A DNA stretch of 64,000 nucleotides from a virus. Taxonomy: Duplodnaviria > Caudoviricetes. Below, piece by piece: positions 1-64,000 of the stretch. The position numbers were made by a program, and so were the translations under genes. Location: IMG/VR virus record IMGVR_UViG_3300011559_000001, positions 1-64,000 of that record; one strand, written 5' to 3'. How positions within the stretch are numbered: the stretch's first letter is position 1; the number at the start of each line of letters is the position of its first letter. The notes beneath the pieces were generated by a model. That model was not told where the DNA came from and searched no databases. It saw only the letters and a program-made list of their open reading frames with translations.

Positions 1-48
1 TACCATCCAAACGGAAGGTCGCGAGTTCGATACTCGCCTATCGCTCCA
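1..48 (+). tRNA. 3' half of a Gly-type tRNA-like gene (truncated by window edge; anticodon arm non-canonical)
   Basis: ..TCCAA-ACGGA-AGGTC, T-arm GCGAG-TTCGATA-CTCGC, acceptor strand CTATCGC + TCCA (U73, typical of Gly). Confidence 0.75.
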
Positions 49-58
49 TCGTTTCACC

Positions 59-169
59 GGACAAGTGGTCGAGAGGCTAAAGACAGTGAGCACGGCCTTC
101 GGGACACTCACGGTTCAGGGACAACCCGTCCTGAGGTTACCCATGGGTTCGAATCCCATCTTGTCCACC
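59..169 (+). ncRNA. class-II tRNA-like RNA with anticodon replaced by a 16-nt UUCG-containing loop
   Basis: Acceptor GGACAAG/CTTGTCC, D-arm GTC..GAC, stem GTGAG/CTCAC, long variable arm TCAGG..CCTGA, T-arm ATGGG-TTCGAAT-CCCAT; ends ACCT. Confidence 0.75.
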
Positions 170-180
170 TAGTTTCTATA

Positions 181-325
181 GCGCAGGTAGTTCAGTTGGT
201 AAAACGCCACCCTTATAAGGTCGCCGGTTCGAATCCGGCATGGGACGCCAGTCCCATTAGCTCAGTTGGATAGAGCATATAAAACCAAGGTGGAGTCACA
301 GGTTCGAAGCCTGTCCAGCGCTCCA
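181..325 (+). ncRNA. tRNA-Gly body with a circularly permuted Arg-like tRNA nested in the anticodon arm (two-headed tRNA)
   Basis: Outer GCGCAGG/CCAGCGC-TCCA and CCACC/GGTGG; inner 213-282 = TTATA-AGGTC-T arm-ATGGGAC-GCCA-GTCCCAT-D arm-TATAA. Confidence 0.85.
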
Positions 326-343
326 AGTTTCAACAGTTCGATA

Positions 344-478
344 GCGTTTGTAGCTCAGCAGGTAGAGTGCTCGTAGATGGGGTTCGACTCCCCGCTGCCC
401 AACCGTGTGCAAGCACGGTTCGGCGGTTACTGGTTGCCAAACGAGAGGTCACGGGTTCGATTCCCGTCTTACGCTCCA
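344..478 (+). ncRNA. tRNA-Gly(GCC)-like gene with a 59-nt structured insert 5' of the anticodon loop
   Basis: GCGTTTG/CTTACGC-TCCA, CTCGT/ACGAG stem, TTGCCAA loop at 434-440; insert 375-433 has a second T-loop and a GNRA hairpin. Confidence 0.8.
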
Positions 479-492
479 GTTTCAAGTAACAC

Positions 493-568
493 GCGTGTGT
501 AACTCAGTTGGTAGAGTCTCAGCCTTCCAAGCTGTTGGTCACGAGTTCGAGCCTCGTCGCACGCTCCA
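493..568 (+). tRNA. tRNA-Gly(TCC)
   Basis: Canonical 76-nt cloverleaf, loop CTTCCAA, encoded CCA. Confidence 0.93.
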
Positions 569-578
569 TCCCTCTCTC

Positions 579-653
579 GGTCAGATGGCAGAGCGGTAAT
601 GCAGCGGATTGCAAATCCGTACCTCACTGGTTCGAATCCAGTTCTGACCTCCA
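579..653 (+). tRNA. tRNA-Cys(GCA)
   Basis: GGTCAGA/TCTGACC-TCCA, GCGGA-TTGCAAA-TCCGT anticodon arm. Confidence 0.93.
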
Positions 654-673
654 CCACCCTTCAAGGAACGTAC

Positions 674-871
674 ATGCCTGCTGGTAACCACCGTAAGTAC
701 TACGACGGATTGGACAAGCTTCAGGATGAGCAACAGGTGTCCACGCGAGTGGCCAACGATGTGCTTTACCTGCGCACACAGAAGGAATGGACGCAAGAGC
801 GCGAAGACACGTTCATCGCGCAAGCCAAGACGGGTGAGATCCCCGACATCACTCAGGTAGGAAAGGAATGA
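674..871 (+). CDS. hypothetical protein
   Basis: ATG after AAGGA RBS; overlaps next start. Confidence 0.6.
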   Translation: MPAGNHRKYYDGLDKLQDEQQVSTRVANDVLYLRTQKEWTQEREDTFIAQAKTGEIPDITQVGKE

Positions 872-1206
872 GCCAGACCAAGCGTTTCCAGTTCTCCGTC
901 CCGCGTCGTGAACCGGCCGCTGTGATCCCGCAGCCGGAAGAGATCCAGAAGACCTACGCTGAGTTCATGGCAGCCTTTGCCAAGGGTAAGGTCAGCAAGC
1001 TCTTCCTGAGCGGTGACGCTCAGATCCCCACCGACTACGCGTTGGTGAGTGACGGCGTTGGCCTGGTCACCCACATGCCGGAAATCCCCGGCGTGGCCAT
1101 CCGTGTCCTGCCCACCGGTGATGTGATCATCACGGTGGACGCTGACCCGACCAAGGCGCCCTACCAGGTGATCGGTGTCGAGTTGACCGTGGACATCGAG
1201 CTGTAA
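868..1206 (+). CDS. hypothetical protein
   Basis: RBS AAGGA, phage-like codon usage. Confidence 0.7.
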   Translation: MSQTKRFQFSVPRREPAAVIPQPEEIQKTYAEFMAAFAKGKVSKLFLSGDAQIPTDYALVSDGVGLVTHMPEIPGVAIRVLPTGDVIITVDADPTKAPYQVIGVELTVDIEL

Positions 1207-1212
1207 GTTTCA

Positions 1213-1309
1213 AGCCTCCGGCAACGGAGAACTTCCTTGGCGCCCAAGGGTACGGAGAGTTTACCTATCATCTCACCGTAACGACGTCAAGGCAGGTTGG
1301 GATAGGTTG
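1213..1309 (+). ncRNA. candidate small structured RNA in the tRNA operon
   Basis: Flanked by AGTTTCAA spacers like the tRNAs; GNRA hairpin and crossing helices. Confidence 0.4.
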
Positions 1310-1317
1310 AGTTTCAA

Positions 1318-1395
1318 GGTTCCTTAGCTCAGTTGGTTAGTAGCACCTCCCTGTTAAGGAGGGGGTCGTAGGTTCGAGTCCTACAGGAACCGCCA
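1318..1395 (+). tRNA. tRNA-Asn(GTT)
   Basis: GGTTCCT/AGGAACC-GCCA, CCTCC-CTGTTAA-GGAGG. Confidence 0.92.
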
Positions 1396-1400
1396 CACCT

Positions 1401-1430
1401 AGAGCCCCACCCTTCGGGGTGGGGCTTTTA
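1401..1430 (+). terminator. intrinsic terminator
   Basis: AGCCCCACCC-TTCG-GGGTGGGGCT followed by T run. Confidence 0.85.
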
Positions 1431-1445
1431 TTCCGGGGAAGAGGA

Positions 1446-1784
1446 ATGTTCGACGAAACACTGGTAAGCAGCGAAGTCTGTATCCAGTGCGGGGCCTGCT
1501 GCTCGGTGTATATCCGCAAGGGCACCACGGAGTTGGTATCAATCGATGAGGTCAACTCCACCGAGGATGTTGAGCTTGTCACTTGTCCGCACTTGCAAGT
1601 TAATCAGGGGCGGTATATCTGCGGGAACTACGAGGACCGACCGCAAGTATGTCGTGATTACAGTTGCCTACGTCGAGCCAATGAGCAGGACCTACCGATG
1701 TCAGAAGACAAGGTACTAGCCAGACGTGTGCGGCAAACGGTGCGTCAGGTGCACAAGAGGGAGATCGAACTTGTGCTCCTGTAA
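1446..1784 (+). CDS. YkgJ-like CxxCxxCC Zn/Fe-S protein
   Basis: CIQCGACC...CPHL...C.NYEDRPQVCRDY.C motif. Confidence 0.75.
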   Translation: MFDETLVSSEVCIQCGACCSVYIRKGTTELVSIDEVNSTEDVELVTCPHLQVNQGRYICGNYEDRPQVCRDYSCLRRANEQDLPMSEDKVLARRVRQTVRQVHKREIELVLL

Positions 1785-1816
1785 CTAGGCGATCGCTAAA
1801 CCTGCGAGAGAATAAG

Positions 1817-2596
1817 ATGATGACCAGTAAAGTCATCCAAGTCTGGCACCACGATTCACCGGGCATGCGCGTGTACGTGCGTCGTGGTTGGATCAAGCAG
1901 TTGTTTTACCCCAAGGACTTCTCGCGTGTGGGCGAACACCACCTGACTGAGAAAGAGCTGGAGCCCACCTACGCCCGTGCGTTGGAATTGGCGGAAACTT
2001 TCCATGGACTATATGAGCGCTATGCGCCGAGCGAAGGTTACACTACTCGCCCGGAGACGCGTGCGTTTAATCCCAACACGCCTAACGGACGCTTGATGCA
2101 GCGCGTTTGTCTGGCGGTTATTACAGGAGGTTTCCGTTTGAGTGACATTGCCGACGACACCGGTCCGAGTGCCGCCGACATTGTGAGTGGCTTGAGGTTG
2201 ATGCCCATTCGCGTGTTGCGCACTCCGGCCCCTGATGAACCTGTGGCTGACCCAGCTGAAGAAGTCTACCTGCGGATGCAGGTTGTACCCACCGAGGAAG
2301 AGGCGTCACTGGCGCTGAGCTTCACCGATGGCCAGTTGGTGTACATCAAGGTGGACGACAACGAGATCATCACCCCACCCGAGTTTGGCCGCATTCTGGC
2401 TGAACTGGGCGACTACGTGAATGCTCAGTTGTTCCAAGCCCAGTCTCAATTGCGGGTGACCGCCGCTGAGTTCTGGTGGAAAGACGAGGTGACCCCCGAC
2501 CTCGAACATCGCTCGCGGCAGCAGATTACCCCGTCCATCTGGGAGTCCTTGCTGTTCGATCCGACTTTCCAAGCGCAGTCCAAGATCCAGCGTTAG
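1817..2596 (+). CDS. hypothetical protein
   Basis: 259-aa ORF in operon orientation. Confidence 0.65.
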   Translation: MMTSKVIQVWHHDSPGMRVYVRRGWIKQLFYPKDFSRVGEHHLTEKELEPTYARALELAETFHGLYERYAPSEGYTTRPETRAFNPNTPNGRLMQRVCLAVITGGFRLSDIADDTGPSAADIVSGLRLMPIRVLRTPAPDEPVADPAEEVYLRMQVVPTEEEASLALSFTDGQLVYIKVDDNEIITPPEFGRILAELGDYVNAQLFQAQSQLRVTAAEFWWKDEVTPDLEHRSRQQITPSIWESLLFDPTFQAQSKIQR

Positions 2597-2633
2597 CCAA
2601 TCCTATGGAGGCTGTCCCTCCTAAGGAGTCCCG

Positions 2634-2870
2634 ATGCTTTCTCTGTTGTTTTCCCTGTTCCTGATCCTGCTGCAAGTGGCGGGTCTGCTCGTACTGGCCC
2701 TGGGGCTGTTTGTGGTGTTCCACATCGCACGTCCTCAGAAGGAGCCGGCTGACACCAGCAACCGGATCAACAAGATCCGTCTGATCTGGTTCTGCCTTAC
2801 TCGCGAAAATTTGTTCGTCGATGTGTTCCCGTGGCTCAAGCACGACGAGCTGGATAACGTCACCAAGTAA
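2634..2870 (+). CDS. small membrane protein
   Basis: N-terminal hydrophobic helix, AAGGAG RBS. Confidence 0.7.
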   Translation: MLSLLFSLFLILLQVAGLLVLALGLFVVFHIARPQKEPADTSNRINKIRLIWFCLTRENLFVDVFPWLKHDELDNVTK

Positions 2871-2963
2871 GCGGCACACTGTCCCCTACCTTCCGGTAGG
2901 GGACTTATGCTGTGCATTTTTACTGTGAAGGCTACACCGTATAACCCTACCTACTGAATAGCC

Positions 2964-3461
2964 ATGCTCGTTCAATCGAACCGTAAGTTTGTGGTCGACT
3001 GCGAATACAGCGGTGAGACCCATCAGATCATTTCCGTGGCCATCGTGCCGCTGTGGTATGACCACTACATCAAACCCAGCACGATCCTGGAACTGCCTGA
3101 GCGTGAGTTCTATGAAGTGATCAGTCCGCTCCCGCAAGGTATGAGCGACTGGGTCAAGACCAACGTGGTCCCGCACCTGAACAAGCCGGGCATTTCCCTG
3201 CAGCAGTTCCAAGAGAAGCTGGAAGCCTTCTTTACCCAGCACCAGATCGAAGAGCTGCATTACGATTGGTGTGATGACATCGCCTATATCAACCGCCTGC
3301 TGATTACCGGTCCGGGCGAGCGCATTGCGCTGGGCGGACGCTTCTTGAGTCACATCCACCACCCGGACATCGAGTACCGGTCCAAGACGGCCCACAACGC
3401 TCTGGAAGACGCCCGCGCGGTTGCAGCGGCCATCCGTGAGCGTATCTTTGAGATGGCCTAA
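2964..3461 (+). CDS. DEDDh 3'-5' exoribonuclease (Rv2179c/DUF5051-like)
   Basis: VVDCEY ExoI motif and HNALEDA ExoIII motif. Confidence 0.8.
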   Translation: MLVQSNRKFVVDCEYSGETHQIISVAIVPLWYDHYIKPSTILELPEREFYEVISPLPQGMSDWVKTNVVPHLNKPGISLQQFQEKLEAFFTQHQIEELHYDWCDDIAYINRLLITGPGERIALGGRFLSHIHHPDIEYRSKTAHNALEDARAVAAAIRERIFEMA

Positions 3462-3481
3462 GAAACGCATTGAACGCGTTT

Positions 3482-3499
3482 TGAGACCTATAATACTCC
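3482..3499 (+). promoter_or_regulatory. recurrent promoter motif (TGAGACCTATAATACTCC)
   Basis: Aligns with copies at 14583, 17439, 21199, 24265, 28159, 45705. Confidence 0.6.
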
Positions 3500-3538
3500 T
3501 TGAGTCGTCGCCCTTAAGAAACATCACGGAGAGAGTTG

Positions 3539-4021
3539 ATGGTCGGTTTTCTGAAAATGGAAGAAGAGGCACGTGCATTTCGTGCGCTGTTCAATGAGCG
3601 CTACCGTGTACTGCCGCGTGTGCAGTATCAGGAGCGTTGGAGTGACGCCAAGGGCTGCCCGGTCTTTGCCGTCACCGATCGTAGTATCGACACCCCGGCG
3701 TCGTCGACCTCACCCGATGGTCGGCGTGTCCTGATCTTGCCGTTGCATGATCTGGACTCGGTGGTGCTGTATGACAAGTGGGCTGGCCGGGGTGATCGTA
3801 CGCCGGTGGAGTTCGCCTACCCGATGGGCTTTGACATGGTCGATGCGCCGTATGAAACCATGCGTCGTTCCATCGAGGCTGTGCGCAACCACTGGAAGAT
3901 CCATCGCAACCCCGGCAATATCGGCGTGAGTGACATCATCATGCCGTCCTTCCAGAGCGCGCTGCTTGAAGCAGGCCAAGGCTGGGGCAAGCTGGTGTCC
4001 TTTGCGCAGGTCCCGGCATGA
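3539..4021 (+). CDS. hypothetical protein
   Basis: ORF after promoter motif with GGAG RBS. Confidence 0.65.
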   Translation: MVGFLKMEEEARAFRALFNERYRVLPRVQYQERWSDAKGCPVFAVTDRSIDTPASSTSPDGRRVLILPLHDLDSVVLYDKWAGRGDRTPVEFAYPMGFDMVDAPYETMRRSIEAVRNHWKIHRNPGNIGVSDIIMPSFQSALLEAGQGWGKLVSFAQVPA

Positions 4022-4209
4022 GGGGCCTGTTTGGTCCGGGGCCCACCGATGAAATGGTCGATGGGAATTACGGTGGGCTGGCCGCCCGGCAAAGTCCCAA
4101 CCGCGGTGTGTGGTTTTGCACCGATTCGGATTACACGTGGAAAGGGGTGGTTGACGATTACGGTGTGATCGTCCCCATTACCGAGTACGTCAACCAGCGA
4201 GGCTACTAA
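4018..4209 (+). CDS. hypothetical protein
   Basis: ATGA-coupled ORF. Confidence 0.5.
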   Translation: MRGLFGPGPTDEMVDGNYGGLAARQSPNRGVWFCTDSDYTWKGVVDDYGVIVPITEYVNQRGY

Positions 4210-4212
4210 CCG

Positions 4213-4518
4213 ATGTACGGATTGTTCAATGCTCTGGCCTGGATCTGGATTGTTGTCCTTGGCTTCATCCTGATCGTGGGTGTGTTTTCTATCCTTCGTC
4301 GGACCTTCGTGACGGGCTATCCCAGGTCGCTCACGCTGCGTATGGCGACCTTCGGTCAGCTCTACGGTAAGAGCTGGGTCATTCCGGCACTGGCTGTGGT
4401 GGCCGCACTGACGGTGGATTTCGATCCGGACCTGCAGTGGTGGGTGGTGGTTACTTCGGTGAGCTTCATTGCCGTGCGCTTCATCAACGTCTTTGCCGTC
4501 AAGGTGGTCAATCCATGA
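4213..4518 (+). CDS. membrane protein
   Basis: About three hydrophobic segments. Confidence 0.65.
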   Translation: MYGLFNALAWIWIVVLGFILIVGVFSILRRTFVTGYPRSLTLRMATFGQLYGKSWVIPALAVVAALTVDFDPDLQWWVVVTSVSFIAVRFINVFAVKVVNP

Positions 4519-4580
4519 GCAACAGTGCCTATGAGGCGTTCACGTTAGGTGACTAGAGTCACTTAACCTGGAGCCTGAAG

Positions 4581-4916
4581 ATGTCCCGTACGACCCGTCG
4601 CACCCACCACAAAGCTGCTTGGCACTACCACGGTAACTTCGACCGCTTCACCGGTCGTTGGTGGTCTGAAGCAGCTGCCGAACGTAAGGGCATGACCCTG
4701 CGCGAACTCTACGACACTTACATCCGTCACTACCACATGGATCGTGACGGTGAAGGTCGTCGTACGCCGCCGCGTTGGTTCCGCAACATGTACGGCAGCC
4801 GTTGGGTCCGTCATCGCAATCGCGCCCTGATCATCCGTCACCTGCAGGATGACAGCTTTGATTGCCACCTGCCCGAGCCCTTCAAGGGCCGTGCGGGTTT
4901 CCGTATCTACCTCTAA
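4581..4916 (+). CDS. basic hypothetical protein
   Basis: GGAG RBS; Arg/His-rich. Confidence 0.6.
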   Translation: MSRTTRRTHHKAAWHYHGNFDRFTGRWWSEAAAERKGMTLRELYDTYIRHYHMDRDGEGRRTPPRWFRNMYGSRWVRHRNRALIIRHLQDDSFDCHLPEPFKGRAGFRIYL

Positions 4917-5266
4917 CCCTGAGTACCCTGCTGATGTGGAAGCGTGTGCGTTCTTTCATCCGTGGTTGGCGTGAGCGCCACAACGGCATGACCACCAAGT
5001 ACAAGTGCGATTCCCGTCAGCAGGCCTACGACAGCGGCCGCGAGTGGGGACTGCGTTTTTCGTGGAGGCGTTACTGATGGATACCTCGCAGGATTGGGAC
5101 AGCCCCGATCCATCGAAGGGTCCGTACACAGACGAACCTCCCAACCGTCCCCGATCCCCTCGAACTGAAGAAAGGAACTGAGCATGTGTAACATGCCGAT
5201 TGGTCTCCTACTCATGGGCAGCCCCTGCACGCGACGTGCAGGGGGCCCTGATAGAGGAAACCATGT

Positions 5267-5527
5267 ATGTCTTTCAACCGTGCAGAACGTCGTCACCACT
5301 ACCGCCGCATGATCGTTAAGCGGGCAAAGCAGGACGCCCGCTATGGGGTGGGTGCGGCTAACGAAAAAGAGTGGCGTTTCATGAACGCCCGTGTGCGTGC
5401 CCGTACTGGTACGCTGTGCAGCTGCAGCACCTGCGGTAACGTGCGTCGCAACTACGGTAACTCCCGCGCCGCCCTGACCTATCAGGAACTGGTGTCGCTG
5501 GATCACCTGAAGGAACGCGACGAATAA
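5267..5527 (+). CDS. basic hypothetical protein with CxCxxC motif
   Basis: GAGG RBS; CSCSTCGN; followed by terminator. Confidence 0.65.
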   Translation: MSFNRAERRHHYRRMIVKRAKQDARYGVGAANEKEWRFMNARVRARTGTLCSCSTCGNVRRNYGNSRAALTYQELVSLDHLKERDE

Positions 5528-5535
5528 GTCACAGA

Positions 5536-5561
5536 CCCCTCCCCACTCGGGGAGGGGCTTT
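5536..5561 (+). terminator. intrinsic terminator
   Basis: CCCCTCCCC-ACTC-GGGGAGGGG-CTTT. Confidence 0.75.
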
Positions 5562-5590
5562 ATGTTGTTCCCCGACCTAGGAGAGTTTCA

Positions 5591-6022
5591 ATGTCTGAAG
5601 AAAACGAACGTCCGAACCCGCAGGACATCTTCCTGATGTCCCTGCCGGTGGGTATGCGTCAGGCGTACCTGTCGCAGAAGCACTTGGAAAAGCCCGGTCC
5701 GTTCTCCCACGTGCTGATCGTCGATGGCGTGGCCGGTGTGGTGAACCTGGGTGCGCTCAATGTCGCCGGTGGCCTCACCGGTCATCCCGACGCCCGTCTG
5801 CCTGACGAGGTCCTGGCACAGATTGCACCTCTGTTGGCCGAGTACGGTAGGACTGCCGACAACATCACCGCCGAAGAACTGGCACTGGAGCTGGCTGCTC
5901 AGATCAGCGGGATGATCCACGATGTGAGTGAGCAGATCACCGGCAAGGTGGCGGTGTGGTTCTTCGAACCCAACGCCTTCGGTGACAAGACGCTGCGTGT
6001 GATCACGAGAAAACTGTCGTAA
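5591..6022 (+). CDS. hypothetical protein
   Basis: AGGAG RBS. Confidence 0.7.
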   Translation: MSEENERPNPQDIFLMSLPVGMRQAYLSQKHLEKPGPFSHVLIVDGVAGVVNLGALNVAGGLTGHPDARLPDEVLAQIAPLLAEYGRTADNITAEELALELAAQISGMIHDVSEQITGKVAVWFFEPNAFGDKTLRVITRKLS

Positions 6023-6124
6023 GGTAATCCCTGTAAACCGGTACGATTCGAAGAACTTTCGTCTACGTATCATGTTCATGTAACGGGCACCATCCAATTG
6101 GCCCAACACGGAGTCGTCAGTAAA

Positions 6125-6364
6125 ATGTCCAAGGAAACTCACGTAGGTGCAGGCGCATGGCTGAAGAACTATCTGGCCGAGCGCGTAGCAACGGAAGCTG
6201 CAAAACCCAAGCGCATGCAGCGTCACCCCAATGCGCTGGACGAACCTGAACCCACGATGTCGCTGGACTCCTCGCTGGACCTGCTGTACGCAGACCCGGA
6301 TGAGTGGGATGAAAACGAAGAAGGCGAACCGACCCTGCGGGGTCCGGAATTCGACTTCGAATAA
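6125..6364 (+). CDS. acidic hypothetical protein
   Basis: ORF followed by hairpin. Confidence 0.55.
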   Translation: MSKETHVGAGAWLKNYLAERVATEAAKPKRMQRHPNALDEPEPTMSLDSSLDLLYADPDEWDENEEGEPTLRGPEFDFE

Positions 6365-6418
6365 CTGACCCTAGGGCCGACCCGCCAGTCGGCCCTTTCC
6401 ATTAGCGGAGCTATCACC

Positions 6419-6580
6419 ATGTCAGGAATGACACACATCAAATCGGACGGAATTCTCAAGGGCAACGCTGACATCGAAGATTCCGCACAGGAAGACCTGC
6501 GGAAAGCGTTGTTGGAAAAAGAGATGATGACTCGCTTTCCCGAGTTCTTCCACAATACAATCGAAAGGAGTGCCCCATGA
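6419..6580 (+). CDS. small hypothetical protein
   Basis: GGAG RBS, 53 aa, stop overlaps next ATG. Confidence 0.5.
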   Translation: MSGMTHIKSDGILKGNADIEDSAQEDLRKALLEKEMMTRFPEFFHNTIERSAP

Positions 6581-7647
6581 ACACCATCGCATCCCGTTAC
6601 ACCCCCGCCAACTTCTGCGCCCTGCTGTCGGCCTACTGGGCTTTGCGCGTACAGCTGCGAGAAGTCCTGCCGATCAAGTTCGAATCGATCGAAGACGAAG
6701 ACGATTACAACTACCCCGAAGGTTTGGTGGTGTTTTCCAGCGTACCCAACTGGTACGACTACTTGGACGGACTTGCCTGTTCAATCCCCGGCGAGTCGGT
6801 TTTGACCATCGCTCGTCTGTCCATCGACGTCCCCGGGCGTCCCCGTCTGCGCGTGGGAATCCTCAACACCGAAGCCCAAGCCTTGGAGCACAACACCCTG
6901 CTGGAGGCCGGTAAGTGGGCTGAAAAATGCCGGCTGCTGATCAACGGTCAGTTCCGTTCGTGGAATGAGATTGATTTGGCGCCGTACATGCGTTGGCTGG
7001 AAGAGAAAGTCCGTGGCCTGAACGCTTACCGCGATGAAGCAATGAACGATCCGCGTGTGCTGGCCAAGGCCAACGCTATTCGTGACTTCTGCCAGAAGGT
7101 GTATTTGCTGGTGAACGCTCGTCGACGCGCTGGTGTGGAATGGACCAGTTTCACCGAAGACCGTGCCTACGAGTCGGGCATCTATGCCGGGGACGATGGG
7201 CTCTTTGTCGTCGCTGAAGCTCCGTCCAATTTCCACGACGCCGCCAGTCACGAAGAACCGCTGATGGTGACGGTCAAGTGGTATGACGACTGGAAGGGTC
7301 CGTCTGAATTGCTCATGGCTGGCCGTCAGATCAAGCCGCCGGTACTGTGGTTGGGCGACAAGGCCATCACCTGGCAGGCGTGCGATTCGATGGAGCCGTG
7401 GTTTGCATGGCTGGATGAGCAGATCACCCAGTGGCAGTCGATGTTGATTTCCAACGTGACTGAATCGTCCACCCAGGCCGAGCCTGATGTGAACCCGGAC
7501 GCACGTCCTGCCCGCGCTATCTCGGAAGACCTGCGTGCGCTGGCCGATCAGTTGGACGCGCACGGCCCGCTGGAACGGGTGGCTGAAAACATGATCCGTT
7601 CGGTGATCCGTTACGGTCTGGTGTTGATCAACCAGAAAAAGAAGTAA
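6577..7647 (+). CDS. hypothetical protein
   Basis: 356-aa ORF, AGGAG RBS. Confidence 0.75.
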   Translation: MNTIASRYTPANFCALLSAYWALRVQLREVLPIKFESIEDEDDYNYPEGLVVFSSVPNWYDYLDGLACSIPGESVLTIARLSIDVPGRPRLRVGILNTEAQALEHNTLLEAGKWAEKCRLLINGQFRSWNEIDLAPYMRWLEEKVRGLNAYRDEAMNDPRVLAKANAIRDFCQKVYLLVNARRRAGVEWTSFTEDRAYESGIYAGDDGLFVVAEAPSNFHDAASHEEPLMVTVKWYDDWKGPSELLMAGRQIKPPVLWLGDKAITWQACDSMEPWFAWLDEQITQWQSMLISNVTESSTQAEPDVNPDARPARAISEDLRALADQLDAHGPLERVAENMIRSVIRYGLVLINQKKK

Positions 7648-7650
7648 TCG

Positions 7651-7690
7651 GCATAAGCCCTGCTCCCTTCGGGGAGCAGGGCGGTTGTGC
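7651..7690. terminator. bidirectional terminator between convergent genes
   Basis: GCCCTGCTCCC-TTCG-GGGAGCAGGGC. Confidence 0.8.
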
Positions 7691-7707
7691 TGCTTTTTTC
7701 TTTTGCC

Positions 7708-8238
7708 TTAAATGCCTTGACCGCCCGGCGGCTCGTAGGTCAGTCCGTCCAGCTCGTTGCTGGAGAACGTCTCGGCCATGCCCTCCGGTGCCACCGCCAC
7801 CGTCAGGGTCAGCTGACCGATGTAGAAGTACGAGACGCCCAGCACCAGCAGTGCGACATCGTGGGACTCACCAGCCGTACCGGTGAAGGCCGGCAGGTCT
7901 TCGTCGGTGTAGTCTTCGCCAGCCTTCAGGTTGGTCTTGAAGCGGGTGTTGAACTCGGCAACCACTTCGGACAGACGGGTCTGGCCGCTGTACTCGAAGA
8001 TCAGTTGCGCTTCGCCCACGATGTCAGACAGGTCCAGACGATTGTAATAGAAAGTCTGGAAGCCGCCGTAGCGGGGACCGGTGCCGGTGATCACAACTTC
8101 CGAGTTGCGCCCGACACTGTGGGTGGACGGACCAACTTCATTCAGCACGAAGTCAGCAGGGGTGAGGGTCTTGCCCGGATTCTTCGCAACGATCATCGCT
8201 GCGACGAGTTCAGGGAAGGTCTTGCTCAGGTCACTCAT
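7708..8238 (-). CDS. putative virion (tail/baseplate-associated) protein, phiKZ-like
   Basis: RNS.V...FYYNRLDL motif recalled from jumbo-phage structural paralogues. Confidence 0.6.
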   Translation of the reverse strand: MSDLSKTFPELVAAMIVAKNPGKTLTPADFVLNEVGPSTHSVGRNSEVVITGTGPRYGGFQTFYYNRLDLSDIVGEAQLIFEYSGQTRLSEVVAEFNTRFKTNLKAGEDYTDEDLPAFTGTAGESHDVALLVLGVSYFYIGQLTLTVAVAPEGMAETFSSNELDGLTYEPPGGQGI

Positions 8239-8315
8239 GGGACTTCACTCCAGGGGGTTTATCAGTACAGCATAGTATTTCGGCATAAACCCCTCCCTTT
8301 CGGGAGGGGCGTGTG

Positions 8316-8777
8316 TCATGCCGGTGACAGGGCGTGCTCAGGGATAAAGATCACACAGTTGAAGGTGACCTCCCCCACAAACTTGAGCGAGTCCGGTTTG
8401 GGGCGCAGCGTAACCGCGTGCTGACCGTTGGATTCCACCACGCTATAGACGATGAAGTCATCTGCCGTAAAGCGCATGTCATACAACTGCTGCAGGCGAT
8501 ACAAGATCTCTTGGATCTCGATCTTGGCCACCGACACGGTACGCACCGCACTGGGGAACAAGCGCTCCAGTTCGTAGCGGTTGTAGCGCAGGCGATACGG
8601 TGGACGACCGGTGCCGTCACGGAACTCGCAGTGCAAGTTGGTATTGCGCAGGCTCTGGGAAACTTCCGGCACACCCAACAGCAATCCGTCAGGAGAAACC
8701 GGCTGCCCCAGCTTGGCCGCAATCAGCGGTGCCAGCATTTGGTTGCCTGGCAAACTGATGTCAAAGATCTCAGCCAT
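8316..8777 (-). CDS. putative virion protein, paralogue of 7708-8238
   Basis: RNT.L...RYNRYEL motif; similar C-terminal S..(F/Y).G.(V/L)T. Confidence 0.55.
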   Translation of the reverse strand: MAEIFDISLPGNQMLAPLIAAKLGQPVSPDGLLLGVPEVSQSLRNTNLHCEFRDGTGRPPYRLRYNRYELERLFPSAVRTVSVAKIEIQEILYRLQQLYDMRFTADDFIVYSVVESNGQHAVTLRPKPDSLKFVGEVTFNCVIFIPEHALSPA

Positions 8778-10908
8778 TCACCACCCCCACAGTACGACCG
8801 TAGATCAGATCTTCCAAGCTCATCGCCGGCAGATCTTCCCACGCATGGAAGGACTCAAAGGACGGCATCGGCTGGTCCATGATTTCATTGAGCACCGACT
8901 CGAACTCATTGACCTGGTCATCCAACTGCATGCTTTCCAACGAGGAGATATAGCCGTCCATCGTCTTGGCCGCCTCACCGTTGTAGTCAGCGCCCATGAT
9001 CAAGGCCACCTGCTCACGGGACCATTCCAGAATCTCCTTGGAGCGGGTGGAGATATTGGGATCCTTGCCGGTGTCCAGATACACGAACACGAACTTGACC
9101 GGGGTATCCTGACCCAGACGATCCACACGGGCCTTGGCCTGTACCAACTCGTGGTCGCGGAAAGGCACGTTCAAGAAGATCTCTTGGTCGGCCATGATCA
9201 GCGGCACGGCCGTGGACAGCGAGGGGAACGTAGCCACCAGCGGATTGACCGTGGCGTCATGTTCAAAGGCACCGACGTTGGCCGCCAGGTCCTTGTTGGT
9301 TTCACCGAACACCAGCATCGGGTTCTTGCCTTGCGCCTTGAAGATCTCACTGCAGCGCTTGACCACTTCGACGTAGCTGGTAAACACCACCGTCTTCTTT
9401 TCAGAAGCAGACATGATGTCCTCAAAGTCGATGTAGTCCAGCATCTCCACATGCAGGCGCGAACGGGCCTTGCCCAAGACCGAACCCAACGCCTCGCCCA
9501 TCACTTTCAGGTTGACGTACTTGATCACGGACTTGGCCGACTTGAACAGCTTCTTGTCCTCGTTGGACAAGGTCGGCATGATGTTCTTCAGCTCGTAGTC
9601 GTTGGCCATCTTCATCTCGTCCTTGGTGTAGCGAGGATCGGGATTCTTCTTGACCACTTCCACGTTCTGCTTGTACTGCTTGAACTCAGCCCACTGGTCA
9701 CTTTGCAACGTCTGGCTGAAGTGAGCCAACGCGTTGTTGTAGGTGTCCTCGTAGGTCTTGTAGTTCTTCTTGTAGTACTCCATGCGCTGGGCAATGAACT
9801 CTGCCATCTGCGAGGAGATCGCCTCCAGCGTGTAGTCCTGTCCGTTAGGCAGCTTGACCGAGACGGTCTTCTCGGTAGGCTTGTTGTTGACCACCGCTGC
9901 CTTTTCCACCTTGTAGGTGATAAAGCCCATGCGGTTGCGCAGGATGTCCAGTGCACGTTGGGCGTTGACACCAAACACCTGCTTGAAGCTGGCTTCAGCG
10001 TCACGGTCAAACAGCGGGTCAATGGTCTTGAGCAGCGGAATGCACTCACCACCCAGCGCCTTGATCGGCGTACCGGAGGCCCAGATGATGTTCTGGCTCT
10101 TGCTGGATTCACACAGGCCAATGAAGGCGTTGGTACGCTGGGACTTCATGTCGTTGAAGTTGTGCGACTCATCCAAGATGATCGTCACATTGCCGTTGAG
10201 CTGTCGAGCCACGGCGATGGTCTTCTCCAACGACTCGAAGTGACACAGCAAGAAACGCTCACGGGCGTAGGGCTTGTTCTCACCGGCGATCCACACCTTC
10301 TGCGGGACCTTGTACTCGGGTTTCTCCCGACCGCGCAGGGCTTCGTTCCAGACGCGGTAGACTGCGTTCTTGGGCGAGACGATGATCACATAGTCCGAGT
10401 GGACCATCTCGGCGATCATCAAGTCAGTCAGGGTCTTACCCGAGCCGGCTGCTGCCGACAGCAAGAAGCCCTTCAGGCCCAGCTCGGAACGGCCCTTTTC
10501 GTAGATGTCGAAGAAAGCGGTCTGGTGGGGCAGCGGGGTCTTGTGGAAGAGATTGAGCTTACCGCGATCCAAGATCTTGGCATGCTCCTTTCCTTCGGCC
10601 AGATTGGCCAGCCAGGTGTTTTCTTCCAGCTGCTTGATCGCTTGCAAGATCGTGTTGCGGCTGGTGAAGTTGCGGCGGTTCTTGAGCAGGCGCTGGAGCA
10701 TGTAATGCACTTCCAACGCGTAGAACAGCTTGAACTCGATATGGCGACGCCCGAAGGCAGTGAACATGAACTTGTTGATCTTCGAGGTGGACCACGTCTC
10801 CTCGATGTCACGCGCCAGCGAAGCGGTGGCCACGCCACCGATCTGGATCTTGTCGTTCTTTTGCTCGACGTACACAATGCCGAGCATGCGCTTGAAAAGT
10901 TGTGCCAT
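8770..10908 (-). CDS. SF2 (SNF2/DEAD-like) helicase
   Basis: AAGSGKT Walker A, IILDESH, ASGTP, QAKARVDRLGQ. Confidence 0.9.
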   Translation of the reverse strand: MAQLFKRMLGIVYVEQKNDKIQIGGVATASLARDIEETWSTSKINKFMFTAFGRRHIEFKLFYALEVHYMLQRLLKNRRNFTSRNTILQAIKQLEENTWLANLAEGKEHAKILDRGKLNLFHKTPLPHQTAFFDIYEKGRSELGLKGFLLSAAAGSGKTLTDLMIAEMVHSDYVIIVSPKNAVYRVWNEALRGREKPEYKVPQKVWIAGENKPYARERFLLCHFESLEKTIAVARQLNGNVTIILDESHNFNDMKSQRTNAFIGLCESSKSQNIIWASGTPIKALGGECIPLLKTIDPLFDRDAEASFKQVFGVNAQRALDILRNRMGFITYKVEKAAVVNNKPTEKTVSVKLPNGQDYTLEAISSQMAEFIAQRMEYYKKNYKTYEDTYNNALAHFSQTLQSDQWAEFKQYKQNVEVVKKNPDPRYTKDEMKMANDYELKNIMPTLSNEDKKLFKSAKSVIKYVNLKVMGEALGSVLGKARSRLHVEMLDYIDFEDIMSASEKKTVVFTSYVEVVKRCSEIFKAQGKNPMLVFGETNKDLAANVGAFEHDATVNPLVATFPSLSTAVPLIMADQEIFLNVPFRDHELVQAKARVDRLGQDTPVKFVFVYLDTGKDPNISTRSKEILEWSREQVALIMGADYNGEAAKTMDGYISSLESMQLDDQVNEFESVLNEIMDQPMPSFESFHAWEDLPAMSLEDLIYGRTVGVVNG

Positions 10909-10985
10909 GGGTGGTTCCCAGTGGGTTGTGAATGTTTGTCATATGATCGGCATAAACCCCCACCCGAAGGTGGGGGGCTGTGCAC

Positions 10986-12434
10986 TTACCGCCAGACGAC
11001 GTCGCCCACTTCGTAGTAGACGATGTCGGCCAGTTCCTTGCGGCCCCAGTCTTCGATGCCGTCTTCGCTACCGTCACCGTCCACTTCCTGGAAGACCGCC
11101 TTGATCTTCTTGTCGGCCAGGTCAATGCCGACCCAGCCGTAGCCATACCAGTAGATGTACGGAACGAACTTGGCCAGTTCCGGGAACTGCTTGACTACAC
11201 GCTTGTGCGCATCGATCAATTCCTGCACCGTGGCGCCGTCGCACTCATCGGACACGTTCTGACAGAAGATCTTGCCGACCTTCTCAAACAGGGCCGAGGT
11301 GCTGTCATCCAGTCGAACGCCGGTGGCTTCCTCGAACCGCTTGACACCTTCTTCGCCGTAGGGGCTAAACTTGATGTCATCGTTGTCCTGCAGGTCATCG
11401 AGGATACGCTTGACCATGCGCGGAGTGCCGTCGGAGCTACCACCGAACCAACCTTCCTGACTGACGCTGGCCTTGCCCTTCTGCTTGACCAGCGACACTT
11501 CCAACAGACCTTCCAGTGCCTTGGCCACGTCCGACACGCTTTCGATCATGTCGGTGACGAACTGGCGCCAGTTGTCCTGATGGAAGTTGTGACTGACGTA
11601 GTCATCCACGCCCGAAGAGATCAGGTCCTGCCAGAGGTCCCCGTTGTTGACATCAAAGCGATTGTCTTCGTAGTCGTAGATCTTCCAGAACTCGCGCTGG
11701 TACTGATGCAGACGCTCAGCGTTTTCCAAGCACTTGATCAGGGCGGTAGCCACCGCCGGGATCTGTTCCTTGGTCAGCGGCTTGATCTTGGGATTGCCCC
11801 AGCCGGGGACGCCAACGAAGTCGATGCTGTATTCGTTGCGCTGGACTTCCACTTCGGGATTACCCAGCAGACCCTTCTCGCTGTAGCCCAACTGACCACC
11901 CAGATGCTTGACGCCCTTCAGCTGCGCCTGACCGTACTGCTCAGCGGCCATCGTATCCTGCATGCTCAGCATGTGATCGAAGATCGGATGGATGCGCTTA
12001 CGGTAAGCGTCGAACTTGGGGAAGAAGCGCGACAGGAACGTCAGTACGGTCTGCACGTGCACCTGTGCAGCCTTGCCCGGATCGGAGGGCATACCCTTAC
12101 CCACGGCCAGCGCATGAACGATCCCGACGCCACTGACTTCACCTTCCACGGAGGTCTGCTTTTCCAGCCACTGCGGATTGAGGTAGGTCTTCTGGATCAG
12201 TTCGATCGTCTGGGCAGGAGTCACTTGCTTCTGTCCGGGCTTCTGCTTGTTGATTGCACCCTTGGCCTTGCCGTCCAGCCAGTTGAATGCGGCAGCCACA
12301 CCACTGCCGACGATACCGACAAATGCACCAGTCAGGATGATGGCCCCCACAAAGCCGAGGACGTCTGCGACGCCCTCCAGGGAGGGGCGCAGTGTCGCTT
12401 TGGCACGGTTGAAATGCCCCTGCAGTTTGTTCAT
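10986..12434 (-). CDS. putative internal head protein with S-x-E cleavage sites and C-terminal SMI1/KNR4-like domain
   Basis: SLEG and VSQEG sites; C-term FEEATGVRL..GWVGID. Confidence 0.55.
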   Translation of the reverse strand: MNKLQGHFNRAKATLRPSLEGVADVLGFVGAIILTGAFVGIVGSGVAAAFNWLDGKAKGAINKQKPGQKQVTPAQTIELIQKTYLNPQWLEKQTSVEGEVSGVGIVHALAVGKGMPSDPGKAAQVHVQTVLTFLSRFFPKFDAYRKRIHPIFDHMLSMQDTMAAEQYGQAQLKGVKHLGGQLGYSEKGLLGNPEVEVQRNEYSIDFVGVPGWGNPKIKPLTKEQIPAVATALIKCLENAERLHQYQREFWKIYDYEDNRFDVNNGDLWQDLISSGVDDYVSHNFHQDNWRQFVTDMIESVSDVAKALEGLLEVSLVKQKGKASVSQEGWFGGSSDGTPRMVKRILDDLQDNDDIKFSPYGEEGVKRFEEATGVRLDDSTSALFEKVGKIFCQNVSDECDGATVQELIDAHKRVVKQFPELAKFVPYIYWYGYGWVGIDLADKKIKAVFQEVDGDGSEDGIEDWGRKELADIVYYEVGDVVWR

Positions 12435-12517
12435 GTTGCTGTCTCTGTAAAGGGTTAGAAAAACGAATCTACATAACATAACCCCCACCCCGAAGGGTGG
12501 GGGCGTATGCGGTTTTC

Positions 12518-14518
12518 TTAGGTCGAAACACTAGCCAGTCGACCGTGAATCGAACGGCCCATCCACTCCACCAAGCCGATCATAGCCACCTGCAAGTTCT
12601 CGTGGCGACCGTCGGTGGGCGTCCAAGACTTGAGGAAGTTCTCATGTCCCACCAGCGAACTCCAACGCTTACCTTCACGGGTGTTGTGCATGCACGCCCA
12701 GAAGATTTCATTGGTGGTCCAGCGGGTCATGTCGACATGTCCGTACGCCTCGGCCCGCAGGACCGAGGAGAAGATCTTCTCCAGTACTTCCGTACCGTCG
12801 TCCACACCGGTACCTTCTTCGGCCCAGCGGTTGAGCGGGTTGAGCGAATCACTCTCAATCCAGCGCAGGACAATGGCAGCAGCGGCCTTGATCTGCTGGC
12901 GGTTCAGTGCCGGCAGCTGCGAAGGCAGCTTGACGTTGGACGGACGGATGTTGCCCTTGCGGCAAACCATACCACCAAAGCGCGGCATGACCTTGCTTTC
13001 CGAGGCGTAGAAGTTCTCGCCACTGAGCAGCGCGTAGGTGCTGTTGCGCTCGGTGTCTTCAATGACCTGCGCCAGCGTTTCATGGACAGAGCGCGGCACC
13101 AGGCGGGAGTAGTCGGTGATGTTGTTCTGTGCCAACTGGAGCAGCGCCTGCGGATGCGGCAGACCCGGACCCACCAGCCGCAACATGCGGTTGTGCTGTT
13201 CCAGCAACCAGCGCTGGTTCTTGTCCATGGCCGCACCGACCGAATCGTTCTGCGCTTGCAGCTCACGGGCATCGACCACGACTTGGTCAATCGGATTGAC
13301 GCTGTTGAACTTGTCACCGAAGGCCAGGCGATTGGCGATGCCGTAGGAGCTGATCTCGCCAGACACCAGTTCATGACTGTCCAGCCAGCGATCGTTCAAG
13401 AAGCACTTCATCATCAGCTTGCGCACGCGCGACTGACTGAGGACGCGATTGTTCTCCACGTTCACGGCCTTGTCCGTCAGCTTCTCATGGTCGGCCGGAC
13501 GGTACTTGAAGATGCCACGGATGGCGCCGAAGATGTCACCGATCAGGCCTTCCTGCGAAACCGACAGGTCGCACGATTCCAGCGCCGCATTGAAATGGAG
13601 CTGCAGCTTGGTGTGGCTGTCATCGACCATCTCATTGCTGACTTGGTCCCACTGGATCGAAGCGTTGATCCACATCTCGATCGCCTCCACGGCGTTTTCC
13701 AGCTGACCGTGCAGGGTCCACAGCGAACCCAACCAGCCGTACTGGAAGTACTTGCGGTGGAACAGGTTCAGCAGGTCATGGTCGTTGGCATCCATGGCCA
13801 CTTCCACCGTCTTGAGCATCGGTGCACGGTCACCTTCATAGGGACCGCACAGCACGTCCGGGAAAGCGATCTCCTGCTCTTCCAGACGACGCACGATGGT
13901 CGGCAGGATCTTGGCGAAGTTCAGGATCTGCTGCAGCGTCAGCGCCGGCAGCGTCTCCAGCGTTTCTTCATTGCTTTCGCCCATGAACGGATCGCCCAGG
14001 TGATCGAACTTGATCGGGTCCGGACCCAAGATGCTGTTGTTGTCGCTCTGGGAGAGCTTGTACGGGAAGAGCTTTTCGCGCTTGGCGCTCTGCTGCAGAT
14101 GACGCCAGGCCTGCGTCTCATCCATCTGTGCGATGGCAAGGCCGGAGTCGTGCATCCACTTGGCGATGCGATCGGTGCCCTTGACGCTCTCGCGGCAGAC
14201 GCGCTCGATCAGCGCCATGTGCGGACCCAGGCGGCGCAGGACTTGCTGCGCATCGGTGTCGCGACCCAGCAGTCGGCTGGAGATGCGCTTGCCCGACACG
14301 GTGCCTTGCACCAGCGGCATCTTGCGCAGTTCGGTGGCGTTCTTGAGCAGGTCCATCAGCTTGAGCTGTTGGTCAAAGTCCAGACGCTTGGGATCTTCGT
14401 CGGCCTTGGGTTCGACCTTCGCTTCGGGGTAGGCCGGCTTGCCGATCAGTACGTTGAAGGTGGCCTTCAGGGAATCGAAGAAACCTTCGGTGCTTACTTG
14501 TTGGGAATGGGTCGTCAT
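12518..14518 (-). CDS. putative internal head protein, two tandem homologous modules
   Basis: VSTE|GFFDSLK and ALES..VSQE|GLIGDIF phiKZ-type head-protease signatures. Confidence 0.6.
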   Translation of the reverse strand: MTTHSQQVSTEGFFDSLKATFNVLIGKPAYPEAKVEPKADEDPKRLDFDQQLKLMDLLKNATELRKMPLVQGTVSGKRISSRLLGRDTDAQQVLRRLGPHMALIERVCRESVKGTDRIAKWMHDSGLAIAQMDETQAWRHLQQSAKREKLFPYKLSQSDNNSILGPDPIKFDHLGDPFMGESNEETLETLPALTLQQILNFAKILPTIVRRLEEQEIAFPDVLCGPYEGDRAPMLKTVEVAMDANDHDLLNLFHRKYFQYGWLGSLWTLHGQLENAVEAIEMWINASIQWDQVSNEMVDDSHTKLQLHFNAALESCDLSVSQEGLIGDIFGAIRGIFKYRPADHEKLTDKAVNVENNRVLSQSRVRKLMMKCFLNDRWLDSHELVSGEISSYGIANRLAFGDKFNSVNPIDQVVVDARELQAQNDSVGAAMDKNQRWLLEQHNRMLRLVGPGLPHPQALLQLAQNNITDYSRLVPRSVHETLAQVIEDTERNSTYALLSGENFYASESKVMPRFGGMVCRKGNIRPSNVKLPSQLPALNRQQIKAAAAIVLRWIESDSLNPLNRWAEEGTGVDDGTEVLEKIFSSVLRAEAYGHVDMTRWTTNEIFWACMHNTREGKRWSSLVGHENFLKSWTPTDGRHENLQVAMIGLVEWMGRSIHGRLASVST

Positions 14519-14573
14519 GACGCACATTTAGAAGAGTGATGTCATACTATCGGCGTCTTCACATACCCGATTG

Positions 14574-14605
14574 AAAGCTTTTTCAGAACTGTATTGTTCT
14601 GGTGA
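14574..14605 (+). promoter_or_regulatory. 32-bp exact repeat, putative promoter/operator (copy 1)
   Basis: AAAGCTTTTTCAGAACTGTATTGTTCTGGTGA, identical at 17430-17461. Confidence 0.7.
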
Positions 14606-14674
14606 GTAAGTCGTAAGATTTTCTATAACGGCATGACCTTATATGCCCTTTCAAACCAGCGAGGTTAACCTCTA

Positions 14675-15355
14675 ATGAACAATGAAATAGCATTCCCCCT
14701 GCAGCCCCTTTCCGCCCCTGAGAGCTGGCTGGAACTCAAGCCCGTCCTCACTCGTGAGCAGTGGTTGGACACCGGCCTGCGTGATATGAGCGGCAAGGCT
14801 TACATGGATCGCTGCGAACGTATCCGCGACATCGGCTTTAGCACCCACAGTGCGGAGCTGATCGATGAACTGGTCGCCTATATCGGTGGCCGCCGGGTGT
14901 TCGAGGTGGGTGCCGGTACGGGCCATCTGGCACGGGTGCTGTTTGAACGTGGCGTTTCCATCTGCGCGGTGGACAACCAGAAAGGCTACTGCACCCAGCC
15001 GGATTGGTGGACGAAGGAACGTCTCTACTTCGATGTACTGAAGATGGATCCGACCCAGTTCCCTGAACTGCCCGGCGAGATCGTACTGATGGTCTGGCCT
15101 TGCTACAATACCGACTTTGCTGAACGGATCGCCCGCTTGCTCAAGCCGGGACAGATCCTGCTGTACTGCGGTGAGTCCAAAGGTGGGTGCACGGGCGATG
15201 ACGGTTTCTTCGATCACCTCGATGCAGCTTTTGAGGAATTGCCGTTGCCCGACGCACTGTACCAATCCCACATTGACTTCTACGGCCTGCATGAACACTG
15301 GTGGGCCTACACGCCTAAGATTCGGAGGATCGAAAATGGCCAGCTCGGAGCGTGA
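14675..15355 (+). CDS. class I SAM-dependent methyltransferase
   Basis: VFEVGAGTG motif I, AVD, MVWP. Confidence 0.8.
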   Translation: MNNEIAFPLQPLSAPESWLELKPVLTREQWLDTGLRDMSGKAYMDRCERIRDIGFSTHSAELIDELVAYIGGRRVFEVGAGTGHLARVLFERGVSICAVDNQKGYCTQPDWWTKERLYFDVLKMDPTQFPELPGEIVLMVWPCYNTDFAERIARLLKPGQILLYCGESKGGCTGDDGFFDHLDAAFEELPLPDALYQSHIDFYGLHEHWWAYTPKIRRIENGQLGA

Positions 15356-15611
15356 TCGCCTCAATAGGCGGATTCGTGATCTTTGCAAAGACAAGGCTCG
15401 TTCCCTCAAGAGCTATCGTCAGTTCATCTCTCGTCAGAGCAATGTTCGCCGGCGCCAAGTGGCAATGGCCTTTGTTCCGCGTGAGGGTAAGCCCGGCTTC
15501 TTTGAAGCCGTTGACGTCATCCCGCTGTGTCATCAGTTCCTTGACAAGTTGGATGTTCCAAAGCACGATGACGAACCGGACCGCCATAACCGGTCGCGTC
15601 GTGCCCACTAA
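15336..15611 (+). CDS. hypothetical protein
   Basis: GGAGG RBS. Confidence 0.6.
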   Translation: MASSERDRLNRRIRDLCKDKARSLKSYRQFISRQSNVRRRQVAMAFVPREGKPGFFEAVDVIPLCHQFLDKLDVPKHDDEPDRHNRSRRAH

Positions 15612-15653
15612 GTAGTCCCTGTTGTATCCCCAAGGTTAACCTTTAGGAGTTTT

Positions 15654-17375
15654 ATGAAAATCGGTGTTCTCGGCCTTCGCCCTCGTCAGATTGACGACAT
15701 GCAGAAGCGTAAGCTCAAGGGCGATTTCTACTTCTTCGGTGAGAAGAATCTCTCCGCCCCTCAGGCACTGAGCTTTGCTCGTGAAATGGACGTTCTGTTT
15801 GTCCAGAATGCGGGCATGCCCAAGACTGCCATCCAAGCAGTGCCGCGCGGTGAGGATACTTACTTCAATGTCAACATGGGCGGTAGCATCAGCTCGCTGT
15901 TGTCGTTGATGGAAGAAGCCTTTGAGAAGCGCGGGCTGGAGCTGTACGAGGAACAGGCCCCTACGCAGGTGGCTGAAAAGGGCAAGAAGGCAGTCAAGAC
16001 CAGTGCACCGGTTACCGCGACTGCTGCGACCACCCCGACGGTTGATCGCCGGGCGCGTGTGCGGCCGGTGGCCAGCACGCTGGGCGATCTGCTGGTGGAT
16101 GCCCTCAAGCAGACTGACGGTGTCGTCAAGCTGACTTCGGTCGTGCCGAACAATCGTACCAGTGAGTACGAGCGTCCGGAAGCGGAGCTGTACGTCAACG
16201 ACGGCTCGGGTACTTCGGTCATTGAGCGCAAGTTGCTCAATGCCAGTATCGGTGAGGTCTTGCGCTTCAACTACGGCAAGGTCGATACCTTCAGTGCTCG
16301 TCTGACCTCGGTGCGCTCCACCGTGGACTACATGCAGTACCGTCACAGCCTGATTGTGGAGGCTCATCTGTACGATGAGTTCGTCGACATCCAGGTCATG
16401 ACGCCGCAGGAGCTGCAGATCAAGCGTGAGGAGAAGCCGGCTGAAACCGTCTTCCTGCGCAAGCCTGCAGTGCCCGAAGCCGAACCGGTGGCAGAAGAGG
16501 TCAAGCCGGCAGCCCCGCTGGTGACCACCACGGTTGCCATGCCGCCGGCTCAGGTCGAGCAGTCCATCGCCTCGGACGTTCCGGAAGGTCGCCGGTCGCA
16601 GTACCTGCTGCCCAAACACGACATCGTCATCAACTACCCCAACTCTGGGGGCGTGCAGAACTACAGCATCCTTCAGGCCGCCGTGCCGGGTGACGTGGTT
16701 CGCTTTGCACGTCCGGAAGGACTGAGCCTGTCCAACTGGCGGGGTCGCATCGGTTCGATGCGTCACTATCAGTGGCGGCACAAGGGGATCTTGCTGGAAG
16801 CGCACTTCTACAACGAGTACGTGGACATCAAGGTGATGCATATCGACGAATCGCAGGTACCGGCCAACACCGACAACTGGACCATCCAGGAGCGGGCTGA
16901 GCCGGCCAACGAGCCGCGCGATATGGGTGAGCGTACGACCTTCGCGGTGCCTGCCGATGGCCTGCCGGCGGAGCGTGTGGGTGCGGAGTTCGACTTCGAT
17001 GACGCTTCGGAAACGGCCGACAAGGGCGTGACCGTTGAAGTCCACACTGAAGTCAAAGAAGTTGCTCCGGCCAACGTGGAAGTGGTCCCGACGGCTGAGG
17101 CTGTCGACGATCGCATGGACCTGTCGCAGATTCCCAACCCGGATGCTGAAACCGAAGCACTGGGTGAGTCGGGCAATATCGCCGACTGGGAATTGCCGAA
17201 CATGGCAGGTCCGGGTATGGTGGAAGTCACGACGACCTTCACCGATTCCACCAAGGCTGAGCGCAAGTTCTGGCGCATCATCTTCCTGTCTGAGTTCGAC
17301 ATCGAAGGTGACATCGAGGCGGCCACGGCTAAGGCCGATGCGGCGTTGAAGATCCACCGCGAGCGCTTCCGCTAA
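15654..17375 (+). CDS. hypothetical protein with internally duplicated domain
   Basis: Two copies of V(L/V)RF...EAH(L/F)Y(D/N)E(F/Y)VDI.VM. Confidence 0.8.
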   Translation: MKIGVLGLRPRQIDDMQKRKLKGDFYFFGEKNLSAPQALSFAREMDVLFVQNAGMPKTAIQAVPRGEDTYFNVNMGGSISSLLSLMEEAFEKRGLELYEEQAPTQVAEKGKKAVKTSAPVTATAATTPTVDRRARVRPVASTLGDLLVDALKQTDGVVKLTSVVPNNRTSEYERPEAELYVNDGSGTSVIERKLLNASIGEVLRFNYGKVDTFSARLTSVRSTVDYMQYRHSLIVEAHLYDEFVDIQVMTPQELQIKREEKPAETVFLRKPAVPEAEPVAEEVKPAAPLVTTTVAMPPAQVEQSIASDVPEGRRSQYLLPKHDIVINYPNSGGVQNYSILQAAVPGDVVRFARPEGLSLSNWRGRIGSMRHYQWRHKGILLEAHFYNEYVDIKVMHIDESQVPANTDNWTIQERAEPANEPRDMGERTTFAVPADGLPAERVGAEFDFDDASETADKGVTVEVHTEVKEVAPANVEVVPTAEAVDDRMDLSQIPNPDAETEALGESGNIADWELPNMAGPGMVEVTTTFTDSTKAERKFWRIIFLSEFDIEGDIEAATAKADAALKIHRERFR

Positions 17376-17377
17376 GC

Positions 17378-17413
17378 GACATAGCCCCCACCTTTCGGGG
17401 TGGGGGTTTGTGC
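17378..17413 (+). terminator. intrinsic terminator
   Basis: CCCCCACCT-TTCG-GGGTGGGGG-TTT. Confidence 0.8.
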
Positions 17414-17429
17414 CGTTGAAATACGATCC

Positions 17430-17461
17430 AAAGCTTTTTCAGAACTGTATTGTTCTGGTGA
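17430..17461 (+). promoter_or_regulatory. 32-bp exact repeat, putative promoter/operator (copy 2)
   Basis: Identical to 14574-14605. Confidence 0.7.
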
Positions 17462-17510
17462 AGTAGTACACAATTCAATTATCCCATCCCCTCGCTTGGA
17501 GTTTAAACTC

Positions 17511-18023
17511 ATGATCGTTTTCATTGCTCAGGAAAATGCCCAGTTCGACAAGGCACTGGCTTCGTGGCAGCGCGCCCATCCGTACCTGTGGAAGACTTCC
17601 TCTGACCACAGTAACCTGCAGCGCCTGCGCACCGTGCGCGTTCTCGGTGCCAACATGCAGGCCTCGGCTGACAAGCTGAGCGGCATGCCCACGGTTGTCA
17701 ATCGCGTGGAGCGCGACCAGAACCTGGTGTTCGTCAAGGGCCCGCAGGGCTGGTTCAACGTCACCGACGCTACCGCGGCTGAACTGGCCAGCGTGATCCT
17801 CGGTGCTGCTGTGCAGTCCACCCACGTGGTGGTCAACCACGTTGTGCAGGAAACGGTCGTGGTCGTTGAAGAACGTCCCACTGCCCGTCAGATCTTCAAC
17901 CCCACCGGTTCGCTGCTGGGTGATCTGGCGCTGGCAGCGCTGGCAGGTGTGGGACAGGCCTTCGTCGGTAGCGAGAAGGATTCTGCCCACAACGGCGCTA
18001 ACAGCTTCCGTAGTATCCGCTAA
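17511..18023 (+). CDS. hypothetical protein
   Basis: GGAG RBS. Confidence 0.7.
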   Translation: MIVFIAQENAQFDKALASWQRAHPYLWKTSSDHSNLQRLRTVRVLGANMQASADKLSGMPTVVNRVERDQNLVFVKGPQGWFNVTDATAAELASVILGAAVQSTHVVVNHVVQETVVVVEERPTARQIFNPTGSLLGDLALAALAGVGQAFVGSEKDSAHNGANSFRSIR

Positions 18024-18036
18024 CTGGAGTAGTCCA

Positions 18037-18324
18037 ATGGCTGCGCGCCGCATGTTTGAGATCAGCGTCAATAGCATTGCCCGCTTCCATGCCACCACGT
18101 ACGGTGACCCGGTGCAGGTGTACAACACAGCGCAACTGGAGCGCGTGGAAAAGGGCGTGCCGTTCAAGGCATTGTTCAACCACGACCAGGCTGTGGGTAT
18201 TATGACTGACCGCGGTCTGGCACTGGTCTATGCCAGTCCCCGCCAAGGTCGTGTCTTCGGCGATGCCGATGACAGTGTCGACTGGGCAGAGGCGATGGGT
18301 CGCATCTCCCAATCTCTCAACTGA
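18037..18324 (+). CDS. hypothetical protein
   Basis: GGAG RBS. Confidence 0.65.
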   Translation: MAARRMFEISVNSIARFHATTYGDPVQVYNTAQLERVEKGVPFKALFNHDQAVGIMTDRGLALVYASPRQGRVFGDADDSVDWAEAMGRISQSLN

Positions 18325-18400
18325 GAGCGTAGATCCAGCCCCTGGGATTCCGGGGGCTGCAGTGTACGCTTTACCCTACCCATTCCCAAGGAGCTTTACC

Positions 18401-18712
18401 ATGAACCTCACCACCCTCGATACCGGCATGGCCATCACCTTCATCGTCATGGGCCTGATCTCGGTCGTGGCCATGGCTGTCATGAGCATGCAGATGAAGA
18501 ACTACGAAACTGCTTCGATCCAGAACTGCTACATCTCTCAGCTGGCCATCGCGGTGTTCTTCGTGATGATGCTGATCCCGGCCGTGGGCTTTGCCTACAA
18601 GGGCCTGTCCTACACCGCTGGTGCCACGATGGTCATGGCGGGTATCACGGCCTTCGGCCTGACCCGTCTGAGCAACCGCGCCCAGCAGCTGCTGTCCCAG
18701 CGTTACGCGTAA
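18401..18712 (+). CDS. membrane protein
   Basis: Three hydrophobic helices, AAGGAG RBS. Confidence 0.7.
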   Translation: MNLTTLDTGMAITFIVMGLISVVAMAVMSMQMKNYETASIQNCYISQLAIAVFFVMMLIPAVGFAYKGLSYTAGATMVMAGITAFGLTRLSNRAQQLLSQRYA

Positions 18713-18771
18713 ACCACACCACATCCCATCACACCGACAACGAGTCGGTGCCAACGTCAAGGAGCACTACC

Positions 18772-19233
18772 ATGCAGATCAACAACGACCTCGTGATCGC
18801 CACCGTCAACAGCGGCGAGATGTTCACCCAGCACCACATCAACCGTTCCGCCCCGATCATCGACCTGCTGTACCACGTCTTCGATCGCCTGCCGCGTCGC
18901 GAGTTCGATGAAGAATGGCATGGCCCCACCGGCTACATGGATGGCGTCCCCCGCGATACCTTCGAGGACATCGGCCTGGGCTTCTCCTCGGTCGATACCT
19001 ACGGTCGTCGCATGGTGGTCCTGCCCAGCAGCACCGGCCGTCCGATGGCGTACTTCGAGCGTGCCCTGGACAGCGGCCGTGTGGCCTGCAATGGCTACAT
19101 GGAAGATCTGGCCCCGAGCTGGAACAACGGCAAGACCCGTGTGCCGTCCGGCTACGCCGTGGACAATGACCAGTTCGCCGAGCCGCTGCTGCGTCTGGCC
19201 GATCCGGCATTCCTGGAAGCCCGCGCCGCGTAA
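18772..19233 (+). CDS. hypothetical protein
   Basis: AAGGAG RBS, strong codon bias, terminator after. Confidence 0.75.
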   Translation: MQINNDLVIATVNSGEMFTQHHINRSAPIIDLLYHVFDRLPRREFDEEWHGPTGYMDGVPRDTFEDIGLGFSSVDTYGRRMVVLPSSTGRPMAYFERALDSGRVACNGYMEDLAPSWNNGKTRVPSGYAVDNDQFAEPLLRLADPAFLEARAA

Positions 19234-19331
19234 CCTACGCCCCAGCCCCTTCGGGGGCTGGGGTTGTCGGGGACCTCTTTTGTTTTGGTTATCCTATGGA
19301 AAGATCGTCTATCACGCAACGGAGAAGGGAT

Positions 19332-20012
19332 ATGATTCCCATCGCATTGGTCCCCATCCTGAAGAAGGTATGGGATCTGGTCACACTTCGCAACATCGCG
19401 TACTTGGTTGGCCTGATCGTTCTGGTCTTTGCCATGTACAAAGGCTACAACTGGGTCTACGACCGCGGCGCCTCTTCCCGCGATCAGGAAGTGGTTGATG
19501 CCCAAAAGGCACAGAAGGAAGCCGAGGACAAGTACGCAGAGTACAAGGGCACCTACGACAACTGGGTGGCCAACACCAAGAAAGCCCAAGAGCAATACCT
19601 GAAGGAACAACTGGCCGACGTCGCTGCCCGACAGACGCGGCTGGAAGAAGCCGAGAAGGCTGCTCGCAACAAACCCACCACCATCAAAGAGGTTATCAAG
19701 TATGTCCCTGCCCAAGTGGATGCTACTTATCGTCTGCCTGTTGGTCTTGTCCGCCTGTACGGGGAAAGTCTCCAAGGACGACCCGCCGGCTCCGATTCCT
19801 TCGTTGAGCTTCCCCAAGGCCTCGGACTCAATGTTGGAGACGCGTCCGGCCTTGCTGTGTCCGAATTCGGACGCATCGCAGCTTTCAACAACGCCGAGTG
19901 TGTCGTGCGTGGAGCGGTGATCCTGGAATGGCAGGACTGGTACAAGGTCAACAAGGCCAAGTTCGATGTCCTGCAGAAAGAACAAGCTGATTCGGCTCCC
20001 AAGGAAAAGTAG
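19332..20012 (+). CDS. i-spanin (Rz-like)
   Basis: N-terminal TM helix, coiled coil, KEVIKYVP motif; embedded lipoprotein gene. Confidence 0.75.
   Translation: MIPIALVPILKKVWDLVTLRNIAYLVGLIVLVFAMYKGYNWVYDRGASSRDQEVVDAQKAQKEAEDKYAEYKGTYDNWVANTKKAQEQYLKEQLADVAARQTRLEEAEKAARNKPTTIKEVIKYVPAQVDATYRLPVGLVRLYGESLQGRPAGSDSFVELPQGLGLNVGDASGLAVSEFGRIAAFNNAECVVRGAVILEWQDWYKVNKAKFDVLQKEQADSAPKEK
19702..19920 (+). CDS. o-spanin (Rz1-like lipoprotein) embedded in +1 frame
   Basis: Signal peptide with lipobox LSAC, Pro-rich mature region, GAGG RBS. Confidence 0.75.
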   Translation: MSLPKWMLLIVCLLVLSACTGKVSKDDPPAPIPSLSFPKASDSMLETRPALLCPNSDASQLSTTPSVSCVER

Positions 20013-20014
20013 TC

Positions 20015-20662
20015 ATGGCCAAGTGGTACCAGATGGAGCTGTTCCACGGCTCTGAACAAAAGCTCGATGTGATTCGTCCGATGGGCGTGAACATGGGCAG
20101 TCGCTTCGGTAAGCCGCACTGGGCCAGCTACTTTTGGCGCTCTTTTGAAGAGGCGCTCCACTGGGCAGTGTTCCAATACCTGCGTCGGGTGGGGAAGTTG
20201 CGCCCCATGTACCACGTTCCCACGGGTAAGTTCATCGTCACCGAGGATAAGGTCCAGCAGGTCTATCAAGCCCTGCTGAATCAAACCACCTACGTGTACA
20301 AGGTCGTGGCTCCGATTGTAGAGGTTGGGGTGGGCTCCAGTCCGGACATCCATGAGTTCACCCTGGAGAAGGACCAAGTCCCCACTGAGAGCACCGAGGT
20401 GAAGATGACTCGGTCAGTCATTGACGGGTCGATGTTGGTTTACACCGAAGCGCAGTTGAAGGCGTATCTCAACGACCTGCAAGCTGGTAAGTTCACCAAT
20501 CGCCGAGGGTTCTTCTTGGGGATGCTCTTGGATCGTGATCGCGACTTCCAACGGCATCGCTACCACAAGCTGATGAACCTAGGCCAGCTCAAGCCGGGTG
20601 ATGATCTGTCAGCAGTATCGTTGGAGTCTCGTCCGGCCAGCGCTTACTGGGGCGGAGAGTAA
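20015..20662 (+). CDS. hypothetical protein, possible ADP-ribosyltransferase fold
   Basis: LFHGS, SYF, YVYKV, HEF; C-terminal SLES. Confidence 0.45.
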   Translation: MAKWYQMELFHGSEQKLDVIRPMGVNMGSRFGKPHWASYFWRSFEEALHWAVFQYLRRVGKLRPMYHVPTGKFIVTEDKVQQVYQALLNQTTYVYKVVAPIVEVGVGSSPDIHEFTLEKDQVPTESTEVKMTRSVIDGSMLVYTEAQLKAYLNDLQAGKFTNRRGFFLGMLLDRDRDFQRHRYHKLMNLGQLKPGDDLSAVSLESRPASAYWGGE

Positions 20663-20699
20663 TGCTGTGAAGTAAGACCTTTCGCACTAGGGGAACATC

Positions 20700-21149
20700 A
20701 TGAATCAGTTCGCGGCAAACACACTGGCTGAGTTGCAGATCCAAAGTCAGGAAGCCGGTAACGAAGACAGCCCGGTCTTTACGGCCATGGGTTCGGTCAG
20801 TTACCGTCAGGTCAGTGAGGACGATGTGGAAGAGATGGAGCCGGAGTTGTTTACCTACGCCCAGATCACCACGGAAGCCAAGCAACCGCGTTTCAAGATG
20901 GGCGATAAGGTCTGGGTGCCGGAGTGGGATGACGACGGCGTACCGATTGATTTCTTCGAAGTGTTTGTGGTGGGCCTGGAGATCTATCCGGACTCGATCC
21001 ACTACATGATCGGATTCTTCGATCCGACCGATGGTATGATCGATACGAACTTCGAATCGGTCGACGACGAAGATGCTTACGCTGAGAAGCCGGACTTGAC
21101 CATTGCACAAAAGCGTGCTCAGGGCAAGCCCAAACTGAGTGTGGTCTGA
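20700..21149 (+). CDS. acidic hypothetical protein
   Basis: ORF followed by terminator; ends KPKLSVV. Confidence 0.7.
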   Translation: MNQFAANTLAELQIQSQEAGNEDSPVFTAMGSVSYRQVSEDDVEEMEPELFTYAQITTEAKQPRFKMGDKVWVPEWDDDGVPIDFFEVFVVGLEIYPDSIHYMIGFFDPTDGMIDTNFESVDDEDAYAEKPDLTIAQKRAQGKPKLSVV

Positions 21150-21263
21150 CATACGCCCCCACCCTTCGGGGTGGGGGTTTATGCCGCTTAAAGGAATTTG
21201 AGACGCATACTACTGTCTTACTTAGAGGCACTAAAGACCTCGCCGCCTACGCAAGGATTTACA

Positions 21264-21656
21264 ATGACCCCTAGCCCCTCCGCACGTGCAGACAAGTTTC
21301 GTAAGGATCAACAGCTGACTGGCCTCATGAGCCTGAAGTTCAATGTGCGCATGTTGATTGGGATCTTCCCCAATGCCAACCCTGCGCAGTTTGAACAGAT
21401 CATGCAGGAGTACACCGGCCTTTCAAAGGAACCGGACTTCCAGTACATTCGCAGTCGCGCAAAGGTGATGGGGCAGTTGGAGGATCTGTTGTTTGTGATC
21501 CGCAAAGACCCTGACCTGAGCGCCAAGTTCAATCGCATCTTGAGGTTGCAGCGGCCGATTGACCGCGTGACCGAGACCCGGCGCACGTTTCGTATCTATC
21601 CCACACTGGCTCGATTGGTGCTCAAGCTGATCGAAGCCGGTGCTCCCCAACAGTAA
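21264..21656 (+). CDS. hypothetical protein
   Basis: AAGGA RBS after promoter motif at 21199. Confidence 0.65.
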   Translation: MTPSPSARADKFRKDQQLTGLMSLKFNVRMLIGIFPNANPAQFEQIMQEYTGLSKEPDFQYIRSRAKVMGQLEDLLFVIRKDPDLSAKFNRILRLQRPIDRVTETRRTFRIYPTLARLVLKLIEAGAPQQ

Positions 21657-21693
21657 CCCATTCTCGCAACGCCTACCACAAGGAAATCGCACC

Positions 21694-22554
21694 ATGGAAC
21701 AGAACGACAAGAAGGTTTTTGAACTGCGCATCGAAGGCAACCAGATCCTGCTGGTTGGCGTGAGCGGTCAGACTCTGGCCAAGGTCTTGGCCTTCCGTGC
21801 CGATACCCAGGATCATCCCGGCCTGCTGCCGCCCCAGCGCGCCATCCAGTTCGAGAGTCTGTTGCTGTCGGGCATCGATTACGAGGAGGCCATGTTCCTG
21901 ATGAGCCACGTGATGACGGCACTGGAACCGAACTATCCGGACAACCCCTACGAAACGACCTACAGCGTGGTCTCCGGCGGTAAGGACCGCGTCCACCTGC
22001 CGCGTGTGGATCCCCTGACGCTGGATGCCCTCGCGTTGGCTGCCTTGGCTGAGGAAGAGGGTATCGTCATCAATGGCCTGCCGGTCATCGATCGTGAGCG
22101 TATGACCAACGTCCAAGCCGGCGCCAAGGTCTTCGCCCTCACCCACGAGAACGCCCACTCCGTCGTGCTGAAGGGCACCACCCGTGACACCGTGGGTATG
22201 GAACTGCGGGTGTCCTACAGCATCAAGGGCGACCGCATCCACCTTGACCGTGTTGTGGATCCCCAGCAGAAGCGCGCCACCGGCGAGTACGGTATCAGTC
22301 TGGCGCTGGTGGTGATCAGCAAGCTTGCCCAGCGCCCCGGTCATGCGCCGTTGACGGTGGTCAGCGGCAGTGGCTTCTTCGGTAGCGGTCTGGCGCCCCT
22401 GTTGACGGTCCAGCAGGAAGACGGCACCGTGCGGCTGCGTCCGGAATTGCTGTCGATGGCTCAGCAGTGCATCGACGAAGCCGGCTTCACCATCGTGGAT
22501 GCGGAAGTCGAATCCGAACGCCCCGAACGTCGTGAATCGGAGTCGGCGGAATAA
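21694..22554 (+). CDS. hypothetical protein
   Basis: AAGGA RBS; terminator at 22559-22586. Confidence 0.75.
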   Translation: MEQNDKKVFELRIEGNQILLVGVSGQTLAKVLAFRADTQDHPGLLPPQRAIQFESLLLSGIDYEEAMFLMSHVMTALEPNYPDNPYETTYSVVSGGKDRVHLPRVDPLTLDALALAALAEEEGIVINGLPVIDRERMTNVQAGAKVFALTHENAHSVVLKGTTRDTVGMELRVSYSIKGDRIHLDRVVDPQQKRATGEYGISLALVVISKLAQRPGHAPLTVVSGSGFFGSGLAPLLTVQQEDGTVRLRPELLSMAQQCIDEAGFTIVDAEVESERPERRESESAE

Positions 22555-22607
22555 AAGCAAGAGGGCTCCCTTCGGGGAGCCCTCTCACGGAGTCCTTTTG
22601 TTTTTGG

Positions 22608-22841
22608 TCACCGCGAGCGCCGGCGGGTAGGCTTGCTCTGCAGGTGCGCCAAGGGGTAATCGCGCAGGAAACGATCCGCTGCTTCCTTGTCGAGAAAACG
22701 TCCCAACACTACCCCAGTCTTCTTCTTGGTAACGCGAAGTGGCAGTTCGCTGTTTTCAGCGACTTCGAATTCGACCAACTTGAGTTTCTTCTTGAAGTCT
22801 TGCGCCCTGTCGTAGGCAAATGGTTCGACTGCTGTCGACAT
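22608..22841 (-). CDS. hypothetical protein
   Basis: 77-aa ORF convergent on terminator. Confidence 0.55.
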   Translation of the reverse strand: MSTAVEPFAYDRAQDFKKKLKLVEFEVAENSELPLRVTKKKTGVVLGRFLDKEAADRFLRDYPLAHLQSKPTRRRSR

Positions 22842-22944
22842 TGTGGTGGCCCCCTGGTTGTTGCGTTTGTGCGATTAGTTGAAGTGATGGTTCCTCTCGG
22901 GACCATAGGATTACGTATTTTCTTACATACGCTTGTGATGATGT

Positions 22945-23585
22945 GGTGAAGGCCGCCCACTAGACGATTTCCCTGACGATTTCTTCAAAGACCGGCCTGC
23001 ACTCGCGTGCTTACGATCCGCCACCTCTCGAGGCGCATCTCCAAAGACACACTTCGAAACCGGCCTCGTCCTGCAAAGGACGGGCTACCCAACTTTGGGT
23101 CGGAGCACGCAATTATCGAATGTCTGGAGTTGCAGTCCTTGGCCTCGAGCCCTGACAGATGACTCCTTACTAAGCACTCCCCCACTGACGGCTAGGGGAA
23201 TAAAGTGCACGTTGAGTTGTGGATCCCTGCGAAGATCTGCACAACTCTTAACCGTCCGGCTGGCATCGCAGTCCAGCAAGTTGTACGCGCTCAGTAAGCC
23301 TCACGAATGCTTAGCTCAACAGGGCGAGCTTTCAAAGGTGCACAGTCTGTCCTACGAGTGGAAAACCCCAGGGGCTTCGGTCGCGGGGACTCACGAGGCG
23401 TCGGTCGATACCGATGGCAGGCTGGTAACGCACTGGAAGATGGAGTGAGTGAAAGCTTTAGGGCAGTACGTGTGCAGCCTTCAGTGGTTTCCTTCGTCGG
23501 AAGAGCTCCCGACTTGCGAGACTACTGCGGGAAGTACATGGGTAGGAAAGGGGTGTAGGAGCCAGGGCTGGGCGCCCTGGCTCTT
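22945..23585 (+). ncRNA. large structured non-coding RNA candidate (~630 nt)
   Basis: No credible ORF; more than 10 nested helices including long-range pairs with G-U; terminal hairpin GAGCCAGGGC..GCCCTGGCTC. Confidence 0.7.
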
Positions 23586-23650
23586 ATGCTGTCGAGTATG
23601 TAAAAGGTAACTGGCCAGTGCCAGAGTGTAGACCTTAAGAGAGTACGATC

Positions 23651-24253
23651 ATGTTCGACATCGCCGCCCACCGTGGGAAGAACCTGGCACCCACCGAAGA
23701 AAACTTCGGTTCGCTGGTGAACCAGTTGAAGGAAAAGCTGTTGGTGGAAATCACTGCCGTGGTGACCGAAAGTGACGGTGACCATCCGATCTACAACGAC
23801 GCGCTGCGTAAGAGATGCGACCTGTACGAAGGGGTGTTTGGCGGTGGTTTGGCGTTCATGGCCTTCGAGCTGATCTCCGGCTACAAGCTGGTACTGTTCG
23901 ATGCACCCAGCTGCTGTGCCACGCATTACTTCGAGTTCCCCAAGGACGACATCGAGCACGTGGTGGGTTCGCAGTTCCTCGCCCTGTTTGCCGACCCCAA
24001 CTCGGAAACGAGGGAAGAGGATGAAGAATGGCACAACGTCAAGGAATCGATCACCATGGCGCTGGTCACCAACCGCCTGATGGTGCGCTTCCCGGTCTAC
24101 AACGAGCACAACGGCTATTACAGCGGCATTGACCCGGTGCTGGCCATTATCGATGACCAGGGTCGTTACGTGGGCCATGGTAATGTTCCGGCGTTCAACC
24201 TCGAAACGCTCGCCGCCACGGTCCCGTCCATCCCCTCGCCGATGGCGCCGTAA
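23651..24253 (+). CDS. hypothetical protein
   Basis: 200-aa ORF; YNEHNGYYSG motif. Confidence 0.7.
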   Translation: MFDIAAHRGKNLAPTEENFGSLVNQLKEKLLVEITAVVTESDGDHPIYNDALRKRCDLYEGVFGGGLAFMAFELISGYKLVLFDAPSCCATHYFEFPKDDIEHVVGSQFLALFADPNSETREEDEEWHNVKESITMALVTNRLMVRFPVYNEHNGYYSGIDPVLAIIDDQGRYVGHGNVPAFNLETLAATVPSIPSPMAP

Positions 24254-24305
24254 CCAACCCCGGTTCAAACCCGTACTATCGGACTGAACCTAAAAGGAGT
24301 CAGCT

Positions 24306-24560
24306 GTGAAAGAACTCGACGAAGTACAAGTCAACCCGGTGGAGAAGTACAAGGAGCACATCCACCTGATGCTGCGCGCCCGCTTCAACCGTGACGAGGC
24401 CGAAGAGGACGAGCAGCTGGCTATTCTCGATCACTGGTATCTCCAGTGCGACGAAGTCGGCCGCAACGCCACCAATGAGTACATCGCCACGGTGATCCGC
24501 CCTATCGCCCGGGTCAACGGCATTCCCACCGAACTGCCGCCGCTGTACTCCCCCACTTAA
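24306..24560 (+). CDS. hypothetical protein
   Basis: AAGGAG RBS, GTG start. Confidence 0.65.
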   Translation: MKELDEVQVNPVEKYKEHIHLMLRARFNRDEAEEDEQLAILDHWYLQCDEVGRNATNEYIATVIRPIARVNGIPTELPPLYSPT

Positions 24561-24571
24561 ACGGAAACACG

Positions 24572-25096
24572 ATGTCCGAAGAAGAAATCCCACCGGCCGA
24601 AATCAAGGTCCCCTACGACCAGTTCCAGATCAGCTCCTATATCAGCTGGGTCGAGTGTAACGGTTACAAGCCCTACCTGCACATCGACACCGGTCATCCC
24701 GGTGTGCGCCTGCCGCTGGCGTCGTCCTCGAAAGAAATGGAGGTCATCAACGTCTCCACCTCGGCCGTGTACAAGATGCAATGGTTCGATGATCGTCTGG
24801 AGTTCAACGCCCGCTTTGGTGGTCGTGACTACCGGTTGGTGATCCCCTATCACGCCATCAAGGTCGTGTCCTTCGCCGGCACCCAGACGGCCGTACCGAC
24901 GCCGTGGGTGAACCTGCGCATCCGTGCCGAACCCGGCACTGAGCCCACCCAGACTTCCAGTCCGGTGGAAGCGCCGCCGCGCGAAGACGTCAAGGAGGCT
25001 CCGCAGGAAACCAGTGCACCGGAGAGCGATGCGCCATCGCCACCGTCCAACGTGCGCACTGTGGACTTCCGTGCTCCGCGCAAGCCCAAGTCGTAA
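24572..25096 (+). CDS. sspB: stringent starvation protein B (ClpXP adaptor) homologue
   Basis: W..CNG.KPYL, INVS.SAV, FNARFGG, IP..AI motifs; disordered tail. Confidence 0.85.
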   Translation: MSEEEIPPAEIKVPYDQFQISSYISWVECNGYKPYLHIDTGHPGVRLPLASSSKEMEVINVSTSAVYKMQWFDDRLEFNARFGGRDYRLVIPYHAIKVVSFAGTQTAVPTPWVNLRIRAEPGTEPTQTSSPVEAPPREDVKEAPQETSAPESDAPSPPSNVRTVDFRAPRKPKS

Positions 25097-25139
25097 ACAG
25101 CATAAGCCCCCGCCCAAACGGGCGGGGGCCTGTGCCGCC

Positions 25140-25529
25140 TTATCTAAGGCTCAATGCAATCCAGATGTACGTAGCGTACGCCAGAGCGAACGCGATGCGC
25201 AGAACGATGATCGTCTTGAGGTACCGTCGACGCTCAAGCTCAAAGAGATTGATGCGCCTTGCGTAATACCCAGAAGCTACGTGTAAGGTAGCGTCCACGA
25301 GGGCCAGATAACCAGACCACGGACAACCGACGAACTTGTGGAAGATCAGGTAGGTAGCACCACCGGCCACCAGTGCCATAACCAACACGGCCCAGTACCA
25401 GTAGTGTTCCCGCATCACCTGTTGATACCACTTGGTGTAAACCAACCGCTTGACGGCGGTGTGCTTGACGGCACAACTGATCCCCATCAAAACGGCGAGT
25501 ACGCCAATGGGCAGCTGGTCGAAGAGCAT
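25140..25529 (-). CDS. multi-pass membrane protein
   Basis: 3-4 hydrophobic helices. Confidence 0.55.
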   Translation of the reverse strand: MLFDQLPIGVLAVLMGISCAVKHTAVKRLVYTKWYQQVMREHYWYWAVLVMALVAGGATYLIFHKFVGCPWSGYLALVDATLHVASGYYARRINLFELERRRYLKTIIVLRIAFALAYATYIWIALSLR

Positions 25530-25619
25530 GACAGACACACCTGTAGCGAGGGTCCATTCCTCATAAGGTGGGTAAAAAATCACGCGGTTGTCCTGTCCTA
25601 TGTCAGAAGGAACAAATCC

Positions 25620-26096
25620 ATGAGCAGTGACCTGATTGACCAGCAACATGTGCTGGAACACTTGGCCAAGCAGCTGGGTGAAGACGTGGCTGAGTCGACC
25701 CGTCGTGTGGAGGTGGTCGTCGTCGGTAGCGGAATGGACGTCGCCCTGCTCCGACAGATCTGTGCAATTGGCAAGGAGCGTGGTTTGGATCTTGTCATCC
25801 ATGCGGAGGCACCTGCCCAACCGCTGGACGATCGCGTACTGCTGGTCAGTGATCTGGCAGAACGCAGCGCGGTACGTAGGGATCTGATCGACATCCTCGG
25901 TGGCATCCGCCTGGAGGATGATTTCCCGCTGCCGGTTTTCGACGTTGAAGCCTACGACGTACCTACCGAGCAGAAGCCGCTCAAGCATCATTCGATGCCC
26001 AAGCTCAACCAATTCATGAACAACCAGCGCAGCAAAGGTCCGCCGGTGCGCAAACAATTCGCCCTGAAACGCCCACCCCGCCGAGGTAACCGCTAA
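25620..26096 (+). CDS. hypothetical protein
   Basis: AAGGA RBS. Confidence 0.65.
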   Translation: MSSDLIDQQHVLEHLAKQLGEDVAESTRRVEVVVVGSGMDVALLRQICAIGKERGLDLVIHAEAPAQPLDDRVLLVSDLAERSAVRRDLIDILGGIRLEDDFPLPVFDVEAYDVPTEQKPLKHHSMPKLNQFMNNQRSKGPPVRKQFALKRPPRRGNR

Positions 26097-26698
26097 TGCA
26101 TCCGGAGTATCTGTTCATCCCCGTCGACCTGCCCAACAAGATCCAACGCATCACCCACATGGGCCGTGAGCCGGTAGCAACGGTGGACCTGATGGATCGG
26201 GATGTCCTTGTGGTCAGTCCCAACCCCCGAGGCGGCAGTGTGGTCATGGCCCGGGGCGTGGTCTTGATTGACTCGAGGGTCCAAACGATCCGCATTGCCA
26301 AGGCACTCGCCGGCGCTCATTGGCTACTGGCCGATCGCGCCGAGAAACACGGTCCGTATCTGCAGAACATCCTTCAGCATTCCCTGTTGAACCCCGGCCA
26401 GCTCGGTTCAGTAGGTATGTTCGTAGAGCACTGCACCGCAGCAGGCATCACCGGTAAGGCACGGCAGGTACTGATCTCCGATAAGGAAGTCATCTATCTG
26501 CTGACCATTGAACACACCGGTACGTACGAGCTGGCCCGGCTCGAAGAAGACACCCTGTACATGCACGGGGCACTGCTGACCCAACAGCAGATCGTCGACC
26601 AGTTCAACGCTGACAACCAGCGCCGCATCGATCGTGTTGGTAAGGTCTTTGACGCCTTCGGCGAAGACGGCTTTATCATGCCGACGCTGGAATCCTGA
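26096..26698 (+). CDS. hypothetical protein
   Basis: TAATG coupling. Confidence 0.65.
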   Translation: MHPEYLFIPVDLPNKIQRITHMGREPVATVDLMDRDVLVVSPNPRGGSVVMARGVVLIDSRVQTIRIAKALAGAHWLLADRAEKHGPYLQNILQHSLLNPGQLGSVGMFVEHCTAAGITGKARQVLISDKEVIYLLTIEHTGTYELARLEEDTLYMHGALLTQQQIVDQFNADNQRRIDRVGKVFDAFGEDGFIMPTLES

Positions 26699-26729
26699 TC
26701 CATCCACCCCAACCTGTGAAAATCGCACC

Positions 26730-27569
26730 ATGAATGAAAAGTTCAACATCGGCACCGGCGGTGAGTTCGTCGCTGAAGCGCCCAAGCATCACCTGCTGCT
26801 CAACAGCCACATCAACTTCATCGTCTCCAACGAGCCGGTGGAATCCAAGGACTTCAAGGACTTCTCCGAGTTCTTGGCCAAGGTCGGCGAAGTGGCCAAC
26901 AAGCAGCACAAGCTGATCAACGACGAATACGAAGAGCTGCGTGACCGCGGCCTGGCGGCGCAGAACATCAAGGAAGTGCGTGATGGCCTGGGTGACATCA
27001 TCGTCACCACCGACGGCCTGCTGTACCGCCTGGGCATCCCGTACACCAACATCTTCGCCCCGGCCCTGCCGGTACTGGACCCGCAGTCGGTCAACCGTTC
27101 GGCGACCATCAACAGCATCCATGAGCGCCTGTACGGACTGGAGCTGAACCTGCGCGCCCTGCAGGATCGTCTGAACGATTCCAACTACGGCAGCCACGCT
27201 CGTTTCCTGCAGCGTATCGCCGGCACTGCCGAACAGGTCTACCTCAACGTGTACGCGCTGGCCTACCAGCTGGGCGTTGACCTGGCCGCCGATCAGCGTG
27301 CGATCTACACATCGAACCTGACCAAGTTCGACACCGACGAGTCCGTCGCCCAGCAGGGCCTGGCCAAGTACGAAGCCATGGGCGTGGCCGCCGCCCTGTA
27401 CCCGAAGGAAGTGGACGGCGTGGTCTACTACGTCATCAAGTGCACCGAAGACCGCGTGATCAAGGGCCGCCCGTTCCCGGCCGGCAAGTTCCTCAAGTCG
27501 GTGCTGTTCCAGGAGCCGGTCCTCGACCCGCTGCCGGAAGGTGCCCTGCTGAACACCCTGTTCACCTGA
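26730..27569 (+). CDS. all-alpha NTP pyrophosphohydrolase (MazG-like/PRA-PH)
   Basis: LINDEYEEL..EVRDGLGDII, SNLTKF, GKFLKS. Confidence 0.75.
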   Translation: MNEKFNIGTGGEFVAEAPKHHLLLNSHINFIVSNEPVESKDFKDFSEFLAKVGEVANKQHKLINDEYEELRDRGLAAQNIKEVRDGLGDIIVTTDGLLYRLGIPYTNIFAPALPVLDPQSVNRSATINSIHERLYGLELNLRALQDRLNDSNYGSHARFLQRIAGTAEQVYLNVYALAYQLGVDLAADQRAIYTSNLTKFDTDESVAQQGLAKYEAMGVAAALYPKEVDGVVYYVIKCTEDRVIKGRPFPAGKFLKSVLFQEPVLDPLPEGALLNTLFT

Positions 27570-28093
27570 TGCGGCCGTCCGACGTCGTCAAGGCACTGTC
27601 GGAGTTCCTCTGGCAGGCCGGTGACCATAAGCGCCGTTCGGATTCGTTCATCGCCCACGGTGGCGGGGACAAGCAGCGTGAGGCCGCTGAGACCGAAGAG
27701 AACGTCAAGGAGCTGAAGCAGGAAATGCTGACCGCTCTGGAAACGTTGGAAAAGATCTGCGTCCTGCTGCCGGCTGATCGGGTCGGTACGGTGTATATCG
27801 CAGGTCCCATGACGGGACTGCCCGAGTACAACTTCCCGGCCTTCAACGAGGCTGCCGAAGCACTGCGTGCGCAAGGCGAGACCGTTTACAATCCGGCCGA
27901 CCATGGCTTGGTTGAAGGTGCTCTGTGGGACGACTACCTGCGCTTTGACATTGGCAATCTGGTCAAGTGTGAGTCGATCTACCTGCTGCCGGGTTGGTCC
28001 AACTCCAAGGGTGCACGCACCGAGCTCAAGTTGGCCAAGAAGTTGGACATCGTCGTGCGCTTTGCGCCCGGTGCTGAACAGCCGCTAGACTGA
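27569..28093 (+). CDS. DUF4406 (nucleoside deoxyribosyltransferase-like) protein
   Basis: VYIAGPMTGLPEYNFPAF..NPA..LPGWSNSKGARTE. Confidence 0.85.
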   Translation: MRPSDVVKALSEFLWQAGDHKRRSDSFIAHGGGDKQREAAETEENVKELKQEMLTALETLEKICVLLPADRVGTVYIAGPMTGLPEYNFPAFNEAAEALRAQGETVYNPADHGLVEGALWDDYLRFDIGNLVKCESIYLLPGWSNSKGARTELKLAKKLDIVVRFAPGAEQPLD

Positions 28094-28158
28094 CAGCATA
28101 AGCCCCCGCCTTCGGGCGGGGGTTCTATGCCGATTTTCTTTTGGGATACAACTTACAC

Positions 28159-28176
28159 TCAGACCTATACTATCGC
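28159..28176 (+). promoter_or_regulatory. promoter motif TCAGACCTATACTATCGC
   Basis: Exact 18-bp copy at 45705-45722; directly after a terminator. Confidence 0.7.
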
Positions 28177-28211
28177 CTTGATAGGTGCCCACTTTAAACA
28201 AGGAGCTTTAC

Positions 28212-28844
28212 ATGCTGTATATCCACAATCGCAGCTTCGGTATGGAAGTCCATCGCATTCGCAGTGACCACGACTGTACGGAAGTGGCGCACCGCAAGTT
28301 GAGTGGCAATGCGCGCCTGCAGGCTAAGTCCTACAAGGTCGGTGGGCATGAGTTCGTCGGTGCCTACAATCTCCGCGAGAACGACGGCTGCGAACTGGGT
28401 GAGTTGTACCGCAGTGAAAAGAGGGACCTGCCCCAGCCCTTCAGCATCATTTATGATCTCTACTGGCGCAAGGCCGGTGAGAAGATGTCCTTTGACGAAT
28501 GGCTGGCGGTGATCCCGCGTAGTGGTCTTACGCGCAACCCGTCCCATCATGGTCTGTACTGGGACCGCGAACTGAAGCTGCATTACCTGGCCCTACCCTC
28601 GGACAAGCCGCCGGAAATCACCCCGATCGAAGAGAGTGCGGTGATCGTGGGCTACAAGGTGTTCACGCTGGCTGCACTGGTGGAACAGCGCCGGAAGAAA
28701 CTGACTGGCGAATTGGAACTGCTGGGCCATTACTCGGGCCTGCTCAACGACCGGCATGTCTACGACCTCAGTCGTGTGCCGGATGAGAAGAACCGTCTGC
28801 CGTTCTCGGACTGGATCGCAGGGCTGGCTAACCGCCGCACCTAG
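28212..28844 (+). CDS. hypothetical protein
   Basis: AAGGAG RBS. Confidence 0.7.
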   Translation: MLYIHNRSFGMEVHRIRSDHDCTEVAHRKLSGNARLQAKSYKVGGHEFVGAYNLRENDGCELGELYRSEKRDLPQPFSIIYDLYWRKAGEKMSFDEWLAVIPRSGLTRNPSHHGLYWDRELKLHYLALPSDKPPEITPIEESAVIVGYKVFTLAALVEQRRKKLTGELELLGHYSGLLNDRHVYDLSRVPDEKNRLPFSDWIAGLANRRT

Positions 28845-28900
28845 TCATTTCTTACCGACCTGAGTCATCTTAGGCATACCTTCACCAATCAGAGACACCT

Positions 28901-29776
28901 ATGTCCATCCTGTCTGACCGTCAGATCCTCAAGCTTTGTGACTTGGGACCGATCATCTCCTACGCCGCAATGCGTGAGGAGATGGAAAAGGACGAACAGC
29001 TACTGGCTGAAATTGAGACCTACGTTGCCGCCCTACCCAACAAGAACCATCCCAAGCTCTTCGAAGCGGCTGAAATGACCAGCCGTATCCACGATCGCTG
29101 GCGCGCCCAGCCGTTCGGAATGATTCATCCCTTCGACGCCAGTTTGATCCGCGAAGTAATCGATGAAGAAAGCGAGCGGCGGTATAACACGGCCCTTGTC
29201 GATTGGGCGAAGGCCAATCCCACCCAAGGTCCCTCGCAGGAACTGCAGGCTGAGCTCCGTGCGAAGTTCCCGCAGCAGCACCGCAAGATTGTCAGCAAGG
29301 GACTGACCTCCTACGGTTACGACGTGAGTCTGTCGGATCGGGTCAAGTTGTTCACCAACATCAACTCGGCCACGATCGACCCCAAGCGCTTCAACGAAGA
29401 AGAGTCGCTGGTGGATGCGGTCGTCAAGACCGATCCGCGCGACAACAGTCGGTATGTGATGCTGCCGCCGAACAGCTACCTGCTGGGTGTGACCAACGAG
29501 TACTTCCGCATCCCGCGCAACGTCATGGTGATCTGCCTGGGCAAGTCCACCTATGCACGGTGCGGTGCGATCGTCAATGCCACGCCGATCGAGCCGGGCT
29601 TCCACGGTAACGTGGTGATCGAGATCAGCAACTCGACGCCCTCACCCATGCGCATCTACGTCGACGAAGGCATTGCCCAGTTCCTGTTCTTCGAAGGTGA
29701 GGAATGCCAGACCAGCTACGCCGACCGGGGTGGCAAGTACCAAGGTCAGACGGGCGTCACCCTGCCCAAGGTCTAA
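28901..29776 (+). CDS. dcd: dCTP deaminase with N-terminal insertions
   Basis: [40 protein letters not shown]. Confidence 0.93.
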
Positions 29777-29787
29777 TAGGAAGGACT

Positions 29788-30294
29788 ATGAACTTTTTCG
29801 GTAACCGCAATCTCGAGCCGCAGTCCCACAGCGTGAAAGACCAGCATGTCGTGGGCGATCAAGTCATCACCACGCATGTCTCTCCGATGGAAGCGGGTCG
29901 CACCCTCCATCTGTTGAACGCCACCGGCGACGGCGACCAAGCGCTCTATGACAAGGGCCTGTTCACGATGACCGACAGCTTGGACATCCTTTTCATCAGT
30001 CACATCCTCGATGTGGATGATGTCCTGCACCGGGTTCAGCCGTACACGCGCGTCGCCAAGAAACGCCACGACACTGTCCTGTCGGTGGTTGTGCCACTGA
30101 TCGATCAGAACTTGGAACTGAAGGTAACCGTCAACACTCCCACTGGGTCGGTATCCTCCAGTGCCAACGATCGCGTCAAGGGTTTCATTCTGGGTGGCAG
30201 TCGCGGCTTTAACCGCAACATCCCCGGCCTGAACGTGATTGAGCAGCCGGCACCGAAGCGCAAGGTAGGTCGCAAGCCCAAGGTCATGGGGTAA
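29788..30294 (+). CDS. hypothetical protein
   Basis: AAGGA RBS. Confidence 0.65.
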   Translation: MNFFGNRNLEPQSHSVKDQHVVGDQVITTHVSPMEAGRTLHLLNATGDGDQALYDKGLFTMTDSLDILFISHILDVDDVLHRVQPYTRVAKKRHDTVLSVVVPLIDQNLELKVTVNTPTGSVSSSANDRVKGFILGGSRGFNRNIPGLNVIEQPAPKRKVGRKPKVMG

Positions 30295-30301
30295 GTTGAC
30301 T

Positions 30302-30613
30302 ATGGACAAGATCCTACGCAAGCGTCCCAATCCGGGACTACCGTACGCCATCGTTGCATTGGGGCTGCTGCTCTTTGTGGTGCTGAAGTTCATCGTGACT
30401 GTCGTGTTGGCAGCACAAGCTCAGCCTTCAGAACTCTGGCGTGCTGAAAAGGCACGCCAGGAGTCGAAGCTGCGCACCGAGAAGTGCCAGCCCACTGAGA
30501 ACTTCTCGAAGGACGTCAAGGCACACAACGTCTATTCGGGGGAGACCTACTACAGTGTCCGTCGTCAGTTCATCTGCGAAGACGGCTCGGTGGCTTGGAA
30601 GTCCATCGATTAA
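30302..30613 (+). CDS. membrane-anchored hypothetical protein
   Basis: One TM helix. Confidence 0.6.
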   Translation: MDKILRKRPNPGLPYAIVALGLLLFVVLKFIVTVVLAAQAQPSELWRAEKARQESKLRTEKCQPTENFSKDVKAHNVYSGETYYSVRRQFICEDGSVAWKSID

Positions 30614-30627
30614 TCCAAGGCTTGGAA

Positions 30628-31065
30628 ATGACGAAACAATACACCCGCGCTGAGTTCGCTCAGCGCTATGCGCAGGTACGTCGTGAACTGGGTGGCGGCA
30701 CCACCGTGGTATCCAGCGGTGGCGCACTGCTGATGCTGGGACTGCGCAAGTCCACCGGTGATCTGGACTTGGATGTGGACGAGGCGGTGTTCAACAAGCA
30801 CCGCACGCCTGCCAATACCGAAACCTTCGGTAAGGTCCAGATCGTCAACTACGCCAGTGACGTCGCGTTGCATGTCCTGGATCCGTTCCGGGAAACGCAG
30901 ATCGTTCTGGGGGTGCGGATCTACAGCATCAACGAACTGATCCAGCAGAAACAAGACCTGATCGACAACCCTGCGCGTAAGCCGGAAAAGATCGCCCAAG
31001 ACCGGGTCGATCTGAAGGGACTGCGTGATTTGCTCACGCGCCGTCCTCGTTCATCGAGCTGGTAA
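30628..31065 (+). CDS. minimal nucleotidyltransferase-like protein
   Basis: GGAL..LGLR..TGDLDLDV, K..RKPEK..D motifs. Confidence 0.65.
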   Translation: MTKQYTRAEFAQRYAQVRRELGGGTTVVSSGGALLMLGLRKSTGDLDLDVDEAVFNKHRTPANTETFGKVQIVNYASDVALHVLDPFRETQIVLGVRIYSINELIQQKQDLIDNPARKPEKIAQDRVDLKGLRDLLTRRPRSSSW

Positions 31066-31088
31066 TCCACAACCCTACAATAGGATAC

Positions 31089-31808
31089 ATGTCCATGGCA
31101 ATGGCTGAAGATGGGGGCGGCGTTTACGTCGGCCAGAAAGTGAGTCGCCAAGGCGACATGGGCGAGGGCCTGAAGTTGGAGATCCTTCGTGAAGCCGACG
31201 GCGATCTGATCGTGAGCATCATGGGTGTGCACGACAAGTTCAGTCCCGACCACGCCATCCAGTTCTGCGTACCGGGCACGGGTGGCGGTACGAGCCGCCA
31301 CACGTTCAAGGCCCTGCAGGATCTGCGGGTGGCCATGGCGTTGGACGAACAGGAACGCAAGCAGCCGATTCCCGATCGCTACATCACCGTCGTACTCTCG
31401 CATCTGAATGATGAGCGTCCGAATTACAGCGGTGTGGTCATTCCGCGTGAGGCGATGCAGGCTGCTTTCTTGAAGTTCAGTGAGCGTCTGCGCGCTAAGG
31501 GTGGCCTGCGGGTGGAGTTGGGTACTCCCAAGCCTGACCTGTTCGAGAAAGCCGACCACTACATGAACCGCCTTGTCAACACCGTGGATGAGACCAAGGT
31601 GTGCGGTAAGCTGGAGAACATCCGCATCGAAGGCAATCAAGTCGTTGCCAGGTTCACTAAGACCGGCCCCATGGCCGATCGTCTCGCCGACCTGTCGTAT
31701 CCGAAGGACTACGTCTTCGGTATCCGCTACTTGAGCGGACTGGACGGCGAAGGAAAGAAGACCTTCGTGGGTCCCATGACCTGGTCGGTCGTCGCACCCG
31801 AGCGTTAA
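31089..31808 (+). CDS. hypothetical protein; C-terminal domain resembles phiKZ-type prohead protease
   Basis: ELGTP, DETKVC, TGP, FGIR, TW motifs. Confidence 0.45.
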   Translation: MSMAMAEDGGGVYVGQKVSRQGDMGEGLKLEILREADGDLIVSIMGVHDKFSPDHAIQFCVPGTGGGTSRHTFKALQDLRVAMALDEQERKQPIPDRYITVVLSHLNDERPNYSGVVIPREAMQAAFLKFSERLRAKGGLRVELGTPKPDLFEKADHYMNRLVNTVDETKVCGKLENIRIEGNQVVARFTKTGPMADRLADLSYPKDYVFGIRYLSGLDGEGKKTFVGPMTWSVVAPER

Positions 31809-31833
31809 CAACAAGAACTTTAAGGGGATGTAA

Positions 31834-32616
31834 GTGCAAGTCGTACAGATGGAGCGCCCAACGCGCAGCCGTTACTACAAGCAGGGTTACAGCAAGGGCG
31901 ACATCAAGTTCCGTCAGCGGGCCTTGGTGTTGCGTTTCATGGAAAAGCATCTGGGGGAGGTGTCATTACCAACGTTTCTCACCCTGCCCGGTGAGGACTG
32001 GCTGTTTGAATTGATGGCCCTGCAGTTGTGGCCGCGTGCGGCCTTCGTGGGCGTGGAGAACTCTGCTGCCACCTACGCCCGAGGTCGACTGGCCATCCCG
32101 CGCAACGCGCTGGCCATGATCTACGATCGCGATGAAGTACAGGACCGTGAGTTCCAGTACGGGCGCTCCAGCTTCAGCTACAGCCGCATCTCCAACGGCA
32201 CCTACCGTACCGGTACCTCCGTCAAGGAAAGTCGTCGTCGCTCCAATCGTTTGGTACTGATGGATGTCAATGACTACCTGACGATGTTTGCCGAAGACCA
32301 CGGCGCCTCGATGCAGCAGAAGAAGGCATTTGTCTACAAGTTCCTCCACAAGCACGCAGTGTGGTTGGACTACACCGGTACGCTCACAGCCAAGACCTTG
32401 CGTGCCATCGGTCACTTGCACATGTGCATTGCCGACACCGTACACGAAAAGCCGGTGGTGATCACCGTGCGCAATGGGCGCGACAAATACAAGTCCAAGG
32501 AAGAGCGCGTAGCGGCTATCAAGGCCGCACAGCCCGGACTGGATGTGCGTCGCGTATGGACCTACAAAGGCGCAGGTGGCTGCTCGATGCTCACCGTCTG
32601 CGGCGTCATGACCTGA
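31834..32616 (+). CDS. hypothetical protein, possible methyltransferase fold
   Basis: LTLPG..FVGVE..VWLDYTG. Confidence 0.5.
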   Translation: MQVVQMERPTRSRYYKQGYSKGDIKFRQRALVLRFMEKHLGEVSLPTFLTLPGEDWLFELMALQLWPRAAFVGVENSAATYARGRLAIPRNALAMIYDRDEVQDREFQYGRSSFSYSRISNGTYRTGTSVKESRRRSNRLVLMDVNDYLTMFAEDHGASMQQKKAFVYKFLHKHAVWLDYTGTLTAKTLRAIGHLHMCIADTVHEKPVVITVRNGRDKYKSKEERVAAIKAAQPGLDVRRVWTYKGAGGCSMLTVCGVMT

Positions 32617-32627
32617 AGGAATTATCC

Positions 32628-32915
32628 ATGAACGATTTCGAATCCTGCACCATCCCCAATGCCCCTACCAACCGCGTGGAGCAGATGATTGCCCATGTCA
32701 ACTTCCAGTGGGCCCTCAACCGTGTCCGTCGCCGTGTCGGCAACAACAACGTCGTAGGCCTCGTCGGCCTGGTGACTTTCATGCAGGAGAACTTCCCGCG
32801 TCCGCCGCTGTCCTTCGGCCAGAAGCTGCTGCAGCCGCTGCGCCAGCTGAAGCATCGCTTCATGCTCAAGTTCTTCCCGGAGCCGATCGACGACTCCTGC
32901 CCCTGCTGCCGCTAA
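32628..32915 (+). CDS. hypothetical protein
   Basis: AAGGA RBS. Confidence 0.6.
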   Translation: MNDFESCTIPNAPTNRVEQMIAHVNFQWALNRVRRRVGNNNVVGLVGLVTFMQENFPRPPLSFGQKLLQPLRQLKHRFMLKFFPEPIDDSCPCCR

Positions 32916-32924
32916 GGAACCATC

Positions 32925-33116
32925 ATGCCAATGACGTTTGACGGGGACAACACCGAGTATTATCCCCGTCCCAACGGCAACTACGTGATTGCCCCGCCCG
33001 TGCCGGACAAAGAACCCGAGCCCGATCCTCCCAAGGCGGTACCGCCTCCGCCCAAGCGGGCAGGATCGTTCCGCAAGCGCATCGCCCGGTTGGCGCGCTA
33101 TCTGCTCAAACGTTGA
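32925..33116 (+). CDS. Pro-rich hypothetical protein
   Basis: AAGGA RBS. Confidence 0.55.
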   Translation: MPMTFDGDNTEYYPRPNGNYVIAPPVPDKEPEPDPPKAVPPPPKRAGSFRKRIARLARYLLKR

Positions 33117-33127
33117 GGTCTTCTGAC

Positions 33128-33784
33128 ATGTACATCACTCTGGTACGTCACGGTCAGTCCGAATCGAATATCGGCATCCACGACCACACCGCTGCGGGCG
33201 ACCACAAGGTGTGCCTGACCCCGCTGGGTTGCCAACAGGCCGAACGGGCCGGTGCAGATCTGATCCAGGAGTTTATCGGGTCGATCCATGGCGAGACCTT
33301 GATCTACTGCTCGCCCTACCAGCGTACCCGCCAGACGCTACAGCACATGCTCAAGGGTGCGTGCGATATGGACGCTCGAATCCCGCCGCCGCGGATTTTC
33401 GAAGACGCTCGACTGCGGGAGATCGAACGCGGCTACGGGGACTCAGAAGAACAGCAGGCACTGCGTCCGATCCACGGGTACTTCTACTACCGCTACGCCG
33501 GCGGTGAGAGTCCTGCTGACTGCTTTGATCGCACCAGCAACTTCTTGGAAAGCATGATGCGCCAGGTCAAGCGCAAGCAGCCCCAAGACGTGGTGATCGT
33601 CACCCATGGTCTGGCCATCCGCTGTTTTGTCATGCGGTTCATGCATCTGACGGTGGAGCAGTTCGAATCGCTGGACAACCCCGACAACTGCGACATCATC
33701 ACCATCGGTCCGAAGGAAGTCATCGAAGACCCGGTGTTCGTCAGCGGACGTTGGGCGGTGTCGGGCATCAAGCTGAGGAAGTGA
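33128..33784 (+). CDS. histidine phosphatase (phosphoglycerate mutase family)
   Basis: LVRHGQS, SPYQRTRQT, LREIE, GGES, VTHG. Confidence 0.92.
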   Translation: MYITLVRHGQSESNIGIHDHTAAGDHKVCLTPLGCQQAERAGADLIQEFIGSIHGETLIYCSPYQRTRQTLQHMLKGACDMDARIPPPRIFEDARLREIERGYGDSEEQQALRPIHGYFYYRYAGGESPADCFDRTSNFLESMMRQVKRKQPQDVVIVTHGLAIRCFVMRFMHLTVEQFESLDNPDNCDIITIGPKEVIEDPVFVSGRWAVSGIKLRK

Positions 33785-33785
33785 C

Positions 33786-34118
33786 ATGAAAACTCAACTC
33801 ACCTTGCGAGAGAAAATCGCTCTGACCTCCCCACTGTATTCGGGTGTCAAGGAAGCAGTGGGCTGGACGGACGAGGAACACGCATGGGGTCGTCTGCTGA
33901 CCTTGAATACGAGGGATCACCTGCGCATTTACATGCAGCTCAAAGAAGGCCGACCCTGCACGCCCGAAGAGGCTCGCCGCTACCTTGAGTTCGAGAAGTG
34001 GTTGAACGAGGTCCATCGTCCTCGCAAGTACGTTGAAGGTGGTGTGGCGTTCGAGTACCTGCGCAAGTTTGATGCCTACCTTGAAGCCAACCCTCATTTG
34101 AAGATTGAAACCCCGTAA
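33786..34118 (+). CDS. hypothetical protein
   Basis: GAGG RBS. Confidence 0.6.
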   Translation: MKTQLTLREKIALTSPLYSGVKEAVGWTDEEHAWGRLLTLNTRDHLRIYMQLKEGRPCTPEEARRYLEFEKWLNEVHRPRKYVEGGVAFEYLRKFDAYLEANPHLKIETP

Positions 34119-34124
34119 CCTGCC

Positions 34125-34430
34125 ATGATCATCACCCCTGAAGAAATGATCCCTCGGTTTGCCAAGATCCGTCAGTATGCGGTGTCCACGATCAACTACC
34201 ACCGTGCGTATATCGAACGGCAGTTGGGTGTGGCCTTCCCGGGTCTGACGTTCCAGATCATCCGCTGGGAGCGCATCAGTCGTTCCCAAGCGCAGATAGA
34301 GATCAAAGTGACCAAGGACGATCTTGTCCAGAACATCGAGTTTGAGCAGGCCTGCAAACGCATCCCTTCGGTGGAGCCGCAGCGTATGCCCAGACTCTCC
34401 ATGAATCGGAGTAATTATGCCAGGTTTTAA
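34125..34430 (+). CDS. hypothetical protein
   Basis: Operonic ORF. Confidence 0.55.
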   Translation: MIITPEEMIPRFAKIRQYAVSTINYHRAYIERQLGVAFPGLTFQIIRWERISRSQAQIEIKVTKDDLVQNIEFEQACKRIPSVEPQRMPRLSMNRSNYARF

Positions 34431-34448
34431 ACCCCATGAGGTGCGGTC

Positions 34449-34718
34449 ATGACCCGTCGTCGTGTTTGCACCGGACAGGTACCCTTGTCCGTGATCGCAG
34501 CGATGGCACTGGCGGCACATGCTGGAGTGTCGTCCGCTCGTCCTACTGGCCATCGTCCTGAGGATGATGCGTACGACGAGTCCCAGCACACCGGTGGCCG
34601 TCGGGACTACGAGCGGGATCAACCCGAAGCGCAGGAAGATCCGGGTGACACCCGTCCGGAGTGGCAGAAGATCGGTGACCGCAAGGGCCGTTCTCGCCCC
34701 AACAAGAGCCGTCGGTGA
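34449..34718 (+). CDS. small hypothetical protein, RPEWQK motif
   Basis: GAGG RBS; shares C-terminus with next gene. Confidence 0.55.
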   Translation: MTRRRVCTGQVPLSVIAAMALAAHAGVSSARPTGHRPEDDAYDESQHTGGRRDYERDQPEAQEDPGDTRPEWQKIGDRKGRSRPNKSRR

Positions 34719-34903
34719 TGGCGGCGCTCGACGGCGCCTATCGGAAGACCCTGCCCACAACCGAGCGGTGGTCTTACGACTTCCAAGAAGAGCGCAAACA
34801 TCGTAAAGCGCTGGAAGAAAAGTACCCGCCTGACCGCCGCCCCGAATGGCAGAAACTGCGTGACCGTAAAGGTCATTCCCGAGTTATGAAGAAACGCAAG
34901 TGA
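34718..34903 (+). CDS. small hypothetical protein, RPEWQK motif
   Basis: TGATG coupling. Confidence 0.55.
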   Translation: MAALDGAYRKTLPTTERWSYDFQEERKHRKALEEKYPPDRRPEWQKLRDRKGHSRVMKKRK

Positions 34904-35121
34904 TGAAACGTAATCCCCGTAAAGATAGCAAAAGCAAATGGACCGATGAGCATGTCGTACGTTACGATTTGCAGTATGACATCTACTGGGTGGGTTCTGA
35001 GTTTGTCAAGCGCGTCGAGAAGCTGGTAGGTGTATTGCGACCCTTGTTGCATCGGCAAGGTTATGCCTTGTCACAGCAGCAGGTGGATTGGCTCCACGAC
35101 AATAACTACATCATCGCCTGA
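34903..35121 (+). CDS. hypothetical protein
   Basis: TGATG coupling. Confidence 0.55.
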   Translation: MKRNPRKDSKSKWTDEHVVRYDLQYDIYWVGSEFVKRVEKLVGVLRPLLHRQGYALSQQQVDWLHDNNYIIA

Positions 35122-35128
35122 GGCACGC

Positions 35129-35632
35129 ATGTCTGAGTCCAATGAAAAATCCTTCGCCCAGCTCTGGGCCGAACGCGATCCCAACAAGACCTCCACCTTC
35201 CACGGTGGTAATCGAGTGCCGCTGCAGTTGGTCATTGCCGGATCCATCGAAGATGCGATGAAGTGCGCCAGCGTGCTGGGCGCGCCGATGGCCAACTCCC
35301 TGGAGTCGCTGTTCAACGCACACGGTATCCAGCTGTTGCCGCCCCATGGCCAGACTCGCTCCGGTTACACGCGCCGCCTGAGCAACATCATCGAACTGCT
35401 CAAGCAGGGCCAATCCGGTGTTTACGTGGCTGCATCTGACCGCAAGCCTGACGAAACCCTGGTCGAGCTGGTTTACCGTTACAACTGGCCGGAGAAGCTG
35501 CTGTTCCTGTCCGATGAGATCTGGCTGTGCCGCGACGGTACGGCTTACCCCATGCGAGTGAAGGACAACTCGCGTGTGGCGTTCGACTATTCGCAGGCCA
35601 AACTCATCGAAGGTTCCGGTCACGCGATGTGA
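35129..35632 (+). CDS. hypothetical protein
   Basis: GAGG RBS. Confidence 0.6.
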   Translation: MSESNEKSFAQLWAERDPNKTSTFHGGNRVPLQLVIAGSIEDAMKCASVLGAPMANSLESLFNAHGIQLLPPHGQTRSGYTRRLSNIIELLKQGQSGVYVAASDRKPDETLVELVYRYNWPEKLLFLSDEIWLCRDGTAYPMRVKDNSRVAFDYSQAKLIEGSGHAM

Positions 35633-35684
35633 GTGAAAATTCACGTGGCTGAATGAGCGTATAGAACTACTCCAAGGACCTGTC

Positions 35685-35888
35685 ATGCCCAACTGGCTTT
35701 TCAAGACCCTGCTCACCCTGGCACTGTTGGTGGTGGACGTTGCAATCGTCGCCCAGATCTTCCAGTACTGGGCAGGGATGATGTACTTCCCGCTCATCGG
35801 TACGTTCGTAGTCGCCGCTTTCCATCTGGCGGTGTTGCTGGTGCTCGTCACCGTCCACGTGAAACTGATCCAATACAAGAAGGCTTAA
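35685..35888 (+). CDS. small membrane protein
   Basis: Two TM helices. Confidence 0.65.
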   Translation: MPNWLFKTLLTLALLVVDVAIVAQIFQYWAGMMYFPLIGTFVVAAFHLAVLLVLVTVHVKLIQYKKA

Positions 35889-35894
35889 CCACCC

Positions 35895-36611
35895 ATGTTC
35901 CGCACGCTTCCCTTCCTGCTGTCCCTGTTGCTGGTGCTGTTCGTCGCCGGCTGTTCCCGCGCCCCGTCCAACGTGATGGTGATCAACACCACCGACTGCG
36001 GCAAGTCCTGGTCGCTGATTCCCACCGGCTCCACGATCCCCAAGAACACCGGCAACTACTGCGGCTACAACATCACCTTGCCGGACTACCCGATGCAGGG
36101 TGAAGCTGAGTTCCGCACCCAGTTCGCCAACAACGTGCTGGTGAAGGTCCAGATCAGCTACGACTACCAGATCGTCGACGCGATCAAGTACATCAACTTT
36201 GCCAAGTTTCTGGGCAAGATGAAGGACAGCACCTCCGACGCCGGCGAAGCCAATGCCGATGACAAGGGCAAGTCCAAGTACGAAGCGGCCGAGAACGTGG
36301 TCATCGACGTGCGCCTGCGTGAGCTGGTGACCAGCACCACCAATACCGAAGACATCGTCAAGTTCAACCCGTCTGCGTATGAAGATGAGCTGTTCAAGCG
36401 TGCCAATGATGCGCTCGGTGAGCGTGGCGTGCGCCTGAACTCGATGACCTTCGTGATCCTGCTCGAAGACCAGACCCGTATGGCCATCGATGCGGCCACG
36501 GCAATGGCCGTGTACGAATCCAAGGGCATGGGTGAACTGGGCAGGCAGCTGACCATCGCCCGTGCCGGCGCGACCCGTGTGGAAGTCCACACCGACGGGT
36601 CGGATAAGTAA
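35895..36611 (+). CDS. lipoprotein, SPFH/band-7-like
   Basis: Lipobox VAGC; band-7-like pattern ending ..AIDAA. Confidence 0.65.
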   Translation: MFRTLPFLLSLLLVLFVAGCSRAPSNVMVINTTDCGKSWSLIPTGSTIPKNTGNYCGYNITLPDYPMQGEAEFRTQFANNVLVKVQISYDYQIVDAIKYINFAKFLGKMKDSTSDAGEANADDKGKSKYEAAENVVIDVRLRELVTSTTNTEDIVKFNPSAYEDELFKRANDALGERGVRLNSMTFVILLEDQTRMAIDAATAMAVYESKGMGELGRQLTIARAGATRVEVHTDGSDK

Positions 36612-36707
36612 AGCCCATAGGCCCCCACCTTCGGGTGGGGGTTTATGCCGTCAACAATACGTCAAAGGCTACATACCCGCAGTATCACATAAGAGAAGGA
36701 GTACACC

Positions 36708-36845
36708 ATGGAACGTCTACTGGCTGTCATCGGTGGCTGCACCCTCGTTTATGCCGCCATCAAGCTCAACAACTGGATCGTGGCCGTACGGGTGGATGAC
36801 GCCCTGCGCAACCGTGGCATCGACCCGCACAAGAGACCCGCATGA
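36708..36845 (+). CDS. small membrane peptide
   Basis: AAGGAG RBS, 45 aa, ATGA overlap. Confidence 0.55.
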   Translation: MERLLAVIGGCTLVYAAIKLNNWIVAVRVDDALRNRGIDPHKRPA

Positions 36846-37183
36846 CCATTCGTCAATACACCGCCGCCCTGAACCTGCCCAATACGGGCCCGTTCATGAA
36901 TCTGCAGTACGAGAAGATCAAGGCCCGCAGTAAGAAGGACGCCAAGGTCAAAGGCGAAGAACTGGCCAAGGAAAAGCAGGGTAAGTTGCTGGCGGTGTAT
37001 CCCAAGTCGATGAACGAAGGTGTGCGCAAGACCTTGCGCGCTGGTCATCGTAACATCAACCCGCATCTGCGCCCGTCGTTCGAGCTCAAGCACCGGCATA
37101 AAGGCCGGCCCCTCAAGGGCCGGCGCAATGTCCCTTACCCCAAGCGCAATGTCTCCATCCGCATCACCAACGTGGAGTTGTAA
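36842..37183 (+). CDS. basic hypothetical protein
   Basis: Coupled ORF; HKGRP.KGR motif shared with next gene. Confidence 0.6.
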   Translation: MTIRQYTAALNLPNTGPFMNLQYEKIKARSKKDAKVKGEELAKEKQGKLLAVYPKSMNEGVRKTLRAGHRNINPHLRPSFELKHRHKGRPLKGRRNVPYPKRNVSIRITNVEL

Positions 37184-37186
37184 GCT

Positions 37187-37603
37187 GTGACCATCAAGAA
37201 GACTTACCAGATGCAGATCGACTACGTCGACGGCCGCATCGAACACGTCGAGCGCAAGGGTAAGACTCCCACTGAGGCGCTGAACAATGCCGAGCAGGAG
37301 TTCACTGACGCTTACTACGTTAGTGTGTCTGGTCGTAAGAACGATTCGCGCTGGCGGCGTTACTACAACAACTACGAGAACACGCCAAACTTCCCGCACA
37401 ACGAGGCTCGATTTGGTGAGTACGTCTACCTGCACAAAGGGCGTCCTGCCAAGGGCCGTAAGGCACTGCCCAAGCGTCGTTATGGTGCTAGGGCCATCTA
37501 CCTCACCATGACAGCGCACTTTGACCAGCCGGTCACCAAATTTCTCAAAGATTGGATAAACGCTCTCGTCCCCGATCTCCCCGAACAGGTAATGATTCCA
37601 TGA
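37187..37603 (+). CDS. basic hypothetical protein
   Basis: GGAG RBS; HKGRPAKGR. Confidence 0.6.
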   Translation: MTIKKTYQMQIDYVDGRIEHVERKGKTPTEALNNAEQEFTDAYYVSVSGRKNDSRWRRYYNNYENTPNFPHNEARFGEYVYLHKGRPAKGRKALPKRRYGARAIYLTMTAHFDQPVTKFLKDWINALVPDLPEQVMIP

Positions 37604-39003
37604 CCAGTACCGCCCTGCAGACCCAGATGGCCCATCACCCCGCACTGGCGGCCAGTGTGAGTGCCATCCGCACCAAGCTCAATCTGACCTACACCGAGCA
37701 GGTCTACGGTAAGGCACTGGCCGAGCTGGTCGGTACCAGCTTTGAACCGCTGGCCGGTATCCGTGTTACGTTCCTGCCGGTCATCGAAGACCACGTCACC
37801 CAGCCGCAAGGTTCTAGCAACCTGATCTTCATGGCCCAGTACATCGAGTACCTCACTGGTCGCCGCCGTACGCTGGCGGCCACGGTGGAGCTGGTGGACG
37901 GCTACGTTCCTATCGGTGTGGAGAACCAGGCCTTCGAGGATTCATTGCGCCGTTCGGTGGAAGGTCTGTTCAACGAGTGTGGATACACTTTGGAAGAAGA
38001 AGCTCCCGACGGCCTTCGCAAGATGAACTCGGTGCAGCTGGGTCACGCGTTGTTGGAATACCTGTTCATGCCTAAGACGGTGCTGGCATCCATTGCCAAT
38101 ATCGATCTGGACAAGGTGGAGGTGACGGTGGAAGACGGCGCCGTTGTCCTGCGTACCCCGGTGGCGATGCTGCAAGGTTCTTCGCACCCCAGTGCGTTGT
38201 ACCTCTCTCGTTCTTTGGGTGGATGGGGTCCTGAGGAGTTTACATCGGCGGAATTTAACGTAATTCGCCGTGATGCCCTGGGTACGCTGTCCAACTTGTT
38301 GGAGGGTAAGAACCTGTGGCTGGAAAAGGCCCGCCTGTCTGAAGGTACGTTCGGTCGTACGTTTTTGACGGACGAAACCGAGCTGACCAACCCCTACGCC
38401 ACGGTCGTCAATCCTGACCATACCGAAACCCTCCAGCTCTACCCCGACTATGCCGTGGTGCTTTCGATTGACGAAACGCCCCGCAACTACCTCATCTGTC
38501 TGCCGTTAATGGCCAGTGGTGTGCTGGATGAGCAGGGACTGACGGTGCGCATTCCATTGGATCTGTCAGCACCCTTCACCAGTGGCAGGGTCGTGATCGA
38601 GTGTCCCGACGACTGGGTCGAACTGTGCGTTCGTGGTGTCATTACCGCAACCAAAACAAAGGTGGCGGAAAATGGGTACTCCTCCGACCTGGAGACGGTG
38701 GGTCAAACGCGTGGGAAGGCTCGTCCTGCACAGATCATTTACATCGAGAAGTTGCAGGATGTGGTGACTGCTGCCGCAGAGAAAGCCGCCGAGCGTGCAG
38801 AGAAAGCCGCCGAGCGTGCAGAGGAAGCGCGCCGCGCCGAAATTCGCAAGGCCGTGGAAACTCCCAGCCGGTACAGCGAAGCCATCGAAGTTGAGGACGT
38901 GGTGGAGGTTCCGCCCACCCCGCCGATCCACTATGGCCTGCTCACCCGTCTGCGCGTGGCCGCACAGGCATTCACCAACCCCGGAATCTGGAAGAAGGAC
39001 TGA
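37600..39003 (+). CDS. hypothetical protein, paralogue of 39388-40509
   Basis: Shared N-terminal domain (F.PLAG..V..Y.EY.TG..VEL..Y.P.GVE..CGYTL). Confidence 0.75.
   Translation: MTSTALQTQMAHHPALAASVSAIRTKLNLTYTEQVYGKALAELVGTSFEPLAGIRVTFLPVIEDHVTQPQGSSNLIFMAQYIEYLTGRRRTLAATVELVDGYVPIGVENQAFEDSLRRSVEGLFNECGYTLEEEAPDGLRKMNSVQLGHALLEYLFMPKTVLASIANIDLDKVEVTVEDGAVVLRTPVAMLQGSSHPSALYLSRSLGGWGPEEFTSAEFNVIRRDALGTLSNLLEGKNLWLEKARLSEGTFGRTFLTDETELTNPYATVVNPDHTETLQLYPDYAVVLSIDETPRNYLICLPLMASGVLDEQGLTVRIPLDLSAPFTSGRVVIECPDDWVELCVRGVITATKTKVAENGYSSDLETVGQTRGKARPAQIIYIEKLQDVVTAAAEKAAERAEKAAERAEEARRAEIRKAVETPSRYSEAIEVEDVVEVPPTPPIHYGLLTRLRVAAQAFTNPGIWKKD
38776..38823 (+). repeat. in-frame 21-bp tandem repeat (x2.3)
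   Basis: GCAGAGAAAGCCGCCGAGCGT repeated, encoding AEKAAER. Confidence 0.85.
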
Positions 39004-39395
39004 TGAACACCTCCAAGCTCCCGATTGACTTCAAGAAGGCCCCGGTCTTTGACATCCTCGGCCAACTCGGTCGCCATGCGCCCCTGGACCTGATGGGTCC
39101 CAAGCCGTCGCGCTTTACCAGCCCGATCGAGCAGAAAGAAGCTGCCGCTGCCGTACGGCGACTGTGGGAACGCGTGCGTGACCAGGGCGCGGCGGTGGTC
39201 TTCCCTACCCGTGAGTACATCCGCCGCGATTGGAATGAGGCGGATTTTCTGGTGACGATCGATTCGCTGGGCATGCACGAAGACACGCCCAAGCGTCTGC
39301 TGTCGCTGTCGCGCACCCCGCAAGGCAATTCTGCAAGGCCGGTCTTCAAGCTGGCCTTTGACCCGCAAGCTGCAATCCAGGACAACCATGACTAA
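39003..39395 (+). CDS. hypothetical protein
   Basis: TGATG coupling. Confidence 0.6.
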   Translation: MNTSKLPIDFKKAPVFDILGQLGRHAPLDLMGPKPSRFTSPIEQKEAAAAVRRLWERVRDQGAAVVFPTREYIRRDWNEADFLVTIDSLGMHEDTPKRLLSLSRTPQGNSARPVFKLAFDPQAAIQDNHD

Positions 39396-40509
39396 GAGCC
39401 TTGCCTCCCTTGTGGGATCGGATGTGATGTTTGACCGCGCCAGCAAGGCGGTTGCGCACTCCAACTACGCCGTTCTCCAGAATCGTTATTTCGAGGAGAA
39501 GTTCCCGATCAAGATCACGGAGCTGGCCGGACGTACGTTTACCCCGTTGGCCGGCTTCACGGTCACCATCAGTGACGTTCTTCCTCACAGCCAGATACGC
39601 AAGGCACGCGTGGACGATGTCATGCAGTTCGGCTATGTGGAGTATGCCACCGGCTATCGCCTGGGTGTGTACCTGACGGTGGAGCTGGATGAGGACTACC
39701 TGCCTCTCGGAGTAGAGCGCAAGGCCTTCACCGATGCGGTGGCGGTGCAGGTGGAAACCATCCTCAACACGTGCGGCTATACGCTCAACGAGACGCCGGT
39801 CATGGGCCTGCGTTCGGTCTACGGTGTCAACTATGAACAGTGGGACTACTTCACCCGACTGTTCAACGTGGATGAGTACGCCAAGTCCCTGTTGAACACC
39901 CAGTTGGGCCCGGATGTAATTCCGGAGTTTGGTGAGACCGACACCGAATTCCACTTTAGTGCCGTGGTCCCCGCGATCCCCTTGAATGGAGGATTGCTGG
40001 TGCATCGCAATGCGCTGGGTCGCATGGTGGAGCTGGAGGATCGCAAGATCTACCTGAACAGGGAAGCAGGTCAGTTGCTGATCGAAGTGGATCACATGGA
40101 GAGCTGGAAGTATAGGCTCGCATTCACGTCCATTGAAAAGATGCCGCATTTGCTGAAGGGCGTTCGCTCGCCCGTGCGTGTTGAAGGTCAGCGTGTCATT
40201 GTTCAGCAAGAGCGTGATTGGAAGAATCCTCGTTTGGAGGATGAGATCGTTCTTGATCATCCGCAGGATTGGTTCTATCTCCAGGGTAATCGCAAGAATA
40301 CCGAGGCGTACGGTTTGTCCCTGTCGATATATGTGACTGACAGCATCGATCACATCGACAGGGCCTTGCTGGTTGCGATCAATGCCGCCGTGCCGCGTCT
40401 GCTGTCCACCCCGCAGTTGAAGGAAAAGCCTGCGTCCAAACCGCGCCGTACGTTCCGTCGTTGGGTCGCCGACGGTTTCCGCAGTTTCGCTAACTGGTTT
40501 GACAAGTAA
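39388..40509 (+). CDS. hypothetical protein, paralogue of 37600-39003
   Basis: Shared N-terminal domain. Confidence 0.75.
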   Translation: MTKSLASLVGSDVMFDRASKAVAHSNYAVLQNRYFEEKFPIKITELAGRTFTPLAGFTVTISDVLPHSQIRKARVDDVMQFGYVEYATGYRLGVYLTVELDEDYLPLGVERKAFTDAVAVQVETILNTCGYTLNETPVMGLRSVYGVNYEQWDYFTRLFNVDEYAKSLLNTQLGPDVIPEFGETDTEFHFSAVVPAIPLNGGLLVHRNALGRMVELEDRKIYLNREAGQLLIEVDHMESWKYRLAFTSIEKMPHLLKGVRSPVRVEGQRVIVQQERDWKNPRLEDEIVLDHPQDWFYLQGNRKNTEAYGLSLSIYVTDSIDHIDRALLVAINAAVPRLLSTPQLKEKPASKPRRTFRRWVADGFRSFANWFDK

Positions 40510-40520
40510 GGAGTAAGAGG

Positions 40521-40994
40521 GTGAGCAATCGTTTTCGCATGACCATCTATGTCACCCTCGAGCGGCTCATGGAGTTGCTGACCCCGTATAAGGGTCAGCT
40601 CTCCAATGCCGAGGTGTTGGACTTCATTCCCCGCTTCAACGCGGTGGAGGCTGACAACTTCATCTGGGAGATCAAGCTCGATGTCCCGCATGCTCCTGAG
40701 GAACACAACCCGCACGTCAATGGCATTGACTTGATCATTGATGAGTACTTCAACATGCACCATCCCGAGGAGCAGTCTTCGGCGGTGCTGGCACGAGAGG
40801 TGCGCACCCTGCGTCGCCTCTTTGGAACCGTCAACAGCCACGGCCTTCTCTACACCGACGATGGTGAGATGTCCGACAGCTCCCAGACTCCGGCGATCGA
40901 TTACCGCCGCGATTCTCTGGCCACCATTCAGGCCAAACTCAAGCGCCGCGCCGAGCGGGCCGCTTACTACAAACAGCACGGCAAACTGCCGTAG
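40521..40994 (+). CDS. hypothetical protein
   Basis: AAGGAG RBS; LYTDDGE..IDY.RDS motif. Confidence 0.65.
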   Translation: MSNRFRMTIYVTLERLMELLTPYKGQLSNAEVLDFIPRFNAVEADNFIWEIKLDVPHAPEEHNPHVNGIDLIIDEYFNMHHPEEQSSAVLAREVRTLRRLFGTVNSHGLLYTDDGEMSDSSQTPAIDYRRDSLATIQAKLKRRAERAAYYKQHGKLP

Positions 40995-41004
40995 GAGAAA
41001 TACC

Positions 41005-41517
41005 ATGGGTGCTCACAGCACTGTTTATATCGCCCTGCCCGTTGCCCGCAAGCTCTATCAGGAGCATGTCGGCTCGGACGTGGAAGTGACCCACAAGCAG
41101 CTGGAAGACTTCTACGATCGCGTTCTGGATGAGCGTCTGCACAACTGCATTCTCGTGCAGGAAGACGACGAGCGTCTGAAGCCGGGTAAGTACTTCGACG
41201 ACTCGATGTCGGAGTGGGCGTTGAAGGGTCACCTGCTGGAGTATCTGGCCGACAACCCCGGCGAGCGACACAACAGCGTCACTGGCGAGAACGCCATGCT
41301 GCGCAGTCTGCTGGCGCGGACCTACTCGGGCCTGCCCACCGGTGTGGATTTCAACAAGGACAGTGCTGCGGAGATCGAGCGTAAACTCACCAACTACCAC
41401 ACCGGCGTGGCGGCTCGCTCCGGCGGCTACTACCAGCCTCAGCGTGTAGTGTCCGACGCGAATGGCTTCTCCAGTCAACAGACCCAAGAAGCCGAACAAG
41501 CCAGCCTGCGTGGCTAA
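41005..41517 (+). CDS. hypothetical protein
   Basis: AGGAG RBS. Confidence 0.65.
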   Translation: MGAHSTVYIALPVARKLYQEHVGSDVEVTHKQLEDFYDRVLDERLHNCILVQEDDERLKPGKYFDDSMSEWALKGHLLEYLADNPGERHNSVTGENAMLRSLLARTYSGLPTGVDFNKDSAAEIERKLTNYHTGVAARSGGYYQPQRVVSDANGFSSQQTQEAEQASLRG

Positions 41518-41526
41518 GGAGTAACC

Positions 41527-41889
41527 ATGGTCGCTGTACTGAAAGCAGAGAAGATCACCTGGTGCATGAGCTGCAACCCTACCTTCTGGGTGGGGTCGAA
41601 CAATCTGCACCATGGGCGCTTCTTGTTCCGTCACAAGGGCAAAAAGCAAAAGGGCAAGCCGAACTACCCACCCACCAAGTTGGTCGTCAAGACTGACCGC
41701 AGGTGGCAGCGGGCAGATCGGGGTTGGCGTATCCGTGAACGTGACGAGCGCCGCCAAGCACGTCGCGACTGGACGGCAGCCATCAAGAAGGAAAACGCAC
41801 ATAAGCGTCGTGAGCGGTTGATTGCTCGTTCGCCCAACGTGGTCCACCTGTTCATCGACAAGCACTCGCGCTTGTTCTCCAAGGGGTAA
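41527..41889 (+). CDS. basic hypothetical protein
   Basis: AAGGAG RBS. Confidence 0.6.
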   Translation: MVAVLKAEKITWCMSCNPTFWVGSNNLHHGRFLFRHKGKKQKGKPNYPPTKLVVKTDRRWQRADRGWRIRERDERRQARRDWTAAIKKENAHKRRERLIARSPNVVHLFIDKHSRLFSKG

Positions 41890-41892
41890 GCG

Positions 41893-42180
41893 ATGGAAGT
41901 CTACGTCTATTGGACGTTGGGTGCGATCTTGCTGTATGGGATCATTGCACGCACCATCTACTACCACACGAATATACGTGAGGGAGAAGCGTGGGTGTGG
42001 CCGGTCTGGGTCGGTGCGTGGGCGGTACTGTACTTTGCGCTGGCCTTGTACGCCATCTACTGCGGTACGGCCATCGTCTACCACAGGGTGCGTGGGTGGT
42101 ATTACACCATCACCTTGCGGATCTCGTTGTGGCGTCAGAGGCGGGCGTACATCAAGCGTAGCTACAAGGTCGAGCTCTGA
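41893..42180 (+). CDS. membrane protein
   Basis: Two aromatic-rich TM segments; terminator after. Confidence 0.6.
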   Translation: MEVYVYWTLGAILLYGIIARTIYYHTNIREGEAWVWPVWVGAWAVLYFALALYAIYCGTAIVYHRVRGWYYTITLRISLWRQRRAYIKRSYKVEL

Positions 42181-42296
42181 CGGTATATACCCCCGCCCTT
42201 CGGGGCGGGGGCTGTGGGGCATTTCGTTTTGGGATTCAAGCAGATCTCACAACTAAATTATCCACTTGATCATCCATCTTCTTAATTGAGAGACCC

Positions 42297-42659
42297 ATGT
42301 CTTACTTCACTGTAGTTGCCACGGACAGCAAGACCGGACACGAAAAGCGCTACACCGGTATCCGTGCGCCCAGTCAGGCAGAAGCCATCAAGCAGGTTGC
42401 CGTCAATGGCAACAAGCACATGGTTTACAAAGCGTGGATGTCCAAGTACGGACGTGATGAGAATTTCAACGAATGGGTGAAGCAATCCCAGCGTTCCTTC
42501 TGGGCCGCACTGGCCCGGCGTGGACGCAAGGGACATCGCCGCCACCGCAGTCACTACACCGAATTCCTGCGCGCCTGGCAGATCGGCTGTGACCAATGGA
42601 GTACCACCGCCTCGGTCTTCGGACTGACTCGCCCCAACAAGGAAGTACTGAATGACTGA
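42297..42659 (+). CDS. hypothetical protein
   Basis: ORF coupled to HD gene. Confidence 0.6.
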   Translation: MSYFTVVATDSKTGHEKRYTGIRAPSQAEAIKQVAVNGNKHMVYKAWMSKYGRDENFNEWVKQSQRSFWAALARRGRKGHRRHRSHYTEFLRAWQIGCDQWSTTASVFGLTRPNKEVLND

Positions 42660-43137
42660 GCGCCCGCTCGCTGAGATTACCTCGCCCGATGAAAACTGGT
42701 GTCGTGCTTCTTACGACTCTATGTTCGCATTGGCCAATCGCCTGCACGGTAAGCAAACCGATCGTGCCGGTGTGTCCTATATCGTCCACTTGCATTACGT
42801 GGCTACCCGTCAGCCTACGTACGCCGGTCGGGTGATTGGACTGCTCCATGACAGCATCGAAGACAACTGCATCACCGCCCTGCAGTTGCGCAGTATCGGT
42901 GTGCCCGAGTCGGTGATCCAGCGCATCGAGGCGTTGGCTAAGACCCGTGACGAGCAGTACGAGGATTACGTGGCTCGGGTAATCACCGACCAGACCATGC
43001 GCTTGGTCAAGAAAGCCGACCTTGAGCACAACATGACCTTGACCCGTCTCAAGAATCTCGCCGCCCGGGATCTGGAGCGTGTCCAGAAATACCATCGTGC
43101 GTATGCACTGATCCAGGAGTACGACCGTGTCCGATAA
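42652..43137 (+). CDS. HD-domain hydrolase, SpoT/Mesh1-like
   Basis: H..Q.D..G.SYIVH, LLHDSIED, VKKADLEHN. Confidence 0.85.
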   Translation: MTERPLAEITSPDENWCRASYDSMFALANRLHGKQTDRAGVSYIVHLHYVATRQPTYAGRVIGLLHDSIEDNCITALQLRSIGVPESVIQRIEALAKTRDEQYEDYVARVITDQTMRLVKKADLEHNMTLTRLKNLAARDLERVQKYHRAYALIQEYDRVR

Positions 43138-43498
43138 ACCGCTGCATAACGGGGCCAGTCCACTGTCCCACGCCCTTGGCTTTGTCGGCGAGGAAGGAAA
43201 CGAGATCGCTCAGGAGATCTTCAAGATCCTGCGCTTTGGTCTGCTGGACAAGCGCCCCAATGCACCCGCTGCAGAGTGCAACCTCAGGCTCCTGCAAAAG
43301 GAGCTGTGGGACCTGGTGGCCACTGTGCGGGTGGTCAATATGGAACTGGAGGCCGTTGGTCTGGAACCGCTCACGCTGGACAACGAAACCGCCATCCAGA
43401 ACAAAATCACCAAGCTGGCGTACTACGGTCACCGTGCCCTGTGCAACGGTACGCTGGCCGCACCGCTGCTGATCATGCCCACCCAATCCCCGGAGTAA
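43127..43498 (+). CDS. MazG-like pyrophosphatase
   Basis: EEGNEIAQEIFKILRFG..KELWDL. Confidence 0.7.
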   Translation: MSDKPLHNGASPLSHALGFVGEEGNEIAQEIFKILRFGLLDKRPNAPAAECNLRLLQKELWDLVATVRVVNMELEAVGLEPLTLDNETAIQNKITKLAYYGHRALCNGTLAAPLLIMPTQSPE

Positions 43499-43501
43499 TC
43501 G

Positions 43502-44284
43502 ATGTCGCAGAACCCTTCGTACACCCGCCTGTTCACTGCCCTGACCGAAATCGAAAAGACGGTCAATGGCGCCTACGAGGCAGTGCCCATCCACCGCGAT
43601 GATCTGGACGAGGCCCTGCAGAAGATCCGGGACGTGGCCCGCAACGCGCTGGAACCGGAGCCGTTGGTGATGGATCTCCAAACCCGTAGCGTGGAGGCCA
43701 ACGGTCAGGCGCTGGGCCGTGCAGACCGCGAAGTGCGTGACCCGCTGAACTACCGGCACATCGATGACTTCCTCGATGATCCGATGATCCAGTTCAAGCA
43801 TCCGGAACTGAAGTACGTCAACTTCTTCCTCGCCCATGCGCGCAAGTCGGCCTCGGATCGTCTGATGCACGAGCCGTTCATGCAGCAGTTCCAGCTGTTT
43901 GCCGACTACGAAGGTAAGACCTACCAGATCACCGGCGCCAGCAGGCTGGGCGACATCTGGCTGACCGAGGACCACAAGAAGGGTGCCCAGTACAGCCACC
44001 GTGTCGAACCGGACTTCCGCAAGTTCTCCAACTGGCGTGATAAGGCCAACTGGGCGTTGTCTTTCGACGAACGCATGATCCTGGCCAAGGCTGCCGGCTG
44101 TACCGGTGAACCCAAGCGCAACCAGAAGGCAGCCGATTACCTGAACAACTGGATGCGCAGCAATGCGATCCCGGTGTGGTATTGCGATGCCACTGCCGAG
44201 CAGCGCACCACGCTGCGTGAAGCCAAGATCGCTGCGGCTGAAGAGGAGAGGCGTCGTCGTGAAGACACCAATTACCGCGCGTGA
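43502..44284 (+). CDS. hypothetical protein
   Basis: GGAG RBS; TGASRLGDIWL motif. Confidence 0.7.
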   Translation: MSQNPSYTRLFTALTEIEKTVNGAYEAVPIHRDDLDEALQKIRDVARNALEPEPLVMDLQTRSVEANGQALGRADREVRDPLNYRHIDDFLDDPMIQFKHPELKYVNFFLAHARKSASDRLMHEPFMQQFQLFADYEGKTYQITGASRLGDIWLTEDHKKGAQYSHRVEPDFRKFSNWRDKANWALSFDERMILAKAAGCTGEPKRNQKAADYLNNWMRSNAIPVWYCDATAEQRTTLREAKIAAAEEERRRREDTNYRA

Positions 44285-44942
44285 GATTGAAATGCTGATG
44301 TGGTTGGCTGGGAAGTCTCCCAGCGGGATTTACTTCAGCACTATCGAATCGTCCGAGTTTGAGGTGGTGCCCACCTTCCCGTACCACATCTTGTCCTTCG
44401 TGTCACATCACGTGGACTTTGAAGGCTACGACTTCTTGGTGGACATCCCGTTCACCAAGGAACAGGCAGCCATTGAACACGTCGAGCGGCACTGTGACAC
44501 CGACTTCCATCAGGCGCTGGATGAACTGATGGTGGACATGTGTCGTGCGCCGCTGCCGGCCCGTATCCCGATGGGTGACAACCGGGGTATGACTACCGAG
44601 CATTACAAGATGCTCTTGGATTTGCTGGTGGACGAACGTCTGTACTCGCTCACCGGCATTCCCAAGTACGCTCCCAAGGAAGGACTTGAGAGCGACTGGT
44701 ATCTCGGCGTGCATTGCAATGACACCTTCTTCTGGGCATCCAGTGACTCTGAGTTTGTATCGCTCAAGTGGTTGCCGGCAATGCACGAAGCCTACAAGCG
44801 CTGGGACTGGCACGGCATCACGGCCGTGGTTTCGCTGCGCCGTGGTGAGATGGAACCGATCCGTCCTGCCAACACCCCGCAATATCAAGAAGCCCTCGCG
44901 TGGCTGAAGACTCAGGAGCTCGACAATGGATGGGGTCCCTAA
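44259..44942 (+). CDS. hypothetical protein
   Basis: GAGGAG RBS; CNDTFFWASSDSE. Confidence 0.65.
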   Translation: MKTPITAREIEMLMWLAGKSPSGIYFSTIESSEFEVVPTFPYHILSFVSHHVDFEGYDFLVDIPFTKEQAAIEHVERHCDTDFHQALDELMVDMCRAPLPARIPMGDNRGMTTEHYKMLLDLLVDERLYSLTGIPKYAPKEGLESDWYLGVHCNDTFFWASSDSEFVSLKWLPAMHEAYKRWDWHGITAVVSLRRGEMEPIRPANTPQYQEALAWLKTQELDNGWGP

Positions 44943-45624
44943 GAAACCCAAGAAGCCGGCCAAGCCGGAGAGTATGGCCATCTACCACGGCGTGATCGAG
45001 CGTATGTTGGCGGCAGGTCAAATGGATCCCAACCGGCGCGAACATATCAAGTTCCCCAACATGTACTTTGAAGGGGTGACCATCGGACACATTAAGCTGG
45101 CCAATGCGGCAGCGGTGTACATGGTACGCAAGGGTCTGGCTTCAATCGCCGAAGCTGCGCGCTGCGTAGGTGTGACAGATTCACGGATCGCGGACTGCAT
45201 GGCGAAGTGCCGACGCATTCATCTGGCCCGGGCCTACTGGGAAGAGAAGTCAAAGCGCTTGGCCTATCAGGTTGGTTTCGTTTACACCGTGATCGATGGC
45301 AAAGAGCTGACCGAGGCGTTGTTCACCAATGCGGCCCACTTCGACTGCTGCAGTGAAAATAGGAAGTGGGTTGATCCGACTGAAGTCGGTCAGTACGAAC
45401 TGAGGGTAATCTGGCAAGACGCCGTCAAGGTCGTCAACAAGGCTCCGGCCGATTGGATCGTGATGACGGTCAAAGACGCCGATGGACTGCACTTGGGTGT
45501 GGGCCTGCGTCGTCGTCAGCGGCTCATTGTCAGCCCCAACTATCGACTGCTTGCACTGGCAGCCGAAGCTGAGGAACACGATGTGAAGTACAGCCTGCTG
45601 GAGCAGCTGAACAAAGCGGACTGA
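44926..45624 (+). CDS. hypothetical protein (possible HTH)
   Basis: AGGAG RBS; SIAEAARCVGVT. Confidence 0.6.
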   Translation: MDGVPKKPKKPAKPESMAIYHGVIERMLAAGQMDPNRREHIKFPNMYFEGVTIGHIKLANAAAVYMVRKGLASIAEAARCVGVTDSRIADCMAKCRRIHLARAYWEEKSKRLAYQVGFVYTVIDGKELTEALFTNAAHFDCCSENRKWVDPTEVGQYELRVIWQDAVKVVNKAPADWIVMTVKDADGLHLGVGLRRRQRLIVSPNYRLLALAAEAEEHDVKYSLLEQLNKAD

Positions 45625-45704
45625 ATAAATCCCCTGCCCTTCGGGGCAGGGGTGTATGTCGTTTCTTATTTTTCTCCCCTATGGAATAGGGAAGTAACCG
45701 ATGG

Positions 45705-45722
45705 TCAGACCTATACTATCGC
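45705..45722 (+). promoter_or_regulatory. promoter motif TCAGACCTATACTATCGC
   Basis: Identical to 28159-28176; follows terminator 45631-45652. Confidence 0.7.
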
Positions 45723-45753
45723 TTTGACCCTTCATACCCCAAGGACATCCTTG

Positions 45754-46434
45754 ATGAACACCGAAACGACCGCACCTGCCTCTGTCCCTGAAGAACTGCT
45801 GACCCGCCATAGCGTCCTCTCCCAGTGGATTGCTGAGAAGGGCTTGCGTTATGATCAGCACCGCCGGGTGATCTCCTCGGCCCTGACGCCGTTTGGCTTC
45901 CGCCCCATGACGCTGCCGCGTCTGGTGGCGATGTACATGGCCCGCCAAGGCGAGGTGTCATTCGACATGGGACATGCGATCGCCGATGAAGTCGAGCGTC
46001 GTGAGCAGGTGCGCCGTGCAGAACTGGAGGCTCGTCAGCGCAGGACATCCCGTACGCCGGCCATCGTTCCTTCCAACGTTACCATCGACCTGACTTTTGA
46101 AGTCGATCAGGAAGGTGAGATCCTCGATGAGGTTTTGGCCAACTACGCCGCTGCTGAAACCGGCTCGCACCTGCGCCAGTCTTTGCTGGCAGCCCGCCTG
46201 TGCCCTTCCGAATGGGGCTTGCTGGTGGCACGCCACAAGACCTTGGGGATTGTGGCGGTGTGCGTGGCTGGGTTGGATGCGCCGTACAACATCGACTTCC
46301 ATTGCATGCTGCTCAGCAGTGATCTGACCTACGTCAAGCACATGTTCTACCAGTACGACAAGACCTTGCTGGCCGATCGCCGCGAGCGTCGCTATCTGTA
46401 TCTGGCCCTTCAGAACCTGCGCACTCTCAAGTAA
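45754..46434 (+). CDS. hypothetical protein
   Basis: AAGGA RBS. Confidence 0.65.
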   Translation: MNTETTAPASVPEELLTRHSVLSQWIAEKGLRYDQHRRVISSALTPFGFRPMTLPRLVAMYMARQGEVSFDMGHAIADEVERREQVRRAELEARQRRTSRTPAIVPSNVTIDLTFEVDQEGEILDEVLANYAAAETGSHLRQSLLAARLCPSEWGLLVARHKTLGIVAVCVAGLDAPYNIDFHCMLLSSDLTYVKHMFYQYDKTLLADRRERRYLYLALQNLRTLK

Positions 46435-48711
<2,277 letters not shown>

Positions 48712-48754
48712 GGCATACGCCCCCGCCTTCGGGCGGGGGCTGTAGAGAGGACGC

Positions 48755-49198
48755 ATGGAGATCTACTATTCTTTCCTCAATGAGGCCCGCCTCGGTCAGC
48801 TTGACCACTTCGTTGTGTTCTACCAGCTGGCATCCAGTGCCAAGTCCATCGAACGCTTGGCCCGCATCCGCAGTCCACTAGGACAGTTCACCCCGATGAT
48901 GACTGAAGGTCCTTTCCGGGACCTGATCGATTCGTTGGAAGTACAAGACTATCCGCAATGGGAAGCCAACCGCTTCTTTGCCTTTGATCCACTGACACAA
49001 CGGTTCAGGCACTTGGGTGTCCACGCTGGGCGTGCTACGGCACTGCTCAACGCCAAGCTGACCGTAGGTAAGGGTGTCCGTGTGGTTCTCGATGGTATCG
49101 AAGCCACCTCTTCCTTACACGAACTTGAGCACGCCAAGGTCAACCAGATTCCTCGCATCTGGGCTGACTGGCGACGGTTCACCAAACGCAATCCATAA
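48755..49198 (+). CDS. hypothetical protein
   Basis: GAGG RBS. Confidence 0.6.
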   Translation: MEIYYSFLNEARLGQLDHFVVFYQLASSAKSIERLARIRSPLGQFTPMMTEGPFRDLIDSLEVQDYPQWEANRFFAFDPLTQRFRHLGVHAGRATALLNAKLTVGKGVRVVLDGIEATSSLHELEHAKVNQIPRIWADWRRFTKRNP

Positions 49199-49207
49199 GA
49201 GAGACCC

Positions 49208-49882
49208 ATGAGCAACGTAATCGACATCAACGATCGCCTGGCCCGCCGTCAGCGCGACAATGACTTCAAGGAAGTCGGCCAGTTGGTTCGCCGCATCCTC
49301 GAGACGGCCATGGTCGACAGCGACTGGCCCCACCTGTTCGCCGGAGTCACTCAGCTTCCGATCATGGTCGACTGGCCCGATCGCGAATGGGCCACCTTCC
49401 GCCTGGATTCTCACCAGCTGGAGAAGGGTCCGGACAACGAACTGTTCGGAGCAGTCTACAGTTTCAACACCGACTACCGCCGTCAGTACGTGCCCGAGTT
49501 TGGCAACCAGACCATCGTCGAGATTCTCTCGATGCGTTTGGTGATGCGCGATGGCATCATCAAAAGCCCCGGTGTCGACGACTACACCAAGCAGGCCTTG
49601 ATGGACAAGCTGTTGGATTACGCCAATAGCTTCTCGCAGTTCACCAACACCAAGTTCGCTTTCCAGTTGGGCTTCTTGTCCAACCTGTTCAAGAACAACA
49701 CGATCATCGCCCCGAACGTGCGTGACGTGGATGGGAAGTGGGAGCTGACGGTGTGTGTCCCGGCGAACAATCCCGAAGCGGGCGCACACATGGTGGTGAC
49801 GCTGACCTTCGACTTCCTGCCGCTGGTGTTGGATCACATGGCCACGCAGTTCGTGCTGCAGTTGCCGGAGGACCAGGTCTAA
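49208..49882 (+). CDS. hypothetical protein
   Basis: 224-aa ORF. Confidence 0.7.
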   Translation: MSNVIDINDRLARRQRDNDFKEVGQLVRRILETAMVDSDWPHLFAGVTQLPIMVDWPDREWATFRLDSHQLEKGPDNELFGAVYSFNTDYRRQYVPEFGNQTIVEILSMRLVMRDGIIKSPGVDDYTKQALMDKLLDYANSFSQFTNTKFAFQLGFLSNLFKNNTIIAPNVRDVDGKWELTVCVPANNPEAGAHMVVTLTFDFLPLVLDHMATQFVLQLPEDQV

Positions 49883-50631
49883 TGACGCTGATCGTCGTGG
49901 ACAGTGGTCTGGTGCTGGCCGATTCCAATCGGGCCAGCTTTGCGGAGGGTAAGTTTCAGCAGACGGGCAAGATCACGCCCTACGACAAACCCATTCGCAA
50001 GTACAGCAAAGCGCTGGGCATTGAAGATGTGTTTGTCGGATTCTCCGGCACCGGCAATGATGAGGTGATCGAATACGCCGGTAACTCATTGAACAACGAT
50101 CTGACGTTGGACGCATGGAAGGAGTGCTACCGCTACGTCGATCAGTTGCGCTTCATCAACAGTATCACCACCTGCGCGATCATGCTGTTTGGCATGCGTG
50201 GTACGTTGTTCCTCAATGTGGTCTCCGGCGAGGTCACCATGACCTACGAGCCCTACAACGATTTCAAATTCGTCAGCATGGGTTCTGGTCAGGCCGCCTA
50301 CAAGCGCCTGCGCACTGAACTGGGCGATGATGCCTGTCCGGTGCGTACGATGCAGGGCGTCTTTGTGATGGAACCCACCTGCGGCGGCGCTATCGAAGTC
50401 TGGGCACTGCCCACTGCCACCCGCGGTAAGAACTCCCACCTGCGCAGGATTACCGTCCACGGTGAACTGCCGATCCCGGCCCTGTTCAAGCAGCTGGCCA
50501 AACCCAACCAGAAACACCACCCCGAGGAAATGAAAGCATGGGACTCCTTTCGAAAGACACCTTCGCCAAAAAGCTCGCCAAGGCGCTCAAGGGCAAAGAC
50601 TTCGCTGAGCTCGCCCGCGTCTCCGGCGTGA
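49882..50631 (+). CDS. Ntn-hydrolase (HslV/proteasome-beta-like) protein
   Basis: N-terminal MT, LADS, GFSG, MGSG, TCGG. Confidence 0.6.
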   Translation: MTLIVVDSGLVLADSNRASFAEGKFQQTGKITPYDKPIRKYSKALGIEDVFVGFSGTGNDEVIEYAGNSLNNDLTLDAWKECYRYVDQLRFINSITTCAIMLFGMRGTLFLNVVSGEVTMTYEPYNDFKFVSMGSGQAAYKRLRTELGDDACPVRTMQGVFVMEPTCGGAIEVWALPTATRGKNSHLRRITVHGELPIPALFKQLAKPNQKHHPEEMKAWDSFRKTPSPKSSPRRSRAKTSLSSPASPA

Positions 50632-50837
50632 GTCAGGTCCGCATCAACGAACTGCTCACCGGTGAAGAGCCGACGATGCGCGAGATCCACCAGCTCGCCG
50701 AAGCGGCCAACGTCAAGGCCAAGCCGCTGACTGATGCGGCCATGGACGACATCGCCGCTACCTCGGGTGAGTTGCCCGAATCCAAGCCGGCCCGTCCGGT
50801 CACCAGCTCGCCGATGCAGGCCAAGAACAACTGGTAA
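50538..50837 (+). CDS. XRE-family HTH protein
   Basis: FAELARVSGVSQVRINELLTG..PT...LA. Confidence 0.75.
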   Translation: MGLLSKDTFAKKLAKALKGKDFAELARVSGVSQVRINELLTGEEPTMREIHQLAEAANVKAKPLTDAAMDDIAATSGELPESKPARPVTSSPMQAKNNW

Positions 50838-50846
50838 GGGCCGATC

Positions 50847-51188
50847 ATGCAGGAATTGACTCCGCCGGACCTTCAGGCCGCTGGCAAGTGCTGGCTGATC
50901 CGTCGCTCACCCGGTTGCGGTTGCTGTCCGCACGAGGCGACCTACTACGGTCCGTGGCTTGACCGCAAGGGGGCTGACGAATACGTCGAGCACACCCTCA
51001 AGCGCGAGGCCGATGGGCACTACAAGAACCGCACCTTCGATGTGAAGGAAGTCCCCTACGAGATCGCCGGGCGCTACATCGTCTTGAACGAACGCTACGC
51101 CATCACCGAACAGTTCATCGACGCGGAAGGCTCGGAGAACTATTACAAGCAGCTGGACGACTACGAGAAGTTGTTTAGTTACTGGTAA
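50847..51188 (+). CDS. hypothetical protein
   Basis: GCGCC motif; operonic. Confidence 0.6.
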   Translation: MQELTPPDLQAAGKCWLIRRSPGCGCCPHEATYYGPWLDRKGADEYVEHTLKREADGHYKNRTFDVKEVPYEIAGRYIVLNERYAITEQFIDAEGSENYYKQLDDYEKLFSYW

Positions 51189-51281
51189 GCGGTATTGTAT
51201 GTAACAGTGGTGCCCTCCTAGTCTAGGCTAGGAGGGTATTATCCTTTCTATGCCGTCCACCCAACCGCCAGGAGCAAAACC

Positions 51282-51608
51282 ATGTCCTACGATCAGAAAG
51301 CAATCGAAAAGCAGCAGAACGATGCCGTCACCAACTTCGTCACCGAAGCGCTGACCCAGCGTACCCAGCACCTGTTCCCGCAGATCGCTGCCGCGGACCT
51401 GCCCAAGGTCGTGGAGATCATCCACGAAGACATGCGCAAGAACTCCAAGCCGAAGCTGCACGGGAAGGGTCTGTCGGCCTACGGCCTGGACGACGACGCC
51501 TCGATCGCCAAGATCGCCAGCATGCAGGGGTCGATCTCGGCAGCCATCGTCGGCCTGGGTTCGGATGTCATGGAACCCGGTGCGGTCGATCTGATCATGT
51601 GGCGCTGA
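51282..51608 (+). CDS. hypothetical protein
   Basis: AGGAG RBS. Confidence 0.7.
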   Translation: MSYDQKAIEKQQNDAVTNFVTEALTQRTQHLFPQIAAADLPKVVEIIHEDMRKNSKPKLHGKGLSAYGLDDDASIAKIASMQGSISAAIVGLGSDVMEPGAVDLIMWR

Positions 51609-51653
51609 CCCATCCGGCCCCTAGCAATTGCTAGGGGCCTCCTAGGAGCTTTT

Positions 51654-52001
51654 ATGTTCGATCTTTCTCTCGGCACGGTCCACGGTCAGGGTGATGTCTC
51701 TGGCCACATCTTCGCCTGTCGTCCGGATGATCCCGGTCGTGACGGTGTGGTGCGGCTGGAGTTCTACGCGCAGGCCAACGCGCACAAGGAGTCCTATCTC
51801 AACAAGTCCTCCCACACCTTCGAGATCGGCTTTCGTATCACCAACCTGCACGACTACCAGCAGTCGCCACTGTCCATGGAACTGGAGCAGGTCCACATCC
51901 ATCTGCTGCCGTTGGTGCGTCGCCACTTTGAACTGCAGATGATCCTGATGAATCACGCAAGCAAGTGGGAACTGCGCATCGGCAGTATCGACTGGCGTTA
52001 A
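51654..52001 (+). CDS. hypothetical protein
   Basis: AGGAG RBS; paralogue of next gene (C.PD.P..G.V.L..H T..F.ITNL). Confidence 0.65.
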   Translation: MFDLSLGTVHGQGDVSGHIFACRPDDPGRDGVVRLEFYAQANAHKESYLNKSSHTFEIGFRITNLHDYQQSPLSMELEQVHIHLLPLVRRHFELQMILMNHASKWELRIGSIDWR

Positions 52002-52010
52002 GGAGAGTAC

Positions 52011-52355
52011 ATGTCCATCTCCACCGAATTGTTGTACACGCCTTGGCGCCACGGAATCATTGCCATCTGTCAGCCCGACCATCCGGACTGTAAGGGCTTT
52101 GTGGAATTGGGCTGGCATCTACCCATTTCGAAATCCCCGCATCTGAATTTCCCACCTGACCGTGAGCGGAAGCGTAAGGTTCACCACACCCTGCGGCTGT
52201 ATTTCAAGATCACCAATCTAGAAAAGGACATGGGCGGCGATCTTGAAGAACGACGCGAACAGCTGAAGCGGCCCTTAGGAATGCACGTCGTGTCGTGTAT
52301 GTCTCAGGTCGGCGATAGCAACAATCTGAGTGTCCTTTCTTACAACTGGCTTTAA
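52011..52355 (+). CDS. hypothetical protein
   Basis: AAGGAG RBS; paralogue of previous gene. Confidence 0.65.
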   Translation: MSISTELLYTPWRHGIIAICQPDHPDCKGFVELGWHLPISKSPHLNFPPDRERKRKVHHTLRLYFKITNLEKDMGGDLEERREQLKRPLGMHVVSCMSQVGDSNNLSVLSYNWL

Positions 52356-52420
52356 GTATCGGGTGAAAACTTACGGGTAAGCGGGATTCTACGTATCCCG
52401 CTATGCCCTCTGGAAACGTC

Positions 52421-54160
52421 ATGTCCTTGAAGATTGAACAACGTATCGTACCCACGTACAACGATGCGGATTGGCCCGCTTCGATTCCGCCTGTGATCAG
52501 GCGGATTTATGCTGCACGTGGCTCGGTACGTCCGGAGTCGGTGGAGCACACCCTGTCCAAGATGCTGCACTGGAATCAGCTCGGCGGTATTATGGAAGCG
52601 GCCAAAGTGATCGCCCAGGCCATCCAAGAGCAGTGGCACATCACGATCTCGGGCGACTACGACTGCGACGGTGCTACGGGCACCTCCGTCGGTTACCGGG
52701 GACTGAAGCTGCTGGGTGCACGTAATGTCAAGTACATCGTCCCCAACCGCTTCAAGCACGGCTACGGCCTGAGCCCAGCACTGGTGGATGACATGGACCC
52801 AGCCACCCAGCTGGTGATCACCGTGGACTCAGGGGTCACCAACGTAGAAGGTGTGGCCCGTGCCAAAGAACTGGGCCGTAAGGTGGTGATCACCGACCAT
52901 CACTTGCCCGGTGACGTCCTGCCTGATGCTGATGCCATCGTCAATCCGAACCTGCGCGGTGATCCGTTCCCGTCCAAGGCACTGGCTGGGGTGGGCGTGA
53001 TGTTCTACGTGATTCTGGCCACACGCAGTATCTTGCGCATGACCGATGACCCGCAGCGTGGCGAACCGGAACTGGCTGAACTGCTGGATCTGGTCTCCTT
53101 GGGTACGATCGCCGATCTGGTGCCGCTGGATCAGAACAATCGCATTCTGGTCGCCGCCGGTCTGCGTCGCATCCGTGCTGGCAAGATCAGTCCGGGCCTG
53201 AAGGCCCTGATTGAAAAGGCCGGTAAAGACATCCGTGAGCTGACTGCCACCGACTTTGCGTTCGCCGTGGGTCCGCGCTTGAATGCAGCCGGCCGCATGG
53301 ATGACATGTCCGTGGGCATCACGGCACTGGTCAGCACTGAACCCCAGCAGATCACTTACTACGTGGACATGCTGGAGGACATCAACGATTCGCGCAAAGA
53401 ACGCCAACAGGAGATGATTGGTGAGGCAGAACAATTGCTTGCCAACGCCGGCACCGGTACGTCCCGGGCGGTGGTTGTATACGACCCCAAATGGCACTCT
53501 GGAATCGTGGGGCTCGTTGCCTCCAAACTCAAAGAGTCTCTCCATCGGCCCATCATTGCGCTGGCTCCGGCCGAACCCGGCTCCACCGAGTTGCGAGGCT
53601 CAGCTCGCTCGATTCCTGGATTCCATCTGCGCGATGCCCTAGCGCTGGTGGATGCCCGCAACCCGGGGTTGATGAAGAAGTTCGGTGGACACGCCATGGC
53701 CGCTGGCCTGAGCATGGACATCACCAAGGTGGATGCGTTCATCAAGGCCTTTGAGTCGGTGGGCGATGAGATGATCACCGATGAGATGCTCAACGCGGTG
53801 ATCGCAACCGACGGTGAGTTACCTGAAGGGTGTCTGACCACGCAGTTCATTGACTTGCTCAATGCCTGCGGTCCGTGGGGTCAGGGGTTCCCGATGCCGA
53901 TGTTTGAAAACGTCTTTGACATTGACGGTGAGTTCTGCCGGGTGTTGAAGGAAAAACATCTGAAGCTGGCCTTGATCGATCCGCGCGATGGCACCTACGT
54001 AGAGGGGATTCATTTCTTCTCTGAGTTTGTGGACAAGATCCCGCACCGAGCCAAGATCGTCTTTGAGTTGTCGGTCAACGCCTACAAGGGCAATCGCAAT
54101 CCGCAGTTGATGATCCGCCATATCCACCCCATCGAAACACCCACCCTGTCCCTTGCTTGA
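52421..54160 (+). CDS. recJ: single-stranded-DNA exonuclease RecJ
   Basis: GDYDCDG, TVDSG, TDHH, GTIAD, PRLNAAGR, GSARS, FGGHAMAAG. Confidence 0.96.
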   Translation: MSLKIEQRIVPTYNDADWPASIPPVIRRIYAARGSVRPESVEHTLSKMLHWNQLGGIMEAAKVIAQAIQEQWHITISGDYDCDGATGTSVGYRGLKLLGARNVKYIVPNRFKHGYGLSPALVDDMDPATQLVITVDSGVTNVEGVARAKELGRKVVITDHHLPGDVLPDADAIVNPNLRGDPFPSKALAGVGVMFYVILATRSILRMTDDPQRGEPELAELLDLVSLGTIADLVPLDQNNRILVAAGLRRIRAGKISPGLKALIEKAGKDIRELTATDFAFAVGPRLNAAGRMDDMSVGITALVSTEPQQITYYVDMLEDINDSRKERQQEMIGEAEQLLANAGTGTSRAVVVYDPKWHSGIVGLVASKLKESLHRPIIALAPAEPGSTELRGSARSIPGFHLRDALALVDARNPGLMKKFGGHAMAAGLSMDITKVDAFIKAFESVGDEMITDEMLNAVIATDGELPEGCLTTQFIDLLNACGPWGQGFPMPMFENVFDIDGEFCRVLKEKHLKLALIDPRDGTYVEGIHFFSEFVDKIPHRAKIVFELSVNAYKGNRNPQLMIRHIHPIETPTLSLA

Positions 54161-54171
54161 AGGAAGAAGCA

Positions 54172-54471
54172 ATGTTCATGATCCATGACGGCGAGCGCCT
54201 GCTGGAGCCGGAAGAAGCAGCCAAAGAGTTTGCGAAGATCCTGCGCAGTCGTCCCAAAGCCATGCTGGACAAATACCGGTTGGTGCTGCCGCATGGCGGG
54301 CATAAAACCAACAACACCTACTCAACCGTCGTGTCGATGCTGGGTGCCATCTGCGGACACACCCAACGGTTGCGGGGGCGCTATGTCCATTCCCGCAAGG
54401 GTAAGTACCTGCGCCGCCATACGCAGCGTATCAGTTGGCTGGACGATGGCCAGTACAGGGCGTGGCCATGA
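54172..54471 (+). CDS. hypothetical protein
   Basis: Operonic ORF. Confidence 0.55.
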   Translation: MFMIHDGERLLEPEEAAKEFAKILRSRPKAMLDKYRLVLPHGGHKTNNTYSTVVSMLGAICGHTQRLRGRYVHSRKGKYLRRHTQRISWLDDGQYRAWP

Positions 54472-54929
54472 TGAACTATCCCCAACAGGACCAAGACGGT
54501 CACCTGTTGATGACCGCACTGTGCAAGTTGATGCCTCCTGCCGGCACCTATCCGGAAGGGGTGGCCGATTACACCCTCGGTCATTGGAGCTTCCCTCCTG
54601 AACTGATGGCAGAGCGTAAGCTCATGGGTCATCGACCGCAGGGTAAATGGTTACCCGATACGGAAGTCACTCACGTGCTGGGTCAGTTCGGTCCGGGCAC
54701 TGACGGCTTCGGCTTGCTCCGAATGGCCACCGACGTCAGTGCGTTGTACAATGAGTTGTGTGAGCAGCTCTACGCCGCACCGACGCTCATTGACCCTGTG
54801 GCCGGGATCGTTCGTTGGCCCAAGATTGCGCGGTTGGGTTGGACGGAGAACGGTGTGCTGTTCACGGTACATCTCATCGTTGCCCACTTCCAGTATCACC
54901 ACAATCCTTATCGAGAGAGGACTTCCTGA
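54468..54929 (+). CDS. hypothetical protein
   Basis: ATGA coupling. Confidence 0.6.
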   Translation: MMNYPQQDQDGHLLMTALCKLMPPAGTYPEGVADYTLGHWSFPPELMAERKLMGHRPQGKWLPDTEVTHVLGQFGPGTDGFGLLRMATDVSALYNELCEQLYAAPTLIDPVAGIVRWPKIARLGWTENGVLFTVHLIVAHFQYHHNPYRERTS

Positions 54930-55609
54930 TGCATCAGATTACCTTGATGTCGCTGGACTTCAGCGCCCAGTACGTGCGTGATGCGGCCTTTGCCGACATT
55001 CCCTTTGCCGAGGCCATGTCGCGCAACGGGGTGACCCTGAGCGTGTGCAACGAGCGGCTGGAAAAGCACCTGCTAGAAGATGACAACCAGTACGATGCCA
55101 TCGTGGCCCCGGGCAACAGCTACGGGCACATGACCGGCGGCTTTGACGGGGCGCTGGTGAACGTGTTCGGTGAGGCCTTGGATGAGCGCGTGCGTGCGCA
55201 TATCGAACTGGCCTGGTGTGGTGAGCTGCCGGTGGGCAATGCTCGGATGTTTGAGATGACCGAGCCGTACGCCAACTGGATCGTCTACAGCCCCACCATG
55301 CGCATCCCGTGCATCCTGCCCGACAACAGCCAGGCCCCGTACGTGGCTACGCTGGCAGCGATGCAGCGCATCAAGCGCTTCAACCAGAACAAGCCCAAGC
55401 TGCTCTCCAACATCAGCAGCATCTTGCTGCCAGTGATGGGCATGGGTACGGGCATGCTCAAGCGTGACTACGTGGCCCGCCAGATGCAGCTGGCCCTGAT
55501 CCGTGCCATCGATTGCCCCAAGGTCCGTGAACTGGGCACTGACGGCCATCGCTGGGAGCAGGCCATCACCGACCTGCTGGACCCCAACTTCCACACCGGA
55601 CAGCTGTGA
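54929..55609 (+). CDS. macrodomain (ADP-ribose processing) protein
   Basis: DAIVAPGNSYGHMTGGFDGAL, SPTMRIP, PVMGMGTG. Confidence 0.85.
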   Translation: MHQITLMSLDFSAQYVRDAAFADIPFAEAMSRNGVTLSVCNERLEKHLLEDDNQYDAIVAPGNSYGHMTGGFDGALVNVFGEALDERVRAHIELAWCGELPVGNARMFEMTEPYANWIVYSPTMRIPCILPDNSQAPYVATLAAMQRIKRFNQNKPKLLSNISSILLPVMGMGTGMLKRDYVARQMQLALIRAIDCPKVRELGTDGHRWEQAITDLLDPNFHTGQL

Positions 55610-55610
55610 T

Positions 55611-56030
55611 ATGTCAAGTCCTCTTCAGATTAAGATCACCGCCCACATCCTGGAAGTGCTGACCAAGCTGGCACAGAACCATCGTGCCACTCCGGGCGTG
55701 GAGGTCAAGGCCGAGCTCGACCAGTTCTATCGCTTCTTGCCGGAAGTCCACCACGAGCGCTTCAAGGCTGATTTCCACAACGCAGCGCAGTTCCGCACCT
55801 ACGGTCAGTTTGCAGCGACCGATGAGGCCATCTCGGTGAACTTCCTGCCGATGTATGCCAACTTCGTCGGTGCGCAGTTGGCCGTGGTGCTGGAGCAGTA
55901 TATCCCCGAGTCGATCCCCACCAAGCTGGTCATCACGATCAGTCCGGAAGGGTTGGGTCAGATTGAGTTCCACTGGGCCTACTCGATGGTGCTGCGCGCC
56001 ACCAACCCCAACACCCACGCCCAGTACTGA
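55611..56030 (+). CDS. hypothetical protein
   Basis: Operonic ORF. Confidence 0.6.
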   Translation: MSSPLQIKITAHILEVLTKLAQNHRATPGVEVKAELDQFYRFLPEVHHERFKADFHNAAQFRTYGQFAATDEAISVNFLPMYANFVGAQLAVVLEQYIPESIPTKLVITISPEGLGQIEFHWAYSMVLRATNPNTHAQY

Positions 56031-56047
56031 CAACACGAGGTTGTACC

Positions 56048-56512
56048 ATGAGCGAACTGCAAGCAGTGAGCGGTGCGGAAATAAAGAAGAACGTCATCGA
56101 GTGGCAACCGAAGTGGCCCAACGTCAAGAACCTGGGTGGTGCTCTCAAGGAACTGGTCGACGGTGAGTACTCCGAGTGGCGTGCGGCGCAAGGGGAAGAC
56201 TTCAATGAGCCGGTCCATCTGATTGCCCACGTGCGGGATTGGCCCTACCCCTTCGTTGTGGACTTTATGCAGCGCCTGCCGGTGTTCGTCAAGCTCACCG
56301 GGTTTGCCACCATCGAAGTCAGGGGACCGGTTGCGCCGGCCGACCGTACCGATGAGCAGTGGCATGCTGAAACCCAGCGCGTGCTGCGTTCGCTCAACGG
56401 TCCGGAGGTGTGGATCTCCCAGAACGGTGGTGCGATTCTCTCCAAGCAGTGCATCATCACACTGGTGGAGGAACTGCACAAGCGCGCTTTCCCCACCACA
56501 AAGGACACCTGA
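56048..56512 (+). CDS. hypothetical protein
   Basis: GAGG RBS. Confidence 0.6.
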   Translation: MSELQAVSGAEIKKNVIEWQPKWPNVKNLGGALKELVDGEYSEWRAAQGEDFNEPVHLIAHVRDWPYPFVVDFMQRLPVFVKLTGFATIEVRGPVAPADRTDEQWHAETQRVLRSLNGPEVWISQNGGAILSKQCIITLVEELHKRAFPTTKDT

Positions 56513-56853
56513 TGGAACGCCAAGCGGCCTTTAGTGAGATCTTCTTCCCCACCAAAGCCTATGGTCGCGCGACCGAGACCAACGTCGGTCCCGGACAGCT
56601 GCCGGCACTGCTGGCTAGCAGGCCTGAAACCTGGGATGTGGTAAAGTCGTCGGCAGCGGCGTATCTGCGCGGCCGTTACGTACAGCGCCGTAAGGGTCGT
56701 CACACCCGTCAAGGCGTTAAACTCAAGCCCACCCAGATCGACTTTGTGGTGGACATCACCAACGAGCGCCGTGGTGCGGATACCCAAGGTCGACCCACCT
56801 TCCAGATCGGTAGCGAAGAAACGCTGGTGGTCCACAAGACCCTCAAGCCGTGA
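56512..56853 (+). CDS. hypothetical protein
   Basis: TGATG coupling. Confidence 0.6.
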   Translation: MERQAAFSEIFFPTKAYGRATETNVGPGQLPALLASRPETWDVVKSSAAAYLRGRYVQRRKGRHTRQGVKLKPTQIDFVVDITNERRGADTQGRPTFQIGSEETLVVHKTLKP

Positions 56854-57191
56854 CTCGGCCGGAGGAAGTGACGTGGCGCATGCGCGTACGTGTGGATAAG
56901 GGACGGCCTAAGTTCCTGCCTGCGTTTCTCGCTTATGGCGTCGAAGAGGTCAAGGTGGCCAATTCGTTGCCGACCATCCTCAACCACATCAAGGATGAGT
57001 ACATCCAGAACAAGGGACGTATTGCTCTGAGCTTTACCCGCAACGGCGAAGAGTTCTACACCTTGAATACCTCGTTCTTTGAATCGGCCGAAACCTTCAT
57101 CGAGAAATGTCAGGAGCGCATTACCTGGTTCTGTGCGCACCATGAGATCCCGCTGAAGGAAAAGAACTACAGCCTTGTACCCACCCGCTAA
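56850..57191 (+). CDS. hypothetical protein
   Basis: Coupled ORF, terminator after. Confidence 0.6.
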   Translation: MTRPEEVTWRMRVRVDKGRPKFLPAFLAYGVEEVKVANSLPTILNHIKDEYIQNKGRIALSFTRNGEEFYTLNTSFFESAETFIEKCQERITWFCAHHEIPLKEKNYSLVPTR

Positions 57192-57259
57192 TCGAGCAGC
57201 ATAAAACCCCAGCCCTACGGGGCTGGGTCATTTCCTTTTCTTTTGGAAGAAAGTCACAG

Positions 57260-58426
57260 ATGAAGAACACCGTATTTACTGCATTGGGCTCCTATCAGTT
57301 CCATGGTCAGCTGGAGAGCAAGCGCTATTTCGAAGCGCGTGGTAAGGCCGAGGCGGTGGAAAGGAATGTGGGCGAACCGCAGACCACGATCACTTGTGGT
57401 ATTGCCTCGACGATGGGCGCATTGGATTACGGCTACCTACTGGCCCACTACCTGATCCAGCCGGAGCGGGAACTGCTGTCCTATCCCCAGCGTGATCTCT
57501 GGAGTGGCCTGGGTGAGGAAACCAACCGCGACGCACTGGCCTTCAAGCTGGCCACGCTGCTGGCACCGGTGGGGTCGCAGTGGAAGCACTACAACCGCCC
57601 CGAAACCTACGAAGTGTTGGCCGTGGCGCGTTACTACGACCGCAACGAACAGTTCGTGGTGTTCTGCAACGCCAGCAACCGGGCCGAGATCTGGATGCGT
57701 ACGGTGGATGACTTCTTCGATCGTGTACGCATCCCCGGCAGTCTCAATCCGCCGGAGGTGGGTGACGGTTGGCGCTTTGTGCGCATCGACGAAGTGGGGG
57801 ACATCGCCACCACCGAAGAGCAGTTTGCCCAGCAGCTGACCGAGCTCTACACGACCAGCCGCGATACGATCATCCGCGAGCAGCAGGCCATGACCCGCAA
57901 GCTGTTCAGTCGCTACCTCAAGCACCTCGGCTCCAAGATCAAGTTCATCTGCGCCAACAACTACAGCAGTGGCTCGATCGAGCTGGTGTACGAGGACGCC
58001 ACCACCACTCCGACCTCGCTGTGGATCAACTTGGACAAGGACGATCCCAATCCGGGCCAGACCATCTTGTTCATGTTTGAGCAGGTAGTTCAGCGGGTGG
58101 ATTCCATCCAGTATGTCCTGGACCGCGCCGAAAGCGAAGTGAAGGCAATGCGCGCCACCCGGCAGCTGGCCGCTGTGATGCCGGAAAATCAGAAAGACTT
58201 CGATGAGATGATGCAGCACATCGCTGGCGGTTTCTTCAAGAAGCTGCATGCCGTCTTTGAAACGGTGGCCGTCAGCTTCACCAAGGACCACACCACCGGT
58301 ACGTTCCAGCTGCTCATCCAGATCCCGAGTAGCCACAGCAACCGCACGCTCTTCAGCAAGTTCAACGCTGTTGAAGAGAACGAAGACATGGTCATTCGTC
58401 GTACGTGGGAATTGCCCAAGGAGTAA
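57260..58426 (+). CDS. hypothetical protein containing a DUF1653-like domain
   Basis: WKHY..YEVLAVA..E..VVF..IWMR..DF..RF. Confidence 0.65.
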   Translation: MKNTVFTALGSYQFHGQLESKRYFEARGKAEAVERNVGEPQTTITCGIASTMGALDYGYLLAHYLIQPERELLSYPQRDLWSGLGEETNRDALAFKLATLLAPVGSQWKHYNRPETYEVLAVARYYDRNEQFVVFCNASNRAEIWMRTVDDFFDRVRIPGSLNPPEVGDGWRFVRIDEVGDIATTEEQFAQQLTELYTTSRDTIIREQQAMTRKLFSRYLKHLGSKIKFICANNYSSGSIELVYEDATTTPTSLWINLDKDDPNPGQTILFMFEQVVQRVDSIQYVLDRAESEVKAMRATRQLAAVMPENQKDFDEMMQHIAGGFFKKLHAVFETVAVSFTKDHTTGTFQLLIQIPSSHSNRTLFSKFNAVEENEDMVIRRTWELPKE

Positions 58427-58430
58427 GTCC

Positions 58431-58805
58431 ATGAAGTGGTATCAGCGCGTGCTGGTGCCGATCGTGTACTGGATCAAGGTCATCTGGGGGAAGGTCTTTC
58501 CTTCCCCCAAAGTCCTCCAGTTCCCAGCTGAGTTGATGCCCATCCTGCAGCTGGGAACCATCGCAATGCGCTATTGCGAGTACATCGAACGCAGTCCGGA
58601 AAATCTCGCCCTCTCCAAGAAGTTGGAACTGGTCATTCAAGGTCAGGCCGATCAAGACACCCTCAATCACGTCCGAAAAGTGCTCGCCAGTGACTCTGTC
58701 ATTGATGCCACCTTCGACTGGTTGGTCGATCTTCAAGACGCCCAAGAGTACGATCGGGAAGGTTTTAAGGCCTTTTTGACCTTGCCTCCAAAAACCAGAA
58801 ACTGA
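58431..58805 (+). CDS. hypothetical protein
   Basis: AAGGAG RBS. Confidence 0.6.
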   Translation: MKWYQRVLVPIVYWIKVIWGKVFPSPKVLQFPAELMPILQLGTIAMRYCEYIERSPENLALSKKLELVIQGQADQDTLNHVRKVLASDSVIDATFDWLVDLQDAQEYDREGFKAFLTLPPKTRN

Positions 58806-58865
58806 CTCGCCTATAGGTATGAGCTCGAACTCATTACCTGCCTTCACACATCCAAGGAACCCACC

Positions 58866-59213
58866 GTGGAAATCACCAAACTCACCTCGATCGACGCCCT
58901 CAATGCCTTCACCGCTGACAACGAAAACGCCCTGCTGATCATCTCGCGCAATGCCTGCGCCGGCTGCAATGCCCTGGACGGTGCCCTGAAGACCAACGCC
59001 GAGCTGCAAGCTGCGCTGGCCGGTGTCCAGGTCGCTGTGGTCAAGCTGGAAGACGTGCCGACCATCGCCAGCACCTTCGGCCTGCGCATGGCCCCGAGCA
59101 TGATCCTGTTCCGCGAAGACGACGAGGTTGCCCGCCTCACCGGCTTTGAAGGCGCCAGCAAGCTGATCAACGCCGCCCGCGAGCACTTCGCTGCGCTGGC
59201 TGCGGCTGCGTAA
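58866..59213 (+). CDS. thioredoxin-like protein
   Basis: CAGC active site, cis-Pro (APS), thioredoxin-sized. Confidence 0.85.
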   Translation: MEITKLTSIDALNAFTADNENALLIISRNACAGCNALDGALKTNAELQAALAGVQVAVVKLEDVPTIASTFGLRMAPSMILFREDDEVARLTGFEGASKLINAAREHFAALAAAA

Positions 59214-59326
59214 ACGAACGAGAAGAGTCCTTGGTCCCGCTCCCGTTGGGGGGCGGGACTTTTGCCCGCCTCACTTATTTTTTGAGGTAGGCACCTGAGC
59301 CTATGTAGCCGACAAGAGTGGCCATT

Positions 59327-59635
59327 ATGCAACTGCAAGACAAACCGATTGCCATCAACCACCGGATGGGAAAGATCGGGCTGCACACGGTGGCAACCAA
59401 GCAAGCAGTCCTGCGTGTGCGAGCGCTGCCTGATGGCACGCTGGAGACGCTGGGACGCACCTACGGCGGCGCCTGGGACACTGAGAGTGTCACTGCGCAT
59501 CCCCAGTTCCTGGAGGCCGTACGCAGCTTCCTGAGCGCTCGTAGCGATACGGGCTACTACTACATCGAACAGCAGAACCTGCAGATCGTCAACCGGCGGT
59601 TTGTCAACTGCAAACAACCCAAGGCACCTCAATAA
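59327..59635 (+). CDS. hypothetical protein
   Basis: ORF coupled to next. Confidence 0.55.
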   Translation: MQLQDKPIAINHRMGKIGLHTVATKQAVLRVRALPDGTLETLGRTYGGAWDTESVTAHPQFLEAVRSFLSARSDTGYYYIEQQNLQIVNRRFVNCKQPKAPQ

Positions 59636-60345
59636 TGATGCAATCCCTCGGTGGTGATGACTTCGACCTCTCCCGTGAAGATGTGGAATTGCTGCACCAG
59701 CTGTATTACCACGCCAGCAACGGACCCAACGTCCATTACGGTTACGCGCGGTGTCGGGACGAACTGAACTTCCGTCACGATCACGAGGAGGTCAAGGCAC
59801 GGTTCAAGGATAATCGGCTGGTTGACATCGTACATATTGACCCGAGGGGTAAGGCCGCCGTCTCCGCCGGCGCCGTGGTGCAGAAAGCTCTGTCGAAACT
59901 GAAGTCCAACCAAGACTTCGTGCACGCCTTGGCCGCAAAACAGTACAAGATCGCCCCCTACCAGTTCCATGAGCTGTGGAAGAATCGTTGCTTCTTCAAC
60001 CAGCGCACCGCCCTCCACCGTGGCATGCCGTACTACCACACCGACTGGCACATCGGACCGCTCAACAGCCAGGCCCTGGAAGCCAAGTGGGCGCAGATTT
60101 ATCTGCACCTGGATGAGCGGGCTGAGACGCTCAGCGAGGACAACCCTTCCTTCAGCTACTGTTTCTACTTCGGCAGCGAGCCCGGTGGTGATCGGGGCGT
60201 GTTCGTGCGCATGCGCACCGGCGGCGCGGGCGACTACCGTGCACTGGCTGAGTGCGATCCGAAGTGGTACAAGGTGGCCCATGATTTGTTTGCGCAGCGC
60301 CACGATCAGGTTCGGCGTGTCTTGGTAGCAGAGCAAACGCTGTAA
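59635..60345 (+). CDS. hypothetical protein
   Basis: 236-aa ORF, terminator after. Confidence 0.65.
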   Translation: MMQSLGGDDFDLSREDVELLHQLYYHASNGPNVHYGYARCRDELNFRHDHEEVKARFKDNRLVDIVHIDPRGKAAVSAGAVVQKALSKLKSNQDFVHALAAKQYKIAPYQFHELWKNRCFFNQRTALHRGMPYYHTDWHIGPLNSQALEAKWAQIYLHLDERAETLSEDNPSFSYCFYFGSEPGGDRGVFVRMRTGGAGDYRALAECDPKWYKVAHDLFAQRHDQVRRVLVAEQTL

Positions 60346-60488
60346 GTCTACGGGACCCTTCGGGGTCCCGTATATGCCGGTCAGTTTTCTTTTATGTTCG
60401 ATGACGCGATTGTATGGAGAGAGAAATCCATCGCACTCCTCATCTCGCACTGAGGAGTTCCTGTACCAGACACAGGGGTTATCCACCC

Positions 60489-61307
60489 ATGGCAAAGCAA
60501 CAGAAGAAGCCCTCCCGGCGCCAACGCGAACAGCAAGATCTGACTGCTGCTCCCACTTTCGAACGTGCCAAGAAGTCGGCTCGCCTGCGTGCGACCGAGG
60601 CATGGGAACGAAAGGAAACGAAGCCGTTGACCTGTAAGTCCGATGCACAGCGCGATTACCTGCGCAGTCTCATCGAGAATCCGGTCACACTCGGCATCGG
60701 CCCGGCGGGTACTGGCAAGACCTATGTGTCCGTCAAGCATGCTGCCCAGGAAATGGACGCCGGTCGTATCGAACGCATCATCGTGGTGCGCCCGATCATC
60801 GAATCCGGTGGCGGCCTGGGCTTCCTGCCTGGCGATGAAGGCGAAAAGACTGCGCCCTACAAGGTGCCCTTCCTGGAGGTGCTCGAAGAGCACTACGGCA
60901 AGAGCCACCTGGAAGCCAAGATGAACTGCGCCCATCCCAAGATCATCTTCGTGCCGCCGGAGTTCATCCGCGGCCGCACGTTCAAGGATGCGTACATCAT
61001 CCTGGATGAAGCGCAGAACATGACCGTCGACCAGATGGAAACCTTCCTCACCCGTATCGGCACCGATGCGCGCTGCGTGATCCAGGGCGACCCGGTGCAG
61101 TGCGACCTGCGTGACAAGAAGGGCAACCGGCTCAAGAGCGGTCTGGACGACGCCATGGAGATCCTGGAAGGCATGGACGAGGTGGGTATCGTCCAGTTCA
61201 CGGTCGATGACATCGTTCGTTCGGGCTTCTGCAAGGCGGTGGCCATTCGCTACCACATGCGTCGCGAGCTGGCACAGAAGGCTGAAGCAGCCACTGCTGC
61301 CAAGTAA
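60489..61307 (+). CDS. phoH: PhoH-family ATPase
   Basis: GPAGTGKT, LGFLPG, RGRTF, ILDEAQN, LTRIG, GD..Q.D, DIVRS. Confidence 0.95.
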   Translation: MAKQQKKPSRRQREQQDLTAAPTFERAKKSARLRATEAWERKETKPLTCKSDAQRDYLRSLIENPVTLGIGPAGTGKTYVSVKHAAQEMDAGRIERIIVVRPIIESGGGLGFLPGDEGEKTAPYKVPFLEVLEEHYGKSHLEAKMNCAHPKIIFVPPEFIRGRTFKDAYIILDEAQNMTVDQMETFLTRIGTDARCVIQGDPVQCDLRDKKGNRLKSGLDDAMEILEGMDEVGIVQFTVDDIVRSGFCKAVAIRYHMRRELAQKAEAATAAK

Positions 61308-61376
61308 AACAAGTCCATGGAAGCCCCTCCCACCCAGATCGGTGGGAGGGGACGTATTTCCCGAATCGAGGTAGTT

Positions 61377-61637
61377 ATGCCCAAGACCCATTCCACATCG
61401 AAGATCGTCACCATCGCCATCTGCAACCACTGCAGCTGGTATCAGGACAAGGGCAGGATCTTCAAGAACAAGCACAGTATCAACAAGCCGGAGAGCCACT
61501 GCACGTCCTGTGGCCACAAAGCCAGCAAGCATCTGGTGCGCTACCACTACCAGCACCTGAGGGCGCTGTTTGGCCTGATCCCCTACAAGAAGGTGATTGG
61601 CTTCCAGAGCGAAGAGTTCGAACGCTGCGGTCTGTAA
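61377..61637 (+). CDS. small zinc-ribbon protein
   Basis: CNHC..CTSCG, GAGG RBS. Confidence 0.6.
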   Translation: MPKTHSTSKIVTIAICNHCSWYQDKGRIFKNKHSINKPESHCTSCGHKASKHLVRYHYQHLRALFGLIPYKKVIGFQSEEFERCGL

Positions 61638-61734
61638 CGGTTTACGCAGTGCCTTATCTTATGTAACACCCTCGATTCGGTCATTGCGAAAGCTCTGACC
61701 GAACGGTGTGCTGTCAAGTAAAAATGGACCCCAT

Positions 61735-61770
61735 AGGCCCTCTCCCCTAAGGGGAGAGGGGGTCTATTTT
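61735..61770 (+). terminator. intrinsic terminator
   Basis: CCCTCTCCCC-TAA-GGGGAGAGGG then TATTTT. Confidence 0.7.
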
Positions 61771-61995
61771 GTCGACTGATTTTTTGTTGCCTATTGTTAT
61801 GTGTAACAAGATTTTCTCTCGCTTGACGCACAGGCTGAAGGGTCCGTCCAACCGGTCTTCAGTCCTCAGACTTTGTGCCCTCTAAGCCTGACTGTAAAAA
61901 AATCCCCCGGGTGACTACGGTATGCACGCAACACCTTCTTACCCGATTTTCAGTGTGGCCACCCTCGCCCACAGCCCTTCGTTTTAGGATACCCA

Positions 61996-64000
61996 ATGAT
62001 CTCTTTCATCATCAAGCGCGACGGTAACGTCGAACCCTTCACCGCCGACAAGATCAACGGTTGGGGTGAATGGGCTGCCGAGACTCTCGGTAACACTGTC
62101 GACTGGACCAGCGTGGTAATGGAAACCGTGCGCGATCTGCCCGAGACCGCTCACAGCAACGACCTGCAGAACGCACTGATCAACAACTGCCTGAACAAGA
62201 ACAGCTGGTCCTACAACCGCATGGCCGGCCGCCTGTACGCCGCTCTGCTGCACAAGGACCTCTACGGCAAGCGCGAGACCATGCCGACGGTGGCCGAAGT
62301 CCACCAGACCCTGTTTGATGCCGGCTTCATGACCAAGCTGCGCTACAGTGCCGAAGACTACGCCGCTATCGAGAAGTTCATCAAGCACAAGCGCGACTTC
62401 GCCTACGCCCACTTCCAGCTGCACCACATCCGCTTCAAGTACGCCCTGCGCAACCGCATCAACAAGACGGAGATGGAAAGCCCGCAGTTCGTCTTCATGC
62501 GCATGGCCATGGCCCTGGCCGAGGACCGTCCGGCAGCGACCCGTCTGGAAGACGTACAGGCCTTCTACGACCTGTTCAGCCGCAACGTCATCAACGCCCC
62601 TACCCCCAACTACGTCAACCTGGGTACCAAGCACAACGGCTTTGCCAGCTGCTGCTTGATCACCAATTACGATACGGCCGCCTCGATTGGTATTGCCGAC
62701 CATATCGCCTACACCATGACCTACATGTCCGCCGGCATCGGTCACAACCTGCAGACCCGTTCGCTGAACGATCCGGTGCGTGGCGGTCTGATCGCCCACC
62801 AAGGCAAGTTCTTCTATCTGGATCGCCTGAAGGGCTCGATCCGTGCGAACCTGCAGAACGGCCGTGGTGGCGCTGCCACCGTGTACTACAACGCCTTCGA
62901 TCCGGAAGTGGACCTGCTGGCGCGTCTGAAGAATCCGATGACCCCGGTGGCCAAGCAGATCCGTGGTATGGATTACAACATGCTGGCCAACAAGTTCTTC
63001 GGCCGCAAGGTGGCTGCCAACGAACAGATGTTCGTCTTCAACTGCCACACCGCCCCGGACCTGTACGACGCCTTCTACTCCGATGACCTGCCGCGCTTTG
63101 AAGCGCTGTACGCCAAGTACGAAGCGGACGTCAAGTTCAAGAAGACCTACACCTCGGCCCGCGAAGTGGCCGTGACCGTACTGAACGAAGGCTACGAGAC
63201 CGGCCGAGCGTATCTGGGCTTTGCTGACGAGATCAACCGTCACACCCCGTACAAGGATCCGATCTATTCGTCCAACCTGTGCGCTGAGATCGTCGAGCCG
63301 ACCCGCGGCTACGAGCACATGATGGACTTGTACATCGCCAGCGACGTGGGCTACAACAAGTTCGTCACCAGCGAAGGCGTGGAAATGCGCCTGACCGTGT
63401 CCGACTCGATCCTGCTGGACAGCGGCCGCTACGGCTCGGGTCTGGACGCTCGTCCGGGCACGCGCTTCATGGACGCCAAGGGCGACTGGCACACCGTGGC
63501 CGAGCAGCTGGAGTTCAAGTACGAGCCGGAAGTGGCACTGTGCTCGCTGGCTGGCCTGGTGGTCACCAACATCAAGAACGATGAAGAGTACGAGCGTGCG
63601 ATGTACTACGCCCTGCTCATGATCGATGTGTGCATCCACAAGTCGCACTACGAGCTGCCGCACATTGGCCACACCGCCAAGGCGCGCATGGCCGCCGCCG
63701 TGGGCATGATGGATCTGGCGCACTATCTGGCTCGCAAGAAGCTCAAGTACTCCAGCCAAGCCGGCAAGGAAGAAATCCATCGGGTGGCCGAACGCCACAT
63801 GTACTTTGCAATCAAGTGCTCGCTGCGCTTGGGTAAGGAACTGGGTAATGCCCCGTGGATGCACCGCACCAAGTACGCCGATGGTTGGCTGCCGATTGAC
63901 ACCTACCAGAAGGCGGTGGACAAGATCGTCAACGTCCCGCTGCAGTACGACTGGGAAGCGCTGCGCGCCGACGTCAAGGAGAACCGCGGTATCCGCAACT
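61996..64000 (+). CDS. nrdA: class Ia ribonucleotide reductase alpha subunit (3'-truncated by window)
   Basis: N-terminal ATP-cone IIKRDG, PTP, FASCC, SSNLCAEI, VALCSL; open to the window end. Confidence 0.95.
   Translation, partial: MISFIIKRDGNVEPFTADKINGWGEWAAETLGNTVDWTSVVMETVRDLPETAHSNDLQNALINNCLNKNSWSYNRMAGRLYAALLHKDLYGKRETMPTVAEVHQTLFDAGFMTKLRYSAEDYAAIEKFIKHKRDFAYAHFQLHHIRFKYALRNRINKTEMESPQFVFMRMAMALAEDRPAATRLEDVQAFYDLFSRNVINAPTPNYVNLGTKHNGFASCCLITNYDTAASIGIADHIAYTMTYMSAGIGHNLQTRSLNDPVRGGLIAHQGKFFYLDRLKGSIRANLQNGRGGAATVYYNAFDPEVDLLARLKNPMTPVAKQIRGMDYNMLANKFFGRKVAANEQMFVFNCHTAPDLYDAFYSDDLPRFEALYAKYEADVKFKKTYTSAREVAVTVLNEGYETGRAYLGFADEINRHTPYKDPIYSSNLCAEIVEPTRGYEHMMDLYIASDVGYNKFVTSEGVEMRLTVSDSILLDSGRYGSGLDARPGTRFMDAKGDWHTVAEQLEFKYEPEVALCSLAGLVVTNIKNDEEYERAMYYALLMIDVCIHKSHYELPHIGHTAKARMAAAVGMMDLAHYLARKKLKYSSQAGKEEIHRVAERHMYFAIKCSLRLGKELGNAPWMHRTKYADGWLPIDTYQKAVDKIVNVPLQYDWEALRADVKENRGIRN

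Follow-up and report, generated by a model that had tools for sequence, protein, structure and literature searches.

Nested and permuted tRNA-like elements in the tRNA cluster of a jumbo phage: candidate synthetase-recognised mimics

Several described systems come close to the RNAs considered here. YrlA Y RNAs (RF02553; Chen et al. 2014, PMC4201824) carry, on a Ro60-binding stem encoded beside a Ro60 gene, a module in which the parts of a tRNA follow one another in permuted order (T arm, closed acceptor helix, D arm). Lak megaphages possess a tRNA-Thr(TGT) with an intron that possibly encodes a tRNA of its own (Devoto et al. 2019, PMC6784885), and the tRNA cluster of phage T4 includes rnaC and rnaD (species 1 and 2), small stable RNAs that do not decode. 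tmRNA and the tRNA-like structures of plant viruses can be aminoacylated and keep only the determinants read by the synthetase (G3·U70; A35 and C36). Phage tRNAs are also reported to counter tRNA-targeting defences (PMC11464382, PMC11555353, PMC10264068). The phage locus set beside these systems here holds four consecutive tRNA-shaped elements, and in three of them (elements 1, 3 and 4) the insert in the anticodon loop is a tRNA fold itself.

The window, a stretch of 64,000 nt, makes up the opening 64 kb of a virus contig (C1) of 310,882 nt. The contig end repeats window positions 2-123; the genome is therefore circular, and element 1, in which the contig starts, can be completed. The elements sit in the tail of a tRNA cluster starting near C1 308.9 kb. 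Xanthomonas phage RTH11 (312 kb) is the only record broadly matching the region, with 75% identity over 59% of window 1-1450 and 90% identity in an upstream non-coding block. Because RTH11 has phiKZ-like genes (a split RNA polymerase subunit and an internal head protein) and this genome gives a weak tubulin match, the phage is treated as a phiKZ-like jumbo phage; its host is probably a Xanthomonas relative. Three normal tRNA genes on the plus strand follow the elements, namely tRNA-Gly(TCC) at 493-568 and tRNA-Cys(GCA) at 579-653, both found by ARAGORN and Rfam, and tRNA-Asn(GTT) at 1318-1395, found by ARAGORN and the final tRNA of the cluster. A G+C hairpin and T run at about 1401-1430, after tRNA-Asn, looks like a terminator by eye and is also present in RTH11, while a terminator scanner was silent. 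GTTTC spacers, described in the original prediction as common to elements and tRNAs, occur 10 times in 3.4 kb, the genome-wide density being 0.63 per kb; they stand in front of elements 2-4, tRNA-Gly and tRNA-Asn, and tRNA-Cys lacks one. Most neighbouring ORFs are of unassigned family; among them are a CxxCxxCC protein and an ORF weakly matching a 3' exoribonuclease. In the long ORFs of the phage, the glycine codons GGT and GGC occur 34 and 35 times per thousand, respectively.

Further features distinguish the cluster from that of RTH11 or accompany the elements. Position 38 of the tRNA-Gly anticodon loop is C in RTH11 (L002:14009-14085) and A here, the tRNA-Tyr of RTH11 is missing from this genome, and the tRNA-Ser(GGA) that RTH11 has in its cluster lies elsewhere (C1 302553). 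A stand-alone YrlA-like permuted RNA at L001:14020-14155 (C1 about 310019-310152), composed of a T arm with an 8-nt loop, a long hairpin and a D arm, is kept in RTH11 with a different middle hairpin; this genome has no Ro60 gene. Between tRNA-Met(CAT) and tRNA-His lies a strongly folded non-coding block of about 300 nt (L001:14244-14546; C1 310243-310545), about 90% identical in RTH11 and without an Rfam match. A tRNA-sized RNA at L001:13847-13920 (C1 about 309846-309919), with a terminal stem and ACCA and without T or D arm, is missing from the corresponding site in RTH11.

All four tRNA-shaped bodies predicted on the plus strand are present, and none has a normal 7-nt anticodon loop: the loops of elements 1-4 measure 85, 16, 77 and 66 nt. 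ARAGORN, expected to return pseudo or undetermined calls, was silent on the outer bodies and called none of the four, its calls in the window being Gly(TCC), Cys and Asn only. Rfam returned only sub-threshold tRNA, YrlA and tmRNA fragments across the elements; for tmRNA the score was 10.7 bits against a cut-off of 47, and an ARAGORN tmRNA search of the genome found none. Nor did any Rfam intron family match, the inserts of 16-85 nt comparing with some hundreds of bases for a group I or II core. Acceptor stem, D arm, T arm and NCCA are present in elements 1, 3 and 4, with 7, 6 and 5 of 7 acceptor pairs, respectively. An assembly chimera, named beforehand as a possible refutation, is judged unlikely, since another assembly record, L206, shows no difference over the 3,235 nt that take in the origin and all four elements (the reads may be the same), and one contig of a public freshwater sequencing run agrees with 381-544 at every base. 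Window base 1 (T) is a probable edge error, being C at the contig end and in L206. The claim that each insert is well folded stood for elements 3 and 4 (z -3.99 and -3.82 against shuffles) and fell for element 2 (z +0.26). In all four elements the modelled fold lies 6-9 kcal/mol above the predicted minimum-energy fold, from which it differs, so that the structures rest on covariation rather than on energy.

Element 3 (181-325, plus strand) is a double-elbow RNA. Its outer Gly-type body (anticodon stem 207-211/289-293, T arm 298-314, TCCA 322-325) has ACC at 284-286 as positions 34-36, within a 1x6 internal loop, and its insert (213-282, plus strand) is a circularly permuted tRNA: between stem strands 213-217 and 278-282 come, in order, a variable loop, a T arm (223-239), a 7-bp acceptor helix closed by GCCA (240-257) and a D arm with an Arg-like A20 (260-276). 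Outer and inner body meet at their anticodon stems, with the 1x6 loop between them, which gives two elbows and a single free CCA end, and removal of the insert leaves the loop C-A-ACC-AA. Element 4 (344-478, plus strand) is a reduced double-elbow RNA whose outer Gly-type body has two U-U acceptor mismatches, an anticodon stem at 370-374/441-445, TTGCCAA at 434-440 (GCC being 34-36), a T arm at 451-467 and TCCA at 475-478. Its inner module (375-433, plus strand) consists of a T arm (378-394), a long closed acceptor-like hairpin and, after it, a stemless D-loop-like segment with conserved GG; without 375-433 the canonical heptamer TT-GCC-AA results. The permuted YrlA-like order is complete in element 3 and lacks the D stem in element 4.

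Element 1 spans 154 nt (C1 310654-310807), window 1-48 (plus strand) being its 3' part. It is a Gly-type outer body with a complete 77-nt tRNA within the anticodon loop, flanked there by 3 bases before and 5 after. The inner tRNA has its own 7-bp acceptor stem, an ACCA end at window 2-5 and the loop CC-AAT-AC with C33 and A34; ARAGORN, given the whole element, called this inner tRNA alone, as Ile(AAT). On the 3' side of the outer body lie TCCAA (6-10, TCC being 34-36), the 3' strand of the anticodon stem (11-15), the T arm (21-37), the acceptor strand (38-44) and TCCA (45-48), and removal of the inner tRNA leaves an 8-nt loop without U33. L155 and L168/L172 resemble element 1, with non-canonical rejoined loops and abnormal inner tRNA loops, and together the three look like mimics derived from a tRNA-as-intron route. 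Elsewhere, in L149:4972-5124, L171:2025-2177 and L152:6110-6261, a canonical tRNA-Phe or tRNA-Asn is nested in a tRNA-Arg(UCU) or tRNA-Lys(UUU), and exact excision of the inner tRNA restores canonical 7-nt loops (Arg UCU, Lys UUU). These loci are candidates, on their sequences, for tRNA-as-intron splicing, which deserves more weight for complete nested tRNAs generally.

Element 2 (59-169, plus strand) belongs to class II: its body shows a Ser-like D arm together with G1-C72, G2-C71 and A73. The 16-nt loop on its anticodon stem (86-90/107-111) is capped by C(UUCG)G and offers no triplet. The element also has an enlarged variable region of about 31 nt and a T arm at 143-159, and its 3' end is ACC, CCA not being encoded. 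RTH11 has tRNA-Ser(GGA) at the syntenic site in place of element 2, and no homologue was found among the loci fetched. Decay of element 2 alone is a realistic possibility, if on balance an unlikely one.

Homologues were sought by pattern scans of IMG/VR and metagenomes, filtered by pairing grammar. All three nested designs were found in other phages; designs 3 and 4 recur in RTH11 and in unrelated phages, and stand together in this genome, RTH11, L066, L111/L117 and L246. The RTH11 orthologues of element 3 (L002:13850-13999) and element 4 (L002:13701-13838) lie immediately upstream of its tRNA-Gly, in swapped order and unannotated. Seven distinct element 3-type RNAs satisfy 156 of 168 pairs of the nested model against 64 of 168 of a two-tandem-tRNA model, and their inner helices, which the search grammar did not demand, form 32/35 and 43/49 pairs with 2-4 pair types per position; samples are small, and because outer helices were chosen for pairing and the permutation tests ignore relatedness, these pair counts and those that follow are not probabilities. 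From a plain alignment of element 3-type RNAs, RNAalifold recovered the nested fold, omitting the misaligned inner anticodon stem, with compensatory changes in 27 of 37 consensus pairs. In eight element 4-type sequences the anticodon stem pairs at 40/40 and the inner T stem at 38/40, and a model built from the eight scores further members above ordinary tRNAs. Since designs 3 and 4 are conserved with compensatory changes across RTH11 and unrelated phages, selection rather than decay, as originally proposed, is well supported for elements 3 and 4; the same search left element 2 without a homologue. With RTH11 the two mimics share 27/38 and 29/38 of the compared positions and the true tRNA-Gly 37/38.

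Other searches gave tandem or partial relatives of these folds. IMG/VR scans with an exact-sequence element 4 pattern and with a constrained D-loop pattern had no matches, a neighbour-protein search yielded no related loci, and a stricter first architecture pattern returned mostly tandem tRNAs and YrlA-like tandem permuted modules. Matches in genome contigs held, on inspection, tandem or shortened tRNA-like units and no clear nested member, and matches in Synechococcus, Xylella and Pseudoalteromonas phages were rejected as nested bodies, not being nested on inspection. In a small test on two Xanthomonadaceae genomes, the element 4 model found only tRNAs of ordinary length. At L006:2040-2170, L007, L011, L020, L031 and L004, two permuted tRNA modules follow each other with no free acceptor end, and in L004 a related RNA precedes an ORF resembling Ro60 by eye. 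Bacterial genome loci (L325, L330, L360, L382, L336, L342, L344, L312 and L314), from Lysobacter, Arenimonas, Pseudoxanthomonas, Bradyrhizobium, Calothrix and others, hold tandem tRNA-like units with shortened anticodon arms that follow a common upstream motif. L005:1931-2670 (minus strand) and L017 carry five adjacent tRNA genes with anticodon loops of 24-37 nt resembling short hairpin introns, and L308:630-1340, in the small Xylella phage Usme, is an ORF-free block with several permuted tRNA-like modules.

The description of three bodies as Gly-type proved correct and stronger than first noted, the acceptor pairs, U73 and C35-C36 all being kept. Bacterial alpha2beta2 GlyRS reads G1-C72, C2-G71, U73, C35 and C36 (PMC10464925). 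All three class I bodies (elements 1, 3 and 4) have G1-C72, C2-G71, G3-C70 and U73; positions 34-36, assigned by register from the 3' strand of the anticodon stem, are TCC, ACC and GCC, respectively, so the Gly anticodon bases are not lost and stand on the 3' side of the insert. By sequence register, then, every major bacterial GlyRS determinant is found in each of the three. Treating the kept Gly triplets as proof of introns was dropped, since homologues give non-canonical loops. Purine4-pyrimidine69, a preference of L. plantarum GlyRS, is missing in elements 3 and 4 and in the normal tRNA-Gly of this phage. The determinants of the toxSAS FaRel2 are G1-C72, C2-G71, G4-C69 and Pu5-Py68; compared with these, G4-C69 is missing in all three bodies, position 4 being A, C and U.

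Other phages show other identities. Valine identity depends on A35 and C36, and AlaRS reads G3·U70 and not the anticodon triplet (PMC9976931). A valine-type N-A-C is found in all bodies of L087 (4/4), L066 (3/3), L091 (2/2) and L117 (2/2), several of these RNAs having U73 or C73 instead of A73, and eight bodies in two phages (L246/L269 and L118) are alanine-type (G3·U70 with A73) with six different triplets. A triplet that the synthetase reads is conserved apart from its free wobble base, and one that goes unread drifts. The alanine-type arrays (L246:13-1750, L269:73-1094, L118:629-1231) use several scaffolds, among them permuted class II inserts, a multi-hairpin insert and a 10-nt loop. Identity is mostly uniform inside a phage and differs among phages. 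RTH11 is mixed, its orthologues having AAC with G73 and AAA with C73, which no single identity fits, and two L246 bodies are not alanine-type. A histidine-type G-1:C73 occurs in RTH11 element 4, L117 and L144, that is, in two lineages only. The fetched stretches of the valine- and alanine-type clusters yielded no call of a normal tRNA-Val or tRNA-Ala, whereas this phage keeps its normal tRNA-Gly(TCC). These patterns are evidence, at the level of sequence, that synthetase identity is the trait under selection, one able to differ between phages.

Taken as a whole, the array is likely to consist of functional, unspliced mimics recognised by a synthetase. The elements would be co-transcribed with the tRNA cluster, tRNA-processing enzymes of the host would trim them, and the outer body is predicted to fold as a normal tRNA with a free CCA end, a secondary structure backed by covariation. 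As the insert interrupts the 5' side of the anticodon loop, positions 34-38 could stay stacked on the stem and readable by a synthetase, whereas the second tRNA body should bar entry to the ribosomal decoding site; carrying the major GlyRS determinants, the three scaffolds are probably glycylated. Such RNAs may act as decoys or competitive inhibitors of host effectors that choose tRNA-Gly by its identity bases or charged state, candidates being anticodon nucleases, aminoacyl-tRNA acetyltransferases and CCA-end modifiers, and the true tRNA-Gly would be spared. The extra elbow would make the RNA more stable and offer another surface for binding, and identity differences between phages would track different host defences. 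Acceptor-reading toxins with switchable specificity exist (10.1101/2024.07.05.602228), and the faster divergence of the mimics than of the adjacent true tRNA-Gly, with the fold kept, counts in favour of the decoy reading. Counted against it are the mixed identity of RTH11, the valine-type RNAs without A73, the non-alanine L246 bodies, the missing purine4-pyrimidine69 and G4-C69 and the folds above minimum energy; a normal tRNA could serve as a decoy too, so the loss of decoding needs a separate reason. We infer that the chargeable decoy of the original prediction is the best remaining option, and an unspliced, synthetase-recognised, non-decoding decoy against tRNA-targeting defences is plausible, though short of an even prospect. 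It can be proposed more tentatively that jumbo phages possess a class of two-elbow, aminoacylated, non-decoding mimics, deployed as multi-scaffold arrays of one identity each (glycine here, valine or alanine elsewhere) against the particular tRNA-targeting defence of the host, and forming a retargetable RNA anti-defence system.

The nearest competitor to the decoy reading, which we hold to be rather unlikely, is that the RNAs regulate host takeover by binding GlyRS, EF-Tu or the elbow sites of the ribosome, tuning translation or diverting side-activities of the synthetase with no defence as target. The identity pattern obeys synthetase rules exactly, as this would lead one to expect, valine-type RNAs without A73 could bind uncharged, and T4 Vs modifies host ValRS. 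Plant-virus tRNA-like structures likewise keep A35 and C36 with either A73 or C73 (PMC9976931). Glycine codons are abundant in the phage ORFs, however, so that a block of GlyRS would harm the phage itself, and rapid divergence under a fixed fold is more in keeping with conflict than with housekeeping. Processing of the inserts offers two further readings. Intron-like precursors, from which host RNase P and a 3' nuclease would free the insert and a ligase rejoin the halves to tRNA-Gly, are improbable overall and most plausible for element 1 and for element 4, where removal of 375-433 would give, with the canonical TT-GCC-AA, a tRNA-Gly(GCC) that the phage otherwise lacks while GGC and GGT dominate its glycine codons; the exact loops of L149/L171 and L152 and the Lak tRNA-Thr intron that may encode a tRNA (PMC6784885) also speak for it. 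Yet rejoining would leave element 1 with 8 nt lacking U33 in the loop and element 3 with C-A-ACC-AA, the heptamers are non-canonical, often with A34, in most element 4 homologues, and elements 3 and 4 have closed inserts that offer no free tRNA ends. Ligases were sought too: the suggested scan for RtcB, Rnl2 and Ro60/TROVE, extended to Aat and RelA/SpoT, matched nothing in this genome with controls working (RTH11 has an annotated GTP pyrophosphokinase), four complete carrier phages have no RtcB, and a search for Rnl1 was empty with its control silent as well. With neither RtcB nor Rnl2 and with homologues rejoining to non-canonical loops, the original suggestion of maturation by a phage nuclease and ligase is weak.

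Alternatively, RNase P might cut element 1, and perhaps element 3, into active nicked or two-headed products, for instance mimics of the products of tRNA cleavage. M. smegmatis YrlA, whose 7-bp acceptor stem is closed, is cut by RNase P and gains CCA (PMC4201824), the inner acceptor of element 3 is closed by GCCA, and element 1 contains a whole tRNA; the closing loop in homologues is not NCCA, and this reading is highly improbable. Only slightly more can be said for the originally suggested non-ribosomal donation of glycine to a phage aminoacyl-tRNA-dependent enzyme, quite improbable on present findings. Mu Mom uses Gly-tRNA to modify DNA by established chemistry (PMC13219725), and major Gly determinants without decoding ability are the design expected of a donor. 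The genome gave no match to Mu Mom, in a search run without a control, and none to Aat. Two tandem small GNAT genes of 139-157 aa (L434:1432-2275, minus strand; C1 144.2-145.0 kb), for which a PDB sequence search found no match, could be the enzymes, but both are weakly RimI-like and distant from the tRNA cluster, and the valine- and alanine-type marks of homologous arrays would make the chemistry differ phage by phage, points that weaken the idea. Decayed pseudo-tRNAs or assembly chimeras, finally, deserve next to no credence for the array. Element 2 lacks a homologue, its insert is no more stable than shuffles, and the contig start falls inside element 1; the covariation in unrelated phages, the syntenic orthologues in cultured RTH11, the identical second assembly and the exact public-run contig stand against them, and for elements 3 and 4 this reading is already refuted.

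Selection for synthetase identity apart from decoding bears on the long-standing question of why phages carry tRNA genes, since codon compensation cannot account for it. Mimic genes are missed or miscalled by tRNA finders, and those of RTH11 are missing from its GenBank annotation. RTH11 is a cultured phage with two orthologues and thus experimentally accessible. Under the decoy reading, the identity of an array would predict which tRNA is attacked by the host defence.

Set beside the known systems, the elements share with each of them some features and differ in others. The permuted order of YrlA is common to the inner modules of elements 3 and 4, but here the module is borne by another, complete tRNA body whose CCA end is free. 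The best YrlA scores are 29.8 in the window and 44.2 in RTH11 against a cut-off of 69, and there is no TROVE gene; the elements are not Y RNAs, given these scores under the cut-off and the lack of a Ro60 gene. Element 1 is like the Lak intron in enclosing a tRNA, but it rejoins to 8 nt without U33 and its inner tRNA has C33 and A34, while the inserts of elements 3 and 4 are permuted and closed and have one helix in common with the outer body. T4 rnaC and rnaD resemble the elements as non-decoding RNAs of a phage tRNA cluster, yet rnaC has one 3' T arm and none was detected in rnaD, and neither has a second tRNA fold or a full outer cloverleaf. The alanine- and valine-type homologues recall tmRNA and the plant-virus structures in the determinants kept; the elements differ in having a D stem, no mRNA-like domain or tag frame, and a position other than a genome terminus. 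The phage tRNAs that neutralise PARIS and retron effectors are likewise tRNA-cluster genes engaged in a conflict over tRNA, and they are reported to decode and to replace the cut host tRNA (PMC11464382, PMC11555353), whereas the elements appear non-decoding. Double-elbow, nested or permuted phage tRNA mimics have no Rfam family and were not found in the literature searched, which included few subscription papers. Two tRNA elbows in one natural RNA would define a new structural class. Within that literature, the tRNA-encoding intron is already in print from Lak phages and the double-elbow designs fit no described family; to these this locus adds a glycine-type array on three scaffolds.

Follow-up and report, generated by a model that had tools for sequence, protein, structure and literature searches.

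The window analysed here, the first 64,000 nucleotides of a 310,882-base phage record, appears to encode at positions 181-325 an RNA in which the anticodon loop of a tRNA-Gly-type body has been replaced by a circularly permuted body derived from a tRNA-Arg. Comparison with its relatives shows that the single chain forms two tRNA L-shapes connected by way of their anticodon stems, and that it has a D/T elbow in each body, a closed inner acceptor, one free acceptor end and no anticodon loop (Table 1). This architecture, which we term the two-elbow RNA, is real and conserved, and it appears to be undescribed in the literature searched. An initial sequence-only reading had remarked that no such phage RNA was known; in agreement with this, the two-body design was found neither in that literature (most subscription journals lay outside the search) nor in Rfam. 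The inner module alone already has a known counterpart in the YrlA RNAs.

Table 1. Predicted elements of the two-elbow RNA and of the neighbouring bodies in the tRNA cluster (window coordinates unless marked)
Feature	Position	Strand	Remarks
Sister Gly-type body holding a complete normal-order tRNA in its anticodon loop	genome 310,654 to window 50	+	window 1-50 is its 3' end
Sister class-II (Leu/Ser-type, A73) body, hairpin replacing the anticodon	59-169	+	
Whole two-elbow tRNA-like RNA gene, 145 nt	181-325	+	covariance model (CM) score 135 bits (window copy in seed)
Outer acceptor, 5' strand	181-187	+	Gly determinants (bacterial): G1-C72, C2-G71, G3-C70
Outer U8/A9 and D arm, G18G19	188-205	+	D arm 190-205; G15 pairs with C48 (297)
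Outer anticodon stem, 5' strand	207-211	+	partner 289-293
Junction loop between the anticodon stems, 5' side, 1 base	212	+	0-10 nt in relatives
Inner anticodon stem, the 3' strand of the permuted tRNA	213-217	+	partner 278-282
Inner variable loop and T arm	218-239	+	T arm 223-239
Inner acceptor 240-246/251-257, 7 perfect pairs	240-257	+	4-base loop 247-250, G73 then CCA
Candidate RNase P site within the inner acceptor	250/251	+	
Inner U8/A9, D arm (A20) and anticodon stem 5' strand	258-282	+	D arm 260-276
Junction, 3' side, six bases	283-288	+	C35, C36, A37 and A38 remain here from the anticodon loop of the Gly ancestor
Outer anticodon stem 3' strand, 4-base variable loop and T arm (A51-U63)	289-314	+	T arm 298-314
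Outer acceptor 3' strand, U73, encoded CCA	315-325	+	followed by the AU-rich spacer motif of the cluster
Sister Gly-type body with reduced permuted insert (T arm, sealed acceptor hairpin, D-loop remnant)	344-478	+	
Normal tRNA-Gly(UCC), decoding paralogue, tight G51-C63	493-568	+	

Every segment that the sequence-only reading assigned to the nested, permuted tRNA was located where it had been placed, and all four inner helices, which it had described as perfectly paired, pair fully. The outer body is slightly less regular, with 6 of 7 acceptor pairs (an A5.A68 mismatch, which recurs in the orthologue from L491) and 3 of 4 pairs in the D stem. The two strands of its anticodon stem are separated by 77 nt, as against the 7-nt loop of a canonical tRNA-Gly, whereas the Gly acceptor identity elements U73, G1-C72, C2-G71 and G3-C70 are all present. 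Comparison with 2456 tRNAs bears out the proposed derivation of the outer body from a tRNA-Gly and of the inner body from a tRNA-Arg, as the 40 best matches included 16 tRNA-Gly for the former and 20 tRNA-Arg for the latter. The further suggestion that the inner body retains Arg identity fared less well: A20 and G73 are indeed present in the window copy, but C35 is absent, and A20 is found in only 2 of the 12 family members with a class-I inner body.

The arrangement is unlikely to be a product of chance, as none of 3000 dinucleotide shuffles gave any match to a parser for the architecture, and none of 200,000 shuffles of the strand letters attained the observed 23 of 24 pairs across the four swapped helices. 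The nested fold has a computed energy of -41.7 kcal/mol versus -1.7 for two tandem tRNAs. Nevertheless, the single-sequence minimum free energy structure (-48.2) is another fold which keeps only 12 of the 40 pairs of the nested one, and the case for the nested fold therefore comes from covariation and comparison rather than from the folding of a single strand. Nearest-neighbour energy minimization commonly misses the true fold of tRNAs.

Covariation across relatives provides the principal evidence for the nested, permuted architecture. When the 12 class-I members were aligned with MAFFT alone, RNAalifold predicted the nested fold unprompted. Over the 12 aligned members 34 of the 41 pairs vary on both sides by compensatory changes, and 93% of the cells are paired, a level reached by none of 500 shuffles and well above the 35-46% of slid controls, although these pairing statistics are inflated because most members were chosen by a pairing-based parser; those chosen without reference to pairing are the copies from RTH11 and L491 (by synteny) and L493 (by eye). 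In all six variable helices strands pair better with their own partners than across members, whereas pairing as two tandem tRNAs is at background level in the family.

Standard annotation passes over the element, as ARAGORN in its default mode makes no call on 181-325 and Rfam gives no match there at gathering score; with introns allowed, ARAGORN reports the region as a tRNA-Ile(TAT) with a 70-nt intron. The design thus escapes both tools and is unannotated in the cultured phages RTH11 (Xanthomonas) and FLC9 (Burkholderia), both of which carry members, making it immediately testable. In addition to the window copy we found at least 18 further members in at least 10 other large phages, so that the arrangement is not the unique one-off that the sequence-only reading had considered. 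Of the members recovered, 12 have a class-I and 6 a class-II inner body, and one more lies in FLC9 (LC667451.1, 129,228-129,378, minus strand), giving at least 11 phages in all. The members came from pattern scans, a structural parser and look-ups of neighbouring genes, and these counts are lower bounds. The members are 53-75% identical to the window copy, and the RTH11 orthologue (OQ790161.1, 75,849-75,998) occupies the same slot with different letters. Wherever this could be checked the carriers are chimallin phages, the exception being the 168-kb genome of L071. The close relative L490 and phage LucasX are without the 181-325 member. Protein-seeded scans of viral contigs gave no relatives, and three further pattern scans no new member among the matches listed. 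In cellular genomes none of 93 pattern matches had the architecture, the pattern being a narrow one that would miss the window's own copy.

Both elbows retain U8, A14, the G15-C48 (Levitt) pair, the T-loop and the D-loop G throughout the family, with A15-U48 replacing G15-C48 in both heads of the L071 member, and both anticodon stems are likewise conserved. The inner acceptor is more variable. Its loop begins with G, at the position corresponding to N73, in 11 of the 12 class-I members, and a perfect 7-bp stem is seen in 5 of the 12, three of them with 4-base loops, whereas the stem is extended or broken in L052, L493, L071, L233c, L494b and RTH11. The two CCA ends proposed in the sequence-only reading have a basis in the window copy, which encodes an inner CCA, but are not a feature of the family, since only 1 of 18 members has an NCCA loop on the inner acceptor and even the closest orthologue, that of L491, has lost it. 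The junction triplet and the junction size are not conserved, and a fixed distance between the two heads was rejected, as junctions vary between a single shared 6-bp stem (L500:10775) and loops of 10 by 6 bases. The former, L500:10775-10906, is a minimal version of 132 nt in which one 6-bp anticodon stem is common to both tRNA bodies.

The outer acceptors, classified with the determinants given in PMC9976931, are of Ala type (G3.U70, A73) in 10 of 18 members, or 11 if a one-base shift is accepted, of Gly type in 3, and of His type (G-1/C73) in 2; the RTH11 orthologue combines the Gly pairs with G73, and one member has no clear type. A valine-type reading does not hold for this set, as A35-C36 occurs in 1 of 12 members and acceptors of the GGG type have G3.U70. 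Within each phage one main acceptor type is common to several bodies with different inserts. Inner and outer modules recombine between phages: an inner module is common to L493 and L052, another to L494b and L233c, and an outer module to L494b and L052. With respect to the origin of the window copy, deletion of 215-284 restores the loop of tRNA-Gly(UCC) exactly, from which we infer that a permuted tRNA-Arg was probably inserted between U34 and C35 of such a tRNA. The C35 and C36 of the junction are also found in L491 and L052, and are absent from RTH11.

The phage encodes chimallin and is a relative of Xanthomonas phage RTH11. The chimallin nucleus shields phage DNA; translation is unshielded. 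The end of the record overlaps its start by about 123 bases, and the tRNA cluster at the beginning of the window therefore continues at the record's end. Within it 181-325 is the third of four consecutive bodies with the anticodon loop replaced. The body that starts at genome position 310,654 has a counterpart at L490:6183-6340; its inner tRNA has its own CCA and an odd anticodon loop (ARAGORN Ile-AAT), and could be excised by ordinary tRNA processing. The slot of the class-II body at 59-169 is occupied by a tRNA-Ser(GGA) call in RTH11 and by a normal tRNA-Gly(GCC) in L490. Orthologues of the body at 344-478 are present in RTH11, L490, L491, L494, L497, L233 and FLC9; its Gly(GCC) loop remnant is not conserved, and the RTH11 copy has G-1 and C73. 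The AU-rich spacer that follows 181-325 is a cluster-wide motif with 7-fold enrichment in the cluster, and a promoter scan gave nothing above shuffles.

About 7 kb upstream, at genome positions 303,280-303,930 (L002:7281-7931), lies a gene for an RLIG1-type ATP-dependent RNA ligase with an intact KxDG motif. Its homologues are found in mycobacteriophages and in Ralstonia/Burkholderia jumbo phages, but tblastn detects none in RTH11. Phages of the second clade carry near the cluster both an RLIG1-type ligase and a DxDxT protein with weak resemblance to polynucleotide kinase-phosphatases, a combination that fits a conflict over tRNA damage. No gene for Ro60, RtcB, a CCA-adding enzyme, FemAB, Acetyltransf_6 or an MprF-type protein was found in the carrier genomes searched.

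The closest structural comparison is with YrlA (RF02553; PMC4201824). The sequence-only reading had likened the uncut inner module to this RNA, and the order of T arm, acceptor hairpin and D arm, together with the Levitt pair, supports the comparison; both RNAs have a permuted module with a closed acceptor, a length of about 145 nt, and a possible RNase P cut with CCA addition. They differ at the other end, which in the two-elbow RNA is a complete tRNA body with a free CCA and in YrlA a Ro60-binding stem. Membership in the YrlA family was rejected, as not one of the 18 members has the Ro60 motif GNCGAAN(0-1)G within its first 40 nt, none of 6 phage genomes has a TROVE/Ro60 gene, and the best partial RF02553 scores on the element are 19-30 bits against a gathering threshold of 69, none of them spanning the inner module. 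True YrlA-like matches beside TROVE-like genes do occur in other loci, and a Ro60 supplied by the host is conceivable. A stand-alone permuted module of T arm, acceptor hairpin and D arm follows tRNA-Ser(GCT) at L002:14020-14110 (genome about 310,020-310,105); it is kept, with changes, in RTH11, L490 and L491, and is YrlA-like without Ro60.

The nearest phage precedent is furnished by the tRNA introns of Lak phages, where a tRNA-Thr(TGT) has a tRNA-like insert in its anticodon loop (PMC6784885). However, the Lak gene has intron-less alleles, its host tRNA has an anticodon, and the insert is not described there as permuted. Its nearer counterpart is the sister element at genome 310,654, not 181-325. 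Classification as an intron-containing tRNA was rejected: removal of the insert restores a canonical loop in the window copy but fails to do so in 8 of 12 members. Two-piece and TLD-only tmRNAs (PMC11915505) share with the two-elbow RNA a permuted tRNA-like domain and, presumably, maturation by tRNA processing, as well as an Ala acceptor in the case of most relatives. Unlike them, the two-elbow RNA has complete D arms and anticodon stems, two elbows and no tag frame; since, in addition, the window member is of Gly type (the Ala acceptor being that of 10 of 18 relatives) and Rfam tmRNA_permuted scores 16.9 versus a gathering value of 47, identity with tmRNA was also rejected. Cyanidioschyzon and some archaea have circularly permuted tRNA genes whose products are rejoined at a bulge-helix-bulge to give a working, anticodon-bearing tRNA. 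These too place the 3' half before the 5' half, joined across the acceptor, but in the two-elbow RNA the open ends continue into a second tRNA. The staphylococcal non-proteinogenic tRNA-Gly, a normal cloverleaf with a weak A51-U63 pair, feeds FemXAB. It resembles the two-elbow RNA in combining a Gly acceptor with A51-U63, yet no Fem-type gene was found with the latter.

We propose, with what we regard as an even chance of being right, that the two-elbow RNA is a tRNA mimic that can be charged but does not decode, and that it sequesters host effectors directed against tRNA. The encoded CCA and the spacer it shares with its neighbours suggest that the 181-325 RNA would be cut out of the cluster transcript like them, and the presence of all four Gly acceptor determinants, together with the survival of C35 and C36 in the junction, that host GlyRS would charge its outer end. 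The charged RNA would be unable to enter the decoding site and hence would read no codon. It is conceivable that, as a stable decoy proof against anticodon nucleases, it binds effectors that read the acceptor stem or the elbow, toxSAS pyrophosphokinases, aminoacyl-tRNA acetyltransferases and the like being conjectural candidates, and thereby spares the real tRNA-Gly. The inner body would then act as a protective cap and second elbow, not as a second tRNA. More tentatively, and somewhat short of an even chance, nucleus-forming jumbo phages in general may make modular, aminoacylated, anticodon-less two-elbow RNAs as a counter-defence titrating such effectors, with modules shuffled as in an arms race and, by the same tentative account, with acceptor types (Ala, Gly, His, Leu/Ser) whose charging can depend little or not at all on the anticodon.

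In favor of a mimic we note that the outer acceptors are non-random in type, falling among the 18 members into the Ala, Gly and His types. AlaRS, HisRS and GlyRS are the classic examples of enzymes able to aminoacylate acceptor microhelices, and the anticodon plays no part in recognition by LeuRS and SerRS. The identity of tRNA-Ala lies entirely outside the anticodon (PMC9976931 Table 1). Furthermore, acceptor-reading toxins, some with a preference for tRNA-Gly, are linked to anti-phage defence (PMC11559606; PMC7595197), and phage tRNAs are known counters to tRNA-targeting defences (PMC11555353). The covariation, the conserved elbows and the exchange of modules described above also speak for the mimic, as does its setting in a chimallin phage, where DNA but not translation is shielded and an RNA ligase is encoded near the cluster. 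The sequence-only reading had pointed to A49-U65 and A51-U63 in the outer T stem as pairs associated with weak EF-Tu binding; with the pair values of PMC3239215 Table 2 this is correct for A51-U63 (+1.1), while A49-U65 is tight (-0.5 kcal/mol). The T-stem sum is +0.4 versus -0.7 for the normal tRNA-Gly of the phage, a predicted weakening of EF-Tu binding by 1.1 kcal/mol, and across the family the outer T stems are predicted to bind more weakly than normal tRNAs of the same loci (mean +0.68 versus +0.24, p=0.012, with members that are not independent). Against a decoy it must be said that the known phage tRNA counter-defences supply usable tRNA; that the outer stem of the window copy lacks two of the four determinants of FaRel2 (it has C4-G69 and A5.A68 instead) and would therefore be a poor decoy for that toxin; that a perfect second tRNA body is not obviously needed by a decoy; and that a relative as close as L490 dispenses with this member. 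Nor would charging be universal, as the G73 of the RTH11 orthologue probably precludes its glycylation. If a decoy role is true, it would be a counter-defence unlike the known supply of spare tRNAs, and would offer a reason for the many apparent pseudo-tRNAs in the tRNA clusters of jumbo phages. Even with no function assigned, the two-elbow RNA is a natural scaffold for studying what synthetases, RNase P and EF-Tu require of a tRNA.

Several other explanations share parts of this evidence. The perfect 7-bp inner acceptor would permit RNase P to cut the window copy at 250/251, as the sequence-only reading proposed, giving a two-piece, base-paired RNA with two acceptor ends. The other perfect stems in the family and the near-constant G at the inner N73 are consistent with such a cut, and there are precedents in the YrlA of M. 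smegmatis, also with a 7-bp stem, which RNase P cleaves and which gains CCA/CA (PMC4201824), and in permuted tmRNA, matured by cleavage of this kind (PMC11915505). Yet the YrlA of S. Typhimurium stays uncut (PMC4201824), the inner NCCA is confined to a single member, and the inner acceptor is sealed or broken in so many members that the cut cannot be required. Charging of the second end by ArgRS is likewise unlikely, as C35, a main ArgRS determinant (PMC9976931), is missing and A20 is rare. We therefore hold the two-ended RNA to be unlikely, though not negligibly so, and the cut may in any case be a processing step of the same mimic instead of a different function. Splicing, by which an intron of 215-284 would be excised as a 70-nt circle and the flanks joined to a normal tRNA-Gly(UCC), is a distinctly improbable alternative, even though the deletion recreates the exact loop of the phage's own tRNA-Gly(UCC) in agreement with the Gly acceptor, a ligase with intact KxDG lies nearby, and tRNA introns, one of which may itself encode a tRNA, are known from Lak phages (PMC6784885). 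The members in which no deletion restores a canonical loop include both orthologues (L491 and RTH11), RTH11 lacks the ligase and no RtcB was found, a group I intron would not fit in so small an insert, in which no bulge-helix-bulge was seen, and 170 bases downstream the phage already has an intact tRNA-Gly(UCC). As a fossil, the recreated loop more plausibly records where the insertion took place.

Two further proposals keep the charged acceptor of the preferred mimic and change its destination. A Gly- or Ala-charged RNA withheld from EF-Tu might serve as a non-ribosomal donor for an aminoacyl transferase, for which the Gly and Ala acceptors, the weak 51-63 pair of all three orthologues and the phage Mu enzyme Mom, which uses Gly-tRNA-Gly (PMC13219725), may be adduced. 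However, weak binding is not general, because two of the three sister Gly bodies of the window genome have a tight G51-C63. Those stems, the lack of FemAB, Acetyltransf_6 or LPG-synthase matches in five carrier genomes, and a second elbow that a donor would find superfluous leave a donor role with a low probability. About as improbable is a factor directed at the ribosome, where the charged RNA would either take over peptides on stalled or split ribosomes or hinder host rescue. Ala identity dominates the family as it does in tmRNA, and the TLD-only mini-tmRNA of DS6A inhibits endogenous tmRNA (PMC11915505); against this there is no tag reading frame, the window member is of Gly type, and the second body would be expected to clash with the 30S decoding site. 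The place of SmpB would be taken by the complete D arm and anticodon stem. Lastly, a neutral recombination relic of two tandem tRNA genes, or a misassembly, is very improbable. The distribution is patchy, as the cases of L490 and LucasX attest, and tRNA arrays recombine easily, but 181-325 is identical in three other assemblies (one Logan and two NCBI metagenome, from samples possibly in common with the window's own record), which all but disposes of the misassembly considered at the outset, two cultured phages carry members, and compensatory changes keep the swapped pairing across copies of 56-75% identity.

Several additional elements were observed in and around these clusters. About 300 structured non-coding bases between tRNA-Met and tRNA-His (L002:14245-14550, genome about 310,245-310,550) are strongly conserved in RTH11, L490 and L491 and have no Rfam match. 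Phages of the second clade share, downstream of the cluster, a long non-coding region that is conserved and contains an invariant core of about 25 bases (L233:2380-2700, L493:13420-13800, L494:13620-13960, L497:11720-11990); that of L233 has no match in Rfam. Ala-type bodies at L233:1235-1370, L493:11775 and L497:10691 carry a different insert of two hairpins, one with a T-loop-like loop. Small phages (L010, L017, L040, L054, L058, L080 and L088) contain paired tandem permuted T-acceptor-D modules with no outer closing tRNA, which are a family separate from the two-elbow RNA. Directly 3' of the cluster terminator the window encodes a CxxCxxCC (PF03692) protein (1446-1784), kept in L490 and L491, and at L499:12180-12760 a tRNA-Leu-like gene is split by an insert of about 500 bases that resembles a group I intron.

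Follow-up and report, generated by a model that had tools for sequence, protein, structure and literature searches.

The gene-free gap between positions 22842 and 23650 of the phage DNA analysed here almost certainly contains a genuine structured RNA, and comparison with relatives in other phages indicates that its gene is non-coding, folded, read from the plus strand and independent of its neighbours. The RNA appears to represent a real and previously undescribed family common to a group of giant Xanthomonas and Burkholderia phages. We think it probable that this is a free-standing gene for a discrete RNA of about 650 nt, with a compact core and an arm, that acts as a homodimer and may serve as a scaffold or decoy. 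An earlier sequence-only reading had noted the lack of a credible gene and a series of pairing motifs, all of which are present, and had proposed a large structured plus-strand RNA, reminiscent of ROOL and GOLLD and perhaps of a new class; the comparative evidence agrees with this and points to a class outside Rfam. Its fold stood in part, with several helices upheld and some of the long-range ones lost, and it missed the pseudoknotted core and the palindromic loop described below.

The window (the whole stretch of DNA analysed, 64,000 nt) covers positions 1 to 64,000 of a virus record of 310,882 bp. The major capsid protein shares 87% identity with that of RTH11, 81% with LucasX, 46% with Xoo-sp14, 38% with FLC9, and about 32% with Goslar and phiKZ-type phages; these identities mark the source as a phiKZ-related jumbo phage, and by sequence it is a 311-kb phage close to Xanthomonas phage RTH11. 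The RNA and its surroundings are organized as follows.

22608–22841, minus strand: gene for a 77-aa basic protein (53 clusters), divergent from the RNA and its usual, non-obligatory neighbour.
22908–22948, no strand assigned: conserved block separating the RNA from the divergent 77-aa gene and containing the probable phage promoter(s).
22940–23590, plus strand: predicted gene for the large structured non-coding RNA, about 650 nt, single copy in the genome.
23651–24253, plus strand: 200-aa gene that bounds the gap downstream.
24572–25096, plus strand: SspB-like gene, 0–3 genes downstream of the RNA in most syntenic loci.

Comparisons of the 77-aa protein with Pfam, PHROG and solved folds gave no match (best Z 3.9), and without a family or fold, synteny is its sole tie to the RNA; the gene is absent beside the RNA in Xoo-sp14. 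We note that the protein has an arginine-rich tail and a confident small alpha/beta model (pLDDT 84), with a 64-aa structural match in a viral library that may correspond to the gene close to sspB in Xoo-sp14. The SspB-like gene lies directly downstream of the RNA in two metagenomic loci (L140 and L136), and in Xoo-sp14 it is more than 110 kb away. No tRNA gene of this genome lies within 21 kb of the RNA. Elsewhere in the window there is an Rz-like spanin gene (19296–20012, plus strand) with an embedded out-of-frame ORF (19702–19920) resembling a lipoprotein of the Rz1 type, and DNA conservation across the overlap is unusually high. Positions 1–480, upstream of a tRNA-Gly gene, contain several tRNA-like stretches with T-loop motifs that are called by neither ARAGORN nor Rfam and are perhaps decayed or unusual tRNAs. 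Two tRNA calls have unusual anticodons, Ile aat at genome positions 310688–310764, outside the window, and Phe aaa at 10164–10239 of L136.

Relatives of the RNA were recovered by several routes. BLAST found the region in RTH11, at 82% identity with 95% query coverage, and also in LucasX, in which the 3′ part of the RNA is among the few stretches of a 12.8-kb neighbourhood that can be aligned as DNA. Syntenic loci from metagenomic jumbo phages were collected with the neighbouring proteins as bait, and most of these have a gene-free gap of 670–850 nt after the 77-aa gene. Eleven distinct versions align to this copy at 52–87% identity, while the neighbouring genes differ. More distant versions were sought with two covariance models, R1 for the core and R2 for the 3′ domain; the last helix of R2 is two columns out of register, such that its matches rest on the other helices. 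Both models match in order and on the same strand within unannotated gaps in Xoo-sp14, L136, L143 and L144. The L144 and L145 versions were found in this way, L146 and L147 have an R2 match only (E 5e-4), and the Xoo-sp14 matches are weak (E 0.06 for R1 and 0.003 for R2), ordered within a 900-nt unannotated gap far from sspB. FLC9 matches the core model at E 4e-6, with the long arm read by eye.

Altogether there are 17 distinct versions (this copy and 16 others) of about 360–670 nt, and all those of known source are jumbo-phage records. Four cultured phages carry the RNA (RTH11, LucasX, Xoo-sp14 and Burkholderia phage FLC9), and it is annotated in none of them. In three lineages (L136, L143 and FLC9), though not in this genome, the RNA follows a tRNA array: in FLC9 it comes directly after three tRNA genes, which are absent from the record annotation (L162 1842–2100, minus strand), and in L136 and L143 the conserved upstream block comes first, then the array and then a short form of the RNA, about 360 nt long. 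Between this block and the array there is also a folded leader of about 270 nt (L136 9718–9990; L143 2660–2920, minus strand), ending in an apparent mini-core in which loop C pairs with two downstream stretches and hairpins D and E are missing; it may be another, shorter relative of the RNA. L143 has only the 5′ half of the tRNA-Asn of L136, followed by an insertion with a long ORF (about 2200–2670, minus strand).

No convincing model match was seen in pEa_SNUABM_54, pPa_SNUABM_DT01, Goslar or a Phikzvirus. Given the narrowness of the models, the lack of a match in these four distant phages is no proof of absence. In Ralstonia phage FLC4-3B, a 770-nt gap close to sspB was rejected as a candidate, as it holds an unannotated ORF and the best model match falls within an annotated gene; by eye this ORF (L149, about 4400–5027) resembles a homing endonuclease. 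Pattern scans of viral contigs returned nothing or the L143 contig alone, and a metagenome scan with a 14-mer gave chance matches only.

Conservation of the RNA is not that of a coding sequence. The longest internal ORF (117 aa, 23095–23448) is lost in the homologs, indels among these are not multiples of three, and no ORF is common to the 11 aligned versions. The structural organization of the RNA, all on the plus strand, is predicted as follows.

22945–23165: variable 5′ domains, with a multi-branch structure at 23005–23110 and a helix 23127–23133/23160–23166.
23166–23298: conserved core, in which helix 23166–71/23293–98 encloses hairpins C (23174–23208), D (23212–23251) and E (23259–23277).
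23184–23191: loop of hairpin C, forming two pseudoknot helices, 23188–91/23252–55 and 23184–86/23279–81.
23228–32/23266–70: kissing pair between loops D and E.
23299–23465: variable domain; about 56 nt of it (approximately 23350–23410) are optional and present only here and in RTH11.
23469–23540: long conserved hairpin (the arm), with a 2×2 purine internal loop and an apical stem 23496–23500/23509–23513.
23501–23508: apical loop of the arm, two unpaired A residues followed by the self-complementary hexamer GAGCUC (23503–23508), the proposed homodimer kissing site.
23552–23590: closing hairpin of 17 bp ending in TTATGC, a generic terminator-type element of the phage.

The core and the 3′ domain (arm plus closing hairpin) carry most of the comparative signal. 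Across 11 sequences 89% of the cells in the core are paired and 17 of its 45 pairs show two-sided change, and in the 3′ domain the values are 97.4% and 14 of 45, with the arm itself 95–100% paired and showing two-sided change at seven pairs. None of 500 shuffles reached the pairing or covariation score of the core and none equalled the 3′ domain, with slid controls 32–45% and 38–48% paired, respectively; these shuffle and covariation counts ignore phylogeny and draw on only about 17 versions which, being related by descent, make the shuffle counts overstate significance. The two pseudoknot helices are invariant or nearly so and complementary in the 11 sequences, and the D/E kiss is UGCGA/UCGCA in all 11, such that their covariation comes from Xoo-sp14 and FLC9: in readings by eye the pseudoknot ACGG/CCGU becomes ACUG/CAGU in Xoo-sp14, and the kiss is AAUGC/GCAUU there and UUGCG/CGCAA in FLC9. 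Positions 23254–58 have a competing partner at 23282–86, and the core also has invariant unpaired nucleotides. The 5′ domains are mostly absent from L140, L136, L143, Xoo-sp14 and FLC9 and are dispensable in several lineages. Xoo-sp14 has about 350 nt of extra hairpins between the arm and the terminal hairpin (L154 2500–2870) that are absent from the other versions.

Of the helices read from this copy by eye, 23482–23491/23518–23527 (95% of cells paired, six pairs with two-sided change) and 23166–23171/23293–23298 (86%, three two-sided) are well supported, and the hairpins at 23214–23247 and 23496–23513 survive comparison. The outermost long-range pairings fare worse: 22997/23472 forms only three to four of its six pairs in four close homologs, and in place of 23006/23465, 23006–23011 more likely pairs locally with 23104–23109. 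The candidate helix 23059/23419 could form six to eight of eight pairs in close homologs, each side also having a competing local partner, and the candidate 23149/23320 would comprise about 4 bp. A pairing of the 5′ end (22947–22960) with 23470–23483 was rejected, as it fails in distant homologs.

Judged by itself, the folding energy of this copy counts as weak evidence (z = −1.66 for the plus strand and −2.82 for the minus strand, 20 shuffles each), whereas three homologs are more stable than shuffled controls on the strand equivalent to plus (z of −4.2, −3.7 and −4.8). That G-U pairs favour the plus strand is borne out in the 3′ domain by 87 G-U cells vs one A-C cell, a count that is partly circular because the structure was drawn on this strand; the oriented terminal element also points to the plus strand. 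The region is 54–55% G+C.

The most distinctive feature is at the tip of the arm, where a 5-bp stem carries a loop of one to two unpaired bases followed by a hexamer. Five aligned versions have GAGCUC here and eight have GUGCAC, whereas L144 and L145 have ACCGGU and Xoo-sp14 has CUGCAG, so there are four states, all of them self-complementary; in FLC9 the same position has CCGG at its centre, bordered by U and G. By comparison, a self-complementary loop of this kind occurs in 2.0% of 2588 comparable genomic hairpins, and of 135 random double changes only 9 leave such a palindrome intact. The exception is L146, with a 160-nt insertion at the arm tip and no clear hexamer palindrome. Because a palindromic hexamer cannot pair within its own loop, pairing between two molecules is the simplest reading, and the RNA very probably forms a homodimer through it; the calculated duplex energy is about −8 kcal/mol. 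Palindrome switching has served as evolutionary support for the inter-chain bridges seen by cryo-EM in OLE and GOLLD (PMC12286853), and the HIV-1 dimerization loop, in which GUGCAC is a natural variant, has the same layout of purines followed by a hexamer (PMC5874298).

Both ends of the proposed transcript have candidate signals. The block at 22908–22948 is kept in all 13 syntenic loci read, with a similar AUGUGG start in Xoo-sp14, and probably contains promoters for both directions; a search of this region for a sigma-70 site found none. The 5′ end of the RNA would be near 22936–22945, and transcription as a separate RNA is strongly suggested. The closing hairpin, placed at 23559–23583 in the sequence-only reading, is present and 98% paired, but it is longer than described and belongs to a generic terminator-type class: 45 of the 117 genomic TTATGY sites close a strong hairpin, vs 0 of 179, 3 of 73 and 1 of 102 for control motifs. 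It likely marks the 3′ end of the RNA. The approximately 45 strong hairpins followed by TTATGC or TTATGT genome-wide, often flanked by the complement (e.g. at window positions 2905, 7656, 8288, 12481, 25105, 28101, 36643 and 37101), probably act as terminators or processing signals of the phage. Among the sequencing runs listed, no RNA run was seen to contain the sequence; contigs from three wastewater runs that are labelled RNA-Seq, but flagged as probably DNA, gave only scattered 150-nt pieces and are uninformative on expression.

We propose that a phage RNA polymerase would start in the conserved block near 22940 and that the transcript would stop or be trimmed at the TTATGC hairpin to give an RNA of about 650 nt. 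Comparison shows a core in which two pseudoknot helices and a kiss between loops hold three hairpins together, and in addition the long arm, whose tip is strongly predicted to pair with the same tip of a second molecule to form a homodimer or a larger symmetric assembly, as OLE, ROOL and GOLLD do. The least certain step is the last, in which the RNA, as a stable scaffold or decoy, may bind proteins of the host or the phage that function in translation or in defence against phages; this role is suggested by the position of the RNA at tRNA arrays in three lineages and by the analogy with GOLLD and ROOL, and we regard it as plausible at somewhat below even chances. More tentatively, the RNA could form a protein-free dimer or higher particle with a DIS-like arm and a catalytic or ligand-binding pseudoknot core, acting in a step specific to this phage branch, for which tRNA maturation, translation takeover and defence evasion are similarly tentative candidates.

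The strongest alternative is that the RNA is a new ribozyme, which might for instance cleave itself or process phage tRNA transcripts, with the dimer arm as an accessory. It earns this place because the core is compact and doubly pseudoknotted with invariant unpaired bases, and the positions straight after tRNA arrays, together with the shortened core look-alike that precedes the array in L136 and L143, are also in its favour. We nonetheless consider it unlikely, as no Rfam ribozyme matches, no RNase P or group I/II signature is seen by eye, and tRNA genes are distant from the RNA in this genome. A cis-regulatory leader or riboswitch controlling the downstream genes (for a DUF7448 protein and the SspB-like protein) would account for the frequent proximity of sspB, and pseudoknotted cores are common among riboswitches; it is nevertheless improbable, since the RNA ends in a generic terminal hairpin with no rival fold seen, the next gene varies from locus to locus, Xoo-sp14 shows no linkage of the RNA to sspB, and a switch has no need of a symmetric kissing loop.

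More improbable still is an element acting as DNA, such as an origin or a packaging or recombination site whose inverted repeats mimic RNA helices. There is a single copy per genome and palindromic hexamers can be protein sites, yet G-C to G-U changes are tolerated, the loop-loop and pseudoknot pairs covary, the region is not AT-rich, and the palindrome changes in sequence while its symmetry stays, the opposite of what is seen at a protein site. Least probable of all is a tmRNA-like RNA, or one coding for a small protein, that acts together with the SspB-like neighbour. SspB works on proteins that tmRNA has tagged, and there is the 117-aa ORF inside this copy; against this, ARAGORN finds no tmRNA here even at a relaxed threshold and there is neither a tRNA-like domain nor a conserved frame, so this reading is already largely refuted. 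The cis-regulatory, DNA-element and tmRNA-like roles are each contradicted by these tests, and we return to the free-standing, dimeric non-coding RNA as the preferred reading.

Rfam gave no match at the gathering threshold, at E≤10 for the region or at E≤5 for seven homolog loci, and thus the RNA is not GOLLD, ROOL, OLE, RNase P or tmRNA. The absence of RNase P, tmRNA and intron hallmarks was likewise confirmed by Rfam, ARAGORN, the alignment and the intact flanking genes. One- and two-piece tmRNAs, sought because of the SspB-like neighbour, were rejected with ARAGORN (default and relaxed) and Rfam and by the lack of a conserved tag ORF; RNase P RNA because, besides Rfam being negative for the region and the seven loci, the CR I and CR V P4 motifs are absent from the alignment; and group I and II introns because the flanking genes are intact and variable and Rfam is negative. 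A retron, DRT or DGR RNA was rejected as there is no RVT_1 match in the complete genome, and self-cleaving ribozymes (HDV-like theta, twister, pistol, hatchet and glmS) on the absence of an Rfam match, a model comparison only. The LucasX genome paper does not mention a non-coding RNA (PMC9009655), and a 2026 review notes that phiKZ expresses some non-coding RNAs and nothing further (PMC13282480). Our search of the articles available to us found no description of the RNA.

To our knowledge few natural RNAs form homo-oligomers by themselves, OLE, ROOL and GOLLD among them, and work on their functions has been held back in part by a shortage of tractable lytic systems. The family described here is unrelated to these three by Rfam, can be as short as about 360 nt and makes a sharp prediction of a palindrome-dependent dimer, and because it occurs in four cultured phages with culturable hosts, its expression, assembly, structure and knock-down phenotype are directly testable.

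ROOL and GOLLD are large ornate RNAs of phages and prophages that form RNA-only nanocages (PMC12286853). Like them, the new RNA is phage-borne and several hundred nucleotides long, has extensive covarying structure with multiple pseudoknots and kissing loops, and lies near tRNA arrays in some genomes (L136, L143 and FLC9); like GOLLD it combines a variable 5′ part with a conserved 3′ part. It differs from both in having no sequence or covariance-model match to them, in its helix layout and short minimal form, and in being so far confined to one branch of phiKZ-related jumbo phages. The symmetric kissing loop common to ROOL, GOLLD and OLE is present here as a sequence signature, and since a single symmetric contact is predicted, we predict a dimer and not a cage. 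OLE, a homodimer of about 600 nt, has a palindrome in L9.3 that switches among GGCC, GAUC and AGCU (PMC12286853). Whereas OLE is chromosomal in Bacillota and membrane-bound through Oap proteins, the new RNA has no Rfam match and its palindrome is 6 nt long with one to two unpaired 5′ bases; the two are alike in size and in a loop palindrome that switches sequence yet stays self-complementary. The SL1 dimerization initiation site (DIS) of HIV-1 has the palindromes GCGCGC and GUGCAC with flanking purines (PMC5874298). The new RNA lacks the 3′ flanking A and is a non-genomic RNA of a DNA phage, and the resemblance is convergent, not homologous, but both present unpaired purines followed by a G+C-rich self-complementary hexamer, and eight versions carry the very GUGCAC of HIV-1.
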